A DNA stretch of 64,000 nt, taken from contig JBBQXZ010000001.1 in assembly GCA_038209145.1 (NCBI GenBank), positions 524 to 64,523 of the forward strand, given 5' to 3'. Origin of the DNA: Cytophagales bacterium. Lineage in GTDB: Bacteria > Bacteroidota > Bacteroidia > Cytophagales > Cyclobacteriaceae. The position numbers and the translations under genes are program-made. Shown in pieces: positions 1 to 64,000 of this stretch. Position 1 is the first letter of the stretch. Every line of letters begins with the position of its first letter. A model generated the notes under the pieces. That model had not been told where the DNA came from. It saw nothing but the letters and a program-made list of their open reading frames with translations, and made no database searches.

Positions 1-2385
1 AGATGGCGCATTTATGGCGTTGATAGCTCCTTGGTCCGTAGTAATTCCTGCTCCCGGAAATACAGGGCCGGGGGCTTTCCGGACAGCTGTTTGAGCGATA
101 AAATCAGAATAGTCATTGTAATAATAGGCTAGGTCAATTAACAGCCTGTTATTACCCAACAATCCTTTGTATCCTACTTCTGTGGACCTTACCTGCTCTG
201 GTCTCAGATCTGGCAAGCGTTCTTGTACTTCGAGCAAAGCAGTCGCCGCAGGACTTATAGGGCTGGCTCCGGCACCGACTGCGGCGGTATATCGCTGGAC
301 CGACCCCAAGGTGAAAGCATTTTCGTAAATTCTATACTTGTCCCTGTAAAAGGGCAATCCTCCTATTAGCCGGGCAGATACCACATTGAGATCAATATGT
401 TGTGCCTGGGTAGTGGGCATTCGGAAACCTGTTTGGTAGGACAATCTGAAATTGCTATTTCCCTCCGTGTACACCCCGGATATCCGAGGGCTAAATTGCC
501 CTTCAAAGTTTTCGTTTTTATCGTAACGGATAGATCCGGTGATTTTCAGCTTATCCGCAAGAACCCGCTTTGAGCCTTGCGCATAGGCCCCCAATTCCTG
601 AATGGTTATCGCATTGCCTTCCACATCGGCAAATATGGTTCCATTGGACCTTAATTCATAGACCCGATAAGAACCACCTACTTGCAAATCCATAAAGTCT
701 ATTTCGTTTTTGAAGTCATATTGTCCTTCTGCCATGTTCATTCGCGAGCGGTCATTGAACAAGGAACCAGCTGGTATTTCTACTCCCCTCACGGTACTTG
801 TTTCTGCAACAAAGGCAGCTGATCCGGGTTCATAGCGGCCTACATCGGCTTGAGATCTGGCAAATTGATGGGCTGCAGCTTGCTGCTGGATAGAACCCAT
901 TGCACCTGGGGCTACCTGCTGTTGCGCCAATGCTCCCATGTAATTCAATGTATATTCACCAAACCACTGGGCGTTGCCTTTCCAAGAATCATTGATATTC
1001 ACACCTGTCAAATCAGCAATGTAAGAATCTCCTGAATTTTCCCTCGTGGTATAGGTCCTGAGGAAGAAGTTGTCTCCCCGCAATTCCAACTTGTGTTGGG
1101 TGATGTTGAAATTGTTTAGGGAGTAACGTTGAGCCCCGGTATATACGGAAGTTCCTGATCCATAATTGAGTGTATAAGACAATTCTGCCCTGTCTGTAAT
1201 CCTGTAATGCAAGGCACCGTTTAATTTGTAGTTTTTTGCCCCATAATCTACCAAATTACGTTCATCATATCCCGTTCTGGATACGATCTGGTCGGGAATG
1301 CTTCCTATATAGCCCCCAATTCCCAAAGCATTTGCTTGGGTTTGAATAGCACCCACGTTTCGAAGCAAGCCAATATTGTTGGATACTTCGTCACCGAATA
1401 CATGGACGAGATTTTCTCCGGGGTTAAATGGCAAGGCTCCCTGTGCATCCCTGTTTAGATCCGTACGGTCTGTACCATACCAATCTTCTGCTTCCATAAA
1501 GGAGGCATTTATTTTAAAAGCTACCTTATTGTTAAAGGCGTGTGCATATCGGATAGCTCCTTCATACATGGGTTGAGGTGATTGCGGTTCACCCGGTCTG
1601 CCGCCAATGTGGTTTACCCCTTGTTTATAAAAAGCACTTACCCCTTGGTAGTCAAATGGACTTTTACTGTTTACCAGCAAAATGCCGTTAAAGGCATTCG
1701 GACCGTATAGCGCAGAGGAGGCCCCCGGTATTAATTCAAGACTTTCCACATCCAATTCGGAAGGTCCGTTGAGATTTCCTATGGGGAAATTTAAGGCAGG
1801 TGCCTGCGTGTCCATGCCATCAGTCAATTGGACAAAACGTGTATTGCCGGTGGAATTAAACCCCCGGGCATTGAGGATCTGAAAGTTGACAGATGACGTT
1901 GTCACATCCACTCCCTTCAAATTGGCTATTGCTTTGTAGTAGGTATCACTTGCTGTTTCTCTTACTGCCAAAATATCCATTTTTTCGATAGATACCGGGG
2001 ACTGCAGAATGCTTTCTTCAACACGGGAAGCAGATACGACCACTTCCTGACCCAAAAAGAATTGTTCTTCGAACCGGATACTTATGTCACTCGGGTTATT
2101 TTCAGTCACTACTTTTTCCTGAGAAGCAAAACCGACCATTGAAAATACGAGCGTTAACGGAGGATCCTGATTCACCCGAAGATTAAATTCCCCATTTAAG
2201 TCCGTTATGGTACCCAATACTTTTCCTTTGACCAATATGTTTACTCCGATTAGCGGGTCATTGGTCGACGATTCTATTACCCTTCCCGAGATGCTGGTGA
2301 CTTGTCCTACGGATTGGAAACAGACAAAAAACAAAATGCCCAAGAATAAGAAAGATCTTGGATGATTAATCGATAGATTCTGCAT
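1..2385 (-). CDS. TonB-dependent receptor with N-terminal CarboxypepD_reg-like domain; 3' end runs off the window start
   Basis: Manual translation from ATG 2385: MQNLSINHPRSFLFLGILFFVCFQSVGQVTSISGRVIESSTNDPLIGVNILVKGKVLGTITDLNGEF, then EVVVSASRVEESILQSPVSIEKMD and plug motif VESLELIPGASSALYGPNAFNGIL. Not in the ORF track, presumably because no stop lies in the window. Confidence 0.92.
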   Translation of the reverse strand, partial: MQNLSINHPRSFLFLGILFFVCFQSVGQVTSISGRVIESSTNDPLIGVNILVKGKVLGTITDLNGEFNLRVNQDPPLTLVFSMVGFASQEKVVTENNPSDISIRFEEQFFLGQEVVVSASRVEESILQSPVSIEKMDILAVRETASDTYYKAIANLKGVDVTTSSVNFQILNARGFNSTGNTRFVQLTDGMDTQAPALNFPIGNLNGPSELDVESLELIPGASSALYGPNAFNGILLVNSKSPFDYQGVSAFYKQGVNHIGGRPGEPQSPQPMYEGAIRYAHAFNNKVAFKINASFMEAEDWYGTDRTDLNRDAQGALPFNPGENLVHVFGDEVSNNIGLLRNVGAIQTQANALGIGGYIGSIPDQIVSRTGYDERNLVDYGAKNYKLNGALHYRITDRAELSYTLNYGSGTSVYTGAQRYSLNNFNITQHKLELRGDNFFLRTYTTRENSGDSYIADLTGVNINDSWKGNAQWFGEYTLNYMGALAQQQVAPGAMGSIQQQAAAHQFARSQADVGRYEPGSAAFVAETSTVRGVEIPAGSLFNDRSRMNMAEGQYDFKNEIDFMDLQVGGSYRVYELRSNGTIFADVEGNAITIQELGAYAQGSKRVLADKLKITGSIRYDKNENFEGQFSPRISGVYTEGNSNFRLSYQTGFRMPTTQAQHIDLNVVSARLIGGLPFYRDKYRIYENAFTLGSVQRYTAAVGAGASPISPAATALLEVQERLPDLRPEQVRSTEVGYKGLLGNNRLLIDLAYYYNDYSDFIAQTAVRKAPGPVFPGAGITTDQGAINAINAPS

Positions 2386-2415
2386 TTTTTTTAGGTTTAA
2401 AGTTTTAACATGTAT

Positions 2416-2435
2416 TTTACGTTTGGTTTACGTTT
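2416..2435. promoter_or_regulatory. Direct repeat TTTACGTTT x2 (11-bp period) just upstream of the TBDR start; possible regulator site
   Basis: TTTACGTTT at 2416-2424 and 2427-2435, about 30-50 bp upstream of ATG 2385. AT-rich context, so chance is possible. Confidence 0.3.
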
Positions 2436-3323
2436 TTCGTTGTTTTGTACCTATACATTTTATCCCAACATGTATTTCTTATCTAAAGTGATCTTTTTTC
2501 ATCAGAAATTCAAACCAATCTTGATAAATATTTATTCTGAAAATTAAGCACTTTATTTTACCACAAATTGTAACCTTTTATGATTTAATTCGTTTTAGAA
2601 AATTTTGAATAGAACTTATAAGAAAGATTTATTTTTTGAAAAAGTCTAAATTTTCATTCCCTTTTGGTCGGAACCTTGCTTTGAGTTGAATAATGTTAAC
2701 TGGCAACATGTTTTTTGCTCAAATAAATATTCCCAAACAAATTTTTTTTTACAAATTTCTTGGCTTGAAAACAAACTCCTTCCTGGTATTTAACCCTAAT
2801 GAAGGACATGACAAAATCCGCAAAAGGCACTTATTACTGAGATGTCCTTGGAATATTTAAAAAATTTCCAATGTTATCCAATATTTAGCCTGCTGACGGG
2901 GGGTAAAAAAGAACCTGATATTTTTAAATTTTGGAGCCATACTTGATGATCCACAAAGCAAAACAGAAAGATTCTGGGTTAAAAACAGACTAATCTAATC
3001 CTAAGAAGAGTAACCAAAGATAATTTAATCTTTTATGGGCTGACTTTTTTTGACCCAACAAATCTCGAGGTTAAACCTAGTGTGCTTTTATAGAATGGGT
3101 ATGACGCAATTGCTATATTTTTTTAAGGCTATGATGGAAATATTATGTAATTGCCGATCAGGATTTTTTTTAAAAATCACCGATCAATCTATGGGAAATA
3201 GAGGACTTAAATGGCTGGAAGGTAAAAAGTCAAGATAAGCCCTTAGAAGATGGAAAGGACTATTTCTTGAGCTTCGATATTAAAGGCATTTGTTGTCATA
3301 GGAAAATTATTATTTAGTTTAAT

Positions 3324-3355
3324 AAAAAAAGCCAGTCATATTATTGACTGGCTTT
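3324..3355 (-). terminator. Rho-independent terminator of the 138-aa gene
   Basis: Perfect stem AAAGCCAGTCA(3328-3338)/TGACTGGCTTT(3345-3355), 6-nt loop, T-run on the minus strand, about 20 bp after stop 3378. Confidence 0.85.
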
Positions 3356-3377
3356 AGAAATAAATGATAAAATTCAT

Positions 3378-3794
3378 TTATTTTGACTCCCTAATCCACT
3401 TCATAAGTGTTTGGTAGGTGATGTCATTGTCTTTGCAAAAGTTCACTTTACTTGTACCTTCTGCATCCGCTTTTGCCCAAGATCCCATTAAAGAAGCTTT
3501 CTCTCCCTCAGTATAGGTTTTTCTGGTTCGACCACTTGAATTTTTAGAAGCTTCTAATCCAAAGATATGGTTTAAAAGTTCCATAAATTTTGTGGCATCT
3601 GATTTTGAATCAATACCCAATCCTTTCAGGCCATCAACAGCAGCATCATTGGTGTTTTTGATGGTAACTTGTTTACCGCTTTTATACACTTCTTCTGCTG
3701 ACTTATACCTTTTACCGTCTTGATCTACATAGATAAATGGCGAATCATTTGACAGCAATTGATTGTACTCTTTAACAAATTCCTTTATATCCAT
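3378..3794 (-). CDS. Small protein with C-terminal helix-turn-helix DNA-binding domain
   Basis: C-terminal RKTYTEGEKASLMGSWAKADAEGTSKVNFCKDNDITYQTLMKWIRES resembles homeodomain-like/HTH_Tnp_1 patterns; has its own terminator. Confidence 0.7.
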   Translation of the reverse strand: MDIKEFVKEYNQLLSNDSPFIYVDQDGKRYKSAEEVYKSGKQVTIKNTNDAAVDGLKGLGIDSKSDATKFMELLNHIFGLEASKNSSGRTRKTYTEGEKASLMGSWAKADAEGTSKVNFCKDNDITYQTLMKWIRESK

Positions 3795-4146
3795 AATATG
3801 ATTTTTAATAAATAGTTTGAATTAGAACGTAAAAGTATTTAATTCATTAATGTTAACCAATTTTTTTTAAATAAATATAACATGCAATTTTTAATAATTG
3901 GCTAATTGCATTTAATTTTAATGTAATTGATATTAACTTAAAAAATAAAATACACACATTCATTGCCAATTTTTCAATATTATGCGTACATATTATTCTT
4001 TGAATATCAGTCCATTAATTGAAATCTACTCCGGGTTTATCCAATGCTTCTCATTTCTTTTCACAAGATAAACGCCTGTTCGCAATAAATTTATTAATTT
4101 AGAGGTAGCAAATTTAAGAATTCAACCAAATTTCACGATAACCAAT

Positions 4147-5229
4147 ATGACCAAAGAAAAAACCCCCATCAGAATATTAGTAGTTGGATGCGGAAACATG
4201 GGCGCATCCCATGCTTTAGCATACCACCAAATGGAAGAGTACGAAATTGTAGGATTAGTCTCCGGAGGTAAGACGAAAGATAAATTGAACGAAAAACTAG
4301 GTGGAAACTATCCCTTATACGATGAGTTTTACGCAGCCATGTCTGCCACCAAACCGGATGCGGTGAGTATATCTACCTACCCGGATACGCATGAACCTTT
4401 TGCCATTTATGCCATTGAAAATGGCTGCCACGTTTTTGTGGAGAAGCCTTTGGCAGATACAGTCGAAGGTGCTCAACGGGTGGTAGATGCCGCAAAAAAA
4501 TATGAAAAGAAGCTTGTGGTGGGATATATACTCAGGCATCATCCATCTTGGGAAAAATTTATCGAAGTCAGTCAGCAATTAGGCAAACCTCTGGTCATGC
4601 GTATGAACCTCAATCAGCAAAGTGAGGGAAGCATGTGGACACTTCACCGCAACCTGATGAAATCGCTCAGTCCTATTGTAGACTGTGGGGTTCATTATAT
4701 AGATGTCATGTGCCAGATGACTCGCTCCAAACCAACCCAAGTATATGCCATCGGTGCCAGGCTTACCGATGAAATACCAGCTGATAACTACAATTACGGA
4801 AATCTCCAGATCCGGTTTGAAGATGGATCTGTAGGTTGGTACGAGGCGGGATGGGGTCCGATGGTGTCAGAAACCGCCTTTTTTATCAAAGACGTATTTG
4901 GACCAAAAGGATCGGTATCCATTGTCGCCAAGGAAGCCGGAGGCTCTGGTAAATCAGACAGCATTGAAGCCCATACGAAGACTGAATCCCTGTTGTACCA
5001 CAGGGGAGAGCTAAATGATGAAGAACTTTTTGCTCATGAAGATGAATGGATAGATCTCACTGACGAACCGGATCACAATGGGTTATGCAAGCGGGAACAA
5101 TCTTTTTTTCTCCGGTCCATTCAAGAAAACACGGACCTGTCCGATCACATGGAAGATGCCGTCAACAGTCTTCGGATTGCTTTTGCCTGCGATGAATCTG
5201 TAAGGACTGGACAGGTGGTACAACTTTAG
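4147..5229 (+). CDS. Gfo/Idh/MocA family oxidoreductase
   Basis: ILVVGCGNMG Rossmann motif, HVFVEKPLA, DCGVHYIDVM. Confidence 0.92.
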   Translation: MTKEKTPIRILVVGCGNMGASHALAYHQMEEYEIVGLVSGGKTKDKLNEKLGGNYPLYDEFYAAMSATKPDAVSISTYPDTHEPFAIYAIENGCHVFVEKPLADTVEGAQRVVDAAKKYEKKLVVGYILRHHPSWEKFIEVSQQLGKPLVMRMNLNQQSEGSMWTLHRNLMKSLSPIVDCGVHYIDVMCQMTRSKPTQVYAIGARLTDEIPADNYNYGNLQIRFEDGSVGWYEAGWGPMVSETAFFIKDVFGPKGSVSIVAKEAGGSGKSDSIEAHTKTESLLYHRGELNDEELFAHEDEWIDLTDEPDHNGLCKREQSFFLRSIQENTDLSDHMEDAVNSLRIAFACDESVRTGQVVQL

Positions 5230-5325
5230 TTTTATCCAATCAAAAGGTTACTTAAATAAAATTTAGCCATCACAAACAGCTGACTCTCCCCGAAGGCGTG
5301 TCGGCTGTTCTCATATTAATTCCAA

Positions 5326-6342
5326 ATGGAGCATTCAATGATACCCGGGGAAATTTCCGTGGGAATAGTAGGTTTAGGATTAATGGGCAGCAGTATAGCT
5401 GCCTGCCTCTTGATAGCGGGGCATTCAGTAGTGGGATTGGAGCCAATGGAAAAAGAGCTGGCATCCGGAGAAAAGCGTATACAGGAACACCTGGAAGTTG
5501 CTTGGGAAAAGCGCCTTATTCCTGAAAAACCTGGTTTTTATCTTAAAAATCTCCGCGTTGGTTCGGACTACTCACAACTCAGAGATACCCAACTCATCAT
5601 TGAAAATGTGAAGGAGGATAAAGCTATTAAAAAAATCGTGTTTTCGAAGATTGATGCGGTAGTGTCAAAGGATACGTTGATTACTTCCAATACGTCGGCT
5701 ATTCCCATTTCAGAATTGCAGGAATTTGTCAGCAATCCAAGCAGGTTTTTCGGATTACATTGGATGCAACCTGCCCATACCACCCGATTTCTGGAAGTTA
5801 TCTGTGGGGATAAGAGCGATATAGAACTGGCCAACTATCTTTACGCAATGGGGGAGCTTTGGGAAAAAGAGACCGTTCTCGTAAAAAAGGATATTAGGGG
5901 ATTTATAGGCAATAGACTGATGTATGCCATGTATCGGGAGGCTATGTACCTGGTGGAGGAGGAGTATGCCTCCGTGGAGGATGTAGATCGGGCTTGCCGC
6001 AACGTTGCCGGTTATTTTTTGCCTATGGTGGGAGTCTTCCGTTGGATGGACCTTACAGGCATTGGCGCATACAGGACAGTTATGAAGGACCTTTTCCCCA
6101 TCCTAAGTAACGCAAAAGCTCCCGGTGATTTGATCAACAAAATTGTCGATGAAGGTGGCAACGGGGTTTTTAACGGAAAAGGATTTTATGAATATACCGA
6201 GGAGGAACGAAAACTATGGCAAGAGGCATACACAAAATTTACCTATGAAATCCGCGAACTTGCCCTAAAGTATCCTTATGATGTAGTCAAAAAACAACTT
6301 AAAGGGAACGGGGAAGTCGAAAAAAATGATGGTTCCGAATAA
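5326..6342 (+). CDS. 3-hydroxyacyl-CoA dehydrogenase family protein
   Basis: VGIVGLGLMG, IIENVKED, TSNTSAIP, GLHW..P, GFIGNRL. Confidence 0.9.
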   Translation: MEHSMIPGEISVGIVGLGLMGSSIAACLLIAGHSVVGLEPMEKELASGEKRIQEHLEVAWEKRLIPEKPGFYLKNLRVGSDYSQLRDTQLIIENVKEDKAIKKIVFSKIDAVVSKDTLITSNTSAIPISELQEFVSNPSRFFGLHWMQPAHTTRFLEVICGDKSDIELANYLYAMGELWEKETVLVKKDIRGFIGNRLMYAMYREAMYLVEEEYASVEDVDRACRNVAGYFLPMVGVFRWMDLTGIGAYRTVMKDLFPILSNAKAPGDLINKIVDEGGNGVFNGKGFYEYTEEERKLWQEAYTKFTYEIRELALKYPYDVVKKQLKGNGEVEKNDGSE

Positions 6343-6349
6343 AAAAAGA

Positions 6350-7135
6350 TTACCTCGATGGATTATTAACAACTTTTGAATGGGACATGCTTTCTCCGAA
6401 AACATTCCGAAAACTTGTTCTACGGATACTTATGGGTTGGTTTTCCTGGTGGTTGCATAGTAGTTCCGATTCCAAATGTCCGGTTCCGGCACAGGTTCTG
6501 CATTCTCCGTATTCCAGTTGTGTTCCTTCACATCTTGGACACGTGAGCCTTCCGGATCCGGCACAGCGTTCGCACTCATAATATTCCATAATGTTGAATA
6601 CATTCTTTTTGGTCACTATTCCTTTGCCTGCGCAACGGCTGCACCCAACGATTCCTTGGGCTTTGCAAAGGGTGCATTCTTGTTCGACTAGTTTTTCCCC
6701 GGAACAAGTCGTACAGGTAATTAGGCGATAACCCTTCTTATCGCAAAACTGACAGACAGCAATTTCTTTCAATGGTCCTTCCAATTTACTTTCCAGTGCC
6801 TTAGCCTCCTGATAATGCTGGCCTTTAAAACCGTTCAGATCCAGGTATTTGTTCAGAAAATTCAAACTGTTGTCAAATTGTTTTAATTGGTATAAGGTTT
6901 CAGCAAAAAAATAAGGCATTTCCGATGGAATGGGTGCGTTGCTTTCAATGAGCTGACGGAAAATCTCATTGGCTTTTTCATATTCTCCCGCTTTCATGGC
7001 ATCGGTCCCTTGGTTCATTAACCTGGTTGTATTTCCTAGGTTTGGACTTACTTGAGCATGAAGGGTTCCCCCGAATACCATCATTAGTATAAAAAAAAAC
7101 AAATATCTGTAAGTTTTGATAGCGTAATCCTTCAT
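6350..7135 (-). CDS. Exported TPR protein with DnaJ-type CxxCxGxG zinc-finger repeats (no J domain)
   Basis: Hydrophobic N-terminus ending TLHA-Q, TPR-like helices, seven CxxC motifs (CQFC, CTTC, CTLC, CSRC, CERC, CPRC, CRTC). Confidence 0.8.
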   Translation of the reverse strand: MKDYAIKTYRYLFFFILMMVFGGTLHAQVSPNLGNTTRLMNQGTDAMKAGEYEKANEIFRQLIESNAPIPSEMPYFFAETLYQLKQFDNSLNFLNKYLDLNGFKGQHYQEAKALESKLEGPLKEIAVCQFCDKKGYRLITCTTCSGEKLVEQECTLCKAQGIVGCSRCAGKGIVTKKNVFNIMEYYECERCAGSGRLTCPRCEGTQLEYGECRTCAGTGHLESELLCNHQENQPISIRRTSFRNVFGESMSHSKVVNNPSR

Positions 7136-7295
7136 CTGAGAATTCGGTTGTTGTCTATAAACAGGGAAATTTACGAAATTGATTCACGTTTAAACGTAAT
7201 TTCTGAAGACAAATTACAATTTTATAATACGGCCACAAAGTTGGCTTTCTTTTTTTATTTTTCCTTGTTAAGAAACCATAAGATTTCGTTTTTTG

Positions 7296-7303
7296 TACCT
7301 TTG
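7296..7303 (+). promoter_or_regulatory. Bacteroidetes -7 promoter box TAnnTTTG
   Basis: TACCTTTG 4 nt before ATG 7308. Confidence 0.55.
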
Positions 7304-7307
7304 TCCT

Positions 7308-8516
7308 ATGTATACCATAGGCGTTATAGGAGGCGGGGCGGCCGGTTTTTTTGCCGCCATCCAGGCAGCATCAACAGGAAATAAGGTTGTACTTTTTGAA
7401 AAAACATCCAACGTGCTTTCCAAAGTGAAAGTGTCAGGAGGGGGACGCTGCAATGTAACCCACGACTGCATGGTGGTTTCGAAATTGATAAAATTTTATC
7501 CCAGGGGAGAAAAGTTTTTGAAAAAAGTTTTTGTCCATTTTTCTGTTGAAGATACGGTTAAATGGTTTACAAGCAGGGGAGTGCCGATTAAAGTAGAAGC
7601 GGACGGAAGGATGTTTCCAGTTTCAAATTCTTCACAGACCATTATCGATGTACTCATCCGGGAAGCAGAAAAGGCCGGGGTTATCCTTCAGTTCAAAGCT
7701 GCCATCCTCCAAGTCATACCGCTTTCACAGGGATTTAACCTACTTCTAAAAGAACGGGAAGTGCGGGTAGATAAACTTATCATAACTTCTGGTGGCCATC
7801 CCAAAAAGGAGGGCTATGAATGGATTGAATCCTTGGGACATCATATTGTTTCACCCGTCCCCTCGCTGTTCACTTTCAATACGCCAAATGAACCATTAAC
7901 CGACCTTCAAGGCATAGCAATGCCTGATGCACATGTTAGATTGGAAGGAACTAAACTTTCTTACGAAGGGCCATTGCTGATCACGCACTGGGGATTAAGC
8001 GGCCCTGCCGTGTTGAAATTATCAGCATATGGGGCAAATTGGCTCCATAATGCTGACTATAAGGCCAAAGCGCACATCCGGTGGAATAGGGAATTTCAGG
8101 AGGAAGAACTCCGCTCGGCATTGTTATCCTATAAATCCCTGCATCCAAAAAGAAAAATTTATTCACACCCACTTTTCGAAATTCCAAATCGGCTCTGGAT
8201 ACACTTGGTGCACTTGGCGGAAATACCATCGGAATTTTGCTGGATGAATATTTCTAAAAAGCAAAACAATAAATTATTAGAAAATCTTTTTAGATTTACA
8301 ATTAATATTCACGGAAAAACCACCTACAAGGAAGAATTTGTAACTGCTGGAGGAGTAGACCTTGAAGAGATTGATCCCCTTACCATGGAAAGCAAATTAA
8401 TTCCCGGTCTTTACTTCGCCGGTGAAGTCTTAAATGTAGATGGCATCACAGGAGGGTTCAATTTTCAAGCCGCTTGGAGTACGGGTTTTTTGGCAGGTAA
8501 AAATGCAACTCATTAA
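7308..8516 (+). CDS. HI0933/BaiN family NAD(P)/FAD-dependent oxidoreductase
   Basis: IGGGAAG, KVKVSGGGRCNVT, LITHWGLSGPAVL, FVTAGGV, GLYFAGEVLNVDGITGGFNFQAAW. Confidence 0.95.
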   Translation: MYTIGVIGGGAAGFFAAIQAASTGNKVVLFEKTSNVLSKVKVSGGGRCNVTHDCMVVSKLIKFYPRGEKFLKKVFVHFSVEDTVKWFTSRGVPIKVEADGRMFPVSNSSQTIIDVLIREAEKAGVILQFKAAILQVIPLSQGFNLLLKEREVRVDKLIITSGGHPKKEGYEWIESLGHHIVSPVPSLFTFNTPNEPLTDLQGIAMPDAHVRLEGTKLSYEGPLLITHWGLSGPAVLKLSAYGANWLHNADYKAKAHIRWNREFQEEELRSALLSYKSLHPKRKIYSHPLFEIPNRLWIHLVHLAEIPSEFCWMNISKKQNNKLLENLFRFTINIHGKTTYKEEFVTAGGVDLEEIDPLTMESKLIPGLYFAGEVLNVDGITGGFNFQAAWSTGFLAGKNATH

Positions 8517-8519
8517 TAT

Positions 8520-8867
8520 ATGGACGCAATCAATGAGAACATCGACTATGTTAAAATTGAAGAAATGGTCGAAGGTGACGAGGAATTTCGCACCCAACTT
8601 TTAGAAGCTATTATGGTGGCTGTAAAAGAGCTTCAAGAAAGCTATATCAAAGGTATAGACACGAAGATAGAGGAAATAATCAAGCAGGCACGTCATAAAA
8701 TAAAACCAACACTGACACTCTTCGGCTTGAGGGCATTGGCTTCTACCTTGGGAGATGGTAAACAACTGATCTCCAAAGGAGGATTTGAACAGGATTTCAG
8801 AGACCATAAGAATAAATTTCTTTCGGTTTCAAATGCCATCTTAGAGGATATAGGCAAAAGGATATAA
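8520..8867 (+). CDS. Stand-alone Hpt (histidine phosphotransfer)-like protein
   Basis: All-helical 115 aa with ARHKIKPTL, matching the Hpt H-x-(I/L)-K pattern. Confidence 0.7.
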   Translation: MDAINENIDYVKIEEMVEGDEEFRTQLLEAIMVAVKELQESYIKGIDTKIEEIIKQARHKIKPTLTLFGLRALASTLGDGKQLISKGGFEQDFRDHKNKFLSVSNAILEDIGKRI

Positions 8868-9014
8868 AGAAAGATTTTGATTTTGATCGGGCAATCGAAT
8901 TCGCCAATTGGTGATCTTTAGCCTTTGACTCGCGTTTTTGGATTATTGGCAGGTCACAAGATTGAATTTAAACGGATAATTTTTTTGTCTAGAAGCATAT
9001 AAGTTACTTCTTCT

Positions 9015-10217
9015 TCAATTAAATCGTTTTAAAACGAGCTCAGATATTGTTTCTCCGATGGACAACGCACTGGTGGCAGCAGGTGAAGGCGCATTGAGCA
9101 CATGAATGCAGCGGTCATTTTCCGTGATCGCAAAATCATCCAACAGCCCCCCATGCTTATCACAGGCCTGAGCCCGTACGCCGGCACCTCCCGGGATTAA
9201 ATCCGAAGATTGAACTTCTGGAATCAATTCCTGAAGAGCTTTGGTGAATGCGTCTTTGGAAAAAGACCTATAATATTCACCTATACCTGTTTTCCAATAT
9301 TTGGCGGCCACCTTTTGAAAACCCGGCCAAGTCACAGAGTCCATAAATTCGCGGAAATTAAAATCTGATTTTTTATAGCCCTCTTTTTTAAATGCCAATA
9401 CCGCATTTGGACCAGCTTCAACGCCTCCTTTTGCCATACGCGTAAAATGGACCCCAAGAAATGGAAAATTTGGATCCGGCACTGGATATATTAGGTTGTT
9501 GACAAGGTATTCCCGATCTTTTTTTAATTTGTAATATTCTCCCCTAAATGGAATGATTCGAATATCAATCGGCTTTTTTTCTTGCATCACAGCAATTTTG
9601 TCGGCATACAAGCCCGCACAATTCACCAATAACCTCGTGTCAATATTTTCTTTGTTGGTCAAAACAGTAGATACAGCCCCCTCTGATGTAATATCCAAAA
9701 CTTCGTTGCCTAAAAATAACTGCCCACCCAATTGAAGGAACTTGTTGGCGTAAGTTTCAGCGACTAATTTGTAATCTACGATTCCAGTCTGCGGAACGTG
9801 CATGGCCGCCACGCCAGTACAATGAGGTTCATATTCTTTTAATTCACTTAATGATATGGCCCGGCTGCCATGGAGACCGTTCTCCAGCCCCCTTTCCAGC
9901 AATTTGTTTAACACCGGGATTTGTTCTTTCTTGGTAGCAACAACTACTTTGCCTGTGATTTCAAACGGAACCCCTTCTTTTTCACAAAAATCAACCAGTA
10001 ACTGATATCCTCGGATACAATTTTTGGCCTTGAGACTCCCAGGCTTATAGTACAGACCGGAGTGGATAACGCCACTGTTGTTTCCTGTTTGGTGAGATGC
10101 AACCTGCGGTTCTTTCTCAATGATAGCCACTTTCTTGTGTGGATCGTTTTTTAATATTGTCAGCCCAGTAGCTAACCCAACTATTCCGCCGCCAATTATG
10201 GTGATGTCAAATGTCAT
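9015..10217 (-). CDS. lhgO: L-2-hydroxyglutarate oxidase
   Basis: IIGGGIVG, HQTGNNSGVIHSG, PFRGEY, YPVPDP.FPFLGVHFT, AGVRAQA, VLNAPSPAATS. Confidence 0.93.
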   Translation of the reverse strand: MTFDITIIGGGIVGLATGLTILKNDPHKKVAIIEKEPQVASHQTGNNSGVIHSGLYYKPGSLKAKNCIRGYQLLVDFCEKEGVPFEITGKVVVATKKEQIPVLNKLLERGLENGLHGSRAISLSELKEYEPHCTGVAAMHVPQTGIVDYKLVAETYANKFLQLGGQLFLGNEVLDITSEGAVSTVLTNKENIDTRLLVNCAGLYADKIAVMQEKKPIDIRIIPFRGEYYKLKKDREYLVNNLIYPVPDPNFPFLGVHFTRMAKGGVEAGPNAVLAFKKEGYKKSDFNFREFMDSVTWPGFQKVAAKYWKTGIGEYYRSFSKDAFTKALQELIPEVQSSDLIPGGAGVRAQACDKHGGLLDDFAITENDRCIHVLNAPSPAATSALSIGETISELVLKRFN

Positions 10218-10290
10218 ACTTGGATAAATTTATCGGTAAATATACATAGTACCTCACAAGAATAAGATGCTATAATAAATAATATTGTTG

Positions 10291-10998
10291 CTACCATTCT
10301 TCTGATTCCCCGTTTTCATCAAAATCAGGAATTAAAGCGAATAGGGATGCGATTTGTTTGTCCATTTCCCAACTATATTTTACTTCACCTTTACTTAGAA
10401 AATTATGTACCCTAAGTAAGTTTTCGTAGGTACAATCTGGCACATCCATGGGTATTTTATAAATTCTCGGGTCATTTTTCGAGAAAACAAGTTCTCCCTT
10501 TCCCCCGAAAAAGTACGGCCAAAGCGTTAGGGAACAAGATAGAGCTATCCGGTCAATTCTATAAGTATCCAGATAAGCGTTTACCCTATCCCGAATTGAA
10601 GTGAAAAATTCCGTTGTCTCAGCAAGGCGAACCCTTGAACCGGCCCTTGATTTACCTTTGGTTTTAAGGTATTTTATTTGGCTTTTTCCTTGTTTTTTCC
10701 TAACCATATATGCGCGGAAAACCTTGTGGTCTATATTTTCACCGTTCTCGAAATAACCCACTGCTGCCAGCCCGGATTCTATCAAGATGACTATATGTTG
10801 ATAAAGCGTGCTGTCCTGATGCCTGGAACAATAAGGGTAGGCCACCTGAATAGGCAATCTAAAAAACAGCCTTTCACCTCCGGGTAGGGTATATACCAGC
10901 TGATGCTTTTCAGGTTGATATTCCAAGCTCCAGCCTGAAGCTTCAGCATGAGCTAAAAATGAACTACATTGGGATTCATCTATCAGGCGATGCTTCAC
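10291..10998 (-). CDS. Bacteroidetes VLRF1 (Vms1/ANKZF1-like release-factor fold) protein
   Basis: HKVFRAYMVRKKQGKSQ...KGKSRAGSRVR parallels the Vms1 HKTFHRYT.R.KQGGSQ...KGKA.SAGS.LR motif; Gln107 at 10678-10680. Confidence 0.85.
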   Translation of the reverse strand: MKHRLIDESQCSSFLAHAEASGWSLEYQPEKHQLVYTLPGGERLFFRLPIQVAYPYCSRHQDSTLYQHIVILIESGLAAVGYFENGENIDHKVFRAYMVRKKQGKSQIKYLKTKGKSRAGSRVRLAETTEFFTSIRDRVNAYLDTYRIDRIALSCSLTLWPYFFGGKGELVFSKNDPRIYKIPMDVPDCTYENLLRVHNFLSKGEVKYSWEMDKQIASLFALIPDFDENGESEEW

Positions 10999-11376
10999 GG
11001 GTAATTTCAGCTATGTTTTTTTTAATTTGGTCCCACTGTGGTGGATCTTATCGTAGATTCCAATGTATTTTTCAATAATGAACTTTAAGAAACCTTTGTG
11101 AAGAATTCATTGTAACACTTCCCAAAAATAAGGGGATATATTTTGTTTCTCCTACTTTCTTGAAAAATAGCTTCACAGGATATATTTCCCCACAGTCAAT
11201 AGATATCTTATCCGGATAACCGCAGACAAGAAATTTACATAGCTCCATCCTGATACAACAATGTGAAACTTAGGGCATGAGTTTTATCTTGAATGGCTTG
11301 GGAAGCTATTTTTCTTTTTGCGGATTAATCCCTAGATTTAAACTGTCTTTACCAATTCATCAAATTCGTGTCAACT

Positions 11377-12228
11377 ATGAATCCATTTTCCGAAAATGAG
11401 CTAAAACAATACCACCGTGACGGGTACCTGGTTATAAAAGGTTTTTGCAGCCTTCCTGAAACAGACAAACTGTATGGCGTGGCTTTGGCAGACAATGCAA
11501 TGAAAAACAATGCCATGGATCTGAATGATCAGACAGGAAAGAAAACCCGGCTTTCTCTTTGGTTTACCCCTGGAAATGATCCATTTGGGTATTTGACCCG
11601 CTCAAAAAAAATGGTTCATGGGGTAGCCCAGCTATTGGACAGTGATTCCCCGGTATGTCATTTTCACTCTAAACTAATGCAGAAGGAGCCAAAAGTTGGA
11701 GGCGCTTGGGAATGGCACCAGGATTACGGGTATTGGTATAAAAACCAGTTTATCTACCCCGATCAGCTGATGAGCGTTATGGTAGCCTTGACGGAGGCGA
11801 ATAAAGAGAACGGCTGTCTTCAGGTTATCAAAGGTTCGCATAAACTTGGCCGCGTAAATCATGGTTTTGCCGGGGAGCAGGTTGGTGCTGATATGGTAAT
11901 GGTTGACAACGCACTAAAAACCATGGACTTGGTTTTCTGCGAATTGGAGCCTGGAGATGCTTTATTTTTTCACAGTAATCTGCTTCACCGCTCTGCTGCC
12001 AACCTTTCCGACCGTCCGCGATGGTCAATTATCGCTTGCTATAATTCACAGTCCAATATCGCTTACAAAGAAACTTCTACCGCTTGGCAAACAGCAGTAT
12101 CCATTGTTCCAAACGAGGCTATTTTGGAATGGGAAGCCGATTCTCTTTCCAAAGCAGACTTTCTCACCAAAGACAGGGATCCGGCATTGAAAGATACCGG
12201 ATGGGAGTCAGAAATAAAGATAAATTGA
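11377..12228 (+). CDS. Phytanoyl-CoA dioxygenase (PhyH) family Fe(II)/2OG enzyme
   Basis: WEWHQDYGYW (HxD), ENGCLQVIKGSH, LFFHSNLLHRS, RWS. Confidence 0.92.
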   Translation: MNPFSENELKQYHRDGYLVIKGFCSLPETDKLYGVALADNAMKNNAMDLNDQTGKKTRLSLWFTPGNDPFGYLTRSKKMVHGVAQLLDSDSPVCHFHSKLMQKEPKVGGAWEWHQDYGYWYKNQFIYPDQLMSVMVALTEANKENGCLQVIKGSHKLGRVNHGFAGEQVGADMVMVDNALKTMDLVFCELEPGDALFFHSNLLHRSAANLSDRPRWSIIACYNSQSNIAYKETSTAWQTAVSIVPNEAILEWEADSLSKADFLTKDRDPALKDTGWESEIKIN

Positions 12229-12280
12229 CATTGGGACTCACTTTAGATTTCTTTTTCGAATTCATTTAACCTCAAATATT

Positions 12281-13468
12281 ATGAAAATAGCCATGCTTGG
12301 CTCGGGATTCATCGCCCGTTTTTATGCGGATACCTTACATGACCAAAGAAGGAAGGATCGGATCCATTTGGTTTATTCCCGCGATGAAAATAACGCAAAA
12401 CGCTTTGCCAAAGATTATGGGTTGAACGGATTCACAACTGACATGGAAGAGGCCATAAATCACCCTGACACCGAGGTGGTCCTTATTTCTCTTCCCAATC
12501 ACTTACATGAAGCTGCCGTGTTGGCTTGCGCCAAAGCAAAAGTTCCAGTGCTGTGTACAAAACCGCTGGGAAGAAATGCCCAAGAAGCCAAGCGCATGCT
12601 TGATGCGGTTGAGGAGGCGGGTATTTTTGCGGGCTACCTGGAGGATTTGTGTTATACACCCAAGTTTTTGAAATCCATGAAGAGCATTCAGGGAGGAAGT
12701 TTGGGCAAAATCCTCTGGACCAAATCCCGGGAAGCACATCCTGGACCCCACAGCGATTGGTTTTGGGATAAAGAAAAGTCAGGAGGGGGAGCCATAATTG
12801 ATCTGGGTTGCCACTGCGTGGAAATAGGAAGGAATTTTATTGGAAAGCAGGTGAAGCCGCTGGAAGTAATGTGCTGGGCGGATACCCAAGTTCACCCCAT
12901 TGATGCGGAGGATCATGCTGTAGGGCTGGTACGGTATGCCTCGGGTGCCATTGGTCAGTTTGAAGTAAGCTGGACATTTCGTGGAGGAATGGATCTCAGG
13001 GACGAAGTCATGGGTACAGAAGGCACAATCTGGCTCAATAGTTTTTTGCGGACTGGATTCGAAATGTTTACCACTGGTAAAGGTGATGGATATATTGCTG
13101 AAAAGGCCGAAAGCAATTCGGGATGGCTTTTCCCCGTAGGTGACGAAGCCAACGAGTTAGGCTATCCGCATATGTTTACAGACATGTTTGATGCCATGGA
13201 AACTGGTAGGGAGCCTTTGGAAACTTTTTATGACGGATACGTTGTAAACGCTATCTTGGATGCTGCATTCCTATCTGCCAGCACAAAGCGATGGGAGCCT
13301 GTAGCGCTGGAAATCTGGAGAGGAGAGGAAGAGGCGATCCAAGCGGCGAATTTTCAGGAATATGATGCTACTCACTGGTTGATAAAGAAAGAAATTCTTC
13401 CCAATGGTGATATAAAATTAATTTTGAAGAACAAAAAATCTGGTGAATTAAGCCAATTGGTAAATTAG
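12281..13468 (+). CDS. Gfo/Idh/MocA family oxidoreductase
   Basis: MLGSGFIA, VLCTKPLG, GGAIIDLGCH. Confidence 0.9.
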   Translation: MKIAMLGSGFIARFYADTLHDQRRKDRIHLVYSRDENNAKRFAKDYGLNGFTTDMEEAINHPDTEVVLISLPNHLHEAAVLACAKAKVPVLCTKPLGRNAQEAKRMLDAVEEAGIFAGYLEDLCYTPKFLKSMKSIQGGSLGKILWTKSREAHPGPHSDWFWDKEKSGGGAIIDLGCHCVEIGRNFIGKQVKPLEVMCWADTQVHPIDAEDHAVGLVRYASGAIGQFEVSWTFRGGMDLRDEVMGTEGTIWLNSFLRTGFEMFTTGKGDGYIAEKAESNSGWLFPVGDEANELGYPHMFTDMFDAMETGREPLETFYDGYVVNAILDAAFLSASTKRWEPVALEIWRGEEEAIQAANFQEYDATHWLIKKEILPNGDIKLILKNKKSGELSQLVN

Positions 13469-13758
13469 TTTACTGATTTTTGTAAATCATGGTAAATCAT
13501 CAAGTCTGTAAAAGGCATTTCTTATAGCAGTTATTGTACCGTTTAAAACCGGAAAAAGCTGAAAAAATAATAAGGTCAAATCACGTAAATGGAATTAAAC
13601 ACCTTGCAGATAGAAATCAGATTCGGTGGTTGGATGTACTTGTTATGACTTTCTCTTGCATGTCGCCCAAAAGACCATGTTTCCAGGTTCAATCAGGCCA
13701 TATAATTCTTAAAACCTTCTTTTTCTAAAGTAAGAAACATAAAATATAATTTTAAGGG

Positions 13759-15939
13759 ATGCAGATGCGTGTTTACTTTTTAATCGTTGGAATATTTCTT
13801 GCCGGTGGCAATCTGCTGGCACAAAAAATAAACAACAATTACCAATTGCCTATAAAAAAATCTTCCTCAGCGATAAAGATAGATGGGATTATGGAGGAAC
13901 AAGGCTGGCTGGATGCTGCTGTAGCGAAGGATTTTTTCATGATTACCCCCATGGATACCAGTTTTTCCCAAGTGGATACAGAAGTCCGCATGACCTATGA
14001 TGATGACAAGTTATATTTGTTGGTCATCAATTACCATGCTGTCCCCGGACCCTATTTCGTTGAATCACTGCGGAGGGACTTTTCTTTTGGCAAAAATGAC
14101 AACTTCCTGCTCTTTATGGATCCCTTTGACGACCAGACAAATGGTTTTAGTTTTGGAGCAAATGCTGCCGGTGCGCAATGGGATGGGATTATGTACGAAG
14201 GAGGGAAGGTTGACCTTAGCTGGGATAATAAATGGGTGTCCAAAGTTTCCAACTATGACGATAAATGGGTTTTTGAAGCAGCGATACCCTTCAAAAGTAT
14301 CCGGTATAAAAAAGGGATCACGGAATGGGGGATTAATTTTAGTCGGCTGGATCTGAAGACTACGGAAAAATCATCCTGGGCACCTGTACCCCGTCAATTC
14401 CCTTCTGCGTCTTTAGCCTACACTGGAAGCTTGGTTTGGGATAATCCTCCTCCGGAACCAGGGGCCAATATATCAGTCATCCCCTATGTGATGGGTGGAT
14501 CGGTAAACAATTTTGAGGGCAACACCAAACCTTCCTATCAAAACAGAGTGGGAGTGGATGCAAAAATTGCTGTGAGTTCGTCCCTTAATTTGGATTTGAC
14601 CGTGAATCCTGATTTTTCTCAAGTAGAAGTCGATAGACAACTGACCAATCTCGACCGATTCGAACTGTTTTTCCCGGAACGAAGACAATTTTTCCTTGAA
14701 AATGGAGACCTTTTTGCCAATTTTGGATATGAGAATATTCGTCCCTTTTTTTCCAGAAGAATAGGTTTGGACGCACCTATACAGTTTGGTGCCCGCCTGA
14801 GTGGCAAAATCAACAAGGACTGGCGGATTGGTGCCATGAACATGCAAACCGGCGCAGTAGATAAAACAGGTCTTCCCTCGCAAAACTTCAGTGTCCTATC
14901 TTTGCAAAGGCGTGTTTCGCAGCGGTCCAACATTGCCGCGATATTTATAAATAAAGCAGCCTTTGATATCGGATCCGTAAACGAACCGGTTGCGCCACAA
15001 TTTAATCAGTACAACCGAAATCTCGGGTTGGAATATAATTTGGCTACTTCCAACAACATGTGGACTGGGAAGGCCTTGGTGTTGAAGTCATTCAGTCCAG
15101 GAGAAAGTGGGAATGGGATGGTACACGCCGCAAATCTGCGGTATTCGAGTGGGTCACTTACCGGTGAATGGCGGCATGAATACGTTTCTCCGGATTATAC
15201 GGCTGAAGTTGGCTTTGTTCCCCGGGTAGGGTTTTATAAGATCAACCCCAGCATGGCCTATCTCTTTTTTCCAAAAAGCAAAAAAATTCTCAGGCATGGT
15301 CCTACAGCGAATGTTTCCTTATTTTTTAACATGGATATGGCGCAAACGGACAACATCGCTTTGATGGGATATACCATGAGATTTAGAAGCCAAAGTGACT
15401 TGACGGTATTTGGCGGATACAACCGGATATTACTACAGGCCCCTTTTGATCCCACCAATTTCAGTGGAAACACACTGGATGCTTTCACCAACCACAGCTG
15501 GTATAATTATGGTGCGGAATATGTCTCCAAGCCACAAAGTTTGTTTACCTATTCCATGTCTTCCCAATATGGTGGATACTATGCGGATGGCAACAGGTTT
15601 AACGTAATGGGTGAGGTAGGCTACCGCTTTCAACCTTACGTGGGAATAAACATGGCTGCCAATTATAACGAGATATTACTTCCTGCCCCTTGGTTCCGCA
15701 CGCAATTTTGGCTTGTGGGTCCACGGTTGGATGTAACGCTTACCAATACGGTGTTTCTGACAGCTTTTGCACAATATAATGAACAAATCGGCAATATCAA
15801 TCTCAATACCCGTTTTCAGTGGCGATTTAAGCCTGCTTCGGATTTATTTCTTGTTTTTACCGACAACTATCTACCAGCCCCATTCTATGTAAAAAACCGT
15901 TCAGTTGCACTAAAATTCACTTATTGGTGGACCATGTAA
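13759..15939 (+). CDS. CBM9-like N-terminal domain plus DUF5916-type outer-membrane beta-barrel protein
   Basis: Signal peptide, IKIDGIMEEQGW, FEAAIPFKSIRY, LDLTVNPDFSQVEVD, FFPERRQFFLEN, aromatic-rich C-terminus (LKFTYWW). Confidence 0.8.
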   Translation: MQMRVYFLIVGIFLAGGNLLAQKINNNYQLPIKKSSSAIKIDGIMEEQGWLDAAVAKDFFMITPMDTSFSQVDTEVRMTYDDDKLYLLVINYHAVPGPYFVESLRRDFSFGKNDNFLLFMDPFDDQTNGFSFGANAAGAQWDGIMYEGGKVDLSWDNKWVSKVSNYDDKWVFEAAIPFKSIRYKKGITEWGINFSRLDLKTTEKSSWAPVPRQFPSASLAYTGSLVWDNPPPEPGANISVIPYVMGGSVNNFEGNTKPSYQNRVGVDAKIAVSSSLNLDLTVNPDFSQVEVDRQLTNLDRFELFFPERRQFFLENGDLFANFGYENIRPFFSRRIGLDAPIQFGARLSGKINKDWRIGAMNMQTGAVDKTGLPSQNFSVLSLQRRVSQRSNIAAIFINKAAFDIGSVNEPVAPQFNQYNRNLGLEYNLATSNNMWTGKALVLKSFSPGESGNGMVHAANLRYSSGSLTGEWRHEYVSPDYTAEVGFVPRVGFYKINPSMAYLFFPKSKKILRHGPTANVSLFFNMDMAQTDNIALMGYTMRFRSQSDLTVFGGYNRILLQAPFDPTNFSGNTLDAFTNHSWYNYGAEYVSKPQSLFTYSMSSQYGGYYADGNRFNVMGEVGYRFQPYVGINMAANYNEILLPAPWFRTQFWLVGPRLDVTLTNTVFLTAFAQYNEQIGNINLNTRFQWRFKPASDLFLVFTDNYLPAPFYVKNRSVALKFTYWWTM

Positions 15940-15947
15940 GGGGTGTA

Positions 15948-16892
15948 TCACCAATTTTTTGAGCCCAATAATTTTTCTCCCAACGGAGTGAGTTCGGCTT
16001 TTGGGTATTTTTCCCTTTCCCAGTTTCTGGGATCTCCCGGAAACGCAAATCCCTCGGGTGGTGTTCTTTTCTCCCATGATTTGATCCGCCATTGCCGAAG
16101 TTCTTCGTTTTCCGGTTCAGCAGGCATCATGGAGACATATTGGGCCATACGAACTTTTTCAACGGACTTGTTTGGCCGGATTCCATGGGGGAGTTTGCTG
16201 TTGAAAATCAACAGGTCCCCTGCTGACAGTTTTACCTTGCTTAGATCAAAGCCGGTAATGTCCGGTTGAAATTTGTTTCTATTCTCCGGCTGGGATTTTT
16301 GCCATTGATCATAGGTCCTGAATAACTCAGGCACACACTGGAACCCGCCGACTTCCAAATCGGTCTGATCGTTTAACGCAACCAAACCCTGGACGTTTTG
16401 GGGATCGGTGTCGGGGTCATAATCCCAGTGAATAAACCCTTTAAATTCAAAGCCAGGCCTGGCCGGCAAATTCAAATTGGCCCGATCAATAGTGACCCAC
16501 AGCTCATCGATTCCCCAAATGTCGCTGAAAACTTCATGGACCTTACAAAATTGGCGAATGTCCCACATATACTGGTGGTGGTAGATCTCGACCATGCCGC
16601 TATTTTGAAGTTCCTTCATTTTCATTTCCGCCCGGTCTGGGGTATACCAAGTGGCGGGATCGTTGGGATCTTTTTCCTCAAACTCCCACAACAAGTTGCC
16701 CATTCGGTCAGTGTATTCTTTGGGAACCGCATTTTCCACAACCACAAACCCGTTGTTTATCCAAAACGCCCAATCTTCATCCGAAAGCACTTTCATAGGT
16801 CGGCCATTTGACCGGTCATTGAGCCTAACTTTGCCGGAAGTAGCTGTTGAGGGGTTTCCGGGAATGTCTTTGTGGTATGTATTTGCCGCCAT
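15948..16892 (-). CDS. Phytanoyl-CoA dioxygenase (PhyH) family protein
   Basis: FIHWDYD (HxD), GGFQCVPE, GDLLIFNSKLPHG, RMAQY. Confidence 0.88.
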   Translation of the reverse strand: MAANTYHKDIPGNPSTATSGKVRLNDRSNGRPMKVLSDEDWAFWINNGFVVVENAVPKEYTDRMGNLLWEFEEKDPNDPATWYTPDRAEMKMKELQNSGMVEIYHHQYMWDIRQFCKVHEVFSDIWGIDELWVTIDRANLNLPARPGFEFKGFIHWDYDPDTDPQNVQGLVALNDQTDLEVGGFQCVPELFRTYDQWQKSQPENRNKFQPDITGFDLSKVKLSAGDLLIFNSKLPHGIRPNKSVEKVRMAQYVSMMPAEPENEELRQWRIKSWEKRTPPEGFAFPGDPRNWEREKYPKAELTPLGEKLLGSKNW

Positions 16893-16919
16893 AATCCAGA
16901 TTTTTTGATTGCGTTTTGT

Positions 16920-16931
16920 TTAACATGTTAA
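16920..16931. promoter_or_regulatory. 12-bp palindrome TTAACATGTTAA in the divergent intergenic region; possible operator
   Basis: Perfect palindrome between start 16892(-) and start 17064(+). Confidence 0.3.
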
Positions 16932-17063
16932 TTTAACCATTTTTGGTAAATAATCCAGTAAGTTGTGGTTAATTGGATGAATATCTTGTAATATGTCCAC
17001 TGGAATAAATACATTTTTTCAAACCGAATAATTGGCCTAGTTTGGTAACTAAAAGAAAAATTA

Positions 17064-19553
17064 ATGGAGTTTGTAAGAAAACTAATAATTGCCACCTTTT
17101 CTTGTGCTTTTGGATTTGCTTTTTTCTGTGATTCGGCCGGGGCGCAGACTTCGTCGGAAATTTTTCATGGGCTCAAAAAACTACGAGAAACAAAAAGGGT
17201 CTTGTACGTGGCAGCTCATCCGGATGATGAAAATACACGGCTTATTGGCTATCTGGCCAATGGGGTGCATGCTGAAGTGGCCTATCTTTCATTGACCAGA
17301 GGAGATGGCGGACAAAACCTGATTGGCAAGGAGTTGGGGATTGAACTTGGAATGATCCGGACTCAGGAGCTAATAAGAGCCAGGGAAACAGACGGTGGTC
17401 GTCAGTTTTTTTCAAGGGCCATTGATTTTGGTTTCAGTAAGAATCCCAATGAGACACTTAACAACTGGGATAGAGAAAAATTGTTGGAAGATGTCGTGTG
17501 GATTATCCGGAAATTCCAACCAGACATTATTATCAACCGGTTTAACGATGTGCCAGGTACAACACATGGTCACCATACCACTTCGGCGATTATTTCTCTA
17601 GAAGCCTTTGAAAAAGCAGACGACCCGAATGTATTTCCTGATCAACTACAATGGGTAGAACCCTGGCAGGCAAAAAGAGTGTTTTGGAATGCGTACAACT
17701 GGGGAGGCCAATATGAACCCAAAAAAGGAAAACTTTACCACCGGTTCGATGTCGGTGATATGAACCCATTGCTGGGAAAGACCTATTCTAAAATTGCCGC
17801 CGATAGCAGAACCATGCACAAATCACAAGGATTTGGTTCAACAGCTCAACTTGGGGAGAGTAGTGACTTTATGGAACTTGTCAAGGGGGACGCTTTTTCA
17901 GAAGGTCCCTTTGAAGGTGTCACTGATCGATGGCAAAGCATTCCTGAAGGCAAATCCATCGCACAAGCGATCGATTTGGCCATTGGGCGTTTTGATTTTA
18001 AAAAACCAGAAAACAACATAAAATCCCTGCTGGCTATTCGGAAGCAACTGCGTGAACTGCCTTCGGAAGTGGCCTGGATCAAGGAGAAACAAACGCTAAT
18101 AGATCATCTTATCTTGCAGTCTTTGGGATTTAGTGCCGAATTTATATCCGGAAAGGAATTGTCCTTTCCAACAGATGAATCCCGCGCCCGGTTAACTATT
18201 AACAATTCCAGTTCCTTACCCTTAGAAGTCCAATCATTTAGCGTTTTGGGTGAGTCCGTTTCCTTGGTGGGCTACTTGCGGGACAACAAACCCCTGACGC
18301 AAGAAGTTTTGATCAGATTGCCACAAAATTACCCCATTTCCCAGCCATATTGGATGGAGCAACGTCCAGAAAACAATTTCTTTTTAATTCAAGATCGTGT
18401 TGAAGTCGGAAAAACTTTCAACGATCCTGCTGTAATGGGCAAACTCGTTTTTAGCATTCAAGGCCAGGAATTTGAATGGGAGGTTCCGTTGAAATACAAA
18501 TACAACGATCAGGTGGATGGTGAAATTATCCAGCCTTTCACCGTTGTACCCCAAGCCTCACTCAGTCTAAATAAGGATAACGTATTTTTGATTAATGGAA
18601 AATTCAATGACATTGAGGTAGAAGTCAGCTTTCAAAATGCGCTGATAGAAGGTGACTTGAGTTTTGAAGGGATACCGGAATCAGCTTTTGAAATACTGTC
18701 TAAAATAGAAGAAGCTGAAAAAAAACGAATTACCTATACCGTACGATTGACCCCATCAGCAGGTAAGGAAAAGAGTGCCATAGGCGTAAAATATACCACC
18801 CTTGACGGGGTGGTATTTGATAAAGGCCAACGTAGAATTACCTATAAACACATTCCAAATTTAACGTATTTTCCGCCAGCTGAATTCAATCTAATCCAGT
18901 TGAACCTGCAAATAAGTCCCCAGCGGATCGGATATATTCCAGGGGCTGGTGATGATGTTCCGCAAGTCCTGACAAACTTAGGCTACTCCGTGGATCTCTT
19001 GGACAAAGGAAGAGTTACCCTAAGTCAAATGTTGGAATTTAACACCATCATTGTAGGGATCCGGGGATTCAATGTAAACCAGGTTCTCGCCGATGAAATG
19101 AATCAATTGATGGCCTATGTGGAGCAGGGTGGCAATTTGATAGTTCAATATAATACCTCATCTCCTTTGCTAACCCGAAAGCTAGGTCCTTATCCCTTGC
19201 AACTGTCCCGCAATAGAGTTGCTGTGGAGAATTCCCCCGTGAAAGTTGATTTTACCGCCCATCCCGTTTTATGGTCCCCAAATCGAATTGAACTGAGGGA
19301 TTTTGATGGATGGGTACAAGAGCGGGGGTTGTATTTCCCCGACACCTGGGATGATAGTTATACAGCGCCCCTAGAGATGCAGGATCCCGATGAATTACCC
19401 AGTAGAGGCCCGTTATTGCTGGCAAATTACGGCAGGGGTACCTATGCCTATTCGGGTATTTCCTGGTTCAGGTTGTTGCCAGCTGGAGTACCTGGTGCCA
19501 TCAAACTATTCGTAAACTTAATCGAACAAGGTAGTGAAAGAAAAAATGACTAA
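17064..19553 (+). CDS. Exported PIG-L/LmbE family deacetylase with C-terminal Ig-like and class I GATase-like domains
   Basis: AAHPDDE, SLTRGDGGQN, RAIDFGFSK, THGHH; C-terminal IGYIPGAGD...GGNLIVQY. Confidence 0.9.
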   Translation: MEFVRKLIIATFSCAFGFAFFCDSAGAQTSSEIFHGLKKLRETKRVLYVAAHPDDENTRLIGYLANGVHAEVAYLSLTRGDGGQNLIGKELGIELGMIRTQELIRARETDGGRQFFSRAIDFGFSKNPNETLNNWDREKLLEDVVWIIRKFQPDIIINRFNDVPGTTHGHHTTSAIISLEAFEKADDPNVFPDQLQWVEPWQAKRVFWNAYNWGGQYEPKKGKLYHRFDVGDMNPLLGKTYSKIAADSRTMHKSQGFGSTAQLGESSDFMELVKGDAFSEGPFEGVTDRWQSIPEGKSIAQAIDLAIGRFDFKKPENNIKSLLAIRKQLRELPSEVAWIKEKQTLIDHLILQSLGFSAEFISGKELSFPTDESRARLTINNSSSLPLEVQSFSVLGESVSLVGYLRDNKPLTQEVLIRLPQNYPISQPYWMEQRPENNFFLIQDRVEVGKTFNDPAVMGKLVFSIQGQEFEWEVPLKYKYNDQVDGEIIQPFTVVPQASLSLNKDNVFLINGKFNDIEVEVSFQNALIEGDLSFEGIPESAFEILSKIEEAEKKRITYTVRLTPSAGKEKSAIGVKYTTLDGVVFDKGQRRITYKHIPNLTYFPPAEFNLIQLNLQISPQRIGYIPGAGDDVPQVLTNLGYSVDLLDKGRVTLSQMLEFNTIIVGIRGFNVNQVLADEMNQLMAYVEQGGNLIVQYNTSSPLLTRKLGPYPLQLSRNRVAVENSPVKVDFTAHPVLWSPNRIELRDFDGWVQERGLYFPDTWDDSYTAPLEMQDPDELPSRGPLLLANYGRGTYAYSGISWFRLLPAGVPGAIKLFVNLIEQGSERKND

Positions 19554-19644
19554 CCGCCTCTGGAATAAAATCTATTTCTTACAAGTCCTTGTACTTGCTG
19601 TCTTGACTTTTCTGTTTTATCTTCTTACCAAGGCATTCGAATGA
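19546..19644 (+). CDS. 32-aa single-TM small protein coupled to the symporter
   Basis: MTNRLWNKIYFLQVLVLAVLTFLFYLLTKAFE. Overlaps the upstream stop by 8 nt and the downstream start via ATGA. Below the ORF-track length cutoff. Confidence 0.75.
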   Translation: MTNRLWNKIYFLQVLVLAVLTFLFYLLTKAFE

Positions 19645-21356
19645 GTACGTTGGACTGGAGTATCCTGTTTGGAACCTTGACTGCGATAGTCGGATATGGG
19701 GTGTACAAAACATACGGTCCCAAGGACATGGAAAAATACCTGAAGGGAGGCAACGACATGAATTGGTGGACCATTGGTTTGTCCATAATGGCTACCCAAG
19801 CTTCGGCAATTACCTTTTTGAGTACTCCCGGTCAGGCTTATTCTGACGGAATGCGCTTCATCCAGTTTTATTTTGGATTGCCCGTAGCCATGATTATCAT
19901 ATCGGTTTTTTTTATTCCGATTTATTATAAGCTCAAGGTTTACACCGCCTACGAGTTTTTGGAATCCCGCTTTGACTTGAAAACCAGGACACTGGCAGCA
20001 TCTCTCTTTCTCATTCAACGAGGGCTTGCAGCTGGAATTACCATCTATGCCCCATCAATCATTCTTTCAACCTTACTTAACTGGAACCTGACGTTCACCA
20101 ATATATTTATTGGCTGTCTGGTCATTATATACACGGCATCAGGAGGTACCAAGGCCGTTTCTATTACCCAAAAGCAGCAAATGGCCGTGATGATGGGGGG
20201 GATGGTTTTAGCTGGCATCCTTGTGATTCAAATGCTACCAGTCACATTTACCGAAGCCCTGCATGTTGCGGGAAAAATGGACAAACTCAACATTGTTAAT
20301 TTTGAATTTGACCTCTCCGACAGGTACAATTTCTGGTCGGGAATGACTGGGGCTCTTTTCCTTTTTCTGTCTTACTTTGGGACCGACCAGTCTCAGGTAC
20401 AACGCTACCTAACCGGCAGATCCCTTACCCAAAGCAGGATGGGCTTAATGATGAACGGCTTTCTGAAGATCCCCATGCAATTTATCATTTTGTTTATTGG
20501 GGTGATGGTATTTGTTTTTTACCAATTCTTCCAACCTCCTGTTTTTTTCAACCAAGTGCAGGTAGACAAACTAAAACAAAGTGAGTACTGGGATGAATAC
20601 CAAAGTTTGGAGGAAGAATATAAGATAAAGTTTGAATCCAAAAATATAGAGATCTATGCCTTGTTGGATGCAGTCAAGTCCGAGGATGACGAACGAATAG
20701 AAATATCAAAGGAAAAAATTAAGGAAGAATCCAAGGAACAGGAAGCCATCCGGTCTGAAATAAAATCCTTGATCCTTGCCAATGATCCTTTGGGCGAAAC
20801 CAATGACACGGATTATGTTTTTATGCGCTTTGTGATGGATTATCTGCCAAAGGGAATAATCGGGTTATTGTTTGCAGTCATATTCTCGGCGGCCATGTCC
20901 AGTACCGCATCCGAACTCAACGCCTTAGCCTCTACAACTACCATAGACATCTATAAACGATCCCTGAATAAAAATGATCTTTCCCGACATTACATGTATT
21001 CTTCTAAGTGGTTTACGGTGTTGTGGGGTGGATTTGCGATACTATTCGCCACTTATGCCACTTTATTTGAAAACCTGATTCAGGCAGTCAACCTCTTGGG
21101 TTCATTGTTTTACGGGACTATCTTGGGAATCTTTTTGGTGGCTTTTTTCATGAAATGGGTCAAGGGTCACGCCGTATTTTTGGCAGCCTTGATTACGGAA
21201 GCAGTGATTTTGCTTATCCATTTCAATAATGGAGGAGAGTTGCTGGGGGTACCAATAAACATAGGTTTCCTTTGGTACAACGCTATCGGAAGTTTGTTGC
21301 TGATGATAATAGCCGGGATTATCCAACTGATTCTAAAAATACCAACAAAAGATTAA
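19641..21356 (+). CDS. Sodium:solute symporter (SSS) family protein
   Basis: SIMATQASAITFLSTPG, YEFLESRFD, GTDQSQVQRYL, AAMSSTASELNAL; many TM helices. Confidence 0.95.
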   Translation: MSTLDWSILFGTLTAIVGYGVYKTYGPKDMEKYLKGGNDMNWWTIGLSIMATQASAITFLSTPGQAYSDGMRFIQFYFGLPVAMIIISVFFIPIYYKLKVYTAYEFLESRFDLKTRTLAASLFLIQRGLAAGITIYAPSIILSTLLNWNLTFTNIFIGCLVIIYTASGGTKAVSITQKQQMAVMMGGMVLAGILVIQMLPVTFTEALHVAGKMDKLNIVNFEFDLSDRYNFWSGMTGALFLFLSYFGTDQSQVQRYLTGRSLTQSRMGLMMNGFLKIPMQFIILFIGVMVFVFYQFFQPPVFFNQVQVDKLKQSEYWDEYQSLEEEYKIKFESKNIEIYALLDAVKSEDDERIEISKEKIKEESKEQEAIRSEIKSLILANDPLGETNDTDYVFMRFVMDYLPKGIIGLLFAVIFSAAMSSTASELNALASTTTIDIYKRSLNKNDLSRHYMYSSKWFTVLWGGFAILFATYATLFENLIQAVNLLGSLFYGTILGIFLVAFFMKWVKGHAVFLAALITEAVILLIHFNNGGELLGVPINIGFLWYNAIGSLLLMIIAGIIQLILKIPTKD

Positions 21357-21388
21357 AAAATGGTGGAAATCATTAAGATTTCCACCAT
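21355..21388. terminator. Hairpin terminator between convergent genes (T-run on the minus strand)
   Basis: ATGGTGGAAATC(21360-21371)/GATTTCCACCAT(21377-21388), preceded by an A-run. Confidence 0.8.
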
Positions 21389-21409
21389 CAACAAATTTCA
21401 TAATGCCCC

Positions 21410-22258
21410 CTATTTAATTGACTTGATTAGTCTTTCATTTAGTCCAACATAATCCAGGTTTTTTGCTTCTTTGGCCAATGCCATGGAAGCTGTTGCAGAT
21501 GCTTTGGCTTCTTCCTTCAAATTCATTTTTTGCTCAATTTTTGCCTTCAAGTGGATTGTCCAGTATTTGGGATCTGATTCTACAGACTTGGTGATCCAAT
21601 CCAAGGCGAGATCCAAATCTCGGTCCGTATTGAAATAATAACTTGCAGCCTGGAAATAAGTGCCTGGATTTCCCGGAGTTTTGTCAATTACCTGATTTTG
21701 TATTTGTTGCATGACAATGGGGTCCACTTGGCTTTCAATCCGTAATTGGGTAGATACCTTTTCCCAATCAATAAATAAGGCGGCTCCCGAATCCGTAATA
21801 TCCCTAAAACCTATTTCAAGTGTTTCTATTGGTTTTTTTAGTTTTTTGGAGGGTACTTTTACCCGGAGTATATCGTCGGAAGGGTTGTATCCCAAAGCTC
21901 CCCAAAGATCCGTCTTGGATGAAAAAACCACGGTGGAAAAATCTTTATCAGGTATGCTATAGAGTGCATACTTCCCTGCTTTGAGGGGTTGGCCTTCAAT
22001 GGTTACATCGGTGCTGAATTCCAAGATGGTGGCAGAATTGGCCCCTGTTCTCCAAACTTGTCCATAAGGGACCAATTCTCCGAAAACTTTTCTTTCCCTC
22101 ACACTGGGCCTGCTGTATTCGAGTGTTACTTGGGTAAGTCCCACCAGCTGACTGACTTTTGAAGGCGGACTTGCCTGGGGCATTTGGATTTGGGCCATCA
22201 CGGAGAAATTAATAAGCATGGCTGCTGCAAATGGATAAATAGACTGTTTTGTATTCAT
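21410..22258 (-). CDS. DUF2911 domain-containing exported protein with TPR-like tail
   Basis: ASPPSKVSQLVGLT, EYSRPSVRER.VFGELVPYGQVWRTGAN, AGKYALYSIP. Confidence 0.88.
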   Translation of the reverse strand: MNTKQSIYPFAAAMLINFSVMAQIQMPQASPPSKVSQLVGLTQVTLEYSRPSVRERKVFGELVPYGQVWRTGANSATILEFSTDVTIEGQPLKAGKYALYSIPDKDFSTVVFSSKTDLWGALGYNPSDDILRVKVPSKKLKKPIETLEIGFRDITDSGAALFIDWEKVSTQLRIESQVDPIVMQQIQNQVIDKTPGNPGTYFQAASYYFNTDRDLDLALDWITKSVESDPKYWTIHLKAKIEQKMNLKEEAKASATASMALAKEAKNLDYVGLNERLIKSIK

Positions 22259-22338
22259 AGAAATTTATAATTATATTAGGTTTCCTTTGTAGTAAGGTCA
22301 TCTGGGATTTTATTAAATGACAATACGATAAACGCACG

Positions 22339-22346
22339 CAAATGTA
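22339..22346 (-). promoter_or_regulatory. TAnnTTTG box upstream of the DUF2911 gene
   Basis: Minus-strand TACATTTG about 80 nt upstream of start 22258. Confidence 0.5.
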
Positions 22347-22453
22347 GGCAGTTTCTATGAGTTAAGGGCGATAGTGTAAATTAATTAAGGAAAAGTAATA
22401 CCCTGATTTTGTAGTTCAAACCTTTGAAAATTATTTTCAATAAAATTCTTTCA

Positions 22454-23374
22454 ATGAACATAGCCATTATTGCGCCATTCAAAGACGTATCGGATTGGGT
22501 AGCTACTTTTCAGGCGTTGGAACCTTCTCTAACCGTTGAGGTTTTTCCTGCCATCCAAAAGTATGAAAGGGTCGATGCAGTAGTGCTTTGGCAACATCCC
22601 CACGGGCTTTTGAAAGAGTTTCCTAACTTACAGTTGATATGTTCCATGGGCTCGGGAGTAGATCATATTATGGCTGATCCGGACCTACCCGAAGGTATTC
22701 CCATTACCCGTATTGTTGATTCCCGGCTTACTTTTAGCATGACCAACTATGTGATCATGGGAATACTGAATTTTCACAGGCAACTCTTCCGTTACTTGGA
22801 ATACAAAAAAAATAAAACCTGGGACATGAGCAATCCCGAGATCGATATCACGGTAGGGGTGATGGGTGCGGGTCAATTGGGGAGCGATGTGCTAAACAAA
22901 CTGAAGGCATTGGGAATTTCTGCTATGGCCTATGGAAATAGTCCGAAGGAAAACTACCCCCATCCTTATTATTACGGAAGCCAACTGGATGAATTTCTCC
23001 AACAGGTAAATGTAGTTGTTTGTTTATTGCCGTTAACCCCCAATACGGTTGGGTTTTTAAATAGGAAGCTATTTGAAAAATTCAGGCAGGCAACCTATTT
23101 GATCAATGTGGCCCGTGGCAAACATTTGATCGAAAAGGATTTGATTGATGCTATTTCGGCAGGATATGTGTCCGGAGCGCTCTTGGATGTCTTTCAGGAA
23201 GAACCTTTGCCAGCCGACCACCCCTTTTGGGAGCATCCAGCCATTATGATTACCCCTCACATTGCTTGTATTACCATGTATCAGGCTGCAGTGCCCCAAA
23301 TCTTGGCAAATCTAAAAAACCTGTTGAATAAAGACCCGCTCCAAAATCAGATTGATCGAAGTCAGGGCTATTAA
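22454..23374 (+). CDS. ghrA: D-2-hydroxyacid dehydrogenase, glyoxylate/hydroxypyruvate reductase A-like
   Basis: SMGSGVDH, VGVMGAGQLG, LINVARG, LDVFQEEPL, ITPHIA. Confidence 0.85.
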   Translation: MNIAIIAPFKDVSDWVATFQALEPSLTVEVFPAIQKYERVDAVVLWQHPHGLLKEFPNLQLICSMGSGVDHIMADPDLPEGIPITRIVDSRLTFSMTNYVIMGILNFHRQLFRYLEYKKNKTWDMSNPEIDITVGVMGAGQLGSDVLNKLKALGISAMAYGNSPKENYPHPYYYGSQLDEFLQQVNVVVCLLPLTPNTVGFLNRKLFEKFRQATYLINVARGKHLIEKDLIDAISAGYVSGALLDVFQEEPLPADHPFWEHPAIMITPHIACITMYQAAVPQILANLKNLLNKDPLQNQIDRSQGY

Positions 23375-23402
23375 ATCATTTGTTTCTATATCCTATACAC
23401 CT

Positions 23403-24239
23403 ATGAGAACCTATACTATTTTATGTCCAACGGACTTTTCGGAATGCTCTCTGAATGCCATCGAATATGCTGCCAAATTCGGGGAAAAACACAAAGCAAA
23501 TCTAATTATATTTCATGTTCCCAACAAAGACGATTACCAAAAGCTTAATCTGAATAGCAAGTTTGGAGATGAACTCCAGTTTGCTGAAAATAAAATCAAC
23601 AACTTAGTCAAAACAGTAAAAGAAGAGAGTTTGTACAACGGATTGGCGTCCTGCGTTGGCGTGATTAAAGAAGGAAAAACCATTGATGCTATACTGGATT
23701 ACGCAACAGAAAGGAAAGTGGATCTTATGGTTATGGGAACGGAAGGAGTAAATGAATTGAAGAAAAATTATATTGGTACCACTACGAGTAAAATTGTCAG
23801 TCGATCGGTTCAGGATGTGTTCGTTATCCCGCGCAAGGTATTTTTCAAAACACCCCGTAAATTAGTATTCGCGACGGATTATCTAGAGGAAGACAAATTA
23901 GCTGTTCAGAAGGTAGTAGAAATTGCGAAATTTTTTGACAGTGAAATAGACATTGTTCATGTAGAGTCGAAATTGGGTGTAATAGACAAGGCACTCCATG
24001 AAACAATGATTGGTGAAATAACACCCTTTATAAGATATGAAAAGATAAATTTTATATTAAAATCTTATAGTGATGATCCTGGATTGGGACTGGAAAGTTA
24101 TCTTTTGTCCGCAAAGGGGGACATGCTTTTTACGCTTAGCATGAAAAAGACATGGTTTGATCAACTCTTCACTCAGAACTTATCGCGGAAAATGTCCTAT
24201 TTCATCAATAAGCCACTCTATGTAATCAAGACCCTTTGA
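23403..24239 (+). CDS. Universal stress protein (tandem USP domains)
   Basis: ILCPTDFSECS, DLMVMGT..G, second-domain LVFATD. Confidence 0.9.
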   Translation: MRTYTILCPTDFSECSLNAIEYAAKFGEKHKANLIIFHVPNKDDYQKLNLNSKFGDELQFAENKINNLVKTVKEESLYNGLASCVGVIKEGKTIDAILDYATERKVDLMVMGTEGVNELKKNYIGTTTSKIVSRSVQDVFVIPRKVFFKTPRKLVFATDYLEEDKLAVQKVVEIAKFFDSEIDIVHVESKLGVIDKALHETMIGEITPFIRYEKINFILKSYSDDPGLGLESYLLSAKGDMLFTLSMKKTWFDQLFTQNLSRKMSYFINKPLYVIKTL

Positions 24240-24948
24240 TTTTTCCCTTTATAAAGACATAAAAATCCTTTCGAACTTTCTCATCTTTGACTAATCCGTT
24301 TAAAACTTCAAAAAAGGTAGAAAAGGTTAATGGTTTTGCATTGTTCTGGGGATCATCATCAGCGGACGAAACCGCTTTTGGGTTTTTATACTCCGGTTCC
24401 GGAATTTCTATATTTTCTTGAGTGTTGTACCCAATCAGATCATCAGATTGTTTAAGACTTTTCTTGGAACGGCTTTTATAACCCAGTTTTTCTTCGACTA
24501 ACCCTTTGTTATTAAATGAAATGGCATCTTCGGGATCCATTTCGATGGCTTTTTCATAATCCGCAATGGCTCCCTCCAAATCTCCAATCCTGTCTTTCAG
24601 ATAGGCCCTGCTTGAATACCTGTAGGGATTGCGAGGATCAAGGTTTAATGCCCTGCCCAGTTCGGAAAGTGCCTCTTCATTTCTTTTTAAAAGGTGCAGG
24701 ACAACGGCCCTATCACTGATAAACGTAGTGTCGTAAGGTGATTGATTGATCAGCTTATCAAAATCCTCCAATGATTTTTCATAACTACCCATTCGGGAAA
24801 AAACCCGTGCCCTATAGGATAGGTACGCTGTTTCGTCCGGATTTTCCCAGACTAATATATGGAATAACTCGAGCGATTCGCCGAATTTTCCTTGCTTGAA
24901 CAAAGATTTTGCTTTTTCAAATTGTGCCACACGTTCATGAGTTTGCAT
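24226..24948 (-). CDS. Tetratricopeptide repeat protein
   Basis: Repeated TPR motifs (AYLSYRA, ALNLDPRNPYRYSSRA, AIEMDPEDAISFNNKG). Start moved to ATG 24948 to avoid overlap with holA. Confidence 0.85.
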   Translation of the reverse strand: MQTHERVAQFEKAKSLFKQGKFGESLELFHILVWENPDETAYLSYRARVFSRMGSYEKSLEDFDKLINQSPYDTTFISDRAVVLHLLKRNEEALSELGRALNLDPRNPYRYSSRAYLKDRIGDLEGAIADYEKAIEMDPEDAISFNNKGLVEEKLGYKSRSKKSLKQSDDLIGYNTQENIEIPEPEYKNPKAVSSADDDPQNNAKPLTFSTFFEVLNGLVKDEKVRKDFYVFIKGKIKGS

Positions 24949-25065
24949 GCCAATACTACAATATTTACCCATCATTTGTTTCCCACAACCTAAAAAATCC
25001 GGGTTTAGCCTGATTTTTATTCTGCGATTCCGTAAATCTCCCGTTCGGCAATCGCCATTTTTCTT

Positions 25066-25073
25066 TACCTTTG
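25066..25073 (+). promoter_or_regulatory. TAnnTTTG box upstream of holA
   Basis: TACCTTTG 20 nt before ATG 25094. Confidence 0.55.
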
Positions 25074-25093
25074 GATGTAGATAACGCTTTTCC

Positions 25094-26116
25094 ATGCCCA
25101 GCACCCCTGAAACTATTTTAAAAGAGTTGAAATCAGGCAAGTTTTCACCTGTCTATTTTATTCAAGGTGATGAGCCTTATTTCATTGATCAAATCACAAA
25201 TTACATTGAGAATCACGCAATATCGCCAGCCGAAAGGGGATTTAACCAACTTGTCATGTATGGCAAGGATGCCTCTATGGCCTCCGTGATGACAAACGCC
25301 AAACGTTTCCCAATGATGGCAGACAGACAGGTGGTGATTGTAAAGGAAGCCCAAAATATCCAGGATTTGGGAAAAGAAGAAGGAGATAGCATGCTGATTA
25401 GTTATGTAAAAAATCCACTTCCCAGCACCATTTTGGTCTTTGCGCACAAATACAAAACCTTAGATGGTAGAAAAGCACTGCACAAAGAATTGGATAAGCA
25501 TGCCATTCTGGTCAAATCCGACAAAGTACCGGAATACAAACTTTCCCCTTACATAGAGGAATATTTGAAAGAAAAAGGGTTTGCCATAGACACCAAGGCC
25601 TGCCAGGTGCTTGCTGAATCCATCGGGAACAACCTGGAAGTCCTCACAAACGAGGTGGATAAAATGCTGATCAACTTTTCGGAGCCTATTAAAATCACGA
25701 CCGATCATATCCAAAAATTCATTGGAATAAGTAAGGAATACAACTCATTTGAATTGACCAAGGCGCTGAGCTACAAGGATGTGCTCAAGGCAAATACAAT
25801 TATCCGTTATTTCAGTCAGAATCCTAAATCGAACCCGCTGATTCTTATTAACAGTTCGTTATTCGCTCACTTTAACCGCATTTTGCTGGTTTTTGGAAAT
25901 AAGCAATCTTCTGAGAGAGAACTCGCTGGTATTCTTAAAGTTAACCCCTACTTTATCAAAGAGTATAATATTGCGACAAAAAATTACTCCTTAGGCAAGA
26001 TTATTGATATCATCGGATACTTGCGGGAAGCAGATTTGCGCTCAAAAGGTGTCGATAACAACAGCATGGACGAATTCCAAATTTTAAAAGAACTTATATT
26101 TAAAATCCTGCATTAA
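25094..26116 (+). CDS. holA: DNA polymerase III subunit delta
   Basis: PVYFIQGDEPY, FNQLVMYGKD, PMMADRQVVIVKEAQ, LREADLRSKG. Confidence 0.93.
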   Translation: MPSTPETILKELKSGKFSPVYFIQGDEPYFIDQITNYIENHAISPAERGFNQLVMYGKDASMASVMTNAKRFPMMADRQVVIVKEAQNIQDLGKEEGDSMLISYVKNPLPSTILVFAHKYKTLDGRKALHKELDKHAILVKSDKVPEYKLSPYIEEYLKEKGFAIDTKACQVLAESIGNNLEVLTNEVDKMLINFSEPIKITTDHIQKFIGISKEYNSFELTKALSYKDVLKANTIIRYFSQNPKSNPLILINSSLFAHFNRILLVFGNKQSSERELAGILKVNPYFIKEYNIATKNYSLGKIIDIIGYLREADLRSKGVDNNSMDEFQILKELIFKILH

Positions 26117-26131
26117 TTTCAGTTGCAAATC

Positions 26132-29116
26132 ATGAAAATATCCCTAATCACATTCGTATTTCTAGGCCTGCATTTTCAGGTCAACGCCCAGGCTACCTTG
26201 TATCAGCAGGGATCAGAAATAGTTTTTCAAGATGCATTGGAATTGTATACAAAAGGGCAGTATCCCGCTTCAAAAATAGAATTTGCCCGGTTAGCCGAAG
26301 CCAACCTCTCTGAAAACAGAGAAATTGAAAGAAAATATTACTATGCTTCAGCTGCATTGCAAACTGAAAATCCGGATGGTTCGATTCTGCTCGAAAAATT
26401 CATATTGGATTATCCATCAGCACCTCTGCGGAATACGGCCGCGATGGAATTGGGCAATCATTTCTTCCTCGCCCGTAACTATCCCAAAGCTATCGAATCC
26501 TATCGGAAAGTAGATACAGGGACAATCTTTGGTGAAGAAAAGGCAGAAGTATTGTTCAAAACCGGGTATTCATTTTTTCAATTGAAAAACTATCGGGAAT
26601 CCTTGGGCTATTTCGAACAGGCGAAGCGTTTCAGGTCTGAATACCTTCCAGATGCCTATTATTATGCAGCCTATGTCTATATGGTTCAAAATGATGATGT
26701 GAAGGCTGTTCAGGATTTTAAAGAAGCAGAAAAAGCAAGTACCTATGCTGGCAAAGTGCCCTATATGTTAGCCTCCATTTTCTATCGCCAAAAAGATTAT
26801 GATGCCTTAATTGCCTATGTGCCAACAGTGATTCAAAGACAGGGATTGGATAAAAAGGAAGCCATTCAGCTTCTCTTGGCAGAGGCCTACTACGAAAGAG
26901 GAAATTACGATCAGGCGGCTCAAAATTATATGGCTTTTGTTCAGGCCAAGAAAGGTGCCCTGACACGAGAACAACAGTACAAAGCTGGGGTTAGTCATTA
27001 TCAAATCGGAAAATTTGGTGAAGCAAGTAATTATTTTAAGGAAGTAGCCTTGAAAAATGACAAATTGGGTCAGGTATCAAGTTATTACCTTGGGCATGCC
27101 TATGTCAAATTAAATAACCCCCAGTTTGCATCCAACAGTTTCGGTAATGCCTACAAAAGTGATCAAGATCCACAAATCAAAGAGGAGGCACTCTTCAATT
27201 ATGCCAAAGTAAATTTGGATCGGGGGAGTTTTCAAGACGCCGTAAATGCATTGGATACTTACCTGGATTCATATGCCACTGGGCCGCATGCCAAGGAAGC
27301 CGAAAACCTACTCAGTGATGCGCTCATCAACACAAATAATTATCTCAGGGCCATTGCGCATATGGATAAAATGGCGAATAAATCAGACCGGATAAAGGGT
27401 GCTTACCAAAAAGTAACTTTTTACCAAGCCATGGTTTATTATCGGGATAATAAATATCAGGCAGCTTTGCAGCTTCTCAATAAATCGCAGACATATCCCA
27501 CTGACAGAAATCTACTTGTTCAATCCCAATTTTGGAAAGGTGAGATTCATGCCGCAAACAGTAACCTACAGGAGGCCATTAAAGCCTACGAAGGAGTCAT
27601 TGCCCTTAAACCATCGCCTCAAGACCCGCATTTGATTAAGACCCATTATGGATTGGGATATGCCTATCTCAATTCGGAGACTTACTCCAAGGCAGAGAAC
27701 CAATTCAAGGCTTATACCGACAAACTGAGAGGAAGCAGGGCAAAGGAAAATTATGATGATGCCCTTTTGCGCTTGGGAGACACCTATTATGTACAGAAGA
27801 AATTTGGGGATGCCCTTGAAACGTTTAATCGCGCTATCCGGGAAAACAATGTATCAACGGACTATGCCTATTTCCGTGCAGGGGTAATTCAAAATTTTGA
27901 GAACAGGAATGTACAGGCCATTGACCAGTTAGATCGGATTATCAATGGATTCCCAACCAGTAGGTATTTCGAAGACGCACTTTTCCAAAAGGCACAGATC
28001 AACATGGAAATGACCCGCTATGCAGAAGCCAGGGATGGTTTTTCCGCGTTGATTTCCAGCCGGCCAAACAGCCCTTTTATCCCGTTTGCCCTAGAAGGTA
28101 GGGCTGTTGCCAACTATTCTCTTCAGCAGTATGAAGGTGCCATTGCGGATTACAAACGCATCTTGGACAACCATCCCAATTCCCCCAATGTGGATGCGGC
28201 TTTGGTAGGTCTTCAGGAAAGCCTCACGCTGCAGGGCAGGGCAGGAGAGTTTTCTTCCTACCTGTCAACCTATAAAAAATCAAATCCTGGAAGCAATAGT
28301 CTCCAAGTGCTGGAATTTGAAAATGCAAAAAACCTCTTTTTTAGCCAATCTTATGCGGCTGCTATCCGTGCGTTGGAAAGCTACCTAAGAAACTACCCCA
28401 ATGTAACCCAATCTTCGGAAGCACGATTTTTCATCGGTGATGCCCATTTTCGTCTGAACGCCAAAGACAAAGCGTTGGAATATTTTTACCAATTGGAAAA
28501 TGTAAGCGATGTGGCCATAAGAAACAGGGCAATACAGCGGATAGGAACGTTGGAATTTGAAAAGGGGAATTATCAAAAATCCATTCCTTATTTCAGGTCT
28601 AGCGGTAAAAACGCCAGGACCAAAATAGAAGAATACGATGCATTTAACGGGTTGATGGAATCCTTTTTTGCAGTCAACAGCTTCGATTCAGCCATCTATT
28701 ATTCGGATAAAGTAATGCAACTGGGAGAAATCTCACCGGATGCCTTGCCCAAATCGATGCTTGTTAAAGGAAAATCCCTCCAAGCCACCGGTCGTATGGA
28801 TCAGGCAAAAGGAATTTTTAAAACCCTTTATCAAGATTTTAAAACGGTTCATGGAGCGGAAGGATTGTACCTGTTGGCAATTATTTTACATGAAAACGGA
28901 CAATTTAAAGAATCCAATGACCTCATTTTTGACCATTCTCAGGCCTTTGGTTCATATGATTTCTGGTATGGCAAGCAGTTTATTCTTTTGGCAAAGAATT
29001 ATATGAAACTCAACGAGGCTTTTCAGGCTAAAGCCACATTGGAATCCGTGGTGGAAAATTCCACCAATGAACTGGTAAAAGAGGAAGCTAACCAGTTATT
29101 ACGTTCTATCAATTGA
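26132..29116 (+). CDS. Large periplasmic TPR protein (about 990 aa)
   Basis: Signal peptide (VNA-Q) and TPR repeats throughout; CpoB/BamD-like segments such as DALFQKA..N and YP......EA.F. Confidence 0.88.
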   Translation: MKISLITFVFLGLHFQVNAQATLYQQGSEIVFQDALELYTKGQYPASKIEFARLAEANLSENREIERKYYYASAALQTENPDGSILLEKFILDYPSAPLRNTAAMELGNHFFLARNYPKAIESYRKVDTGTIFGEEKAEVLFKTGYSFFQLKNYRESLGYFEQAKRFRSEYLPDAYYYAAYVYMVQNDDVKAVQDFKEAEKASTYAGKVPYMLASIFYRQKDYDALIAYVPTVIQRQGLDKKEAIQLLLAEAYYERGNYDQAAQNYMAFVQAKKGALTREQQYKAGVSHYQIGKFGEASNYFKEVALKNDKLGQVSSYYLGHAYVKLNNPQFASNSFGNAYKSDQDPQIKEEALFNYAKVNLDRGSFQDAVNALDTYLDSYATGPHAKEAENLLSDALINTNNYLRAIAHMDKMANKSDRIKGAYQKVTFYQAMVYYRDNKYQAALQLLNKSQTYPTDRNLLVQSQFWKGEIHAANSNLQEAIKAYEGVIALKPSPQDPHLIKTHYGLGYAYLNSETYSKAENQFKAYTDKLRGSRAKENYDDALLRLGDTYYVQKKFGDALETFNRAIRENNVSTDYAYFRAGVIQNFENRNVQAIDQLDRIINGFPTSRYFEDALFQKAQINMEMTRYAEARDGFSALISSRPNSPFIPFALEGRAVANYSLQQYEGAIADYKRILDNHPNSPNVDAALVGLQESLTLQGRAGEFSSYLSTYKKSNPGSNSLQVLEFENAKNLFFSQSYAAAIRALESYLRNYPNVTQSSEARFFIGDAHFRLNAKDKALEYFYQLENVSDVAIRNRAIQRIGTLEFEKGNYQKSIPYFRSSGKNARTKIEEYDAFNGLMESFFAVNSFDSAIYYSDKVMQLGEISPDALPKSMLVKGKSLQATGRMDQAKGIFKTLYQDFKTVHGAEGLYLLAIILHENGQFKESNDLIFDHSQAFGSYDFWYGKQFILLAKNYMKLNEAFQAKATLESVVENSTNELVKEEANQLLRSIN

Positions 29117-29119
29117 TTT

Positions 29120-30790
29120 ATGAAGGCTGCATTAATTATTTGTTTCTATTTAATATCATCGGTCATTATTCTCAGACCTGCTTTAGCACAGGAAAACAGG
29201 GATAGGGGGGAAATACGGGACACGGAATTTATCATCCGCAAGGACAGGGTGCTTTCACTTCCCAAGCAGCCCCGCCTTTACGAGAGACCACCATCCTTGC
29301 CGGCTGTTAGCAGCCAGGGAAATTATGTGTATGAGGTGAAGAATTTCTTGCTTGATTTACAACCGGTTGAATTGAATATCCAACCCTTTGCCAAATCTTT
29401 CCCAAAGCAGGAGATAGAACAATACCGCAGTTTTGTTCGTGCCGGATTTGGCAACTACATGTCCCCGCTTGCCGAAGTCCATGTCAACAGCCTGAATAGT
29501 GACGAACATACTTACGGACTGAAAATAAAACATCAGGGATTCTATGAAGGTCCCGTAGACGGCCCCAATTCAGCAGAGGACCATACGGCTGTTAAAGTCA
29601 ACGGTTCCCTCTTTAAAGAAGATATAGAAATATTCGGGGATGTAAGCTACGACAGGGATCGGTATAATTTTTACGGATATGCTTCCAATCCCGTGTTGGA
29701 GGCTATTCCATTTGATTTAAACCAGGTTTTTAACACCCTAAAAGTTCAGGCAGGTTTACGCAAAATTAACCAACTTGACGTATTTTCTTATGATGGATCC
29801 ATCAATTTCCGGATTTTCAATGACAACTACCTGGCTAGGGAGAATGAGGCAAATATACAGGCAACTGTTGGGTTTAGGCCCAATGAAAATCTGTCGGGAG
29901 GGATCAAGTCACAGCTTTTCTTTACATCCCCCTCCGATGTGTTTTATACAGATATCAATAGGAATTATTTTAAGCTGCAGCCCTATGCCCTGTATGCCAA
30001 AGACGGATTGCGAGTGAAGGTAGGGGCTAATGTGGTACAGGAAAATGATGTAGTCCCAAATAAGACCAGTGACTTCAATATTTTTCCGCTTGCGAACCTG
30101 AGTTACCAAATAGACCCCACCATCGGCGTATATGCTGCCTATGAGGGGGACGTGATCCGGAATACGTATTATGGATTTGTGATGGAGAATCCCTTTTTGG
30201 GGCCTAGCTCCAAAATGAGGAATACCATACAGAATTATGAAATAGATGCTGGAATTACCGGAACTATCAACGGGGAAATCAATTATAAGGCAGGGGTAAA
30301 ATATGGTAATTTCACAAACATGCATTTCTATGGGAACAATGAAATGGACAGTACCCGGTTTCAGGTCATCTATGATAATGTGAGTCAGGTGTTAAATTAT
30401 CATATAAGTACTGACTGGAATTATGAAGGGTTGTATCAACTGGAGGCTAGCGCAAACTATTACCAGTACACACTCACGGATTTTTCCAGCCCATGGCACA
30501 GGCCCGAATGGGAAATCAAACTGCATAACAGGTTTCAACCTGACAAAAAGTGGCTCATTCATGTGAACGCAAATGTCATGGGGGGAATTCCCGTAGTCAA
30601 TTTGGCTTCGGATACCACCGATACGTTGTCGGCTCTTGTTGATTTGCAGGCCAAAATTGATTATAGCATCAGCGACAGACTCTCCGTTTTTGCCATAGGC
30701 AACAACCTTTTGAACCAGTCTTACCAACGGTTCTGGAATTATCCGGTTCGGGGAATTCAAGGTATTGGCGGTGTTAGTTTTAAGTTTTAG
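29120..30790 (+). CDS. Outer-membrane beta-barrel protein (TBDR-like barrel, no clear plug)
   Basis: Signal peptide (ALA-Q), amphipathic strands, terminal GNNLLNQSY...GGVSFKF. Confidence 0.75.
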   Translation: MKAALIICFYLISSVIILRPALAQENRDRGEIRDTEFIIRKDRVLSLPKQPRLYERPPSLPAVSSQGNYVYEVKNFLLDLQPVELNIQPFAKSFPKQEIEQYRSFVRAGFGNYMSPLAEVHVNSLNSDEHTYGLKIKHQGFYEGPVDGPNSAEDHTAVKVNGSLFKEDIEIFGDVSYDRDRYNFYGYASNPVLEAIPFDLNQVFNTLKVQAGLRKINQLDVFSYDGSINFRIFNDNYLARENEANIQATVGFRPNENLSGGIKSQLFFTSPSDVFYTDINRNYFKLQPYALYAKDGLRVKVGANVVQENDVVPNKTSDFNIFPLANLSYQIDPTIGVYAAYEGDVIRNTYYGFVMENPFLGPSSKMRNTIQNYEIDAGITGTINGEINYKAGVKYGNFTNMHFYGNNEMDSTRFQVIYDNVSQVLNYHISTDWNYEGLYQLEASANYYQYTLTDFSSPWHRPEWEIKLHNRFQPDKKWLIHVNANVMGGIPVVNLASDTTDTLSALVDLQAKIDYSISDRLSVFAIGNNLLNQSYQRFWNYPVRGIQGIGGVSFKF

Positions 30791-30894
30791 GTTTCACTCA
30801 TAAAAATGATATGGGAGTTTAAATTCTTCCTCTTATTGGGTAAGTGAAGGTTTTCCTGTAGTTTAGTATATTCATTCAGTTAAAGATTTTTGCT

Positions 30895-31551
30895 ATGTCC
30901 GAAAAAGATTCATCAAACAAAAATGATCCATCCAACGGGGATGAGGACTTTGGTTTGCCCAAAGTAAAATTCACTCCCATAGGCCCGGAGAAGAACGTGT
31001 CGGAGGAAAATTCCGCAAATCCAAAATTTAAGGCGGGGAGATCTTCCATAAAAGAAAGTAACGATTCAGATAAGGAGGACAAGAAAGGAAATGGATTTTT
31101 AATCATACTTTTGTTATTGATAGTGGGTATTGGCTTGGGAAGTTTATATTATTTTGGGTTCTTTGAAGGCAACAAAGTTCCAACCCAGGCAGATTTACCT
31201 ACTCCGATAGAAAATGAGATAACCAAACCGCCGGTTGTAGAAACTGACGATAATGTGAATGATATTCCTGAGACAAAAGTCATGGAAAATATATTGACCG
31301 AAATTGAAGGTAGAGTGGCCGCTCCGCGTTATTTCGTGGTAGTGGGCAGCTTCATCGACGATGACTTGGCAAAAGATTACAGTGCTAAATTGAATAAGTC
31401 CGGCAACCCTACGTTTTTAATTCATCCTTTTGGAGACATCGCCTACTACAGATTGGCAATAGCCCAATACGACAACGTGACGCGGGCCTTGGAAGTGATG
31501 GAAGATCAGCAAGGCAATTTTGAGGAAAATTTATGGGTTTTGAAATATTAA
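30895..31551 (+). CDS. Membrane-anchored SPOR-domain protein
   Basis: One TM helix (LIILLLLIVGIGLGSLYYF), linker, C-terminal YFVVVGSF..D.A...YRLAI. Confidence 0.82.
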   Translation: MSEKDSSNKNDPSNGDEDFGLPKVKFTPIGPEKNVSEENSANPKFKAGRSSIKESNDSDKEDKKGNGFLIILLLLIVGIGLGSLYYFGFFEGNKVPTQADLPTPIENEITKPPVVETDDNVNDIPETKVMENILTEIEGRVAAPRYFVVVGSFIDDDLAKDYSAKLNKSGNPTFLIHPFGDIAYYRLAIAQYDNVTRALEVMEDQQGNFEENLWVLKY

Positions 31552-31552
31552 T

Positions 31553-32248
31553 ATGACGCTATTACAAACTTTATCAACGGACAACCAACTGGCTGTCGAC
31601 ACATTGGCTACTATTCAGGAAACAGGTTCTGAAATCGGTTTGTTGGATTTATTAGTAAAAGGAGGATACATGATGATTCCGCTGTACCTCTTGTTTGTTT
31701 TGGCAATTTTTATCTTTGTGGAGCGGATGATGATTCTCAAGAAAGCATCCAAAACACCCAAAGGATTGATGGACCAGGTAAAAATGATGGTGCAGGGGGG
31801 GAATATTCAGCAAGCTAAGATGATCTGTCAGGGTGAAGAAACACCCGTAGCCCACATGCTTACCAAGGGACTTGAAAGAATAGGGAGCCCGCTTAAAAAC
31901 ATCGAAGTGGCGATCGAAAATGTGGGTAAAATTGAGATTTACAAGTTGGAAAAAAATCTTGGGCTTATGGCTACCGTTTCGGGAGCAGCTCCCATGATTG
32001 GTTTTTTGGGAACAGTGACCGGAATGATTCAGGCTTTCATCAGTGTGGCCCAGGAAGAAGGCATGGTTTCCCCAAAATTACTATCCACGGGAATTTACGA
32101 AGCCATGATCACTACGGCTACAGGTTTGGTGGTCGGGATTTTGGCGTATTTGGGATATAACTATTTGGTATCAAAAGTGTCCAAACTTGTCCACAACATG
32201 GAATATACCAGTATTGAGTTTATGGATCTGCTTCAAGAAAAAAAGTAA
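31553..32248 (+). CDS. MotA/TolQ/ExbB proton channel protein
   Basis: LATVSGAAPMIGFLGTVTGMI..F, GIYEAMITTATGL. Confidence 0.95.
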   Translation: MTLLQTLSTDNQLAVDTLATIQETGSEIGLLDLLVKGGYMMIPLYLLFVLAIFIFVERMMILKKASKTPKGLMDQVKMMVQGGNIQQAKMICQGEETPVAHMLTKGLERIGSPLKNIEVAIENVGKIEIYKLEKNLGLMATVSGAAPMIGFLGTVTGMIQAFISVAQEEGMVSPKLLSTGIYEAMITTATGLVVGILAYLGYNYLVSKVSKLVHNMEYTSIEFMDLLQEKK

Positions 32249-32249
32249 T

Positions 32250-32642
32250 ATGGGACTGCAGTCAAAAAATAAAATCGAAGCATCCTTCAGCATGTCCTCC
32301 ATGACGGATATTATCTTCCTGCTGCTGATATTTTTCATGTTGACATCCTCCTTCATTACACCATCCGGCTTACCTGTGAACCTCCCGTCTAGCGAAACTT
32401 CTGACATCATCATGCAGGAAGTAACGGTGAGTGTGACAAAAGACCTAAGGTTTTCTGTTAATGACAAAAGAGTTAATCGGGATGAAATTAAACTGGAGTT
32501 GGAATCGTTGTTGAAAGAAAAAAAGGGTCACGTGGTTCTCCACATTGACAAAGAAGTACCCGTGGAATATTTGGTGGAAATAGGTGGCATTGCTGCCACT
32601 TTGGAAGCCAATGTATCCATAGCAACTAAACCATTTAAATAA
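32250..32642 (+). CDS. ExbD/TolR family protein
   Basis: SSMTDIIFLLLIFFMLTS, VNLPSS, VLHIDKEVP. Confidence 0.93.
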   Translation: MGLQSKNKIEASFSMSSMTDIIFLLLIFFMLTSSFITPSGLPVNLPSSETSDIIMQEVTVSVTKDLRFSVNDKRVNRDEIKLELESLLKEKKGHVVLHIDKEVPVEYLVEIGGIAATLEANVSIATKPFK

Positions 32643-32645
32643 TCC

Positions 32646-33599
32646 ATGGAAGCTTGGGGTGTAGATAAGGAAGATTCGAATAGCCGAAAAAAAGCGATGA
32701 TTATAACGTTTATCCTAAACGTGTTGCTTTTGATCGGATTATATTTTGTTGTCGTTTGGCGACAGCAAATTCCACCTTTGTCCAAGTTTGGATTGGAATT
32801 GAATCTTGGATTTACCGATGCCGGAAGTGGCAATGTACAAACGACAGCTCCTCCTTCCGAAAACAGCAGTCAAGTCACCGAAGCCCCAGCTCCCGGTGAA
32901 CCTGCCCCCCAGGTAACAGAAGCCGCAGTTCCCAAGGCAGCACCTCAAACTTCCCAGGCCAATCCTACACCAACTGAATCAAAGAGATCCGTTGAGACCC
33001 AGTCTAGGGTACAAAGCCCCCTAAAAGGAGCTGAAAAGACTTCCGAGGCCCAAAAGGAAACGGCTAAACCCGTTGAAAATAAGCCATCACTAAGTAAACC
33101 CGCTGAAAGCGAAGCCCCAAAAACCGAAAAAAAGGCAGAAGAAAAACCACAAGTAGATCAACGGGCTATCTTCGGTGCCAGAGGTAGTACAGGCACGGGA
33201 AATCAACCAAGTTCCGGTAGCAGTCAGGGGAATTCCTCACGACCTGGAGACGAGGGTAAACCCCAAGGTACCGTAGACGGAAGATCAATCTTACAATCAG
33301 GTAAAGGAAATACGGGAGATGGTGGCGGATATAATTTGGATTTGGCCGGTTGGGATTTTTCATCCAGGCCAAGCATTCAAGACCGTGTTTCTTCCCGCAA
33401 CGGGCGCATCGTATTTAGAATTACCGTAGATGAGGATGGCCGGATCGTACAGGCAATCCCCCTCGAATATAACGTAACAAACGAAGTACTTACCTATTAT
33501 CGCACCGTGGTAAACTCCATGTCGTTTAAGCGGCAAAGTGGCAATCCAACAGCAGATTTTTCTACGGGCAGGATTACTTTTATAATCAAAGTTGATTAA
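32646..33599 (+). CDS. TonB/TolA-like energy transducer
   Basis: N-terminal TM, long Pro/Glu/Lys-rich then Gly-rich linker, C-terminal GRIVFRITVDEDGRIV...GRITFII. Confidence 0.8.
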   Translation: MEAWGVDKEDSNSRKKAMIITFILNVLLLIGLYFVVVWRQQIPPLSKFGLELNLGFTDAGSGNVQTTAPPSENSSQVTEAPAPGEPAPQVTEAAVPKAAPQTSQANPTPTESKRSVETQSRVQSPLKGAEKTSEAQKETAKPVENKPSLSKPAESEAPKTEKKAEEKPQVDQRAIFGARGSTGTGNQPSSGSSQGNSSRPGDEGKPQGTVDGRSILQSGKGNTGDGGGYNLDLAGWDFSSRPSIQDRVSSRNGRIVFRITVDEDGRIVQAIPLEYNVTNEVLTYYRTVVNSMSFKRQSGNPTADFSTGRITFIIKVD

Positions 33600-33607
33600 T
33601 TGACTTC

Positions 33608-34900
33608 ATGAATTATCAGGAAACGCTGGATTACCTGTATAAGTCCCTGCCTATGTTTCAGCGGGTAGGAGCCGCTGCCTTCAAGAAAGACCTGGGACCT
33701 ACAATCGCCTTGTGTAATTACTTGGGAAATCCAGAAAATAAATTTAAAAGTATCCACGTAGCCGGCACCAATGGCAAAGGAAGTACGTCGCATGCCTTAG
33801 CCGCCATTCTTCAGGATGCTGGTTACAAAGTGGGTTTGTATACATCACCCCATCTAAAATCATTTACCGAACGTATACGGATAAACGGAAAAGAAATACC
33901 CCAAGAAGCTGTAATTCAATTCGTAGCCAGACACAAGGGCTTTATGGAAGAAATTTCACCCAGCTTTTTTGAGATGACTGTGGTTATGGCTTTTGATTTT
34001 TTTGCCCATGAAAACGTGGATATCGCCGTTGTGGAAGTAGGAATGGGAGGTAGGTTGGACAGTACCAATGTAATCACCCCTTTGCTGAGTATCATTACCA
34101 ATATTGGATTGGATCACGTTCAGTTTTTGGGAACAACCCTTGAGGAAATAGCCGGGGAAAAGGCCGGCATAATCAAAGATGGTGTACCAGTGATTATCGG
34201 ACAAACCCAACAAGAAACCAGCTCGGTATTTAGTCGGATTTCAGGGGAAAGAAAGGCTCCCATTTCCTTTTCAGATCAAGTAATGACAGTTCTTACTGGA
34301 AGCAACCACACACCTCACCTTCAGGAATTCATTTTCAAAAACACGAAAGGTGAGGAGTTAACTATACAACTCGACTTACTTGGCGCCTACCAAATTAAAA
34401 ACCTTCCCGCTATCTTCCTGGCTTTTGAGCAACTCAATCAGCTTGGATTTGATCTTTCCTTAGAAAACCTTAAAAATGGACTTTCAAACATCACTACAAA
34501 AACAGGATTGAAGGGAAGATGGCAAATACTAACTGAGTCCCCTTTGACTATTTGTGATACAGGGCATAATAAAGAGGCATTTAACTTTATTGTGAACCAA
34601 CTAAATTCCATTTCCCATAGCCGATTATACATGATTTTGGGCATGGTTCAGGATAAAGATGTGGACGGTATATTGAAATTACTTCCCAAAGAAGCCACCT
34701 ATGCATTTTGCCAGAGTCAAATTCCGCGCGCCATGCCCGCGGAGAAGCTGGCCGCTCTTGCTGCTGTCTATGGACTTGAGGGAATTGTGGTGCCGGATGT
34801 AAATGATGCCATAAATTTTTTCCTAAAAAAAGCTGATCCTAATGACCTGCTGTTTGTAGGAGGAAGTACATTTGTGGTGGCAGAAATCAACGAATTGTAG
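33608..34900 (+). CDS. folC: Folylpolyglutamate synthase/dihydrofolate synthase
   Basis: IHVAGTNGKGST, YTSPHL..FTERIRING, EVGMGGRLDSTN, GRWQ, DTGHN. Confidence 0.96.
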   Translation: MNYQETLDYLYKSLPMFQRVGAAAFKKDLGPTIALCNYLGNPENKFKSIHVAGTNGKGSTSHALAAILQDAGYKVGLYTSPHLKSFTERIRINGKEIPQEAVIQFVARHKGFMEEISPSFFEMTVVMAFDFFAHENVDIAVVEVGMGGRLDSTNVITPLLSIITNIGLDHVQFLGTTLEEIAGEKAGIIKDGVPVIIGQTQQETSSVFSRISGERKAPISFSDQVMTVLTGSNHTPHLQEFIFKNTKGEELTIQLDLLGAYQIKNLPAIFLAFEQLNQLGFDLSLENLKNGLSNITTKTGLKGRWQILTESPLTICDTGHNKEAFNFIVNQLNSISHSRLYMILGMVQDKDVDGILKLLPKEATYAFCQSQIPRAMPAEKLAALAAVYGLEGIVVPDVNDAINFFLKKADPNDLLFVGGSTFVVAEINEL

Positions 34901-34901
34901 T

Positions 34902-35561
34902 ATGGGTCGTAATAAGCTGGAACGCTTTAAAGCAAACGAAGAAAATCGGAATGTCATTCAACCCGGAAAGGAAATTTATACTTCCATCAAAGGCACTTGG
35001 AAACAAGGATTTTTTCAAAATGATAGCCCCATTGTCGTAGAGCTTGCTTGTGGCCGTGGAGAATTTGCTGTAGGATTGGCCCGAGTCACCCCAGAAAAAA
35101 ATTTTATAGGTGTTGATATCAAGGGGTCCAGAATTTGGAAGGGAAGCACCATGGCCATGGAGGGAAATCTCCTCAATGTTGCCTTTCTCAGGGCTCAAAT
35201 TGAACAGTTGGATCAGTATTTTGAACCAAAGGAAATTGATGAACTTTGGATTACTTTTCCAGATCCAAGACCAAAAGACAGGGATGAAAAGAGAAGGCTG
35301 ACTTCTCCCAGGTTTCTGGAAATGTTCAAGGTATTGGTCAAAGCCAATGGCACCATACATTTCAAAACAGACAATACAGGACTATTTGAATATACCCTAG
35401 GGCTACTGAAAAGCAGGTCTGATATGGAGATAATCAAACATACATCGGATTTTTATACCTCTGGGTGGAAGGATGATCACCTTGGCATTAAGACGCGCTA
35501 TGAAAAAATATTTTCAGAAAAAGGGGAGAAAATCAAATATATTTCATTCCGGTTTATCTAA
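34902..35561 (+). CDS. trmB: tRNA (guanine-N7)-methyltransferase
   Basis: VELACGRGE, ITFPDPRPK, IHFKTD, TRYEK. Confidence 0.94.
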   Translation: MGRNKLERFKANEENRNVIQPGKEIYTSIKGTWKQGFFQNDSPIVVELACGRGEFAVGLARVTPEKNFIGVDIKGSRIWKGSTMAMEGNLLNVAFLRAQIEQLDQYFEPKEIDELWITFPDPRPKDRDEKRRLTSPRFLEMFKVLVKANGTIHFKTDNTGLFEYTLGLLKSRSDMEIIKHTSDFYTSGWKDDHLGIKTRYEKIFSEKGEKIKYISFRFI

Positions 35562-36187
35562 TCTTCCATTTCCAAATGCTCAAGCGTGTCGGCAAGTTCA
35601 TCGAAATCTTTAATCCCCGGTTTTATTTCTTTCCCACCTTTCATGGCAATCCCTTTTACTCTAGTTTCCCCCACGATCATTTCAACTGTGTCTGCATCAA
35701 ACCCGAAGCCCAGCAATACATCACAGGCTTGGGCTAGTTCACCGACTATATCCCAGTCTGGATTATTATATTCTTGGGGATTTGAAGTATCAATCAGCAA
35801 GATCACATCGGCTTCTTTCAAGCGCATGGCTAAAGGCAATAATTGATTCAATTGATCATTTGTATCTACCCGTTTGTTTAAGATCATTTTATACCCCGAT
35901 TGGGATAGTTTCTGGAGATACGATTCCTCTTCCACTTGGATATATTTTATTCCGGCATAAGCAGCAACTTGTTCTAAAATAGCACCTGGATGGGTGGTGG
36001 CAAATTCACCGACATAATCCAGTCCGGATAACCAATCTGTAATTTCTTTGTAGGCAGCTGGAGATAAAAAATTATCGTCGGTGGGTTCTAATGCAAATCC
36101 CATCAAGTCTACATACATCCCCGAGCAATACCGGGCATCGCTCAAATTGGTTACATTGCTTATCTTTACAAAAGTTTTTAATGCCAT
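35558..36187 (-). CDS. trpF: Phosphoribosylanthranilate isomerase-like protein
   Basis: FVKISNVTNLSDARYCSGMYVDLMGF; TrpF-like TIM barrel. The activity itself is not certain. Confidence 0.7.
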   Translation of the reverse strand: MALKTFVKISNVTNLSDARYCSGMYVDLMGFALEPTDDNFLSPAAYKEITDWLSGLDYVGEFATTHPGAILEQVAAYAGIKYIQVEEESYLQKLSQSGYKMILNKRVDTNDQLNQLLPLAMRLKEADVILLIDTSNPQEYNNPDWDIVGELAQACDVLLGFGFDADTVEMIVGETRVKGIAMKGGKEIKPGIKDFDELADTLEHLEMED

Positions 36188-36219
36188 TTCAAATAAATTG
36201 TGTAATTTTTGTCGAATTT

Positions 36220-36227
36220 CAAAGATA
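36220..36227 (-). promoter_or_regulatory. TAnnTTTG box upstream of the trpF-like gene
   Basis: Minus-strand TATCTTTG about 33 nt upstream of start 36187. Confidence 0.55.
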
Positions 36228-36312
36228 GGGGAATTGGAAAGATTTTAAGGTATCAATGAAGGATTTATGGAGGCAGGCCAGTAAAAGTCTCAAAACGTTC
36301 AAGGTTGAAAGT

Positions 36313-37032
36313 ATGAAGCGACAGGATAAAATAAAGCCTGGTGGGAGTATCCGGGTGATAGGTGTATTATTAGGATTTTTTTTATTGACGCTTTTTTCTT
36401 GTGAGGAAGAACGGGAACTGCCTGAAGAAGTCTCTTCTTCCTATCTTCCACTTAATCTGGGACAATATTGGACCTATGATGTAGTTGAAAGGGTATATTT
36501 TGGAGAAAACGACTTTGAAGACCTGGAATATTACTACCGAGACAAGATAAGCAGACAGTATGTCAATGAAGTTGACGAATTGGTTCAAGTAGTAACAAGG
36601 GAGCGTTCCATGAATCTTCGGGAATGGGAAAACGACCTGGCGTATACTTTGAACTTCAGTAGAAACCGAATTATCCGAACCATGAATAATAAACCGGTAA
36701 TCCCCCTTGTGTATCCCGTACAGGTTTTTCAACAATGGGATGCCAATGGGATGAATTCCAATGCAATTGAACTGTTTACCATTGAGGAAATAGGAGGGTA
36801 TGTAGTTGGAAACAGGACATTTGGATTTGCAGCATTGATCAGACAAGCAGAAGAGGACGATCTCATTACACGTAGGGATAACCGTTTTGAAGTGTACGCG
36901 GAGGGAATTGGGATGATTGAGTCTTACTACGAAGTATTTACCTATTGTTCACGAAGTGATTGTTTGGGAGAACAAATTATTCAAAGTGGGCGTTTTAAAC
37001 AAATGAAACTTATCGCCAATGGTATCTTATAA
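36313..37032 (+). CDS. Lipoprotein of unknown function
   Basis: Lipobox LFS-C followed by acidic EEERE; YLPLNLGQYWTY and EVYAEGIG motifs. Confidence 0.75.
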   Translation: MKRQDKIKPGGSIRVIGVLLGFFLLTLFSCEEERELPEEVSSSYLPLNLGQYWTYDVVERVYFGENDFEDLEYYYRDKISRQYVNEVDELVQVVTRERSMNLREWENDLAYTLNFSRNRIIRTMNNKPVIPLVYPVQVFQQWDANGMNSNAIELFTIEEIGGYVVGNRTFGFAALIRQAEEDDLITRRDNRFEVYAEGIGMIESYYEVFTYCSRSDCLGEQIIQSGRFKQMKLIANGIL

Positions 37033-38656
37033 AACTCCTTTACTTGTTTTTTTATGCTGCATGCTCTTTGGGGAGGTTATGTCCCAGGACAGGTATGCCG
37101 TTCATTACCGGTATAAACCTACAGAAACATTTAGTCTGGATAGGCCACTTGAATTCCTCACTGAAGATGCCGTTCAACGAAGGGTACGGGAAGGTGTTTC
37201 CTTAGACAGTACAGATCTGCCCGTTTCCAATCCATATATCTCAAAGATTATACCCCATGTAAAACAGATCCTGTATCACAGCAATTGGCTAAATGCCTCG
37301 CTGGTAAGGGTTGAAAACAACAAAATAGACTCTTTGAAAGCGTTGCCCTTTGTGGAAAAAGTGCTTTTGGTCGGTAGGGGAAATGGCCCAAGGATTGAAA
37401 ACAGCCGTAAAAGCTATAACGAGCCATTGAAAATTAAAGGGACAAACAAGCGGCAGCAAACGTTTGAGTTTCAAAACGACATTTTGGGAATTCCCCACAT
37501 GCACGAGGACGGGTATACTGGAAAAGGGGTAAAAATAGCTGTTTTTGATGCCGGGTTTGTGAATACGGATAAAATTTCAGGCATGGGGCATCTTTTCGAT
37601 CGGAATCAAATTTTGGCGACACGAGATTTTGTTTTTCCGGGATCTGCAGATGTATATAGGACTGATTCGCATGGTACGGGAGCCCTTTCCCTGATAGCTG
37701 CTTACGATCCGGAACGGATGATTGCAGGGGCTTTCGACGCCTCTTATATTTTATGTATAACCGAAGACGTGGATTCGGAATTTTGGATCGAAGAATACAA
37801 TTGGGTGAAGGCAGCGGAATATTCCGACAGCTTGGGGGTAGATATCATCAACAGTTCCCTGGGATATAACATATTCGATGACGTGGACATGAACTATACC
37901 AAGGAGGACATGGATGGTGCGACCGCAATTATTAGCAGAGGTGCATCGATGGCTGCGCTGAAGGGCATACTTGTTGTCACCAGTAACGGAAACGAAGGCA
38001 ACTTATCTTGGCGTACCATTACTGCTCCGGCAGATGCCGCCGATATTCTGGCGGTTGGAGCCATTTCGAATAGCCTTGAGAAAGCTGGTTTTAGTTCGGT
38101 GGGTCCCACAGCCGATGGCAGGATAAAACCCGAATTAGTTGCCTATGGAACTGGGGTAACACTCTGGAGGTACACCGCTGGTCCGTCATTTTCCAGTGGA
38201 ACATCCTTTTCTGCCCCTCAGATTGCTGCCTTGGCAGCCGGACTTTGGGAAGCCCATCCCGAATGGACTAGAGCCCAAATAAAGGAAAAACTTATACAAA
38301 GCGGACACCAGTTTTCCAGTCCCGATATGAATTTGGGCTATGGGATCCCCAATTATTCACGGGTCATGTATGGGGTGGTAAACGAGTTGGAAGAAGCTGA
38401 GCTGGCCTATCAACCAACTAAAATATATCCCAACCCTTTGGATGGAAATACCTTATTTGTAGAATACGCCAATTCGAATTCCTGCAAGTTGACCATTTTT
38501 ACCCCTTCCGGACAGATGATCAACCATTGGCAGTTGGCTAGAAACTCCGGGGAAAACCCCTATGAGGTATCTTTGGAAGCCATTTCTCCGGGATTATATA
38601 TCCTTGAATTGCAAGATGGAAAAGAGGGGGAGTTGGTCAAGTTTTGGAGGAAATAA
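37019..38656 (+). CDS. S8 (subtilisin-like) serine peptidase with T9SS C-terminal sorting domain
   Basis: AVFDAG (Asp), HGTGAL (His), GTSFSAP (Ser); C-terminal KIYPNP...GLYILEL. Confidence 0.92.
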   Translation: MVSYKTPLLVFLCCMLFGEVMSQDRYAVHYRYKPTETFSLDRPLEFLTEDAVQRRVREGVSLDSTDLPVSNPYISKIIPHVKQILYHSNWLNASLVRVENNKIDSLKALPFVEKVLLVGRGNGPRIENSRKSYNEPLKIKGTNKRQQTFEFQNDILGIPHMHEDGYTGKGVKIAVFDAGFVNTDKISGMGHLFDRNQILATRDFVFPGSADVYRTDSHGTGALSLIAAYDPERMIAGAFDASYILCITEDVDSEFWIEEYNWVKAAEYSDSLGVDIINSSLGYNIFDDVDMNYTKEDMDGATAIISRGASMAALKGILVVTSNGNEGNLSWRTITAPADAADILAVGAISNSLEKAGFSSVGPTADGRIKPELVAYGTGVTLWRYTAGPSFSSGTSFSAPQIAALAAGLWEAHPEWTRAQIKEKLIQSGHQFSSPDMNLGYGIPNYSRVMYGVVNELEEAELAYQPTKIYPNPLDGNTLFVEYANSNSCKLTIFTPSGQMINHWQLARNSGENPYEVSLEAISPGLYILELQDGKEGELVKFWRK

Positions 38657-38761
38657 GGATTTGACAGCAAAATTTCGTTTTTTTGACTGAAATTAAGCAA
38701 ACGAAATGCTTCCTAACCAAGTGTTTTTTTACATGTTGGTTTTACTTAACTACGCTAATCC

Positions 38762-39415
38762 ATGAATCCCTTAATAGCTCCATCTATCCTGGCCGGAGAT
38801 TTTGGCAATTTGCAACGTGAAATAGAGATGCTGAATAAATCAGATGCAGATTACATCCATGTGGATGTGATGGATGGTGTCTTTGTTCCGAATATTTCCT
38901 TTGGCATGCCTGTTATGGAAGCCATACACCGGCATGCGTCCAAACCTTTGGATGTTCACCTGATGATCGTACAGCCGGAACGGTATTTGGCTGCATTTCA
39001 ATCCTTGGGAGCCGCAAACATCACCGTTCATCTGGAGGCTTGTACCCATTTGCACCGCATCATTCAGGAAATAAAAGCCCTTGGATGTACAGCAGGAGTT
39101 GCGCTGAATCCCCACACTTCCATCCAACTGCTCAAGGATATAATCAGAGATGTGGATTTGGTTTGCATCATGTCTGTAAATCCTGGTTTTGGAGGGCAAA
39201 AATTCATCGAACATACTTTTTTGCGTGTAAAGGAGCTAAAGTCCCTAATAATAGAAACTGGTTCAACGGCCAAAATTGAAATCGACGGTGGAGTTAGCTT
39301 ACAAAATGCTGCTCAGTTGCTTGCGTGTGGTGCTGATATTTTGGTTGCGGGAAATTTTGTATTTAATTCGAAAAATCCTACACAAACCATTAATAAGCTA
39401 AAGTATATTGTTTAA
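38762..39415 (+). CDS. rpe: Ribulose-phosphate 3-epimerase
   Basis: IAPSILAGD, HVDVMDGVFVPN, DVHLM, MSVNPGFGGQ, IEIDGG. Confidence 0.97.
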   Translation: MNPLIAPSILAGDFGNLQREIEMLNKSDADYIHVDVMDGVFVPNISFGMPVMEAIHRHASKPLDVHLMIVQPERYLAAFQSLGAANITVHLEACTHLHRIIQEIKALGCTAGVALNPHTSIQLLKDIIRDVDLVCIMSVNPGFGGQKFIEHTFLRVKELKSLIIETGSTAKIEIDGGVSLQNAAQLLACGADILVAGNFVFNSKNPTQTINKLKYIV

Positions 39416-39533
39416 ATTCAAAATATATGGGCTTGAAATAATTTTGGCTTATTTTTTGTAGTATAATTTGTGAAATTTAAGTATATCTACGAACTTGTAA
39501 CCGAGTATTTATAAAATCTTAAAAAGAAAAATT

Positions 39534-40043
39534 ATGAAAACATTATTTGTATCAGCTTTTTTGATGCTGAGTTTTATTAGTTTAACTGTATTAGCCCAGG
39601 AGGAGTCGGAGGTAGTGACAGATGAAGAAATTGGAAAATTTGCCGTTATGGAAGATTCAGTTATGGCTTTTTATGAAAAAAAGAACGAAGAATTAATTGC
39701 CATGATACGCAACAATGAAGTTATCGAAGGTGCTGGGCGATACAATGAAATAAAAGGTGCATGGGATGATGTGGAAAAATTGGCAGAGATTGAGATAACT
39801 GATGAAGAAAAAGCCGCTTATGAGGAGGTTTTAGCTTTTATGGGTTCTCTGGGTGATGAGGTTCGCGAACTTAAAATTGAATTGATCAAAAACGACGAGA
39901 TATTGGGCATCGCTACCTTTAACAAGGTGAACAAAGCAATGAAAGAAAACCCTGAAGTGAAAGAAAAGGTAGAATCTTTACAAGCTGAACTCAAGGAAAA
40001 AAGAATGTCAGATGAGGACACTAATAGTGAAACTGGTACATAA
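39534..40043 (+). CDS. Exported acidic helical protein of unknown function
   Basis: Signal peptide (VLA-Q), Glu-rich, followed by a terminator. Confidence 0.75.
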   Translation: MKTLFVSAFLMLSFISLTVLAQEESEVVTDEEIGKFAVMEDSVMAFYEKKNEELIAMIRNNEVIEGAGRYNEIKGAWDDVEKLAEIEITDEEKAAYEEVLAFMGSLGDEVRELKIELIKNDEILGIATFNKVNKAMKENPEVKEKVESLQAELKEKRMSDEDTNSETGT

Positions 40044-40070
40044 GGACATACTGCAAAAGAATATTGAAAC

Positions 40071-40100
40071 AAAAAATCCCTCTTAGTGAGGGATTTTTTT
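40071..40100 (+). terminator. Rho-independent terminator
   Basis: AAAAAATCCCTC/GAGGGATTTTTT stem with T-run. Confidence 0.85.
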
Positions 40101-40186
40101 GTTTAGTTTGCGTTAGATATTGTTGTGGCCAATTGCTTGCTACGACCCATTTTCAAAAGTATTTCACTTTCAAAATACGAGCAGTT

Positions 40187-41197
40187 ATGCCAACACCTTA
40201 TTTATTTAAGCCACTAGTATGGGCTATAATTGTTTTTATAACCAGCTCCATGTCGGAAGCCTGGGCGCAGGATGATGATATATTTGGAATCGATCGGAAA
40301 CTAAGAGGTAATACACGAAAAAGTGAAAGTGAAATGGGGAATATATTTCGAAATGCCATTGGAAATTTTTCCTTTGAAGCTGCCATGGGATCGGGATTAC
40401 ATTCCAGCGCACTTACCTTCCATAGTCAGACACCTAATGAATATCCGAATATTAATTCAATTTTGACCGATAATTCCCCGGATATCAGTGCAGAAGACAC
40501 GCTTACCTTTCGGGGAGTACAGTTTGCCCATTTTGCACAGCTTGGTGTAAAACTGAATTTGTTTGGGTTACTCATTGTAGGAGGCGGGTATGGGCGGGAG
40601 TGGGGAAGAATGGATCCCTTAAAGCTAGAAGACTTCAGGTTTGGATTTGAAAATCCCAACTACACCTTCGACAAGTTGTTTGGAACGGTAGGAATAGTAT
40701 TGTTCGATGCCAATAAAAGGGCAGCTTTCTTAAACTGGCGGTATAAAAAGTATGATTCAAACAACTTTTACATGCAAACCGAAAAAAGGCTTCGGATTCA
40801 ACAGGAATACCTTTGGCGGTTTATCCTTGATGGTGAATTTGGCAAACTGATATCCCGGGGGAATTTCGATAGTCAGGTGTCCATTGATGAGCCCTATTAT
40901 GGCGTGGGGTTTCGGATAGAAAGAGACTTGTCCAAGTACACCCATCTCTATATCAGGCCTGCCGTGTCTATACGTAACCTTAGCTATGGAAGGGCAGATC
41001 TCTTGGAAAGCCAAGCGATGACCCAAACTTTGGCCTCCATACAAGTCGGTGCATCAATCAGAATCCCAAGCACAAAAAAGTGCAAAGTACCGGGTTGCGG
41101 GGTAGTCATGGAACACATACATAATGGGGTAGAGTATAGGGGAAGCTCTATCTGGAAGCGTCAACACAGAAAAGTAGGACAGTGGTACGGAAACTAG
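40187..41197 (+). CDS. Exported, probable outer-membrane beta-strand protein with Cys/His-rich C-terminus
   Basis: Signal peptide (AWA-Q), OMP-like strands, tail CKVPGCGVVMEHIH. Confidence 0.7.
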   Translation: MPTPYLFKPLVWAIIVFITSSMSEAWAQDDDIFGIDRKLRGNTRKSESEMGNIFRNAIGNFSFEAAMGSGLHSSALTFHSQTPNEYPNINSILTDNSPDISAEDTLTFRGVQFAHFAQLGVKLNLFGLLIVGGGYGREWGRMDPLKLEDFRFGFENPNYTFDKLFGTVGIVLFDANKRAAFLNWRYKKYDSNNFYMQTEKRLRIQQEYLWRFILDGEFGKLISRGNFDSQVSIDEPYYGVGFRIERDLSKYTHLYIRPAVSIRNLSYGRADLLESQAMTQTLASIQVGASIRIPSTKKCKVPGCGVVMEHIHNGVEYRGSSIWKRQHRKVGQWYGN

Positions 41198-41350
41198 CAT
41201 CAAGTATTTTTGAGATTCTAAAAAAATTAGATAAATCGACAATTAGAAAATAAATTTAATATGTTAAAATTGGTTTCTAGGTAAAATTTTATTTTTCGGA
41301 AATGGCTATTTTTTTGTATCTTGCCGTTTATTAGTGAGATAATTTTGAAT

Positions 41351-43888
41351 ATGGCTCAAGGAGAAAACGAGAACATCATACCTATTAATATTGAGGATGA
41401 AATGCGGGGGGCCTATATCGATTATTCGATGTCGGTTATTGTTTCCCGGGCACTGCCTGATGTAAGAGATGGCTTAAAGCCTGTTCACCGGAGGATATTG
41501 TACGGTATGCAGGAATTGGGAGTATCCCACAATAAACCCTATAAGAAATCAGCCAGAATTGTGGGCGAGGTATTGGGTAAATACCACCCTCACGGAGATT
41601 CGGCAGTTTATGAAACCTTGGTGAGAATGGCGCAGCATTGGTCACTGAGGTATCCCTTGGTTGATCCCCAAGGAAACTTCGGCTCTGTAGATGGAGACAA
41701 TCCCGCCGCCATGCGATATACAGAGGCTAGGTTGAGGAGAATTGCCGAAGAGCTTTTGATTGATATCAACAAAGAAACCGTTGACTTTCAATTTAACTTT
41801 GATGACACCTTAAAAGAACCTGTTGTACTTCCCGCCAAGATTCCAGCTTTGCTACTCAACGGGGCTTCCGGGATAGCAGTCGGGATGGCCACCAACATGG
41901 CTCCCCATAACCTTAGGGAAGTAGTAGATGGAATAGTTGCGTATATAGACAACACAGACATTACCATACCCGAGCTGATGGAACATATCATAGCTCCTGA
42001 TTTCCCCACCGGAGGAATTATATACGGGTATAATGGAGTAAAATCTGCTTTTGAAACAGGCCGTGGTCGCATCATCATGCGGGGTAAGGCAAATGTAGAA
42101 CTGAAGGACAACGGGAAAGAAATGATTATCATTACTGAAATCCCTTATCAGGTCAACAAAGCAGGAATGGTAGAAAAAACCGCACAGCTCATCAATGAGA
42201 AAAAGCTGGATGGAATATCTGCCATCAGGGATGAATCCGACAGGCAGGGTATGCGCATTGTTTATGAACTTAAAAAGGATGCCGTCGCCAACGTCGTACT
42301 CAATAATTTATATAAGCATACCCAATTACAAACCTCATTCAGTGTCAACAATGTAGCGTTGGTGAAAGGCAGGCCATATACGCTAAATCTGAAGGACCTT
42401 ATTGTTCATTATGTCAACCACCGCCATGAGGTTGTGGTGAGAAGGACCGAATACGAGCTGAAGGAGGCGGAGAAGAGAGCCCATATTCTTGATGGATATT
42501 TGATAGCTTTAGATCATTTGGATGAAGTTATCAGTTTAATCCGGGCCTCCAGAGACCCGGAAACGGCGAGAACAGGTCTCATGGAGCGGTTTGAGCTGTC
42601 AGAAATACAAGCAAGGGCAATCTTGGACATGCGTTTGCAGCGTCTTACCGGCATGGAGCGTGAAAAGATCCAAAAAGAGTACGATGAGTTGATGATTCTG
42701 ATCGAAGAATTGAAAGAGATACTGGCTGATGAAGGCAAGCGCATGCAAATCATCAAAGATGAGCTTGCTGAAATCCGGGAACGGTATGCCGATGAGCGCA
42801 GGACGGTCATTGAGCACAATGCTGAAGACTTCAATTATGAGGATATGATTCCCAATGAGGAAGTCGTGATTACAGTCAGCCATCAGGGGTACATCAAACG
42901 CACTGTGCTTACTGAATACAAGACGCAGAGTAGGGGAGGTGTGGGATCCAAAGGAGTAACGACAAAGGAGGACGACTTTACAGAATATTTATTTACTGCC
43001 CTTACCCATAATTATTTGCTTATATTTACGGATAAAGGTAAATTGTTCTGGCTAAAAACATATGCCATCCCGGAGGGGGGGAAAACTTCAAAAGGAAGAC
43101 CCATCCAAAACTTGATCAATATTGAAAGTGGGGACAAAATCCGCTCAATCATTCAAGTGAGAGATTTGTCAGATGAGGATTATATCAACAATAATTACCT
43201 GGTGATGATTACCAAGAAAGGCATCATCAAAAAAACCACCCTCGAACAGTACAGCAGACCTCGAACAAATGGAATCATTGCACTGAATATCAGGGAAGAT
43301 GACCAGTTGGTTAACGTGGAAATGACTAACGGTGACACGAATATCGTGATTGCCTCAAGTTCTGGAAGAGCGGTCCATTTCCACGAATCGAACGTTAGGC
43401 CCATGGGTAGGACAGCAACTGGGGTAAAAGCTATAAATCTCGGTGGTGGGAATTTCCATGTTATTGGCATGGTTTGTGTATCAAGAAATGATGCGACCTT
43501 GCTTGTAGTTTCTGAAAAAGGATATGGAAAAAGATCCTATCTTACCGAGTATAGGATTACAAACAGAGGTGGAAAGGGAGTAAAGGCAATGAGTGTTACT
43601 GATAAAACAGGAGGCTTGGTAGCCATTAAAGAAGTAATGGATACCGATGACTTGATGATTATCAATAAATCAGGAATAGCCATACGAACGCCGGTCGCCG
43701 GTGTGCGTGTAATGGGTAGAGCCACCCAAGGTGTCCGGCTAATCAAATTAAATGATACGGATGAGATTTCTTCCATCGAAAAGATTAAAAACATCATTGA
43801 CGAAACCGAAAATCAATTGCCGGAATCAGACCAAAATCTGAAAACCGATAATGACAACGGGGATTTCGAAAATGAAGAAAATACCTAA
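41351..43888 (+). CDS. gyrA: DNA gyrase subunit A
   Basis: [36 protein letters not shown], GyrA-box QSRGGVG. Confidence 0.98.
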
Positions 43889-43930
43889 AACAATAAACTT
43901 ATAAACCAATAAAGACTTAAAATCGTGATC

Positions 43931-45142
43931 ATGAAAAAGTTAATTTTGTCATTAGCTTTGGTTGGAATAGCCACCACGCTAGCATTTGGCCAAAAGAAAG
44001 TAGTCAAATCTGCCGAAAGAAATATGAGAAAGGGAAGCTTAGAGGAAGCCTATGGTGAAATCAAGGGAGCTTTGGAAGATCCTGAAACCAGCGGCGACCC
44101 CAACACATTTCTGCTCAAGGGCAAGATAGAGACAAAGATGTTTGAAGCTGATTCTTCAAACACCATGGAGAATTTAACTTACGGAATCTCTGCTAAGGAG
44201 AGTTTTATGACTACTTTCGAAATGGAGGGTAATGATTCAACTACCAAAGTAAGTAATGACCTTTTCAAAGAAGTGTTGCCAGACATGCCTGAAAACTTCC
44301 AAGGAGAGGGTATTTATAGGTTGAAAAATGCTGCTTTTAACAAGGCTCTCGACCGCTATGAAGATGATGACATGGAAATGGCATTTGAATTCTTTTCTTT
44401 AGCTGCAGATTTGGATCCAAAAGACACTACTAATGTGTTCAATGCCGGCTATACCGGAAACATGGTAGGAGAATCCCAACGGGCCAAAACCTATTTCACA
44501 AAGCTGTTGGATATCGACGAATACAATAAGTTAAATGCTTATTATTTTCTAATCCAAATTGCTTCTGCTGAGGATAATAACCCAGAGGAAGCTTATAGGC
44601 TAGTTTCCGAAGCAAGGAAAATTTATACAGATGATAAAGGCTTGGCAGAATTCGAAATCCAACTTTTATTACAGCTGGATAAAATGGAAGAAGCAATGAC
44701 TTCCATCGAATCAGCCTTGAAGAATGATCCTGACAATACAGCTATCCGATTAAGATATGGGTATTTAAAAGAAAAATCAGGAGACATAGACGGGGCTTTG
44801 GAAGAATACACAAGAACAGTATCATCTGACGGCGAATTTTTTGAAGGCAACTATTATGCAGGTGCACTATACCTTGAAAAAGCTCGAAATATCATTACCG
44901 AAGTGAACAACCTCTCTGACGATGACTGGGAAGTAAAAGCTCCTGTTATGGTTAAGGAGGCCGATGATCTTTATGCAGATGCTTTACCTTACTTTTCAAA
45001 AGCTTCAGATTTAAAGCCTGATAATACGGATATAATGGAAATATTATATCAAATACACACAAGGTTGAAAAATGAAACGAAAGTTGAGGAATATGATAAA
45101 AAGCTTTCAGACCTGTTGGGATCAGATTGGTTGGAAAGATAA
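43931..45142 (+). CDS. Exported TPR protein
   Basis: Signal peptide (AFG-Q) and TPR repeats. Confidence 0.82.
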   Translation: MKKLILSLALVGIATTLAFGQKKVVKSAERNMRKGSLEEAYGEIKGALEDPETSGDPNTFLLKGKIETKMFEADSSNTMENLTYGISAKESFMTTFEMEGNDSTTKVSNDLFKEVLPDMPENFQGEGIYRLKNAAFNKALDRYEDDDMEMAFEFFSLAADLDPKDTTNVFNAGYTGNMVGESQRAKTYFTKLLDIDEYNKLNAYYFLIQIASAEDNNPEEAYRLVSEARKIYTDDKGLAEFEIQLLLQLDKMEEAMTSIESALKNDPDNTAIRLRYGYLKEKSGDIDGALEEYTRTVSSDGEFFEGNYYAGALYLEKARNIITEVNNLSDDDWEVKAPVMVKEADDLYADALPYFSKASDLKPDNTDIMEILYQIHTRLKNETKVEEYDKKLSDLLGSDWLER

Positions 45143-45162
45143 ATTTTCAAAACACAAACATT

Positions 45163-45198
45163 AAAAAGGACATTGATTTAGGTCAATGTCCTTTTTTT
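45163..45198. terminator. Bidirectional Rho-independent terminator
   Basis: AAAAAGGACATTGA/TCAATGTCCTTTTT stem between convergent genes, with T-runs on both strands. Confidence 0.88.
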
Positions 45199-46667
45199 TA
45201 TCTCAAATAGTCAGGATAACTTCCTAAATCAATCTGCCAAACATAGGGCAAAAGAAACAAAGTAATGATAACAACCACCAGAATAGAAATAACATTCATC
45301 CAAAATCCTGCTTTTATCATGGCAGGTATGGTTAAATAACCCGAACCAAAAACCACTGCGTTTGGAGGTGTTGCAACAGGCAACATAAAGGCGCAGCTTG
45401 CGGCGAATGTTGCTCCAACCATCAAGCCAAATGGGTGTACATTCATAGCCAGTGCCACAGCGGCTAAGATCGGTAAAAGCATGGAAGCTGTTGCTACATT
45501 GGAGGTAATCTCTGTCAAGAAATTTACTGCGGCAATGATGAAAAATAGAAAGACCCAAAATGGAACATGCTGAATAAGTATAAACTGCTCACCTATCCAC
45601 AGGGCTAGCCCGGTTTTTTGAAACCCAGTAGCCAAGGTCAATCCGCCTCCAAATAAAATCAAAATGCCCCAAGGTATTTTCTCAGCCACATTCCAATCCA
45701 GCAGTTTTTTGTTGTCCCCCTCTCCTGAAGGTAATACAAATAATAACATCACTCCAGTTAGGGCAATTATGGTATCATCCAATACTGGAATAAACCGCTG
45801 AAGTAAAAAAGTTCGGCAAATCCAGGCTGTACTCACTCCTATGAATACCCATAAAACCCTTTTTTCCTGTTTGGAAATCCTGCCTAATGCCTTTAATTGC
45901 CCATCGATTTCTTCCTTCCCACCTTTAGTTTGCTTCACCATGGTAAGATCAAAAGCGATATTCACCAAGTAATACCAACAGGAAACTAATAAAATTGCTG
46001 CAATGGGCAAACCGATCATCATCCATTGACTAAAACCTATTTCTACATCAAAAGATTTTTTAATAACGCCCACCAGGATAATATTGGTCGGCGTACCAAT
46101 GATAGTGGCCATACCTCCAATGCTTGCTCCATAGGCAATTCCCAGCATCAATGCACGGCCTATTGTTTTTTCTGCCAAAGATTTGTCTAAGGACTGATTT
46201 CCCAATTGTGAAATCACGGCAACGCCTATTGGAAGCATCATGAGGGAAGTTGCTGTATTGGATATCCACATGGATAAAAATCCCGTAGCAACCATGAAAC
46301 CGAGTATGATTTTTTTTAAATCTGTTCCCATAAACGCAATAATATTTAAGGCAATTCGCTTGTGAAGGTTCCATTTTTCAATGGAAACAGCGATCATAAA
46401 CCCACCCATGTAAAGTAAAACCATGGGATCAGAATAGGCCAACGACGTTTCTTTTATACCCAACACCCCTGTCAGAGGAAAAAGCAGTAAAGGCAAGAGT
46501 GCGGTGGCGGCAATGGGAATAGCCTCCGTAATCCACCACGTTGCAATCCAAGCTGTAATTGCCAATAAGGCAACTCCTTCACGCGACAAACCTGCAGGAA
46601 AGACAAACTGCAAAATTAGAAGGAAGAGGACGGGACCTAGCAAAAGTCCGATGCGGGAAGTGTTCAT
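45198..46667 (-). CDS. DASS/SLC13 family anion:sodium symporter
   Basis: WITEAIP, SMWISNTAT, IGTPTN, TEITSNVAT, AFMLPVATPPNA. Confidence 0.95.
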   Translation of the reverse strand: MNTSRIGLLLGPVLFLLILQFVFPAGLSREGVALLAITAWIATWWITEAIPIAATALLPLLLFPLTGVLGIKETSLAYSDPMVLLYMGGFMIAVSIEKWNLHKRIALNIIAFMGTDLKKIILGFMVATGFLSMWISNTATSLMMLPIGVAVISQLGNQSLDKSLAEKTIGRALMLGIAYGASIGGMATIIGTPTNIILVGVIKKSFDVEIGFSQWMMIGLPIAAILLVSCWYYLVNIAFDLTMVKQTKGGKEEIDGQLKALGRISKQEKRVLWVFIGVSTAWICRTFLLQRFIPVLDDTIIALTGVMLLFVLPSGEGDNKKLLDWNVAEKIPWGILILFGGGLTLATGFQKTGLALWIGEQFILIQHVPFWVFLFFIIAAVNFLTEITSNVATASMLLPILAAVALAMNVHPFGLMVGATFAASCAFMLPVATPPNAVVFGSGYLTIPAMIKAGFWMNVISILVVVIITLFLLPYVWQIDLGSYPDYLR

Positions 46668-46943
46668 AACTTAAATTGAAATTTAAGATTAAACACTTTT
46701 TCCGAAATATCAAAAATTAAAAATCTGTGTTAAAAATTTCCGGTCAAATAATTCTAATTGGATTTGATTGAGAATTCAGCTATAATTGATAACGTTTTGC
46801 AAAGATTCCAAATTAACAGGATAGTACAGGACAGTATTTCAGTTGTTCCACCTTTTATTTATATGTTGGAATCAGCAACAAATTAAAAACTTTCATTTCA
46901 TTATTCCGTGCCCATTAAAAAATTTAACCTTATTCACCACCAA

Positions 46944-49900
46944 ATGAAAAATTTGAACATACTTCTCAAAAGTTTTTTATTCGTGTTCCTCGTTTGGACA
47001 GCCGTTAGCTGTGGTCCAGAGGAAGAAGCGTTGACCTTGAGAAAAGGAAACCATATTATGCTGATTGGAAACAACCTGGGGTCGCGCATGATGGATTATG
47101 GACATTTCGAAACAGAAATGCATGTTAGGTATCCCGATTCCTTACTTTTTATCCGAAATATGAGTGATGCGGGGGATACGCCTGGCTTTAGGGCTCACTC
47201 GGGAAGAAATACTCCATGGGCATTTCCAGGTGCGGAAAAATTCCAAACGGAATTGGCAACACCCTCCGGTAGTGAAGGGCATTTGGAATACCCCGATGAG
47301 TGGCTTACTCGCTTGAAGGCAGACATCATAGTAGGCTTCTTTGGTTACAATGAGAGTTTCGAAGGTCTGGATGGGGTTGAGCTTTGGAAAGAAGAACTTG
47401 AGGCTTTTATTGAACATACCAAGGGACAAAATTACAATGGAAATCTCCCTGCACAATTGGCACTAGTATCTCCCATTGCCTTTGAAGACCTCTCTGACTT
47501 GTACGACTTACCTAATGGGGAGAAAGAAAATGAAAACCTGGCACTTTATACCCAGGCCATGAAAGAAGTAGCAGAAAGAAACCAGGTTTTTTTCATTGAC
47601 GCACTTGAGCCTTCCAAAAAATGGTATGCCTCCAGCAAAGACCCACTTACCATCGATGGGTTTCAGTTAAATGAAGAAGGCTATAAGAAATTTTCCGTTT
47701 TTTTGGCGGAAAAACTTTTTGGCAAAAACAAAGTGCGTGCTGAAGATTACCGCGCCCAAATCCATGAAACCGTAATGGAAAAAAACTGGATGTGGCATAA
47801 TGACTACAAAATACCCAACGGTGTTCACGTATTTGGTCGGAGGTATAATCCTTTCGGACCGGACAACTATCCCTTCGAAATTGAAAAAATACGGCAGATG
47901 ACTGACAATCGGGACCAGGCCATCTGGGCCGCCAACAAAGGAGAGTCCTTTGACTTGGTAACCGCAGATGCCAATACCCGCAAGTTGCCAGAAGTTGAAA
48001 CCAATTACAGCCCCGAAAAAAACGGAAGTTTGGAATATTTGTATGGACAGGCTGCTCTGGATAAAATCCAAGTTCCTGAAGGATATAAATTGGAGTTGTT
48101 TGCCTCCGAAGTCGAATTCCCTGATTTGGCAAACCCAGTCCAAATGACCTTTGACCACAAGGGCCGCCTGTGGGTAGCTGTAATGCCAAGTTATCCGCAC
48201 TACAAGCCGGGAGATGCAAAGCCAAATGACAAAATTCTGATTTTGGAAGATACCAACAAGGACGGCAAAGCCGATAAGCAAACTGTTTTTGCGGATGGCC
48301 TCCATCTGCCCATAGGATTGGAGATCGCTCCGGAAGGGGTATATGTATCTCAGGGTACAAATTTGGTGATCCTAAAGGACCTTGATGGCGATGATCACGC
48401 AGATACCAAAGAAATCCTGATGAGCGGTTTCGATGACCACGATACCCACCACAATATCAGTGCGTTTGTCGCAGACCCTTCAGGAGCTATTTATATGGGA
48501 GAGGGGGTATTCCTTCATACAAACGTGGAAACGCCCTATGGCCCAGTACGTGCTACCAACGGAGGGTTTTACCGATATAATCCGGCAAGAAGACACCTGG
48601 AAAGAACAGCCCAACTTCCCATTCCCAACCCGTGGGGAATAGCCTTCGATGAGTGGGGACAAAATTTCTTCGCCGAAACTTCCGGACCCGATGTACGTTG
48701 GATGATGCCGGGTTCTGTAAAACCGCGTTATGGGGAAGCAACACATAAAGGGGCTAACTTAATTGAAGACGCGCACCGTGTACGGCCCACCTCCGGACTG
48801 GAGTTTGTTTCCAGCAGGCACTTTCCTGATGAGGTTCAAGGAGATATGTTGATCAACAACACCATCGGCTTCCTTGGAATGAAGCAGCATGTAATGGAAG
48901 ATGACGGTACGGGTTATAAAAGCCGACACCGGCAAGATTTGGTGAAAAGTGATGACCGAAATTTCCGTCCAGTAGACATGGAATTTGCACCGGATGGATC
49001 GCTATATTTTATAGATTGGCACAATATCTTGGTAGGCCATATGCAGCACAATGCAAGAGATCCTTTACGTGACCATGTACATGGAAGGGTTTACCGCATT
49101 ACCTATCCCAGCCGACCTCTCATTACTCCGCCGCCAATAGCAGGAGCAAGCATTGATCAATTATTGGAAAACCTAAAACTACCCGAATTTCGGGCAAGGT
49201 ATAGAACCAGGTCTGAATTAAGGGGCAAAAATGTGGATGAAGTACTGTCTAAATTAAAAACTTGGGCAGAAAATCTGGACAAAAAGGACCCCAAGTATGA
49301 ACACCACGTGTTGGAAGCACTTTGGGTATCGTGGGGGCTAAATAAAGTAGATCAGGATTTGCTCAAGCAGATGCTGGAAGCCAACGATCCAAGAGCACGT
49401 GCAGCAGCGGCTAGGGTGTTGCGCTATACAGGTCATCAGGTGCCCAATCAACTTGTACTGTTAAAGCAGGCAGCTGCCGATGAGCATGGTAGGGTACGGC
49501 TAGAAGCAATCGTGGCTGCTTCCTGGATGGATAAAGACAGCGGATTGGAAATACTAGAGGTAGCCAATGTTCATCCCATGGATGATTGGATGATTAAAGC
49601 ATTTGAAACTTCGCTTGCGCATTTGAATGGTTTCTCCCTCAGTGATGTGGTTATCAGTGCCAGTGGGAGTATTGAATTTAAAAGTAAATCTCTGGATGAG
49701 GTTATGCCTTCATCAAACACCAATTTGAAGGGTGCCGAGTTGGCACTTTATGATAAGGGAAAAATTATTTATAGTAAGGAAGGTTTTTGTATAACTTGCC
49801 ATCAAGATGACGGTAAAGGGTTGACAGCCTCCGGTTTTCCACCTTTGGCAGGAACCCAATGGGTTACTGGCAATCAAGACCGCCTGATCAAAATCATTTT

Positions 49901-50165
49901 AAATGGCCTAATGGGTCCCATAGAGGTATTGGGTAAGGAGTATCCAGGCCAAGTTCCCATGACCCCATACGGGGGCATGCTAAATGATGAGGAAATTGCT
50001 TCGGTGGCTACCTATGTAAGGAATTCATTTGGAAACGAGGCATCTTCAATTACACCTGCAAAGGTCAAATCCGTTCGTGAAGCCATTGCTGGTAAAAAGG
50101 GATTTTATTCGCCCACCGAACTTCTTCAGGAACATCCCATGGAGATGCCTACTGCAAGTAAATAG
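46944..50165 (+). CDS. Lipoprotein with SGNH-like domain, beta-propeller (PVC-type heme-binding protein family), HEAT repeats and C-terminal cytochrome c
   Basis: Lipobox AVS-C; PVQMTFDHKGRLWV, NPWGIAFDEWG, FRPVDMEFAPDGSLYFIDW, HGRVYRI; heme motif CITCHQ, FPPLAG, distal Met. Confidence 0.88.
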   Translation: MKNLNILLKSFLFVFLVWTAVSCGPEEEALTLRKGNHIMLIGNNLGSRMMDYGHFETEMHVRYPDSLLFIRNMSDAGDTPGFRAHSGRNTPWAFPGAEKFQTELATPSGSEGHLEYPDEWLTRLKADIIVGFFGYNESFEGLDGVELWKEELEAFIEHTKGQNYNGNLPAQLALVSPIAFEDLSDLYDLPNGEKENENLALYTQAMKEVAERNQVFFIDALEPSKKWYASSKDPLTIDGFQLNEEGYKKFSVFLAEKLFGKNKVRAEDYRAQIHETVMEKNWMWHNDYKIPNGVHVFGRRYNPFGPDNYPFEIEKIRQMTDNRDQAIWAANKGESFDLVTADANTRKLPEVETNYSPEKNGSLEYLYGQAALDKIQVPEGYKLELFASEVEFPDLANPVQMTFDHKGRLWVAVMPSYPHYKPGDAKPNDKILILEDTNKDGKADKQTVFADGLHLPIGLEIAPEGVYVSQGTNLVILKDLDGDDHADTKEILMSGFDDHDTHHNISAFVADPSGAIYMGEGVFLHTNVETPYGPVRATNGGFYRYNPARRHLERTAQLPIPNPWGIAFDEWGQNFFAETSGPDVRWMMPGSVKPRYGEATHKGANLIEDAHRVRPTSGLEFVSSRHFPDEVQGDMLINNTIGFLGMKQHVMEDDGTGYKSRHRQDLVKSDDRNFRPVDMEFAPDGSLYFIDWHNILVGHMQHNARDPLRDHVHGRVYRITYPSRPLITPPPIAGASIDQLLENLKLPEFRARYRTRSELRGKNVDEVLSKLKTWAENLDKKDPKYEHHVLEALWVSWGLNKVDQDLLKQMLEANDPRARAAAARVLRYTGHQVPNQLVLLKQAAADEHGRVRLEAIVAASWMDKDSGLEILEVANVHPMDDWMIKAFETSLAHLNGFSLSDVVISASGSIEFKSKSLDEVMPSSNTNLKGAELALYDKGKIIYSKEGFCITCHQDDGKGLTASGFPPLAGTQWVTGNQDRLIKIILNGLMGPIEVLGKEYPGQVPMTPYGGMLNDEEIASVATYVRNSFGNEASSITPAKVKSVREAIAGKKGFYSPTELLQEHPMEMPTASK

Positions 50166-50192
50166 AAACAGTTGATTCCATAATTTAATGAT

Positions 50193-50221
50193 AAAGGCAG
50201 TCCTAACTAGGGGCTGCCTTT
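50193..50221 (+). terminator. Hairpin terminator
   Basis: AAAGGCAGTCC/GGGCTGCCTTT stem (one G-U pair) 28 nt after the stop; short T-run. Confidence 0.65.
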
Positions 50222-50739
50222 GCTGTTTAGCGTGAAAGAAAGGTCTTTCCACAGTGTATGTGGGCTTTGACATTTCTTCCAATCAAGAAAACCTGAAGTT
50301 GAAAGGCATGATTTGAAAAAACCATAACCATTCTCACCTTATAAAGGTCATAAGTTAGATACATAAATTTTAACAAAAAAAATCCGTTTTAAAACTATTT
50401 ACCCTTCATTAAGGGCTGATACTTTATTAAATTGACATACATAGAGCAACGATTGATTTTTTTCGATAAACTAAATATTATATAATCAATGTTTTACAAG
50501 GAACAAAAAGTAGGTAGTTAAATGCTGACCTCTATCACTTTATTAGCGGAAGTAGTTTTTATCTCCAGGTTTTAATTTAGCTGTTAATTAGTTCATCATT
50601 AAATTTCGTTATAGCATGCAATGACCCGAAAACTTTTTACTTTTAGGATAATTTTTTTCTCAAAAGTAAATTTTTCAACAGAAAAATTACCTCTTCAATT
50701 AAGTTTTACAATCAAAGCAAGTATGGCGGCAAACTAGAG

Positions 50740-51093
50740 TCATGATTCCAAGAAAATTTTCATTGACTCAAAAAAGATATATGAATTTAAAAAAAGAAAA
50801 AATAATGCCGGCAAAGATACCCACAAACCGTCTTTTATCTTTAACCTGACTGCTACGCCTAAAAACATCAATAAAGCCAACCCTCCGGACGAAATTAATA
50901 AAATTGGGCTAATTAATAATCCAACCAGCAAACCTACCGCCCCAAGGATCTCTAAAACTGCTGTAAGGCCTCCCAATTTACCCAACCCAAAGCGGATAAA
51001 TTCATTTTTCATGTGTGGAGAGGTAAAATAAGCTATTCCGTAAGCTAAAAAGGATAGACTCGAAATGAGAATCATAACATCCAGTAAACGCAT
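50740..51093 (-). CDS. DoxX-like small membrane protein
   Basis: M..EF.RFG, LEILGAVGLLVG, LMFLGVAVRLK; starts at a TAATG overlap with the upstream gene. Confidence 0.82.
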   Translation of the reverse strand: MRLLDVMILISSLSFLAYGIAYFTSPHMKNEFIRFGLGKLGGLTAVLEILGAVGLLVGLLISPILLISSGGLALLMFLGVAVRLKIKDGLWVSLPALFFLFLNSYIFFESMKIFLES

Positions 51094-51440
51094 TATACAA
51101 TTATATTTAGGGATACGGCAGCTATGAAAAGGCATAGCACCAAGAGGAACAAAGACGGCAATCTTTTGTTCCAAGGGTTATTTACTTTGGAGTGAAAATA
51201 CTGTGCGCTCAACATAAGGAGAGCCATCAAAAGTGCCGGAATAAGAACAAGCGGAGGAAACCAGATACCTGCTACAAGCAATGTTGCCAATGCAATTTTA
51301 GCTGAACCGACCATCGTGCGCATCAAATCACTCAAGCCATATTGGTTAAATTCTTTCACGATATTATCGAAACGAAATACCCATACAACGACAATAGAAA
51401 TAGCAACAATGAGCTGCGCGATTACAGATAAATTTTCCAT
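51093..51440 (-). CDS. DoxX-like small membrane protein
   Basis: VKEFNQYGL, KIALATLLVAGIW, LMLSAQYFH.KV. Confidence 0.82.
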   Translation of the reverse strand: MENLSVIAQLIVAISIVVVWVFRFDNIVKEFNQYGLSDLMRTMVGSAKIALATLLVAGIWFPPLVLIPALLMALLMLSAQYFHSKVNNPWNKRLPSLFLLVLCLFIAAVSLNIIV

Positions 51441-52081
51441 TTTATGTTATTTATTTCCTTACTCATGTGGCTTTTCAGGTTACGCCCCGTTTTTTTGAGT
51501 GGTTTCTGGTCTACACTTTTTAGTTATTTGGATGAATAACTTATACAATCCATTTAGGATTGTGAGCATTCTTCTTTCTGTCGTGTTGATTTGACGGCTT
51601 TGAGGAGGAAACAATTTCATCCAAATGTAAACGTTTTCCACTTTGAGTGAAGATTCACCATTGGTTTAGACCTGCGATACAGTACTTACCTGTTGGCTTA
51701 AATCTGGCAATTGTGTCTGCTACATCGTCTAATTATCTTATGCTGTCCCAATATACGAAATACTGTTTAGGTTTGCTTTTTATTTCGATCACCGCCATGG
51801 GATTCAATAGCGAAACCGAAGAAATCCGGAGTCAAATCTTAAAATTTTTACCTAACCGTTTAAGATTGCCGATAGCCAACGGTTTTCTGTTTGGCAACGT
51901 GGAAATCGCAGACAACAGATCTTCTGCCTGTTCCAAGTATCCGGAAATGTGATAGGCGAATCTATTCCCATTAGATTAATCCGGCGGGGACTTCTAATTA
52001 ATTTACGGCGGGGGTTTTGTCATTCTTCGTCATTTTTCGAGAGGGAAAAACTTGGTTGTCAGCCAGTGTTTCCTGAAGATC

Positions 52082-53000
52082 CTAATCACTTTGATGAAAC
52101 ACTTTCTTATCTCCGCTATCTATTTCGTCTCTCGGTTTTTCAAGCGGTAATGTAAAATAAAAAGAGGAACCCTCGCCCTCTATGTTTTCTACCCATATCT
52201 CGCCCCCATTTTTTACCAAAAAGCCTTTTACTAGCAGCAAACCTATACTTGCACCTTTATTTTCTTGCTATTGAAAGGGAATTAATCTGCGGGGTGAAAA
52301 GTTTGTCCTGTATTTCTTTGGACATCCCCATTCCGGTATCCTTAATCTCTATGATCATTTTACGCTCACTTATTTTTGCAGTTACCGTAATTTTTCCTTC
52401 TTTCTGGGAATGTTTTATGGCATTTGAAACAATATTTTGGAGTATTGAGATTAACATTTTTTCATCTGCGAAAACATTTGTGTTTTCTACAATTTCGTGA
52501 TGGAGGTTTACTGTATTTATTGAAGCGGTATCTTTTAAAGTATCAAATACTTTTTTGACATATTCAGAAAGCTTGATTTTTGTGGGGGTAAGCGCATCCG
52601 ACGCATATTTGATTCTTGCCCATTCCAGCAAATATTCTAACATATTCAATTCTTAAGTAGATTTTTTGTGTAGATGTTCAAGTAGTATTTTCGCTTCTTC
52701 TGCATCTATTTCCTCAAAATTTCATTTCAGGTGATGTGCTGTTGAAATAATACCTATTAGGGGGTTTCTCAAATCATGAGAAAGTATGGCGGGTATACTG
52801 TCTTTATGCGTGTTCAGTTCTTCAAGTTCCTTAATATGTTTTTTTATGGCTTCTTCTGAATTCCTTCTATCAGTTAAATCCCTTAGGATTTTGACATAGC
52901 CCAGCAGTTTTTCATCTATTCCTATAAGAGGAAAAACCAAACCATAAGCATAAAATTCGCTTCCGCCTTTGCGAATGTGCCACCTGTTATCTACAGCTCT
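52082..53000 (-). pseudogene. PAS-HisKA-HATPase sensor histidine kinase pseudogene (5'-truncated)
   Basis: One reading path: RAVDNRWHIRKGGSEF (PAC), LSHDLRNPL (H-box), TGA 52722-52724, TAA 52653-52655, QNIVSNAIK (N-box), DTGMG (G1), frameshift near 52260, then GASIGL and GGEIWVENIEGEGSSFYFTLP, ending TAG 52082-52084. Confidence 0.88.
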
Positions 53001-53137
53001 TTACCCATTTTCATCATTCAATAAATAACCTGCCAAAATACCTCCGGTCGGAAAAGCTAACACCATACACAAAACCAACCGTGACCATACCAACCCCTTA
53101 TGCCCTTTTGACCGATCCCCTCCTGCAACAACTAAGC

Positions 53138-53864
53138 CAAGACTACGACCAATATACCGATGAAGATTAGCGGGTCTGGAAGTTGCTCTTCGAGCGGCAA
53201 AACCAACATCTTCCACAATCCGCCTTGGAGGCATATATGCGGGGATTGGATTATATTGGGTTCAGTGCGGACTGCATCCCTGATTTTGGAGAGGTGGACC
53301 GAAAACTGGGTCAGACAACTGGGTGGTCCGTCCAGGTGGTCCCCGGGCTGATTGACGTCGACCTGTTTTTCGGTTTGCTCTACCACAGGCGTTTTCCCGC
53401 ATCAACGTGGTCGCAAAATGAATGCCCTAGACTACCTTCAGGAGCCGGATATGTTCCACGATGCCTTTGCCCACCTGCCATTGCTGACAAATGCAGCCTT
53501 TACGCATTTCCTGGAGGACTTGTCCGGGATTGCCCCGCGCTACCTAGAAAACCCCCTTGCCATAGAACTGCTTTAGCGCCTTTACTGGTTTACCGTGGAG
53601 CTTGGGCTGATCCGGGAAGAGGGCAAGCTCCGAGCCTAAGGATCAGGCATAATAAGCTCTGCCGGGGAGACGAAATTCAGCCTTTCCGATGAACCCAAGC
53701 ACCTTGACTACGAAGTCAGCATCATCCTCAACACCCCATACTGGAAAAACAAGTTTCAGGATAGGTACTTTGTTATTGACGGTTTTGAACAACTCTATAC
53801 CTCCGTCCCGAAGATTGAGCGGCAGTTGGAGCTTGAGCTGGCCATGTCATCGGACGAGGTTTGA
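53138..53864 (+). pseudogene. phhA: Phenylalanine 4-monooxygenase pseudogene
   Basis: QDYDQYTDED*RVWKLLFERQ (TAG 53168-53170), frameshift near 53411, EPDMFHDAFAHLPLL, TAG 53574-53576, RLYWFTVELGL, TAA 53637-53639, GSGIISSAGE, FQDRYFVI, TGA 53862-53864. Confidence 0.92.
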
Positions 53865-53991
53865 GACTTGGACCGTCTCGCATAAAGCAAATTTTAATTT
53901 AAATTCCTCAATCAACAAGCGAAAAACAGTAAATTAGCGGCCTGAATGGGTGAAGCCTGTGTGAAATACAGCTTTTCCAACGCACCAAACA

Positions 53992-54576
53992 ATGAATGTA
54001 GCCGTAATCAAATACAACGCCGGCAATGTACAGTCGGTCCTCTATGCCCTGGAAAGATTGGGGGCGACAGCCTCGCTGACAGATGACTGGGAAACTATTA
54101 AGCGTGCCGACAAGGTCATCTTTCCAGGCCAGGGAGAAGCCAGTACCGCCTTGGGTTATCTGAAAGCCCGGAAGCTTGATCAGCTGATCCAAGAACTCAA
54201 GCAACCTTTTTTGGGAATCTGCCTTGGATTGCAACTTCTTTGTGACTATTCGGAAGAGAACGACACGCCCTGCCTGGGCATATTTCCTGTGCGGGTGAAG
54301 AAATTCCCGGCTTTAGAGAAGGTTCCCCACATCGGATGGAACAACCTCGAAAACCTGCAATCGCCACTACTGAATGGCTTGGACGAGTCGGCCTATGTCT
54401 ATTACGTACACAGCTTTTACGCCGAGGTGCATCCCGAGTACACCATTGCCACGTCACATTATATGCTGGACTTCAGCGCCCTGCTGCATCGGGACAATTA
54501 CTACGCCATGCAGGCCCATCCCGAAAAGAGCAGCACTGCCGGGGAAAAAATACTGACTAACTTTCTGAACGTATAA
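53992..54576 (+). CDS. hisH: Imidazole glycerol phosphate synthase, glutaminase subunit
   Basis: YNAGNV, FPGQG, LGICLG, VPHIGWN, YYVHS, QAHPEKS. Confidence 0.96.
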   Translation: MNVAVIKYNAGNVQSVLYALERLGATASLTDDWETIKRADKVIFPGQGEASTALGYLKARKLDQLIQELKQPFLGICLGLQLLCDYSEENDTPCLGIFPVRVKKFPALEKVPHIGWNNLENLQSPLLNGLDESAYVYYVHSFYAEVHPEYTIATSHYMLDFSALLHRDNYYAMQAHPEKSSTAGEKILTNFLNV

Positions 54577-54579
54577 GCC

Positions 54580-55299
54580 ATGGAAATCATCCCGGCCATA
54601 GATATTATCGGTGGAGCCTGTGTGCGCCTAACCCAGGGAGATTACTCCCAAAAGAAATCCTATTCCGAAGATCCTTTGGCGGTGGCCAAATCCTTTGAGG
54701 AAGCGGGAATCCGCAGGCTGCATCTGGTGGATTTGGATGGCGCCAGGCAAAAGCAGATCGTAAACGGGGATGTACTGCGGCGAATTGCAGCAGAAACAGA
54801 CCTTTGGGTGGATTTTGGTGGGGGAATTCAATCTGACGATTCCTTGGAAATGGCCTTTTCCCTCGGTGCCAAGCAGGTGACAGGTGGAAGCATTGCCGTT
54901 AAAAATCCCCTTCTCTTTGACAGTTGGCTGCAAACCCACGGAGGAGAAAAGATCATCTTGGGGGCTGATGCCAAAGACCGGATGATTGCGATCTCGGGCT
55001 GGGAAGAAACTACCGAAAAAGAGGTGATAGCCTTTATTGAGGCTTATCGGAAACAGGGAGCCCGTTATGTAATCTGTACAGACGTGGCCAAGGACGGATT
55101 GCTTCAGGGACCTTCCTTGGATCTATATCGGGAAATCATGCAGGAGGTACCCGAAATCCAGCTGATAGCCAGTGGGGGCGTGTCTTCTATGTCTGATCTG
55201 GAAGCCTTGGAAAAGTTGGGGGTATTTGGCACCATCGTGGGCAAGGCCTTCTACGAAGGGAGAGTAAGCTTGGCCGACTTGGCAAGTTTTGTAAGTTAA
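54580..55299 (+). CDS. hisA: ProFAR isomerase
   Basis: IIPAIDI.GG.CVRL.QGDY, LHLVDLDGA, GGGI, TDVAKDG. Confidence 0.96.
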   Translation: MEIIPAIDIIGGACVRLTQGDYSQKKSYSEDPLAVAKSFEEAGIRRLHLVDLDGARQKQIVNGDVLRRIAAETDLWVDFGGGIQSDDSLEMAFSLGAKQVTGGSIAVKNPLLFDSWLQTHGGEKIILGADAKDRMIAISGWEETTEKEVIAFIEAYRKQGARYVICTDVAKDGLLQGPSLDLYREIMQEVPEIQLIASGGVSSMSDLEALEKLGVFGTIVGKAFYEGRVSLADLASFVS

Positions 55300-55336
55300 G
55301 CAAGGAAAGGCCGATGGCCCATATAGATAGCGAATT

Positions 55337-56092
55337 ATGCTGACAAAGAGAATTATTCCCTGTCTGGACATCAAAGACGGACGTACTGTCAAAGGGGTGA
55401 ACTTTGTGGAACTCCGGGATGCCGGGGATCCGGTGCAGTTGGGAAGCATCTATGCCCTGGAAGGAGCGGATGAACTGGTTTTTCTGGACATCACCGCTAC
55501 AGTGGAAAAAAGAAAAACACTGGTAGAACTGGTTACCAAGATTGCGAAAACGATCAACATACCCTTCACCGTAGGAGGCGGGATCTCCACAGTGGAAGAC
55601 GTGAAGGCCTTGCTAAATGCCGGAGCGGATAAGATCAGTATCAATTCCTCAGCGGTTAAAAACCCATCCATTTTAAATGAGATGGCCAGGGAATTTGGCA
55701 GTCAGTGCATCGTGGTGGCGATAGACACCAAATATGTGGACGGGGTGGATTTGGTACACACGCACGGAGGCCGTCGGCCCACCGCCCTTGTGACCCAGCG
55801 CTGGGCACAGGAGGTCTGCGACCGGGGTGCTGGAGAAATACTGCTCACTTCCATGGACCACGACGGAGTCAAATCCGGCTTTGCCAACGGTATCACTTCG
55901 GAGATCTCTTCCCTGCTTTCCATTCCTATTATAGCCTCCGGCGGGGCGGGGAGCATGTCCCATTTTAAGGATGTATTTACCGTGGGAAAGGCAGACGCGG
56001 CTTTGGCGGCAAGTATTTTTCATTTCAAAGAAATCCCTATACCCGACTTGAAAAAATACCTGAACAGAGAAGGCGTTGCCGTTCGGCTCTAA
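55337..56092 (+). CDS. hisF: Imidazole glycerol phosphate synthase, cyclase subunit
   Basis: [40 protein letters not shown]. Confidence 0.97.
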
Positions 56093-56157
56093 GCAGGCTG
56101 AATGATAACTTTCGGACTTTTATAACTAGTCCTCCATACCTGAAAACTCAAACGCTC

Positions 56158-56772
56158 ATGGCACGAAGAATACTGAATATAGATTTTGAAAAAGCAGATG
56201 GGTTGGTTCCAGCCATCATTCAGGACGCCGCTACCAAGCAGGTCCTGATGTTGGGTTATATGAATCAGGAGGCCCTGGCGCATTCAAAGGCCACCGGCAA
56301 AGTTACCTTCTTTAGCCGATCCAAGCAGCGTCTTTGGACCAAGGGGGAAACTTCCGGAAATTTCTTGCATATCAATGACATGCAGGTGGACTGTGACGGT
56401 GACACGCTGCTCGTTTATGTTAATCCCGCAGGTCCGGTATGCCACACCGGCGATGACACCTGCTTTGCGGATACCAATCAATCTAAAACGTACTTTATCG
56501 ACCGATTAAGGAGAGTGATCAAGGACCGCAAAAACAACCCTTCCGATACCTCCTATACAGCTTCTCTCTTTGCCAAAGGCATTAACAAAGTAGCTCAGAA
56601 AGTAGGGGAGGAAGCGGTTGAAATTGTGATTGAAGCCAAGGACGACAACAAAGAACTCTTTATGGGAGAAGCCGCCGACCTGCTGTATCATTACTTGGTG
56701 CTACTTGAAGCAAAAGGGTATGAGTTGGACGAGGTCATGCAGGTGCTGATCGAACGGCACAAGAAAAACTAA
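56158..56772 (+). CDS. hisIE: Bifunctional PRA-CH/PRA-PH
   Basis: SRSKQRLWTKGETSGN, DCDGD, CHTG..TCF, KVGEEAVE, EAADLLYH. Confidence 0.96.
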   Translation: MARRILNIDFEKADGLVPAIIQDAATKQVLMLGYMNQEALAHSKATGKVTFFSRSKQRLWTKGETSGNFLHINDMQVDCDGDTLLVYVNPAGPVCHTGDDTCFADTNQSKTYFIDRLRRVIKDRKNNPSDTSYTASLFAKGINKVAQKVGEEAVEIVIEAKDDNKELFMGEAADLLYHYLVLLEAKGYELDEVMQVLIERHKKN

Positions 56773-56785
56773 ATCTTTATTTTTC

Positions 56786-57193
56786 GTGGAACTCCTCTTT
56801 GTTTATGGTACCCTCCTTTCCAGCATCAATCATCCTGTTGGGGAAAACCTTCGACTTAAAGCTTGCTATAGAGACAAAGGATGGGCTTATGGAAAGTTGT
56901 ATGATATCGGAGAATATCCGGGATTTGTACCCCAAGCTGAGAAAGGCTTGACGGTGGTTGGTGAAGTCTATGACTTGCGGCTTTGTCCGGATTTATGGGC
57001 TGCGCTTGATGCGTATGAGGGGGTCGGAGAATCGGATATGGAGACTGCTGAATATTCTCGCCAAAAAATTAGCGTAGTTACCATAAAAGGTACATTGACC
57101 TGCTGGACCTATGTATATCAAGAAACTGTCGAACACCTTTCGCCAATCAGGGATGGGGACTACCCGGCCTATTTTTTAGCCAAGAATCAATAG
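56786..57193 (+). CDS. Gamma-glutamylcyclotransferase (GGCT/AIG2-like) family protein
   Basis: LFVYGTL, VVGEVY, LDAYEG, CWTYVY. Confidence 0.88.
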   Translation: MELLFVYGTLLSSINHPVGENLRLKACYRDKGWAYGKLYDIGEYPGFVPQAEKGLTVVGEVYDLRLCPDLWAALDAYEGVGESDMETAEYSRQKISVVTIKGTLTCWTYVYQETVEHLSPIRDGDYPAYFLAKNQ

Positions 57194-57278
57194 GTTTTTT
57201 TGTGCCTGTTTTGTTTACTTCGTGGTTAACATAAATCTTGATACAATCTTTTTTCACCAAATTCTGAAAGAACTCTTA

Positions 57279-58613
57279 TTAATACACCGGAAACTCCTTT
57301 TCCAAGCCTTCAAAATTGTCAATCATGTCCCAACCGTGATCGATGTATTGCCGTCTGACAGTAGGAGACAGGGAGCCGAATTGCAGGTAATTTAATGCTG
57401 CCCGAAGCCTACTTTCATCAGGGTCTCCCCAGTTGCGGGAGATGTCATCATTTACCAGGATGTCAACAGGGAATCCATCGTAGTATTCCGCTTTTCCATT
57501 GGCATTGGCTATGGCGAAGGTAATGGGTACCAGTTCCACATCATTGGTAGAAAGTGCCGTATTGTAGCGGGAAAGTGGAAAGGAACCCACCGGTTTGCCA
57601 TACGTATTTGCGCCAACCAAGGCAATATCCATGTAGGGTTCCAAACAGTTGATGATTAACTCACTCGCGGATGCAGAACCCCGTGAGGTGATAAACACAA
57701 TCTTGCCAATCTCCAGGTTTCCTCTTTTGCCAAAGTTCAGGGACTCGTTCAGGTTCGATTTGTCGCTATTCAGTGCGTTGGTATACATAAGCTTGCCGGA
57801 ATGCACACTCGGTATGAGCGCATTCATCAGTTGTTCTGCTACGTCTACAGATCCGCCTCCATTGTACCTCAGGTCTAGAATCAATTCCTTTATATTTCCT
57901 TCTTCGAAAAATTTGAGGGCCTCATCTACCTCCAGACTTTTAGTGGGCGTTTGACCTCGCGTGGCTTGAAAGCCGTTGTAAGCCCAATAACCTACATTCT
58001 TTCCGTCAATGTTGAAGATCTCGGTATGCAAAACGGAATTGGACTGGTAATCCGCCTTGGCCAAGGAACGGGTGGTGGTACTCCCGTTGGGAAGTCGCAG
58101 CGTAAAACTATTTTGAATCCCGGGAGTATTTGCCCCCAGCTGAAAGTTATATCCATTTCCTACACGGTATTCAGATACTGGTCTTCCATTTACACTTATT
58201 ATTTCCCAGCCCCGCTGCCATCCGTCCTTGCCAGCAGGGGCTTCCTTATAGACAAAAGAGAGGTATAGGTTTCCGTTTTCCCCAATGCCGAAGCCAAAAC
58301 CATAGCCGGCATTTTGTCCTGTAAAAGACCTGTCAAATGCCTCCCTGTTGGTTAAGTATGACCAGCGGTCAAGGGGTTCAAAAATCAAACTTGAAAGTAA
58401 TTCGTTATAGGTAGGAAAACTCGTCACATCCATATTTTCCGGAATCTGGGAATTCCAAAAATACCATTCCTTCATGGTCTGGTAAATGGCTTGTTTGATA
58501 TTGTTTTCAGTATTGACAGGGACTTCCTCATCGGGATAGCAAGAAAAAGTACCGCCTACTATCAAACCCAAAACCAAAAACATTGACAACCGCTTGTAAT
58601 TCATATTTTCCAC
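57279..58613 (-). CDS. S41 family peptidase, PDZ-containing lipoprotein
   Basis: Lipobox TFS-C, YWYFWN-like TMKEWYFW, LILDLRYNGGG, SASASE, GANTYGK. Confidence 0.9.
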   Translation of the reverse strand: MENMNYKRLSMFLVLGLIVGGTFSCYPDEEVPVNTENNIKQAIYQTMKEWYFWNSQIPENMDVTSFPTYNELLSSLIFEPLDRWSYLTNREAFDRSFTGQNAGYGFGFGIGENGNLYLSFVYKEAPAGKDGWQRGWEIISVNGRPVSEYRVGNGYNFQLGANTPGIQNSFTLRLPNGSTTTRSLAKADYQSNSVLHTEIFNIDGKNVGYWAYNGFQATRGQTPTKSLEVDEALKFFEEGNIKELILDLRYNGGGSVDVAEQLMNALIPSVHSGKLMYTNALNSDKSNLNESLNFGKRGNLEIGKIVFITSRGSASASELIINCLEPYMDIALVGANTYGKPVGSFPLSRYNTALSTNDVELVPITFAIANANGKAEYYDGFPVDILVNDDISRNWGDPDESRLRAALNYLQFGSLSPTVRRQYIDHGWDMIDNFEGLEKEFPVY

Positions 58614-58797
58614 TTATTTTAACTTTGGTTATAAACGTAAAACCCCATGAGTTTGGTTTTTATTTTAACGAAAAATTACCTGTTTTTTTTGAATTAAATA
58701 TCTTCGATAATTTTCATAAATAAATTAATCAATCCAATTGATAAACCTCTTGATACTTTCTTTTGTTATGCTCTCAATGAAATGATCAAAACAACTC

Positions 58798-59454
58798 ATG
58801 ACAGAAAACATAGAAAATCAAATCGATTATAGGGAAGCCATCATTCAGGGCTATGTCGAACATATGCTGGAACACGGTAGGCAACCGGCTTCGGTATTTA
58901 AATTTGCCAAATCGCTCAACATGAAGGAAGAGGAGTTTTACAACTACTTCACTTCGTTTGAGGCTATCAAATCTGCTGTTTGGGAGATGATTTTTGCGAA
59001 AACTGTCGCCGAACTGGAAGGGCAAGAGGTATATCCCTCTTATACATCGCGAGAGAAGTTACTGGGATTTTTCTTCACCTGGATAGAGAATTTGAAAAAG
59101 AATCGGTCTTACCTGTTGAGCCTTTATGGCGGGCAATCGGATTTGAAGCATCCATTACCTCAGGAAATGAAATCCTTCAAGTCAAAATTTAAGGATTTTG
59201 TGAATGAAATAATTTTGGAAGGAAAAGAAACGGAGGAAATCGCAAATCGCCCTTATCTCAGCGACCGCTATGACGAAGCAATCTGGCTACAAGGTATGTT
59301 TGTTTTCCAATTCTGGATCAAAGATACCTCACCAGGTTTTGAGAAAACTGATGCGGCCATAGAAAAATCGGTGAATTTTGCTTTCGACCTCATGGGAAAA
59401 AGTGCTGTTGACAGTTTCGTGGATTTCGCCAAATTTTTATACCAATCTAAATAA
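58798..59454 (+). CDS. TetR-like transcriptional regulator
   Basis: N-terminal HTH-like SVFKFAKSLNMKEEEFYNYF; C-terminal FWIKDTSPGFEKTDAAIEKSV. Confidence 0.75.
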   Translation: MTENIENQIDYREAIIQGYVEHMLEHGRQPASVFKFAKSLNMKEEEFYNYFTSFEAIKSAVWEMIFAKTVAELEGQEVYPSYTSREKLLGFFFTWIENLKKNRSYLLSLYGGQSDLKHPLPQEMKSFKSKFKDFVNEIILEGKETEEIANRPYLSDRYDEAIWLQGMFVFQFWIKDTSPGFEKTDAAIEKSVNFAFDLMGKSAVDSFVDFAKFLYQSK

Positions 59455-59457
59455 TCA

Positions 59458-60777
59458 ATGGCAAATAATATCAAGGAACAAACCAGTATACCAGTTTCCA
59501 AAGTACAGCGTGCGGCTAAGTTTATCCAAACTGGTGCAAGGGTAGGAGGTAACTACATGAAGCATTATGCACAAAAGGTAGTCAACCCTTCCATGACCAA
59601 GGAGCAGTTGCACCTGGACAATGCCACGGATATTTATGATTCGCTAAGTGAGTTAAAAGGCAGTGCTTTGAAAGTAGCCCAGATGATGGCGATGGACAAA
59701 AACATGCTTCCCAGGGCCTATCAGGATAAATTTACAATGGCCCAATACAGTGCCCCGCCGCTTTCTTATCCGTTGGTAGTCAAGACGTTTAAGCAATATT
59801 TTGGTGAATCTCCGGAAGGTATATTCGATACATTTACTCCCTCTGCCGTAAATGCCGCCTCTATTGGGCAGGTACATCAAGCAACGAAAGATGGTAAAAC
59901 ATATGCCGTCAAAATCCAATATCCGGGAGTAGCATCCAGTGTGAGTTCGGATTTAAATCTCGTGAAGCCTTTTGCCCGCCGCTTGTTGAACATGAACGAG
60001 CGTGAACTGGAACATTACATGGATGAGGTGGAGGAAAAACTGCTGGAAGAGACCAATTACGATCTGGAAATAAATAGGGGAACGGAAATAGCCAAAGCCT
60101 GTGGACATATCGAAAATTTGACCTTTCCTATTTATTACAAAGACCTCAGTAGTCCACGAATCATAACCATGGACTGGATGCAGGGTTTGCATATTCGGGA
60201 ATGGTTAATGACAAATCCTTCCCAAGAATTTAAAAATAAAATTGGTCAGGCCATGTGGGATTTCTATCACTATCAAGTGCATGAACTTCTTAAGGTACAT
60301 GCGGATCCCCATCCGGGTAATTTTATTATCCAAGAAAATGAAAAGCTTGCTGTGATTGATTTTGGATGTGTCAAAGTGATTCCTGAGGATTTCTACAAGG
60401 GGTACTTTGCCTTGATCAAAAAAGACTTGTTTATCAAACAGGAGGAACTGGACAAGATATTCTTCGACCTGGAATTTATCAGTGTGAAAGATACCCCGGC
60501 CGAGCAGGAATATTTCAAGGCGATTTTCAGGGAAATGATTTCACTCCTTGGGAGACCATTTCATGTCGAAGAGTTTGACTTTTCGGATGACAGTTATTTC
60601 CAGCAAATCTTCAAGCTGGGCGATCGCATTTCAAATGACAAAATGTTCCGCAAATCAAAGCTTGCGCGAGGCTCACGTCATGGATTATACATTAACCGCA
60701 CCTATTTTGGTCTCTACAACCTGCTAAATCAGTTGCAGGCAAATATCACTACAACAAAACCTGATTGGTTGAAATAA
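59458..60777 (+). CDS. ABC1/UbiB/AarF family atypical kinase
   Basis: KGSALKVAQ, AASIGQVH, VKIQYPG, HADPHPGN, IDFGC. Confidence 0.93.
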   Translation: MANNIKEQTSIPVSKVQRAAKFIQTGARVGGNYMKHYAQKVVNPSMTKEQLHLDNATDIYDSLSELKGSALKVAQMMAMDKNMLPRAYQDKFTMAQYSAPPLSYPLVVKTFKQYFGESPEGIFDTFTPSAVNAASIGQVHQATKDGKTYAVKIQYPGVASSVSSDLNLVKPFARRLLNMNERELEHYMDEVEEKLLEETNYDLEINRGTEIAKACGHIENLTFPIYYKDLSSPRIITMDWMQGLHIREWLMTNPSQEFKNKIGQAMWDFYHYQVHELLKVHADPHPGNFIIQENEKLAVIDFGCVKVIPEDFYKGYFALIKKDLFIKQEELDKIFFDLEFISVKDTPAEQEYFKAIFREMISLLGRPFHVEEFDFSDDSYFQQIFKLGDRISNDKMFRKSKLARGSRHGLYINRTYFGLYNLLNQLQANITTTKPDWLK

Positions 60778-60886
60778 ACCAGTTTCAGTTGGTTTACAGC
60801 TATTTGGCCCTTTTTCTGTCCTTGAAGGTTTAGAAAAAGGGTTTTTTTATTATCAACCTCTGAGCTTCTTTTTGGTAAAATTAGGG

Positions 60887-61118
60887 CCACAAAAGTCACA
60901 GCGTAAACACAAAGTTCACAAAGAATTTTGGGAAAAATCTTAGTTTTCAACTTGGTCCTTGAGCCTCCTTAATTATGGAAGGTTCATAGAGAGAAGTAAT
61001 TAAAACTATGTGTCCCCTGTAGTCCTCCTTTTTTGAAAGACAATAAAAACCACAAAGAAAACATAAAGTTTACAAAAAAATTTTGGGGGAAGGCTTTGTT
61101 TTTTCCGCGGACACAAAG
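60887..61118. repeat. Degenerate CACAAAG repeats and a ~28-bp imperfect direct repeat
   Basis: CACAAAG at 60908, 60917, 61051 and 61112; AAACACAAAGTTCACAAAGAATTTTGGG (60905-60932) versus AAACATAAAGTTTACAAAAAAATTTTGGG (61059-61087). Confidence 0.55.
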
Positions 61119-61219
61119 GATACGAAGCAAAAAAGGGCGGAATGTTCTTTTAAGACTATTAATAAAAATCTTTTATTTTAACCATTATATGCTTATTATC
61201 GTGTTAAAATTTGATTTAC

Positions 61220-62416
61220 ATGTCTTCTGCTATTTCACTTAACCCAGTTTATGTCCCCGACCGGGTTATATCCAGTTCTCTTCGGATTCCCACCTACGTT
61301 TATGCTTCGGTATTTTCTAGCTTATGTATTGCCGTAGGACTGATCTGGGATATTTCCTGGCACATGAGCGTTGGCAGAGACGGTCTGTTTTCGCCGCCGC
61401 ATCTGGTCATGTACCTGGGAGCTGTGGTCGCGGGGGTTTTCTCAGGCGTACGGGTTCTGAAAACAAGCTTTTGGGGAGATGCTGGGGAAAAGGCAGCAAA
61501 CATTAAGTTTTGGGGTATATTTCACGGGTCGCTGGGTGCCATGTTTTGCATTTGGGGTGCTTTTGCTATGTTGACCTCGGCTCCCTTTGATGATTGGTGG
61601 CACAATACCTATGGGTTGGACATTAAAATTCTTTCGCCTCCCCATTTGGTGTTAGGCTTGGGGATGATCATGATACAGTTTGGCGCCATCGTAAGTGTAT
61701 TGGCAACGCAGAACAATTTTAACCTTTCAGAAAATCCAGCAATGAAATCCCGTTTACGCTGGTTGTTTGGGTTGTCTGCCGGTTTTTTGCTCGTGATGGC
61801 CTACATCATGGTATCTGAATTTTTCTTCACCAACAAAATGCATGGAGCTACCGCATACAAGGTATCAGCGATGATTTTCCCGCTTCTGATTATTTCAATT
61901 TCCTATGCATCTCCCTATAAATGGGGAGGCACCATGATGGCGGTGGCCTATTCCCTGCTTATGGCTGCCATGGTTTGGATATTGCCTTTGTTCCCGGCAG
62001 AACCCAGGCTGAGTCCCGTCTATAATCACATTACGCACTATCAACCCTTCCATTTTCCTTTACTGTTGATTGTTCCATCCATTGCAATTGACCTGATAGT
62101 AGCCAGGTGGAAAGGCATTAATTTCTGGCTTTTGGCTGTTGGTTTGTCAGTTGGGTTTTTGGCAGTATTTGTTCCGGCACAGTGGATATTTGCCGATTTT
62201 CTCCATACAGAGGCAGCCAGGGGTTGGTTTTTTGGAAGGTTTTCTTGGCCTTACAGCAGCAATCCGGACTGGGAATACCGCTTTGTGTTTTATCCTTCCT
62301 CAATAGACACAGGGTGGATGTTAGTCAAAGGGTTGGGCATCGCCTTGCTTTTTGGCATTGTCAGTTCCCGTACAGGACTTTCTTTTGGTCGGTGGATGTC
62401 TCAAGTAAAGCGTTAA
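61220..62416 (+). CDS. Polytopic membrane protein with two PmoC/AmoC-like metal motifs and a PmoA-like C-terminal half
   Basis: WDISWHMSVGRDGLFSPPH and FDDWWHNTYGLDIKILSPPH; later FP..WGGT..FP...VP....D..VFVPAQW...LH..GRWMS; about 10 hydrophobic segments. The CDS is confident; the family call is inference. Confidence 0.7.
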   Translation: MSSAISLNPVYVPDRVISSSLRIPTYVYASVFSSLCIAVGLIWDISWHMSVGRDGLFSPPHLVMYLGAVVAGVFSGVRVLKTSFWGDAGEKAANIKFWGIFHGSLGAMFCIWGAFAMLTSAPFDDWWHNTYGLDIKILSPPHLVLGLGMIMIQFGAIVSVLATQNNFNLSENPAMKSRLRWLFGLSAGFLLVMAYIMVSEFFFTNKMHGATAYKVSAMIFPLLIISISYASPYKWGGTMMAVAYSLLMAAMVWILPLFPAEPRLSPVYNHITHYQPFHFPLLLIVPSIAIDLIVARWKGINFWLLAVGLSVGFLAVFVPAQWIFADFLHTEAARGWFFGRFSWPYSSNPDWEYRFVFYPSSIDTGWMLVKGLGIALLFGIVSSRTGLSFGRWMSQVKR

Positions 62417-62420
62417 GGAA

Positions 62421-64000
62421 ATGAGAACATCCAACTATTTATTTCGATTTATCCTTTTAATAGGCTTATGGACAGGCGTCAGTAGCCATGTGGGCAGCCC
62501 CGGTGTCATATTTGAAGGCATGCTGGGTCCCTACCGGATAATGGCAACTGTCAATCCACCGGATGTCATTCCGGGAATCGCATTGGTGACGGTTATTCTG
62601 CCTGAAAATCCGAATGATATTTCACTTGAAGCCAAACCGGTTTATTGGTCTGCGGGACTGAGTGGTACCCCGGTATCAGATCCTTTGCTGCCCGTAGAAG
62701 GCGAAGTTGGGAAATATCAGCTTGAACTGTGGTTTATGGGAGTCGGTGCTTCCAGCGTGCAGTTGATCCTTAACCGGGGAACGGAGGTATTTGAAACCAC
62801 CATTCCCGTGATGGCCCTTCCGACTGCCCAAAAAGACATGCCTGTAAATTTGGGTTTGATACTTTCAGGATTGGGGCTTTTCTTGGTTGTATTGATGGTG
62901 ACCATCATTGCATCGGCCATGAGCGATAGCTTGAGAAGCCCGGGGGTACCCAGAGAAAAAAGCGGAAACGCAAGGAAAACAAAAGGGGTGGTCATTGGAA
63001 CGGTCTGCATGCTCCTGATCCTGTGGAGTGGGAAATCCTGGTGGGATAATGAAGCCGACAGTTATTTGAGAAATATATACACCCCCATAGCTGGCAATGC
63101 CCGTGTGGAATTTTCCGATCAGGGAAATTTTTTGGAGCTTACGATAGATAAGGAGCAGTTGCAGTGGGGCAGTACTGTCCGAAAAATGAGCTATATTGTT
63201 CCGGATCACGGCAAGTTGATGCACCTTTTTTTGATCCGAAAGGGAGACTTGGATGTGTTTGCCCACCTGCATCCACAGCGGATTGATTCGCTGCATTTTC
63301 GAAGTTTGCTGCCTGATTTGCCCGCGGGTGATTACCACGTTTTTGCGGATTTCACACGGTTTACGGGCTTTTCAGAAACCATCGTCGGTGAACTTACCCT
63401 TCCTGAGAAAGAACCTTTCCGGCTGATATCTGACCAAGAGGTCTCGCTGGGTAGGGATGACAGCTTCCTTATTTCCAGTAAAACCTCCTCCCAGCCTACT
63501 TCCAATTTGCTGGATGTGGATTTTCTTGTTTGCGGAAAACCGGGCATGCGCATTGATCTTGCCGGCGGATATGGGGCCATGTGGCAATCCGAGACGGAGG
63601 ATTATAAGGCAGGGAAATTGTATAGCCTCGATTTTGAGTTGTTTGATGCCGATGGAAATCCAGCTAATTTGGAGCCTTATTTGGGAATGATGGGGCATGC
63701 TGTAGCCATGAAACATGACGGCTCGGTCTATATCCATCTACATCCTACCGGCAACTATTCAATGGGTTCCCAGGAAATGCTTCTGGAACGCTTTGCCTCC
63801 GGAAAAACCGGGTTTGGACAACTACCTGCGGGGATGACGTTTATGGATAGCGTGGATCAGGTGATTTCTCTAATGGACCAACTTCCCCCTGAGGAGCGGG
63901 ACAGCTTGCTGATGGGAGGCGAAATGCACCAAATGCCCGATGATCCGGAACATGAGGGACATCAAATGGTAAGTTTTCCCTATGCTTTTCCGGAAAGCGG
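62421..64000 (+). CDS. Exported, two-TM-anchored His/Met-rich protein with predicted N-terminal His (PmoB-like topology); runs off the window end
   Basis: Manual translation, open to 64000 (526+ aa): MRTSNYLFRFILLIGLWTGVSS-HVGSPGVIFEG; TM helices at about aa 143-167 and 189-208; HGKLMH, FAHLHP, GMMGH, YIHLHP, MHQM..EHEGHQM. Not in the ORF track because no stop lies in the window. Confidence 0.8.
   Translation, partial: MRTSNYLFRFILLIGLWTGVSSHVGSPGVIFEGMLGPYRIMATVNPPDVIPGIALVTVILPENPNDISLEAKPVYWSAGLSGTPVSDPLLPVEGEVGKYQLELWFMGVGASSVQLILNRGTEVFETTIPVMALPTAQKDMPVNLGLILSGLGLFLVVLMVTIIASAMSDSLRSPGVPREKSGNARKTKGVVIGTVCMLLILWSGKSWWDNEADSYLRNIYTPIAGNARVEFSDQGNFLELTIDKEQLQWGSTVRKMSYIVPDHGKLMHLFLIRKGDLDVFAHLHPQRIDSLHFRSLLPDLPAGDYHVFADFTRFTGFSETIVGELTLPEKEPFRLISDQEVSLGRDDSFLISSKTSSQPTSNLLDVDFLVCGKPGMRIDLAGGYGAMWQSETEDYKAGKLYSLDFELFDADGNPANLEPYLGMMGHAVAMKHDGSVYIHLHPTGNYSMGSQEMLLERFASGKTGFGQLPAGMTFMDSVDQVISLMDQLPPEERDSLLMGGEMHQMPDDPEHEGHQMVSFPYAFPES

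What the first reader, a model, noticed from the sequence alone, without database searches (positions are those of the whole stretch)
61349..61645. Both PmoC metal-site signatures present with the right spacing
Motif 1, D-ISW-H-MSVGRDGLFSPP-H (D x3 H x12 H; 61349-61402), matches recalled PmoC D-GTW-H-QTIVRDTDFTPS-H, including W, RD, F and P. Motif 2, D-DWW-H-NTYGLDIKILSPP-H (D x3 H x13 H; 61589-61645), matches recalled PmoC N-EWG-H-TFWFMEELFVAPL-H with Asn replaced by Asp. The first ligands are 80 aa apart (71 in PmoC). The two motifs also resemble each other (SPPH), pointing to an internal duplication. An Asp at the CuD-equivalent position could alter the metal or chemistry, for example a dinuclear or Fe/Zn site (inference).
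Basis: partly seen in the sequence, partly recalled or inferred. Interest (0 to 1): 0.85.

Follow-up and report, generated by a model that had tools for sequence, protein, structure and literature searches.

The report
PmoC-like double metal site protein
An uncharacterised 10-helix membrane protein, common in non-methanotrophic bacteria, carries two conserved Asp-His-His motifs; the first matches the copper site of methane monooxygenase subunit C well above chance, so this may be a distant, unstudied relative of that metal centre.

Summary
ORF 61220-62416 (+, 398 aa) encodes D44-x3-H48-x12-H61 and D124-x3-H128-x13-H142 at the stated coordinates.

- **Conservation.** The six residues are DHHDHH in 205 of 219 homologues. 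D44 and H61 never vary.
- **Topology.** Each triad sits at the periplasmic end of a helix-loop-helix hairpin, TM1-2 and TM3-4. The two hairpins are a tandem duplication (hhalign 91%).
- **Motif 1 versus PmoC CuC.** The match is statistically real: hhalign 83-93%, P 1e-5 to 3e-7, against 0.48 for a reversed control. AmoC is the only recurrent Pfam or NCBIfam hit among relatives, but always below the curated cut-off.
- **Motif 2 versus PmoC CuD.** The match is only at pattern level.
- **Membership.** This is not an AmoC/PmoC member. It has 10 TM helices, no Foldseek match, no pmoA or pmoB, and heterotrophic hosts.
- **Partner gene.** The gene is co-transcribed with a conserved periplasmic His-rich protein. 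That protein has an invariant N-terminal His, two TM helices and two HLHP motifs.

Best reading: a new family with a PmoC-like, periplasm-facing metal centre, probably copper. Its function is unknown.

The parts
61220..62416 (+). Gene for a 398-aa, roughly 10-TM inner-membrane protein of a large uncharacterised family. The mechanical ORF starts at TTG 61211; ATG 61220 matches the 398-aa length of homologues.
   Evidence: AF2 model pLDDT 88.3, pTM 0.87. No Pfam, NCBIfam or PDB sequence hit.
61292..61474 (+). Hairpin 1: TM1 (residues 25-50), loop, TM2 (59-85).
   Evidence: AF2 secondary structure. hhalign to the PmoC CuC hairpin gives Prob 93%, P 2.9e-7.
61349..61402 (+). Motif 1: D44-I-S-W47-H48-M-S-V-G-R53-D54-G-L-F-S-P-P-H61. 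D and H lie one helical turn apart at the periplasmic end of TM1, and H61 lies at the start of TM2. It aligns with PmoC CuC D156/H160/H173, including R165.
61532..61717 (+). Hairpin 2: TM3 (residues 105-131), loop, TM4 (140-166). It is a tandem duplicate of hairpin 1.
   Evidence: hhalign of hairpin 1 versus hairpin 2 gives Prob 90.7%, P 1.2e-6 over 67 columns, in register for all three ligands.
61589..61645 (+). Motif 2: D124-D-W-W127-H128-N-T-Y-G-L-D134-I-K-I-L-S-P-P-H142. It is collinear with PmoC CuD N227/H231/H245, with Asp in place of Asn.
   Evidence: Not significant on its own versus the CuD hairpin.
61736..62404 (+). C-terminal six-TM region (residues 173-395). Conserved periplasmic-loop motifs are LPLFPAEP, NxxTH and ARNWFFG. 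E200 and H208 are conserved, and D291 lies mid-membrane. This region shows no similarity to PmoC or to hairpins 1 and 2.
62421..64000 (+). Partner gene, starting 4 nt after the stop codon and running off the end of the window (about 552 aa in full). Order of parts: signal peptide, beta-sandwich domain, two TM helices, then a His-rich beta-rich periplasmic region.
   Evidence: The pair is conserved in 8 of 9 genomic contexts, from Bacteroidota to Binataceae and Zixibacteria.
62487..62489 (+). Codon of His23 of the partner. It is the predicted first residue after signal-peptide cleavage (VSS|HVGSPG) and is invariant in 55 homologues.
   Evidence: The cleavage site itself is inferred from the A/S-x-A/S|H pattern.
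63264..63272 (+). Partner H282-L-H284 (motif FAHLHP); both histidines are invariant. With H268 upstream this gives a putative 3-His site.
   Evidence: Weak internal repeat with the second HLHP region (P 0.003).
63735..63743 (+). Partner H439-L-H441 (motif IHLHP); both histidines are invariant. With H426 upstream this gives a putative second 3-His site.

Best explanation
The gene encodes a member of a large, unnamed family of about 400-aa inner-membrane proteins with N-in, C-in topology and 10 TM helices.

Its first four helices are a tandem duplication of a helix-loop-helix hairpin. Each hairpin places an Asp and a His one turn apart at the periplasmic end of one helix (D-x2-W-H) and a third His at the start of the next helix ((S/T)-P-P-H).

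The two Asp/His/His triads therefore sit side by side at the periplasmic membrane boundary. They most likely bind one or two metal ions, probably copper, as the CuC and CuD sites of PmoC/AmoC do. This four-helix core is probably a very distant homologue of the PmoC core.

The protein works with the co-transcribed periplasmic partner, a membrane-anchored beta-sandwich protein with an invariant N-terminal His, two H-x13-H-L-H-P motifs and a His/Met-rich loop. The partner is inferred to deliver metal or electrons to the membrane site, or to share a site with it.

I commit to a periplasm-facing copper centre that carries out redox (oxidase or oxygenase-type) chemistry or copper relay. I rank redox chemistry slightly ahead of transport.

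**Shown:** the motifs, their conservation, the duplication, the topology, the statistical similarity to PmoC motif 1, and the gene pairing.
**Inferred:** metal binding, copper as the metal, common ancestry with PmoC, the interaction with the partner, and the activity.
For: - **Conservation.** 205 of 219 sequences are DHHDHH; D44 and H61 are invariant. W47, G52, R53, D54, W127, P141 and others are over 95% conserved.
- **Coupled substitutions.** A small clade changes H48 to E/D together with H128 and H142 to Q, which argues that the positions act together.
- **Topology.** In the AF2 model (pLDDT 88, pTM 0.87), D44/H48 lie at the end of helix 25-50 and H61 at the start of helix 59-85. D124/H128 lie at the end of helix 105-131 and H142 at the start of helix 140-166. 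The positive-inside count puts both loops in the periplasm: 11.1 K+R on 67 inside residues against 6.2 on 90 outside residues.
- **Duplication.** hhalign Prob 90.7%.
- **Similarity to PmoC/AmoC.**
  - hhalign gives 75-83% for the whole family and 93% for hairpin 1, with P from 2.6e-5 to 2.9e-7; the reversed control gives P 0.48.
  - A PmoC HMM scores real family sequences up to 22 bits, against 5.0 for reversed and 2.7 for shuffled sequences. Many alignments run collinearly through both motifs.
  - Pfam AmoC is the only recurrent family: 11 of 57 members, and top hit in 9 of 9 selected members (E 3.6e-4 to 0.14).
  - NCBIfam AmoC_BACT and TIGR03078 are the top hits in 3 of 4 members.
  - The family consensus DISWHRSIGRDTFWTPPH is closer to PmoC DGTWHQTIVRDTDFTPSH (10 of 18 identical) than the window protein is (8 of 18). 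The shared residues include R165 and D166.
- **Partner.** The gene pair is conserved across phyla. The mature N-terminal His and ten other His are invariant. One domain resembles the copper protein PmoD (6cpd_B, prob 1.00, TM 0.53).
Against: - Every AmoC hit is below the curated cut-off (at most 20.4 bits against 26.7), and the window protein itself gets none.
- The robust hhalign core is only 20 columns.
- Motif 2 alone is not significant against CuD.
- Foldseek finds no PDB analogue. AmoC 9leg_C appears only at noise level (E 1.1, TM 0.13-0.17).
- The architecture differs: 10 TM helices against 5-6, and PmoC's two N-terminal helices are absent.
- No PmoA is present, and the partner shows no sequence similarity to PmoB (P 0.13).
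- I could not obtain model coordinates, so the distances between ligands were not measured.
- His-to-Gln replacements in one clade show that the second triad is not universally a metal site.
- There are no experimental data of any kind.
Confidence: 0.55

Rival explanations
1. Convergence. The family has independently evolved a helix-end D-x3-H plus next-helix H triad, a geometrically simple way to chelate a metal between two TM helices. It shares no ancestry with PmoC, and the metal could be Zn or Fe with a hydrolytic or structural role.
For: The significant alignment core is only 20 columns. There is no fold match. The TM number differs and the hosts differ. Motif 2 is not significant against CuD. 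The PmoC CuC site itself binds Zn in some crystals (PMC11811604), so the triad is not copper-specific.
Against: The shared residues go beyond the ligands: W at +3, R-D at +9/+10, T/S-P before the last His. The loop length is identical at x12. A second triad lies collinear with the x13 spacing. The extra 9 residues fall in the cytoplasmic loop. Similarity increases for the family consensus, as expected for divergence.
Confidence: 0.25
2. Metal transporter. Together with the periplasmic N-terminal-His partner, the pair is a copper (or other metal) uptake or metallation system analogous to CopC-CopD or YcnI-YcnJ. The D/H/H triads are the periplasmic entry site of a translocation path rather than a catalytic centre.
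For: The pair combines a periplasmic protein with an invariant mature N-terminal His and a polytopic membrane protein. The partner has a His/Met-rich loop (MGGxMHxxxxDxxHxxH). D291 is conserved mid-membrane in TM8. The module stands alone in variable, housekeeping-like neighbourhoods of heterotrophs.
Against: No CopC, CopD or YcnI model matches either protein. Few conserved ligating residues lie along the membrane core. Most conservation is in the periplasmic loops and helix ends, which looks more like an active site or a docking surface. No metal-responsive regulator is adjacent.
Confidence: 0.3
3. Not a metal site. The conserved Asp, His and Trp residues form a polar or aromatic network for binding a substrate such as a lipid head group or a glycan, or for proton transfer.
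For: One clade tolerates H128Q and H142Q together with H48E/D. Gln is a poor metal ligand but a good hydrogen-bond partner. Trp-rich motifs (WDISWH, FDDWWH) are typical of interfacial lipid or sugar binding.
Against: D44 and H61 are invariant and 94% of sequences keep all six residues. The i/i+4 Asp-His plus distal His arrangement is a classic metal triad and is identical to a proven copper site. The partner is very rich in histidine.
Confidence: 0.12

Closest known systems
PmoC/AmoC, subunit C of copper membrane monooxygenases (Pfam PF04896, TIGR03078, NF041641; PDB 7S4H chain C)
   Same: Both have two adjacent triads at the ends of consecutive TM hairpins. D-x3-H-x12-H corresponds to CuC D156/H160/H173, and [D/N]-x3-H-x13-H corresponds to CuD N227/H231/H245. 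Shared non-ligand residues are W, R165-D166, T/S-P and a P before the last His. The order is collinear with similar spacing (80 against 71 residues). Profile similarity is sub-threshold but reproducible.
   Different: This protein has 398 aa and about 10 TM helices, against about 260 aa and 5-6 helices. It lacks PmoC's two N-terminal helices and adds six C-terminal helices with no similarity to PmoC. Asp replaces the CuD Asn. Its two hairpins are still recognisably duplicated, whereas PmoC's are not. There is no Foldseek match and no pmoA or pmoB neighbours. The hosts are heterotrophic Bacteroidota, Binatota and Zixibacteria rather than methane, ammonia or alkane oxidisers.
PmoB/AmoB, for the partner protein
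   Same: The order of parts is the same: signal peptide, a His as first mature residue, a periplasmic beta-sandwich domain, two TM helices, then a second periplasmic beta-rich region. H-x-H motifs are present, and PmoB CuB uses His33, His137 and His139 (PMC11811604).
   Different: There is no detectable sequence similarity (hhalign P 0.13) and PmoB is not among the top 50 Foldseek hits. The H-x-H motifs lie after the TM hairpin rather than in the N-terminal domain. The partner is about 140 residues longer.
CopC-CopD and YcnI-YcnJ copper acquisition pairs
   Same: A periplasmic protein whose mature N-terminal His binds copper, paired with a polytopic inner-membrane protein. This is from my own knowledge of those families.
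   Different: No Pfam or NCBIfam match to CopC, CopD or YcnI/DUF1775 for either protein. The size and domain content differ.
PmoD/AmoD (PDB 6CPD), a copper protein encoded in CuMMO operons
   Same: One beta-sandwich domain of the partner model superposes on the whole PmoD soluble domain (127 columns, rmsd 4.3 Å, TM 0.53 normalised by the target, prob 1.00).
   Different: Identity is 17% and the E-value only 1.2e-3, at rank 32 among generic Ig-like hits. The fold is very common. I could not determine which domain matches, and ligand correspondence was not tested.

Membership tests
AmoC/PmoC (PF04896; TIGR03078; NF041641) | Scores above the curated cut-off of the family model | tested here: not met
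   The window protein gets no hit even at E<=10. The best relatives reach 20.4 bits against the Pfam cut-off of 26.7, and 14-18 bits against NCBIfam cut-offs of 280-319.
AmoC/PmoC (PF04896; TIGR03078; NF041641) | CuC triad Asp-x3-His-x12-His at a TM helix end and the next helix start | tested here: met
   D44/H48/H61 align with D127/H131/H144 of 7ev9_C. They are conserved in at least 94% of the family and placed on helix ends in the AF2 model.
AmoC/PmoC (PF04896; TIGR03078; NF041641) | CuD triad Asn-x3-His-x13-His | tested here: not met
   The spacing and both His are present (D124/H128/H142). The first ligand, however, is Asp in nearly every family sequence covering it (56/57; all but about 3 of 219), whereas Asn is invariant in 80 PmoC/AmoC sequences. 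The hairpin is not significantly similar on its own.
AmoC/PmoC (PF04896; TIGR03078; NF041641) | Overall fold and size: about 250-290 aa with 5-6 TM helices | tested here: not met
   The protein has 398 aa and about 10 TM helices. Foldseek against the PDB gives AmoC 9leg_C at E 1.1 and TM 0.13-0.17, with nothing below E 0.1.
AmoC/PmoC (PF04896; TIGR03078; NF041641) | Encoded with pmoA/amoA and pmoB/amoB (CAB operon) | tested here: not met
   None of nine neighbourhoods has AMO/AmoA or Monooxygenase_B domains. The conserved partner shows no sequence similarity to PmoB.
AmoC/PmoC (PF04896; TIGR03078; NF041641) | Binds copper at CuC/CuD and supports hydrocarbon or ammonia oxidation | not testable with these tools
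   This needs metal analysis and activity assays.
CopD / CopC-CopD copper import | Match to the CopD (PF05425) and CopC models | tested here: not met
   Pfam scans of the window protein, 57 relatives, the partner and 55 partner relatives show no CopC or CopD hits.
N-terminal histidine (histidine-brace type) copper proteins, for the partner | His as the first residue of the mature protein after signal-peptide cleavage | tested here: inconclusive
   There is an invariant His directly after an A/S-x-A/S type cleavage motif in all aligned homologues across phyla. Cleavage and copper binding were not verified. AF2 confidence is below 50 for residues 18-26.
Unnamed family defined here (about 400-aa 10-TM protein with a duplicated D-x2-W-H...P-P-H hairpin) | Full-length homology, both triads present, and a partner gene downstream | tested here: met
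   There are more than 5,000 homologues at E<=1e-3 and 2,334 representatives at 50% identity. The window protein carries DHHDHH. The partner gene starts 4 nt after the stop codon.

The most novel reading that the evidence does not exclude
The membrane protein and its partner are a widespread, ancient sister lineage of the copper membrane monooxygenases. They would pair a PmoC-like catalytic core with a PmoB-like periplasmic subunit that has an N-terminal His and H-x-H sites. The core would still show the hairpin duplication from which the CuC and CuD sites arose. On this reading the pair forms a new class of membrane-bound copper oxygenase or oxidase in ordinary heterotrophic bacteria.
Probability: 0.15. 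Interest if true: 0.9.

Novelty: new variant of a known kind. Interest (0 to 1): 0.62.

Why it matters
The identity and chemistry of the pMMO/AMO active site, CuC versus CuD in PmoC, is a long-standing open problem. One reason is that the enzyme is hard to handle outside native membranes.

A large family in easily grown heterotrophs such as Mucilaginibacter and the Cyclobacteriaceae keeps the same triads and the second-sphere Arg-Asp. That would provide:
- an evolutionary outgroup showing how the double site arose by hairpin duplication, with Asp as the likely ancestral state of the CuD Asn;
- a potentially tractable model for membrane-embedded mononuclear copper sites;
- a lead to an unknown, very common two-gene metal system in Bacteroidota that currently has no annotation.

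If the resemblance turns out to be convergent, it still marks a recurrent way of building a metal site at the membrane surface.

Tried and rejected
- **Direct family assignment.** Pfam, NCBIfam and PDB sequence searches with the window protein gave nothing. A family profile against PDB sequences gave nothing.
- **Fold assignment.** Foldseek of a confident AF2 model against the PDB gave no hit below E 0.1. AmoC appeared at rank 11 but at noise level. Model coordinates are not exposed, so I could not measure ligand distances or superpose TM1-4 on PmoC.
- **Family consensus against the PmoC HMM.** The Ala/Leu-rich consensus scored lower, so this was not useful.
- **C-terminal six helices.** They show no similarity to PmoC (P 0.66) or to hairpins 1 and 2 (P 0.15-0.22), so the protein is not a PmoC-PmoA fusion or a further repeat. 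No member matched Pfam AMO/AmoA.
- **Internal repeat in PmoC itself.** None was detectable with my low-diversity alignment.
- **Partner as PmoB, YcnI or CopC.**
  - No sequence similarity to PmoB.
  - The partner profile against PDB sequences gave only a weak TM-hairpin match to CtaC (E 0.054) and spurious gp41 matches.
  - Pfam gave only scattered weak YtkA-like hits (4 of 55 members).
- **Upstream region.** I looked for a riboswitch or regulator in the 440-nt region upstream. Rfam found nothing credible, and the promoter and terminator scans were at background level.
- **Expression data.** Only metagenomic DNA runs hold this sequence.
- **Literature.** I found no paper describing this family or non-CuMMO PmoC-like proteins.
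- **Diversity of the PmoC reference set.** The genome scan with PmoC returned only gammaproteobacterial PmoC at 71-90% identity. I added three AmoC sequences from the PDB.
Full report
**1. What is in the sequence**

The finding lies inside an ORF at 61211-62416 (+). The first ATG is at 61220 and gives 398 aa, the length of most homologues. I number from that ATG.

Motif 1 is D44-ISW-H48-MSVGRDGLFSPP-H61. Motif 2 is D124-DWW-H128-NTYGLDIKILSPP-H142. The two Asp are 80 residues apart.

In all stop-free six-frame stretches of the window (42,723 residues), D-x3-H-x12-H occurs once and the two-motif combination once, both here.

**2. Was the PmoC recollection right?**

Yes. A PmoC sequence written from memory proved 100% identical to PDB chains 7ev9_C and 7s4h_C. 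It reads EQ-D127-GTW-H131-QTIVRDTDFTPS-H144 and L-N198-EWG-H202-TFWFMEELFVAPL-H216, 71 residues apart.

In the 289-residue numbering these are D156/H160/H173 (CuC) and N227/H231/H245 (CuD). The literature describes them as the two copper sites of PmoC, 5.7 Å apart, with R165 in the second sphere (PMC12576850; PMC11811604). In 80 PmoC/AmoC sequences all of these residues are invariant.

**3. The family**

The window protein has no Pfam, NCBIfam or PDB sequence match. It does have more than 5,000 homologues at E<=1e-3 in the 90% clustered database and 2,334 representatives at 50% identity. Nearly all are labelled hypothetical protein.

Named sources are mostly Bacteroidota: Lunatimonas, Indibacter, Cecembia, Belliella, Mangrovivirga, Ekhidna and Mucilaginibacter. 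Distant members come from Binataceae and Zixibacteria. None of these is a methane or ammonia oxidiser.

**4. Conservation of the six residues**

- In 56 close homologues all six residues are invariant.
- In 57 diverse full-length members (27-70% identity), D44 and H61 are invariant, D124 is present in 56 of 57, and H48, H128 and H142 in 50-52 of 57.
- Over 219 sequences covering both motifs, 205 (94%) are DHHDHH.
- The main exception is a small clade with D-[E/D]-H-D-[Q/L]-Q. Here H48, H128 and H142 change together. That argues the two triads are functionally coupled, and that triad 1 (D44, H61) is the indispensable one.
- Non-ligand positions W43, W47, G52, R53, D54, W126, W127, G132, D134, P140 and P141 are over 95% conserved.

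**5. Structure and topology**

AF2 with 56 sequences gave a confident model (pLDDT 88.3, pTM 0.87) with about ten TM helices.

- D44 and H48 lie one turn apart at the end of helix 25-50, and H61 at the start of helix 59-85.
- D124 and H128 lie at the end of helix 105-131, and H142 at the start of helix 140-166.
- Both loops are therefore on the same face.
- Positive-inside counting over 57 sequences gives 11.1 K+R on 67 predicted cytoplasmic loop residues, against 6.2 on 90 periplasmic ones. This indicates N-in/C-in topology with the motifs in the periplasm.

The second refutation criterion, opposite faces, is not met at the level of topology. I could not read coordinates, so three-dimensional distances are untested.

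**6. Internal duplication**

Profile-profile comparison of TM1-2 with TM3-4 gives Prob 90.7% and P 1.2e-6 over 67 columns. It aligns D44 with D124, H48 with H128 and H61 with H142, with a single one-residue indel.

The C-terminal six helices are unrelated to the hairpins and to PmoC.

**7. Is it related to PmoC?**

Several independent sub-threshold signals agree.

- **(a) Pfam.** A scan of 57 members returns AmoC as the only recurrent family (11 members; no other family exceeds 2). Nine selected members all have AmoC as their top hit, with E 3.6e-4 to 0.14 and 12-20 bits. They align to profile positions about 103-231, that is, from just before the CuC Asp to just after the CuD His.
- **(b) NCBIfam.** AmoC_BACT and TIGR03078 are the top hits for 3 of 4 members.
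- **(c) Custom PmoC HMM.** An HMM built from 77 PmoC sequences recovered from genomes scores family sequences up to 22 bits, and 42 sequences reach 10 bits or more. Reversed sequences reach at most 5.0 bits and shuffled sequences 2.7. Many alignments run collinearly through both motifs, with the only sizeable gap in the cytoplasmic loop.
- **(d) hhalign, whole family against PmoC.** Prob 74.8% and P 2.6e-5. After adding three AmoC PDB sequences this rises to 82.7% and P 9.6e-6, against P 0.48 for a reversed control.
- **(e) hhalign, hairpins separately.** Hairpin 1 alone against the CuC hairpin gives Prob 93% and P 2.9e-7. A relaxed realignment puts all six ligands in register.

The family consensus DISWHRSIGRDTFWTPPH shares 10 of 18 positions with PmoC DGTWHQTIVRDTDFTPSH, including R165 and D166. 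The window protein shares 8 of 18.

Several points weigh against homology.

- The robust core is only 20 columns.
- Hairpin 2 alone is not significant against the CuD hairpin (P 0.064).
- All model scores are below the curated thresholds.
- Foldseek finds no PDB analogue, and AmoC 9leg_C appears only at E 1.1.

I put the probability that the four-helix core is truly homologous to the PmoC core at about 0.6. The protein is clearly not a member of the AmoC/PmoC family as that family is defined.

**8. The neighbour**

A second gene starts 4 nt after the stop codon (ATG 62421) and runs off the end of the window.

- **Pairing.** Full-length homologues are about 552 aa (P0271 is 97% identical). The pair is conserved in 8 of 9 contexts examined, from Cyclobacteriaceae and Mucilaginibacter to Binataceae, Zixibacteria and unnamed lineages, while the other neighbours vary.
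- **Database hits.** The partner has no Pfam or PDB sequence hit.
- **N-terminus.** Its signal peptide is followed by an invariant His: VSS|HVGSPG in the window, AHVGSP or AHFNSP elsewhere.
- **Model.** AF2 (pLDDT 80, pTM 0.76) shows a seven-stranded beta domain (29-132) and two long TM helices (142-168 and 182-217) joined by a Lys/Arg-rich loop. A beta-rich periplasmic region with a helical insert follows.
- **Invariant histidines.** Besides the N-terminal H23, ten His are invariant: H263, H268, H282, H284, H426, H439, H441, H503, H511 and H514.
- **Internal repeat.** The two segments GKLMH-x13-HLHP and GMMGH-x12-HLHP align with each other weakly (P 0.003).
- **Resemblance to PmoB.** The order of parts is the same: N-terminal His, beta domain, two TM helices, beta domain, and H-x-H motifs. 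There is no sequence similarity (P 0.13).
- **Foldseek.** Hits are mostly generic Ig-like arrays. One compact hit covers the whole PmoD soluble domain (6cpd_B, prob 1.00, TM 0.53).

This partner strongly suggests a periplasmic metalloprotein, probably a copper protein. It does not prove a CuMMO relationship.

**9. Mechanism**

*Shown.* There are two conserved, duplicated Asp/His/His triads on the periplasmic ends of TM hairpins. Triad 1 is statistically similar to PmoC CuC. The gene is coupled to a His-rich periplasmic partner.

*Inferred.* The triads bind one or two metal ions, probably copper, as in PmoC. The partner supplies metal or electrons, or completes the site.

Conservation is concentrated in the periplasmic loops and helix ends: LPLFPAEP, NxxTH, ARNWFFG, E200 and H208. 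That looks more like an active site or a docking surface than a channel, so I rank a redox or enzymatic role slightly above metal import. The conserved mid-membrane D291 and the analogy with CopCD and YcnIJ keep transport a serious rival.

Whether Asp in place of the CuD Asn changes the metal or the nuclearity cannot be decided here. D124 is almost as conserved as D44. Because the two hairpins are duplicates, Asp is the likely ancestral state.

**10. Context and other checks**

The surrounding genes give no functional clue. They include a TetR regulator, an ABC1/UbiB kinase, an S41 peptidase, hisHAF-IE, gyrA and others.

The 440-nt upstream region holds no recognised RNA element. Only metagenomic DNA runs contain the locus, from sediment, mat and salt-lake samples.

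**11. Verdict**

- This is a new, very large, unannotated family with a PmoC-like double metal-site core in a different architecture.
- I classify it as a new variant of a known kind, with interest 0.62.
- The boldest reading not excluded is a sister lineage of the copper membrane monooxygenases, at about 0.15 probability.

Noticed in passing
window 62421-64000 (+): The partner gene is truncated by the window end. It has a signal peptide followed by an invariant His as predicted first mature residue (HVGSPG), a beta-sandwich domain, two TM helices, and a His-rich periplasmic region with two HLHP motifs and a His/Met-rich loop (LLMGGEMHQMPDDPEHEGHQM). Neither Pfam nor the PDB gives a hit. The order of parts resembles PmoB, but there is no sequence similarity.
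   Followed up: yes
P0271 model (partner, 97% identical to window 62421-63998): Foldseek gives a compact match of one domain to the whole soluble domain of PmoD (6cpd_B). PmoD is a copper protein encoded in methane and ammonia monooxygenase operons. Scores: prob 1.00, TM 0.53 normalised by the target, rmsd 4.3 Å, 17% identity. I could not determine which domain matches.
   Followed up: partly
family members P0201, P0235, P0260, P0224, P0240, P0258 (e.g. L086:213-1469, L090:6001-7125): A divergent clade replaces H48 with Glu/Asp and, in the same proteins, H128 with Gln (Leu or Thr in two) and H142 with Gln. It keeps D44 and H61 and the partner gene. This may be a subfamily with a different metal or with a single site.
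   Followed up: partly
window 57279-58613 (-) and L084:3393-4625: An S41 (C-terminal processing) peptidase gene lies 2.6 kb upstream in the window. One also lies directly upstream on the same strand in the Binataceae locus. This may be coincidence, or a link to maturation of the partner. It is absent from the other contexts examined.
   Followed up: no
L089:6001-7194 (P0144): One family member has no partner gene downstream. The next gene is a convergent TonB-dependent-receptor-like outer-membrane protein. The pairing is therefore frequent but not universal.
   Followed up: no
window 60907-60947 and 61061-61102: The 440-nt intergenic region upstream of the gene contains a degenerate direct repeat of about 40 nt, of the form ACAyAAAGTTyACAAA..ATTTTGGG..., with a third weaker copy near 61111-61178. 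After the ABC1 kinase gene there is a terminator-like hairpin followed by a T-run near 60808-60850. The function is unknown, and Rfam gives no match.
   Followed up: partly
window 61211 versus 61220: The mechanical ORF begins at TTG 61211. ATG 61220 gives 398 aa, the modal length of homologues, so it is probably the true start.
   Followed up: partly
window 46908-50165 (+): A large 1085-aa ORF combines GDSL-lipase-like, DUF7133, HEAT-repeat and C-terminal cytochrome c domains. It is an uncharacterised multidomain haem protein and is unrelated to the finding.
   Followed up: no

What the first reader, a model, noticed from the sequence alone, without database searches (positions are those of the whole stretch)
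62421..63044. Predicted N-terminal histidine and PmoB-like domain-2TM-domain topology
Cleavage after V-S-S would expose His23 (62487-62489), the His-brace arrangement of PmoB, LPMOs and CopC. A Pro/beta-rich domain of about 120 aa follows, then a TM hairpin with a basic cytoplasmic loop (REKSGNARKTK). Caveat: unlike PmoB, the N-terminal domain has no HxH; the HxH motifs lie in the C-terminal domain and would have to complete the site from there.
Basis: partly seen in the sequence, partly recalled or inferred. Interest (0 to 1): 0.7.

Follow-up and report, generated by a model that had tools for sequence, protein, structure and literature searches.

The report
PmoB-like copper subunit beside PmoC-like partner
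This gene encodes an unannotated membrane protein whose mature form should begin with an invariant histidine, and its neighbour is a distant relative of the copper-binding core of methane/ammonia monooxygenase, so the pair looks like an undescribed relative of that enzyme family, common in Bacteroidota.

Summary
The ORF at 62421 runs off the window (526 of about 552 aa). It has a signal peptide, then His23 (62487-62489), which is invariant in 87 homologs and present in every evaluable one of 81 species loci. The residue before it is always small. AlphaFold2 gives an eight-strand beta domain, a TM hairpin with a basic loop, and two more beta domains carrying the only HxH motifs.

PmoB homology is not detectable. 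Pfam, profile-profile comparisons with PmoB and Foldseek all find nothing, and the N-domain lacks PmoB's HxH.

The context does support the analogy. A 400-aa, 10-TM gene lies next to it in 80 of 82 loci, and it is the only conserved neighbour. Its first four helices align with PmoC/AmoC (hhalign probability 88-93%, P down to 2.6e-7, 0/200 shuffles). Both copper-ligand triads line up: D47/H51/H64 with CuC and D127/H131/H145 with CuD. In an unbiased Pfam scan, AmoC is the only recurrent family (12/48 members, all below threshold). Its last six helices align weakly but end to end with PmoA (P 1e-3).

Best reading: a two-gene, copper-monooxygenase-like membrane complex, with this protein as the PmoB analogue. 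Copper binding and substrate are untested.

The parts
61211..62416 (+). Partner gene: 10-TM inner-membrane protein of 401 aa from TTG 61211. The start is more likely ATG 61220, which gives 398 aa as called in Lunatibacter. It ends 4 nt before the target's ATG.
   Evidence: ORF list. No Pfam or NCBIfam hit. More than 5154 homologs and 2293 50%-identity clusters. Adjacent on the same strand in 80/82 loci. It is the only conserved neighbour. Hydropathy and the positive-inside rule give 10 TM helices, N-in and C-in.
61334..61705 (+). PmoC/AmoC-like four-helix core of the partner (residues 42-165).
   Evidence: hhalign against PmoC/AmoC profiles: probability 76%, then 88%, 90% and 93% as diversity was added, with P from 2.3e-5 to 2.6e-7. 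0/200 local shuffles reach the real score and reversed profiles score 13-15. Pfam AmoC is hit by 12/48 diverse members, always on this region.
61349..61402 (+). First ligand triad D47-x3-H51-x12-H64 (WDISWH..GRDGLFSPPH), in periplasmic loop 1 and the start of TM2. It aligns with the PmoC CuC ligands Asp156/His160/His173.
   Evidence: Conservation: D47 48/48, H51 41/48, H64 48/48. Alignments. Ligand identities from PMC12576850.
61589..61645 (+). Second ligand triad D127-x3-H131-x13-H145 (FDDWWHNTYGLD..SPPH), in periplasmic loop 3 and the start of TM4. It aligns with the PmoC CuD ligands Asn227/His231/His245.
   Evidence: Conservation: D127 47/48, H131 44/48, H145 44/48. Alignments. Coordinated E/Q/Q replacement in one sub-clade.
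61751..62413 (+). C-terminal six-TM half of the partner (residues 181-401). Weak, collinear, end-to-end similarity to PmoA/AmoA; this is a lead, not established.
   Evidence: hhalign against a diversified PmoA profile: P=1.1e-3, probability 20%, 205 columns (partner 181-401 against PmoA 20-242 of 247). 0/200 shuffles reach the score. There is no match to the C or B profiles.
62421..64000 (+). Target gene (the finding). It encodes a protein of about 552 aa, cut by the window end after codon 526.
   Evidence: Homolog P0001 is 97% identical and 552 aa long.
62421..62486 (+). Signal peptide (residues 1-22), with predicted SPase I cleavage after V-S-S.
   Evidence: Hydrophobic core and a small residue at -1 in 87/87 homologs. 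Helix 2-19 in the AF2 model.
62487..62489 (+). His23, the predicted first residue of the mature protein and a candidate amino-terminal copper ligand.
   Evidence: Invariant. Kept at 28-32% identity in other phyla.
62487..62843 (+). Periplasmic N-domain (residues 23-141), an eight-strand beta sandwich followed by the conserved linker VPVMAxxTAQKxM.
   Evidence: AF2 of the domain alone has pLDDT 86. The Foldseek best hit is CrdA, a CopC-family protein, at E=5e-3 and TM 0.54-0.58. Weak YtkA-like Pfam hits at E about 0.05.
62844..63071 (+). TM hairpin: helix 142-168, basic cytoplasmic loop 169-180 (..PREKSGNARKTK), helix 181-217.
   Evidence: AF2 secondary structure and hydropathy.
63087..63401 (+). 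Periplasmic beta domain C1 (residues 223-327) with invariant H263, H268 (PDHGKLMH) and H282-L-H284 (FAHLHP).
   Evidence: Weak Pfam DUF6860 hit.
63462..64000 (+). Periplasmic beta domain C2 (residues 348 to about 552, cut by the window end) with H426 (GMMGHA), H439-L-H441 (IHLHP), H503/H511/H514 and a helical insert at 448-497.
   Evidence: C1 and C2 share the motif M-x-H..(13)..H-L-H-P (hhalign P=0.0023). The full-length model's PmoD (cupredoxin) Foldseek hit, E=1.5e-3, must come from C1 or C2, because the N-domain alone does not give it.

Best explanation
The ORF encodes the periplasm-facing subunit of a two-gene inner-membrane metalloprotein complex that is distantly related to the copper membrane monooxygenases (pMMO/AMO). 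The upstream partner supplies a PmoC/AmoC-like four-helix core. It carries two Asp/His/His sites at the periplasmic membrane boundary and, more tentatively, a fused PmoA-like six-helix half. The target sits where pmoB sits in pmoCAB and has PmoB's layout. Signal peptidase I removes 22 residues, so His23 becomes residue 1 and can chelate copper with its amino group and imidazole, as a histidine brace or a mono-histidine brace. A beta sandwich follows, then a TM hairpin that anchors the protein beside the partner, then two further beta sandwiches that each carry an M-x-H...H-x-H motif. I infer that the periplasmic His and His/Met sites bind copper and either stabilise the partner's intramembrane copper sites or feed them copper or electrons. 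Oxidation of a still unknown hydrophobic substrate would take place at those sites. Shown here: conservation of His23 and the cleavage context, the topology, the obligate gene pairing, and the partner's remote similarity to PmoC with both ligand triads aligned. Inferred: cleavage in vivo, copper as the metal, physical complex formation, and catalysis.
For: His23 and a small -1 residue are invariant, also in homologs from other phyla. AF2 gives the beta domain, 2 TM helices, beta domains layout at pLDDT 82 and pTM 0.78, which is the PmoB/AmoB architecture. The partner is adjacent on the same strand in 80/82 loci, usually less than 80 bp away, and in either gene order. No other neighbour is conserved. 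Partner against PmoC/AmoC: hhalign probability rises from 8% to 76%, 88% and 93% as profile diversity grows, with P down to 2.6e-7, and 0/200 shuffles reach the score. Both ligand triads and the second-sphere R-D pair are aligned. An unbiased scan of all Pfam families hits AmoC in 12/48 members, while no other family is hit by more than 2. The matrix is specific: the N-part matches C only and the C-part matches A only. E. coli CopD does not match. A sub-clade changes three of the six ligand positions together, H51E/H131Q/H145Q, as expected if they form functional sites. The ligand loops are predicted periplasmic, the same side as the target's domains. Ten invariant or near-invariant His and Met-rich motifs in the C-terminal domains and a cupredoxin (PmoD) fold hit fit copper handling.
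Against: The target has no detectable sequence or fold homology to PmoB. Its N-domain lacks the HxH that completes CuB. All AmoC Pfam hits are below the gathering score (14.5-16.3 against 26.7 bits), and HMMER against PDB chains finds nothing. The PmoA similarity is weak (probability 20%). No structure of the partner could be predicted, so the fold match is untested. Hosts are ordinary aerobic heterotrophs with no known methane, ammonia or alkane oxidation phenotype, and no copper-homeostasis or reductant genes are linked. The metal identity is pure inference.
Confidence: 0.5

Rival explanations
1. Copper capture and hand-over system, not an enzyme. The N-terminal-His domain and the His/Met-rich domains scavenge periplasmic Cu(II)/Cu(I) and pass it to the partner. 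The partner then acts as an importer or as an insertase for cuproenzymes. This would work like CopC-CopD, YcnI-YcnJ or the anglerase-HupE/UreJ fusions.
For: An N-terminal-His beta sandwich tethered to, or paired with, a His-rich polytopic membrane protein is the CopCD, YcnIJ and anglerase pattern (PMC12537917). The best PDB neighbour of the N-domain is CrdA, a CopC-family protein. There are weak YtkA-like hits; YtkA/CtaK is, from my own knowledge, a copper chaperone. M-x-H and HxH motifs are typical of copper trafficking proteins. The pair is widespread in heterotrophs that need copper for oxidases.
Against: The partner shows no similarity to CopD (P=0.25). The N-domain shows none to CopC (P=0.25). 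There is no HupE/UreJ, CopC, CopD or YcnI Pfam signal. The only family the partner resembles is the catalytic PmoC subunit. No copper-regulated or oxidase-assembly neighbours are conserved.
Confidence: 0.3
2. The complex binds or transports a different metal (Ni, Zn, Fe or Mn), or uses the sites for a non-redox role such as sensing or hydrolysis.
For: N-terminal His sites also bind Ni, as in DUF4198, Ni-SOD and Ang-1. The PmoC site held Zn in crystals (my own knowledge). The second triad has Asp where PmoC has Asn. A sub-clade replaces His with Glu and Gln, which are harder ligands.
Against: Met-rich motifs next to His (GMMGH, KLMH) and the cupredoxin-like fold hit favour copper. The ligand triads match the two copper sites of PmoC position for position.
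Confidence: 0.12
3. His23 is not a metal ligand. The hydrophobic N-terminus is an uncleaved signal anchor, or His23 is conserved for folding or for contact with the partner, and the resemblance to a histidine brace is coincidental.
For: No cleavage-site predictor or experimental data were available. AF2 confidence around residues 20-26 is below 50 in the uncleaved model. No second brace histidine is evident in the N-domain.
Against: There is 100% conservation of a small -1 residue immediately before an invariant His across four or more families of Bacteroidota and two other lineages, while the signal-peptide sequence itself is free to vary. That is the signature used to find N-terminal-His metalloproteins (PMC12537917).
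Confidence: 0.06

Closest known systems
PmoB/AmoB, the B subunit of bacterial copper membrane monooxygenases (pMMO, AMO, HMO)
   Same: Signal peptide cleaved before a histidine that becomes residue 1. Periplasmic beta-sandwich domain, then two TM helices, then a periplasmic beta-sandwich region. Encoded directly downstream of a PmoC-like gene, the same relative position as in pmoCAB.
   Different: No sequence, profile or Foldseek similarity. There is no HxH in the N-domain; PmoB uses His137/His139 with His33. The C-terminal region is twice as long, with two domains plus a helical insert, and carries two HxH motifs and many extra His and Met residues. The mature N-terminus is HVGSPG rather than HGE.
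PmoC/AmoC (Pfam PF04896), compared with the partner gene
   Same: Four TM helices carry D-x3-H-x12-H and [N/D]-x3-H-x13-H triads at the same spacing. They share the motif D.[ST]WH....RD..F[ST]P.H. hhalign probability is up to 93%. Like archaeal AmoC, the partner has only one helix before the first triad.
   Different: The partner is below the Pfam gathering score and invisible to HMMER against PDB chains. Asp replaces Asn in the second triad. Six more TM helices are fused at the C-terminus. The bacterial PmoC N-terminal region of about 100 aa is absent. The hosts are Bacteroidota heterotrophs.
CopC-CopD, YcnI-YcnJ and the anglerase (Ang-1/Ang-2)-HupE/UreJ systems
   Same: A periplasmic beta sandwich with an N-terminal histidine works beside a polytopic membrane protein that has conserved histidines. 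A mono-histidine brace, which needs no second His, is an accepted copper site in YcnI and Ang-1.
   Different: There is no homology to CopC, CopD, DUF1775 or HupE/UreJ by Pfam or hhalign. The protein is itself membrane-anchored by a hairpin and has two further His-rich domains.
PmoD/AmoD (cupredoxin-like copper protein of methanotrophs) and CrdA (CopC family)
   Same: These are the best single-domain structural neighbours: PmoD for a C-terminal domain and CrdA for the N-domain. Both are periplasmic copper proteins.
   Different: The scores are marginal (E of 1.5e-3 and 5e-3, TM 0.5-0.6). The PmoD Cx7MxH motif is absent. CrdA has no histidines.

Membership tests
PmoB/AmoB (CuMMO B subunit) | Histidine as first residue of the mature protein (His33 in M. 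capsulatus) | tested here: met
   His23 is invariant, with a small -1 residue in all homologs. All 38 PmoB sequences from metagenomes start HGE at the aligned position. Cleavage is predicted, not measured.
PmoB/AmoB (CuMMO B subunit) | HxH (His137/His139) in the N-terminal cupredoxin domain, completing the CuB site | tested here: not met
   HxH occurs in the N-domain of only 2/87 homologs and not in the window protein.
PmoB/AmoB (CuMMO B subunit) | Two periplasmic cupredoxin-like domains joined by two TM helices | tested here: met
   AF2 model: beta 29-132, helices 142-168 and 181-217, beta 223-327 and 348-552. The architecture is defined in PMC13058606. The C-terminal part has two domains, not one.
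PmoB/AmoB (CuMMO B subunit) | Sequence or profile similarity to PmoB (Pfam Monooxygenase_B; hhalign) | tested here: not met
   No Pfam hit in 1+21+10+10 proteins at E<=10. hhalign P is 0.05-0.56 against 1, 3, 38 and 42 PmoB sequences.
PmoB/AmoB (CuMMO B subunit) | Fold match to solved PmoB structures | tested here: not met
   No PmoB or AmoB chain appears in the Foldseek top 50 for the full model or the N-domain. Only the generic beta-sandwich class is shared.
PmoB/AmoB (CuMMO B subunit) | Encoded with PmoC and PmoA subunits | tested here: inconclusive
   The neighbour is PmoC-like (probability 88-93%) and possibly a PmoC-PmoA fusion (PmoA part at probability 20%, P=1e-3). There is no separate pmoA.
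PmoB/AmoB (CuMMO B subunit) | Binds copper at the N-terminal histidine | not testable with these tools
   This needs EPR, ITC or ICP-MS on protein with a native N-terminus.
PmoC/AmoC (partner gene) | Asp-x3-His-x12-His (CuC) and Asn-x3-His-x13-His (CuD) triads on consecutive TM helices | tested here: met
   D47/H51/H64 and D127/H131/H145 have identical spacing and are aligned by hhalign. 41/48 diverse members keep all six. Asp replaces Asn in the second triad.
PmoC/AmoC (partner gene) | Pfam PF04896 above its gathering score | tested here: not met
   The window protein has no hit. 12/48 relatives hit it at 14.5-16.3 bits against a cut-off of 26.7.
PmoC/AmoC (partner gene) | Remote homology by profile-profile comparison, above controls | tested here: met
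   Probability is 76-93% and P is 2.3e-5 to 2.6e-7. 0/200 shuffles reach the score and reversed profiles score 13-15. CopD, PmoA and PmoB controls are negative for this region.
PmoC/AmoC (partner gene) | Three-dimensional superposition on PmoC | not tested
PmoA/AmoA (C-terminal half of partner) | Profile similarity over the six-TM body | tested here: inconclusive
   P=1.1e-3, probability 20%, 205 collinear columns, 0/200 shuffles. It improved when diversity was added, from 8.8% and 108 columns.
CopC/PcoC | Soluble beta barrel of about 100 aa with His1 plus a second His (and Asp) forming a Cu(II) brace, partnered with CopD | tested here: not met
   hhalign against E. coli YobA gives P=0.25, and partner against YebZ (CopD) gives P=0.25. 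No Pfam CopC or CopD signal. Only CrdA appears as a marginal fold neighbour.
YcnI / DUF1775 | DUF1775 domain with an N-terminal mono-histidine brace | tested here: not met
   No Pfam hit at E<=10 in any member. No YcnI structure appears in the Foldseek top 50. The N-terminal His is shared only as a concept.
LPMO (AA9/AA10 and related) | Secreted Ig-like or FnIII-like domain with a flat face carrying a His1 plus second-His brace | tested here: not met
   No LPMO appears in the Foldseek top 50 and there is no Pfam hit. The protein is membrane-anchored and has no second His in the N-domain.
Anglerase (Ang-1/Ang-2)-HupE/UreJ | N-terminal-His beta sandwich fused to a HupE/UreJ-2 permease (PF13795) | tested here: not met
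   There is no HupE/UreJ hit in the target or the partner. Ang-1 (9GCE) is not among the Foldseek top 50.

The most novel reading that the evidence does not exclude
The pair is a complete, minimal homolog of copper membrane monooxygenase. A single polypeptide fuses a PmoC-like and a PmoA-like half. A highly diverged PmoB-like subunit with an N-terminal histidine is encoded next to it, in pmoCAB order. It would form a previously unrecognised deep branch of the CuMMO superfamily. That branch is present in more than 500 species of Bacteroidota and in other phyla, and would oxidise an unknown, probably membrane-soluble, substrate.
Probability: 0.3. Interest if true: 0.9.

Novelty: new variant of a known kind. 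Interest (0 to 1): 0.75.

Why it matters
The role of the PmoB CuB site, and which PmoC copper site is catalytic, are still argued for pMMO and AMO. Those enzymes are hard to express and come from slow-growing specialists. A two-gene relative that keeps both PmoC ligand triads and an N-terminal-His subunit occurs in hundreds of easily grown Bacteroidota, including Algoriphagus, Belliella, Mucilaginibacter and Chryseolinea. It would give a tractable system for asking what these sites do. It would extend the copper monooxygenase superfamily far beyond methane, ammonia and alkane oxidisers. It would also give two large 'hypothetical protein' families a testable function; they have more than 2,600 and more than 5,100 90%-identity clusters and no Pfam model. 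Even if the system only handles copper, it would be a new route of copper traffic in Bacteroidota.

Tried and rejected
1. Pfam and NCBIfam on the target and partner found nothing.

2. HMMER profiles of both families against all PDB chains gave only chance hits (a CtaC TM hairpin, gp41) or none.

3. Foldseek with the full-length model was swamped by generic multi-Ig proteins such as complement C3 and titin. The N-domain alone gave no hit at E<=1e-3.

4. hhalign of the target, whole and by domain, against PmoB as a single sequence, 3 PDB sequences, 38 metagenomic sequences and 4 more actinobacterial or pxm sequences gave no signal.

5. hhalign of the N-domain against E. coli CopC (YobA), and of the partner against CopD (YebZ), gave no signal.

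6. A search for other conserved neighbours, such as copper homeostasis genes, reductases or a separate pmoA, by clustering flank ORFs of 81 loci found none. The next cluster is a PAS/histidine-kinase family in 22 loci.

7. PmoD membership was rejected because the Cx7MxH motif is absent.

8. I asked whether the N-domain is a duplicate of C1 or C2. Only short G.Y.(I/V) strand matches appeared.

9. The first attempt at shuffle controls timed out because hhalign was writing to stdout. It was redone.

10. A lone pmoC locus from Methylocaldum gave no PmoA or PmoB.

12. A literature search for the motifs and for PmoC-like proteins in Bacteroidota found nothing relevant.
Full report
**What is in the window**

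The ATG at 62421 opens an ORF on the + strand that runs past base 64000, so 526 codons are visible. The closest full-length homologs are 552 aa. P0001 is 97% identical, and the Lunatibacter salilacus protein is 88% identical in the same gene neighbourhood. The window therefore comes from a Cyclobacteriaceae bacterium (Bacteroidota).

- His23 is the CAT codon at 62487-62489, after V-S-S.
- The loop PREKSGNARKTK lies between two hydrophobic stretches.
- The only HxH motifs are H282-L-H284 and H439-L-H441, both in the C-terminal part.

**Is the N-terminal histidine real?**

The protein has more than 2,674 relatives at 90% clustering. All are unnamed and none has a Pfam domain.
- In 21 and then 87 aligned homologs, down to 44% identity, His23 is invariant inside the motif H-[VI]-G-S-P-G-V.
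- The preceding hydrophobic segment varies freely in sequence and is mostly 19-23 residues long.
- The residue just before the His is always small: S48, A21, G15, T3.
- A scan of one genome per species found at least 588 species with the gene. In the 81 loci examined, every evaluable copy has the His in this position. Seventy-six carry H[VI]GSP[GS][VI] and three carry H[VI]GSAGV.
- Two homologs of only 28-32% identity, from a Zixibacteria MAG and another MAG, read 'PIHA|HVGSPNV' and 'AVSA|HVGSPNV'.

This pattern is far beyond chance. It is the signature of proteins whose mature N-terminus is a metal-binding histidine (PMC12537917). No cleavage-site predictor was available, so cleavage remains a strong inference rather than a measurement.

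**Anatomy**

AlphaFold2 on the 87-sequence alignment gave mean pLDDT 82 and pTM 0.78. The elements are:
- a signal helix at residues 2-19;
- an eight-strand beta domain at 29-132;
- helix 142-168, a short basic loop, and helix 181-217;
- a beta domain at 223-327 (C1);
- a larger beta domain at 348-552 (C2) with a helical insert at 448-497.

By the positive-inside rule the loop is cytoplasmic, so all three beta domains are periplasmic.

C1 and C2 repeat a motif: G-K-L-M-H..FAHLHP in C1 and G-M-M-G-H..IHLHP in C2 (hhalign P=0.0023). Ten histidines in these domains are invariant or nearly so. The N-domain has an HxH in only 2 of 87 homologs.

**Is it a PmoB, CopC, YcnI or LPMO relative?**

By every test available, no.
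- Pfam and NCBIfam give nothing for the window protein. Scanning 41 homologs at E<=10 gives no recurring family. The only traces are weak YtkA-like hits on the N-domain and one DUF6860 hit on C1.
- A family profile finds no PDB sequence.
- I recalled the M. capsulatus PmoB, PmoC and PmoA sequences and verified them as 100% identical to PDB chains.
- I then built PmoB profiles from PDB sequences, from 80 metagenomic pmoCAB loci and from four plasmid-borne divergent operons.
- hhalign of the target, whole or by domain, against these gives P of 0.05-0.56. Against E. coli CopC it gives P=0.25.
- Foldseek with the N-domain model (pLDDT 86) has no hit at E<=1e-3. Its best neighbour is H. pylori CrdA (E=5e-3, TM 0.54-0.58), a histidine-free member of the CopC family. 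CBM and Ig domains follow.
- No PmoB, CopC, YcnI, LPMO or Ang-1 structure is in the top 50.
- The full model also picks up the cupredoxin PmoD (E=1.5e-3). That hit must come from a C-terminal domain, and the PmoD metal motif is absent.

**The neighbour changes the picture**

A 401-aa ORF ends four bases before the target (61211-62416). It has ten predicted TM helices and no Pfam hit.
- It is adjacent on the same strand in 80 of 82 loci. It is usually upstream, but immediately downstream in three loci.
- Clustering all flanking ORFs shows that nothing else is conserved.
- The pairing persists in the two distant non-Bacteroidota loci.
- The partner is the more conserved of the two proteins, with 2,293 clusters at 50% identity.

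It carries two near-invariant, repeated motifs: WD47ISWH51..GRD..F-S-P-P-H64 and FD127DWWH131..G-L-D..S-P-P-H145. Both lie in loops predicted to face the periplasm.

The spacings D-x3-H-x12-H and D-x3-H-x13-H are those of the two copper sites of PmoC: CuC (Asp156, His160, His173) and CuD (Asn227, His231, His245). I confirmed these ligand identities in PMC12576850 and PMC13058606.

**Testing the PmoC lead**

- HMMER does not see the relation.
- Profile-profile comparison does, and it strengthens as diversity is added on either side.
  - With shallow profiles the probability is 5-8% and P about 5e-3.
  - With 48 partner homologs down to 27% identity it is 76%, P=2.3e-5.
  - After adding archaeal-type AmoC from viral contigs it is 88%, P=3.2e-6.
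  - After adding actinobacterial and pxm-type subunits it is 90%. For the N-terminal 170 residues alone it is 93%, P=2.6e-7.
- Every alignment covers about 100 columns and four helices. Each places both triads and the R-D pair on their PmoC counterparts.
- Controls are negative. Reversed profiles score 13-15 against a real score of 45-53. Of 200 local column shuffles, none reaches the real score (mean 16, maximum 28). E. coli CopD gives P=0.25.
- An unbiased scan of the 48 homologs against all 24,736 Pfam models gives AmoC as the only recurrent family. Twelve members hit it (best E=1.1e-3), and no other family is hit by more than two. The hits always fall on the same region, but all are below the gathering score.
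- One sub-clade changes H51, H131 and H145 to E, Q and Q together. That is the behaviour expected of residues that form functional sites.

**A possible PmoA half**

The partner's last six helices (residues 181-401) align collinearly with almost the whole of PmoA (residues 20-242 of 247).
- The statistics are P=1.1e-3 and probability 20%, with 0/200 shuffles reaching the score.
- The match improved from 108 to 205 columns when PmoA diversity was added.
- This half does not match the C or B profiles, and the N-terminal part does not match A.
- AmoA has six TM helices.

This is a lead, not a result. If it is true, the locus reads [C-A fusion][B-like], which is the pmoCAB order.

**Interpretation**

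It is not supported at the level of homology or of the canonical His/HxH site.

The most economical reading is a two-subunit, copper-monooxygenase-like inner-membrane complex.
- The partner holds two Asp/His/His sites at the periplasmic membrane boundary.
- The target caps them with three periplasmic beta domains.
- The target binds metal through its amino-terminal histidine, perhaps as a mono-histidine brace with a carboxylate such as the conserved E32 or D87, and through the M-x-H...H-x-H motifs.

The main rival is a copper capture and hand-over system of the CopCD, YcnIJ or anglerase type. It cannot be excluded. The hosts are ordinary aerobic heterotrophs and nothing else is linked to the pair. 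Metal identity, complex formation and any catalysis are inferred, not shown.

**What I could not do**

Model coordinates are not exposed, so the distance from His23 to the HxH motifs could not be measured. No library-wide profile-profile search was possible. The unbiased Pfam scan partly fills that gap.

**Novelty**

No paper in the searchable library contains the family's motifs or describes PmoC-like proteins in Bacteroidota. Both families lack Pfam and NCBIfam models. I rate this a new variant of a known kind: a CuMMO-related system with a fused or absent PmoA, a re-invented B subunit and a new taxonomic range.

Noticed in passing
partner homologs P0445, P0472, P0503 (alignment A6); L090:213-1469: A sub-clade of the partner family replaces three of the six putative ligands together (H51E, H131Q, H145Q) while keeping D47, H64 and D127. 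Another group changes only H51 to Q. The neighbour of P0472 still has the N-terminal 'HVGSPNV'. This may mark a switch of metal or the loss of one site.
   Followed up: partly
L089:5926-8731 (Zixibacteria MAG GCA_016867335.1): The target homolog has an in-frame stop six codons upstream of the conserved 'SA|HVGSPNV', inside what should be its signal peptide. Its partner has lost most ligands (WDISWD, WWT, SPPQ). This could be a decaying copy or a sequencing error in the MAG.
   Followed up: partly
L011, L017, L024 (Cecembia, Cyclobacteriaceae YHN15, Shivajiella): Gene order is inverted in these three genomes, with the target first and the partner immediately downstream on the same strand. The pairing survives rearrangement.
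   Followed up: partly
L063:3740-7647 (Cytophagales MAG): This is the only full-length locus without a detectable partner within 6 kb upstream or 2.6 kb downstream. A DNA methyltransferase and a second gene, which look like a restriction-modification pair, sit directly upstream on the opposite strand.
   Followed up: partly
window 63195-63275 and 63684-63746: The two C-terminal domains repeat a beta-hairpin motif, G-x-[LM]-M-x-H then about 13 residues then H-L-H-P. Each domain therefore offers a three-His (plus Met) cluster, which suggests two further metal sites besides His23.
   Followed up: partly
window 62808-62843: The linker between the N-domain and TM1 (V-P-V-M-A-x-x-T-A-Q-K-x-M-P) is as conserved as the domain cores. 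It contains two near-invariant Met residues and would lie at the membrane surface next to the partner's ligand loops.
   Followed up: no
window 58798-60777: A TetR-family regulator (TetR_C_23) and an ABC1/UbiB-type atypical kinase lie just upstream, preceded by an S41 peptidase on the opposite strand (57279-58613). The order is the same in Lunatibacter salilacus but is not conserved with the pair in other genera.
   Followed up: no
L059, L076: Two loci with typical Bacteroidota-type copies of the pair come from MAGs labelled Janthinobacterium lividum (Betaproteobacteria). These are probably mis-binned contigs or mislabelled bins.
   Followed up: no
L091-L115 (IMG/VR viral contigs): Twenty-five viral contigs carry archaeal-type amoC genes 93-97% identical to the Nitrosopumilus-type sequence. 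This is consistent with the known amoC-carrying marine thaumarchaeal viruses. They were used here only to diversify the AmoC profile.
   Followed up: no
L083-L088 (Methylocaldum gracile and related contigs): A lone pmoC copy of 297 aa sits directly downstream of an 803-aa multi-PAS sensor protein and has no pmoA or pmoB nearby.
   Followed up: no
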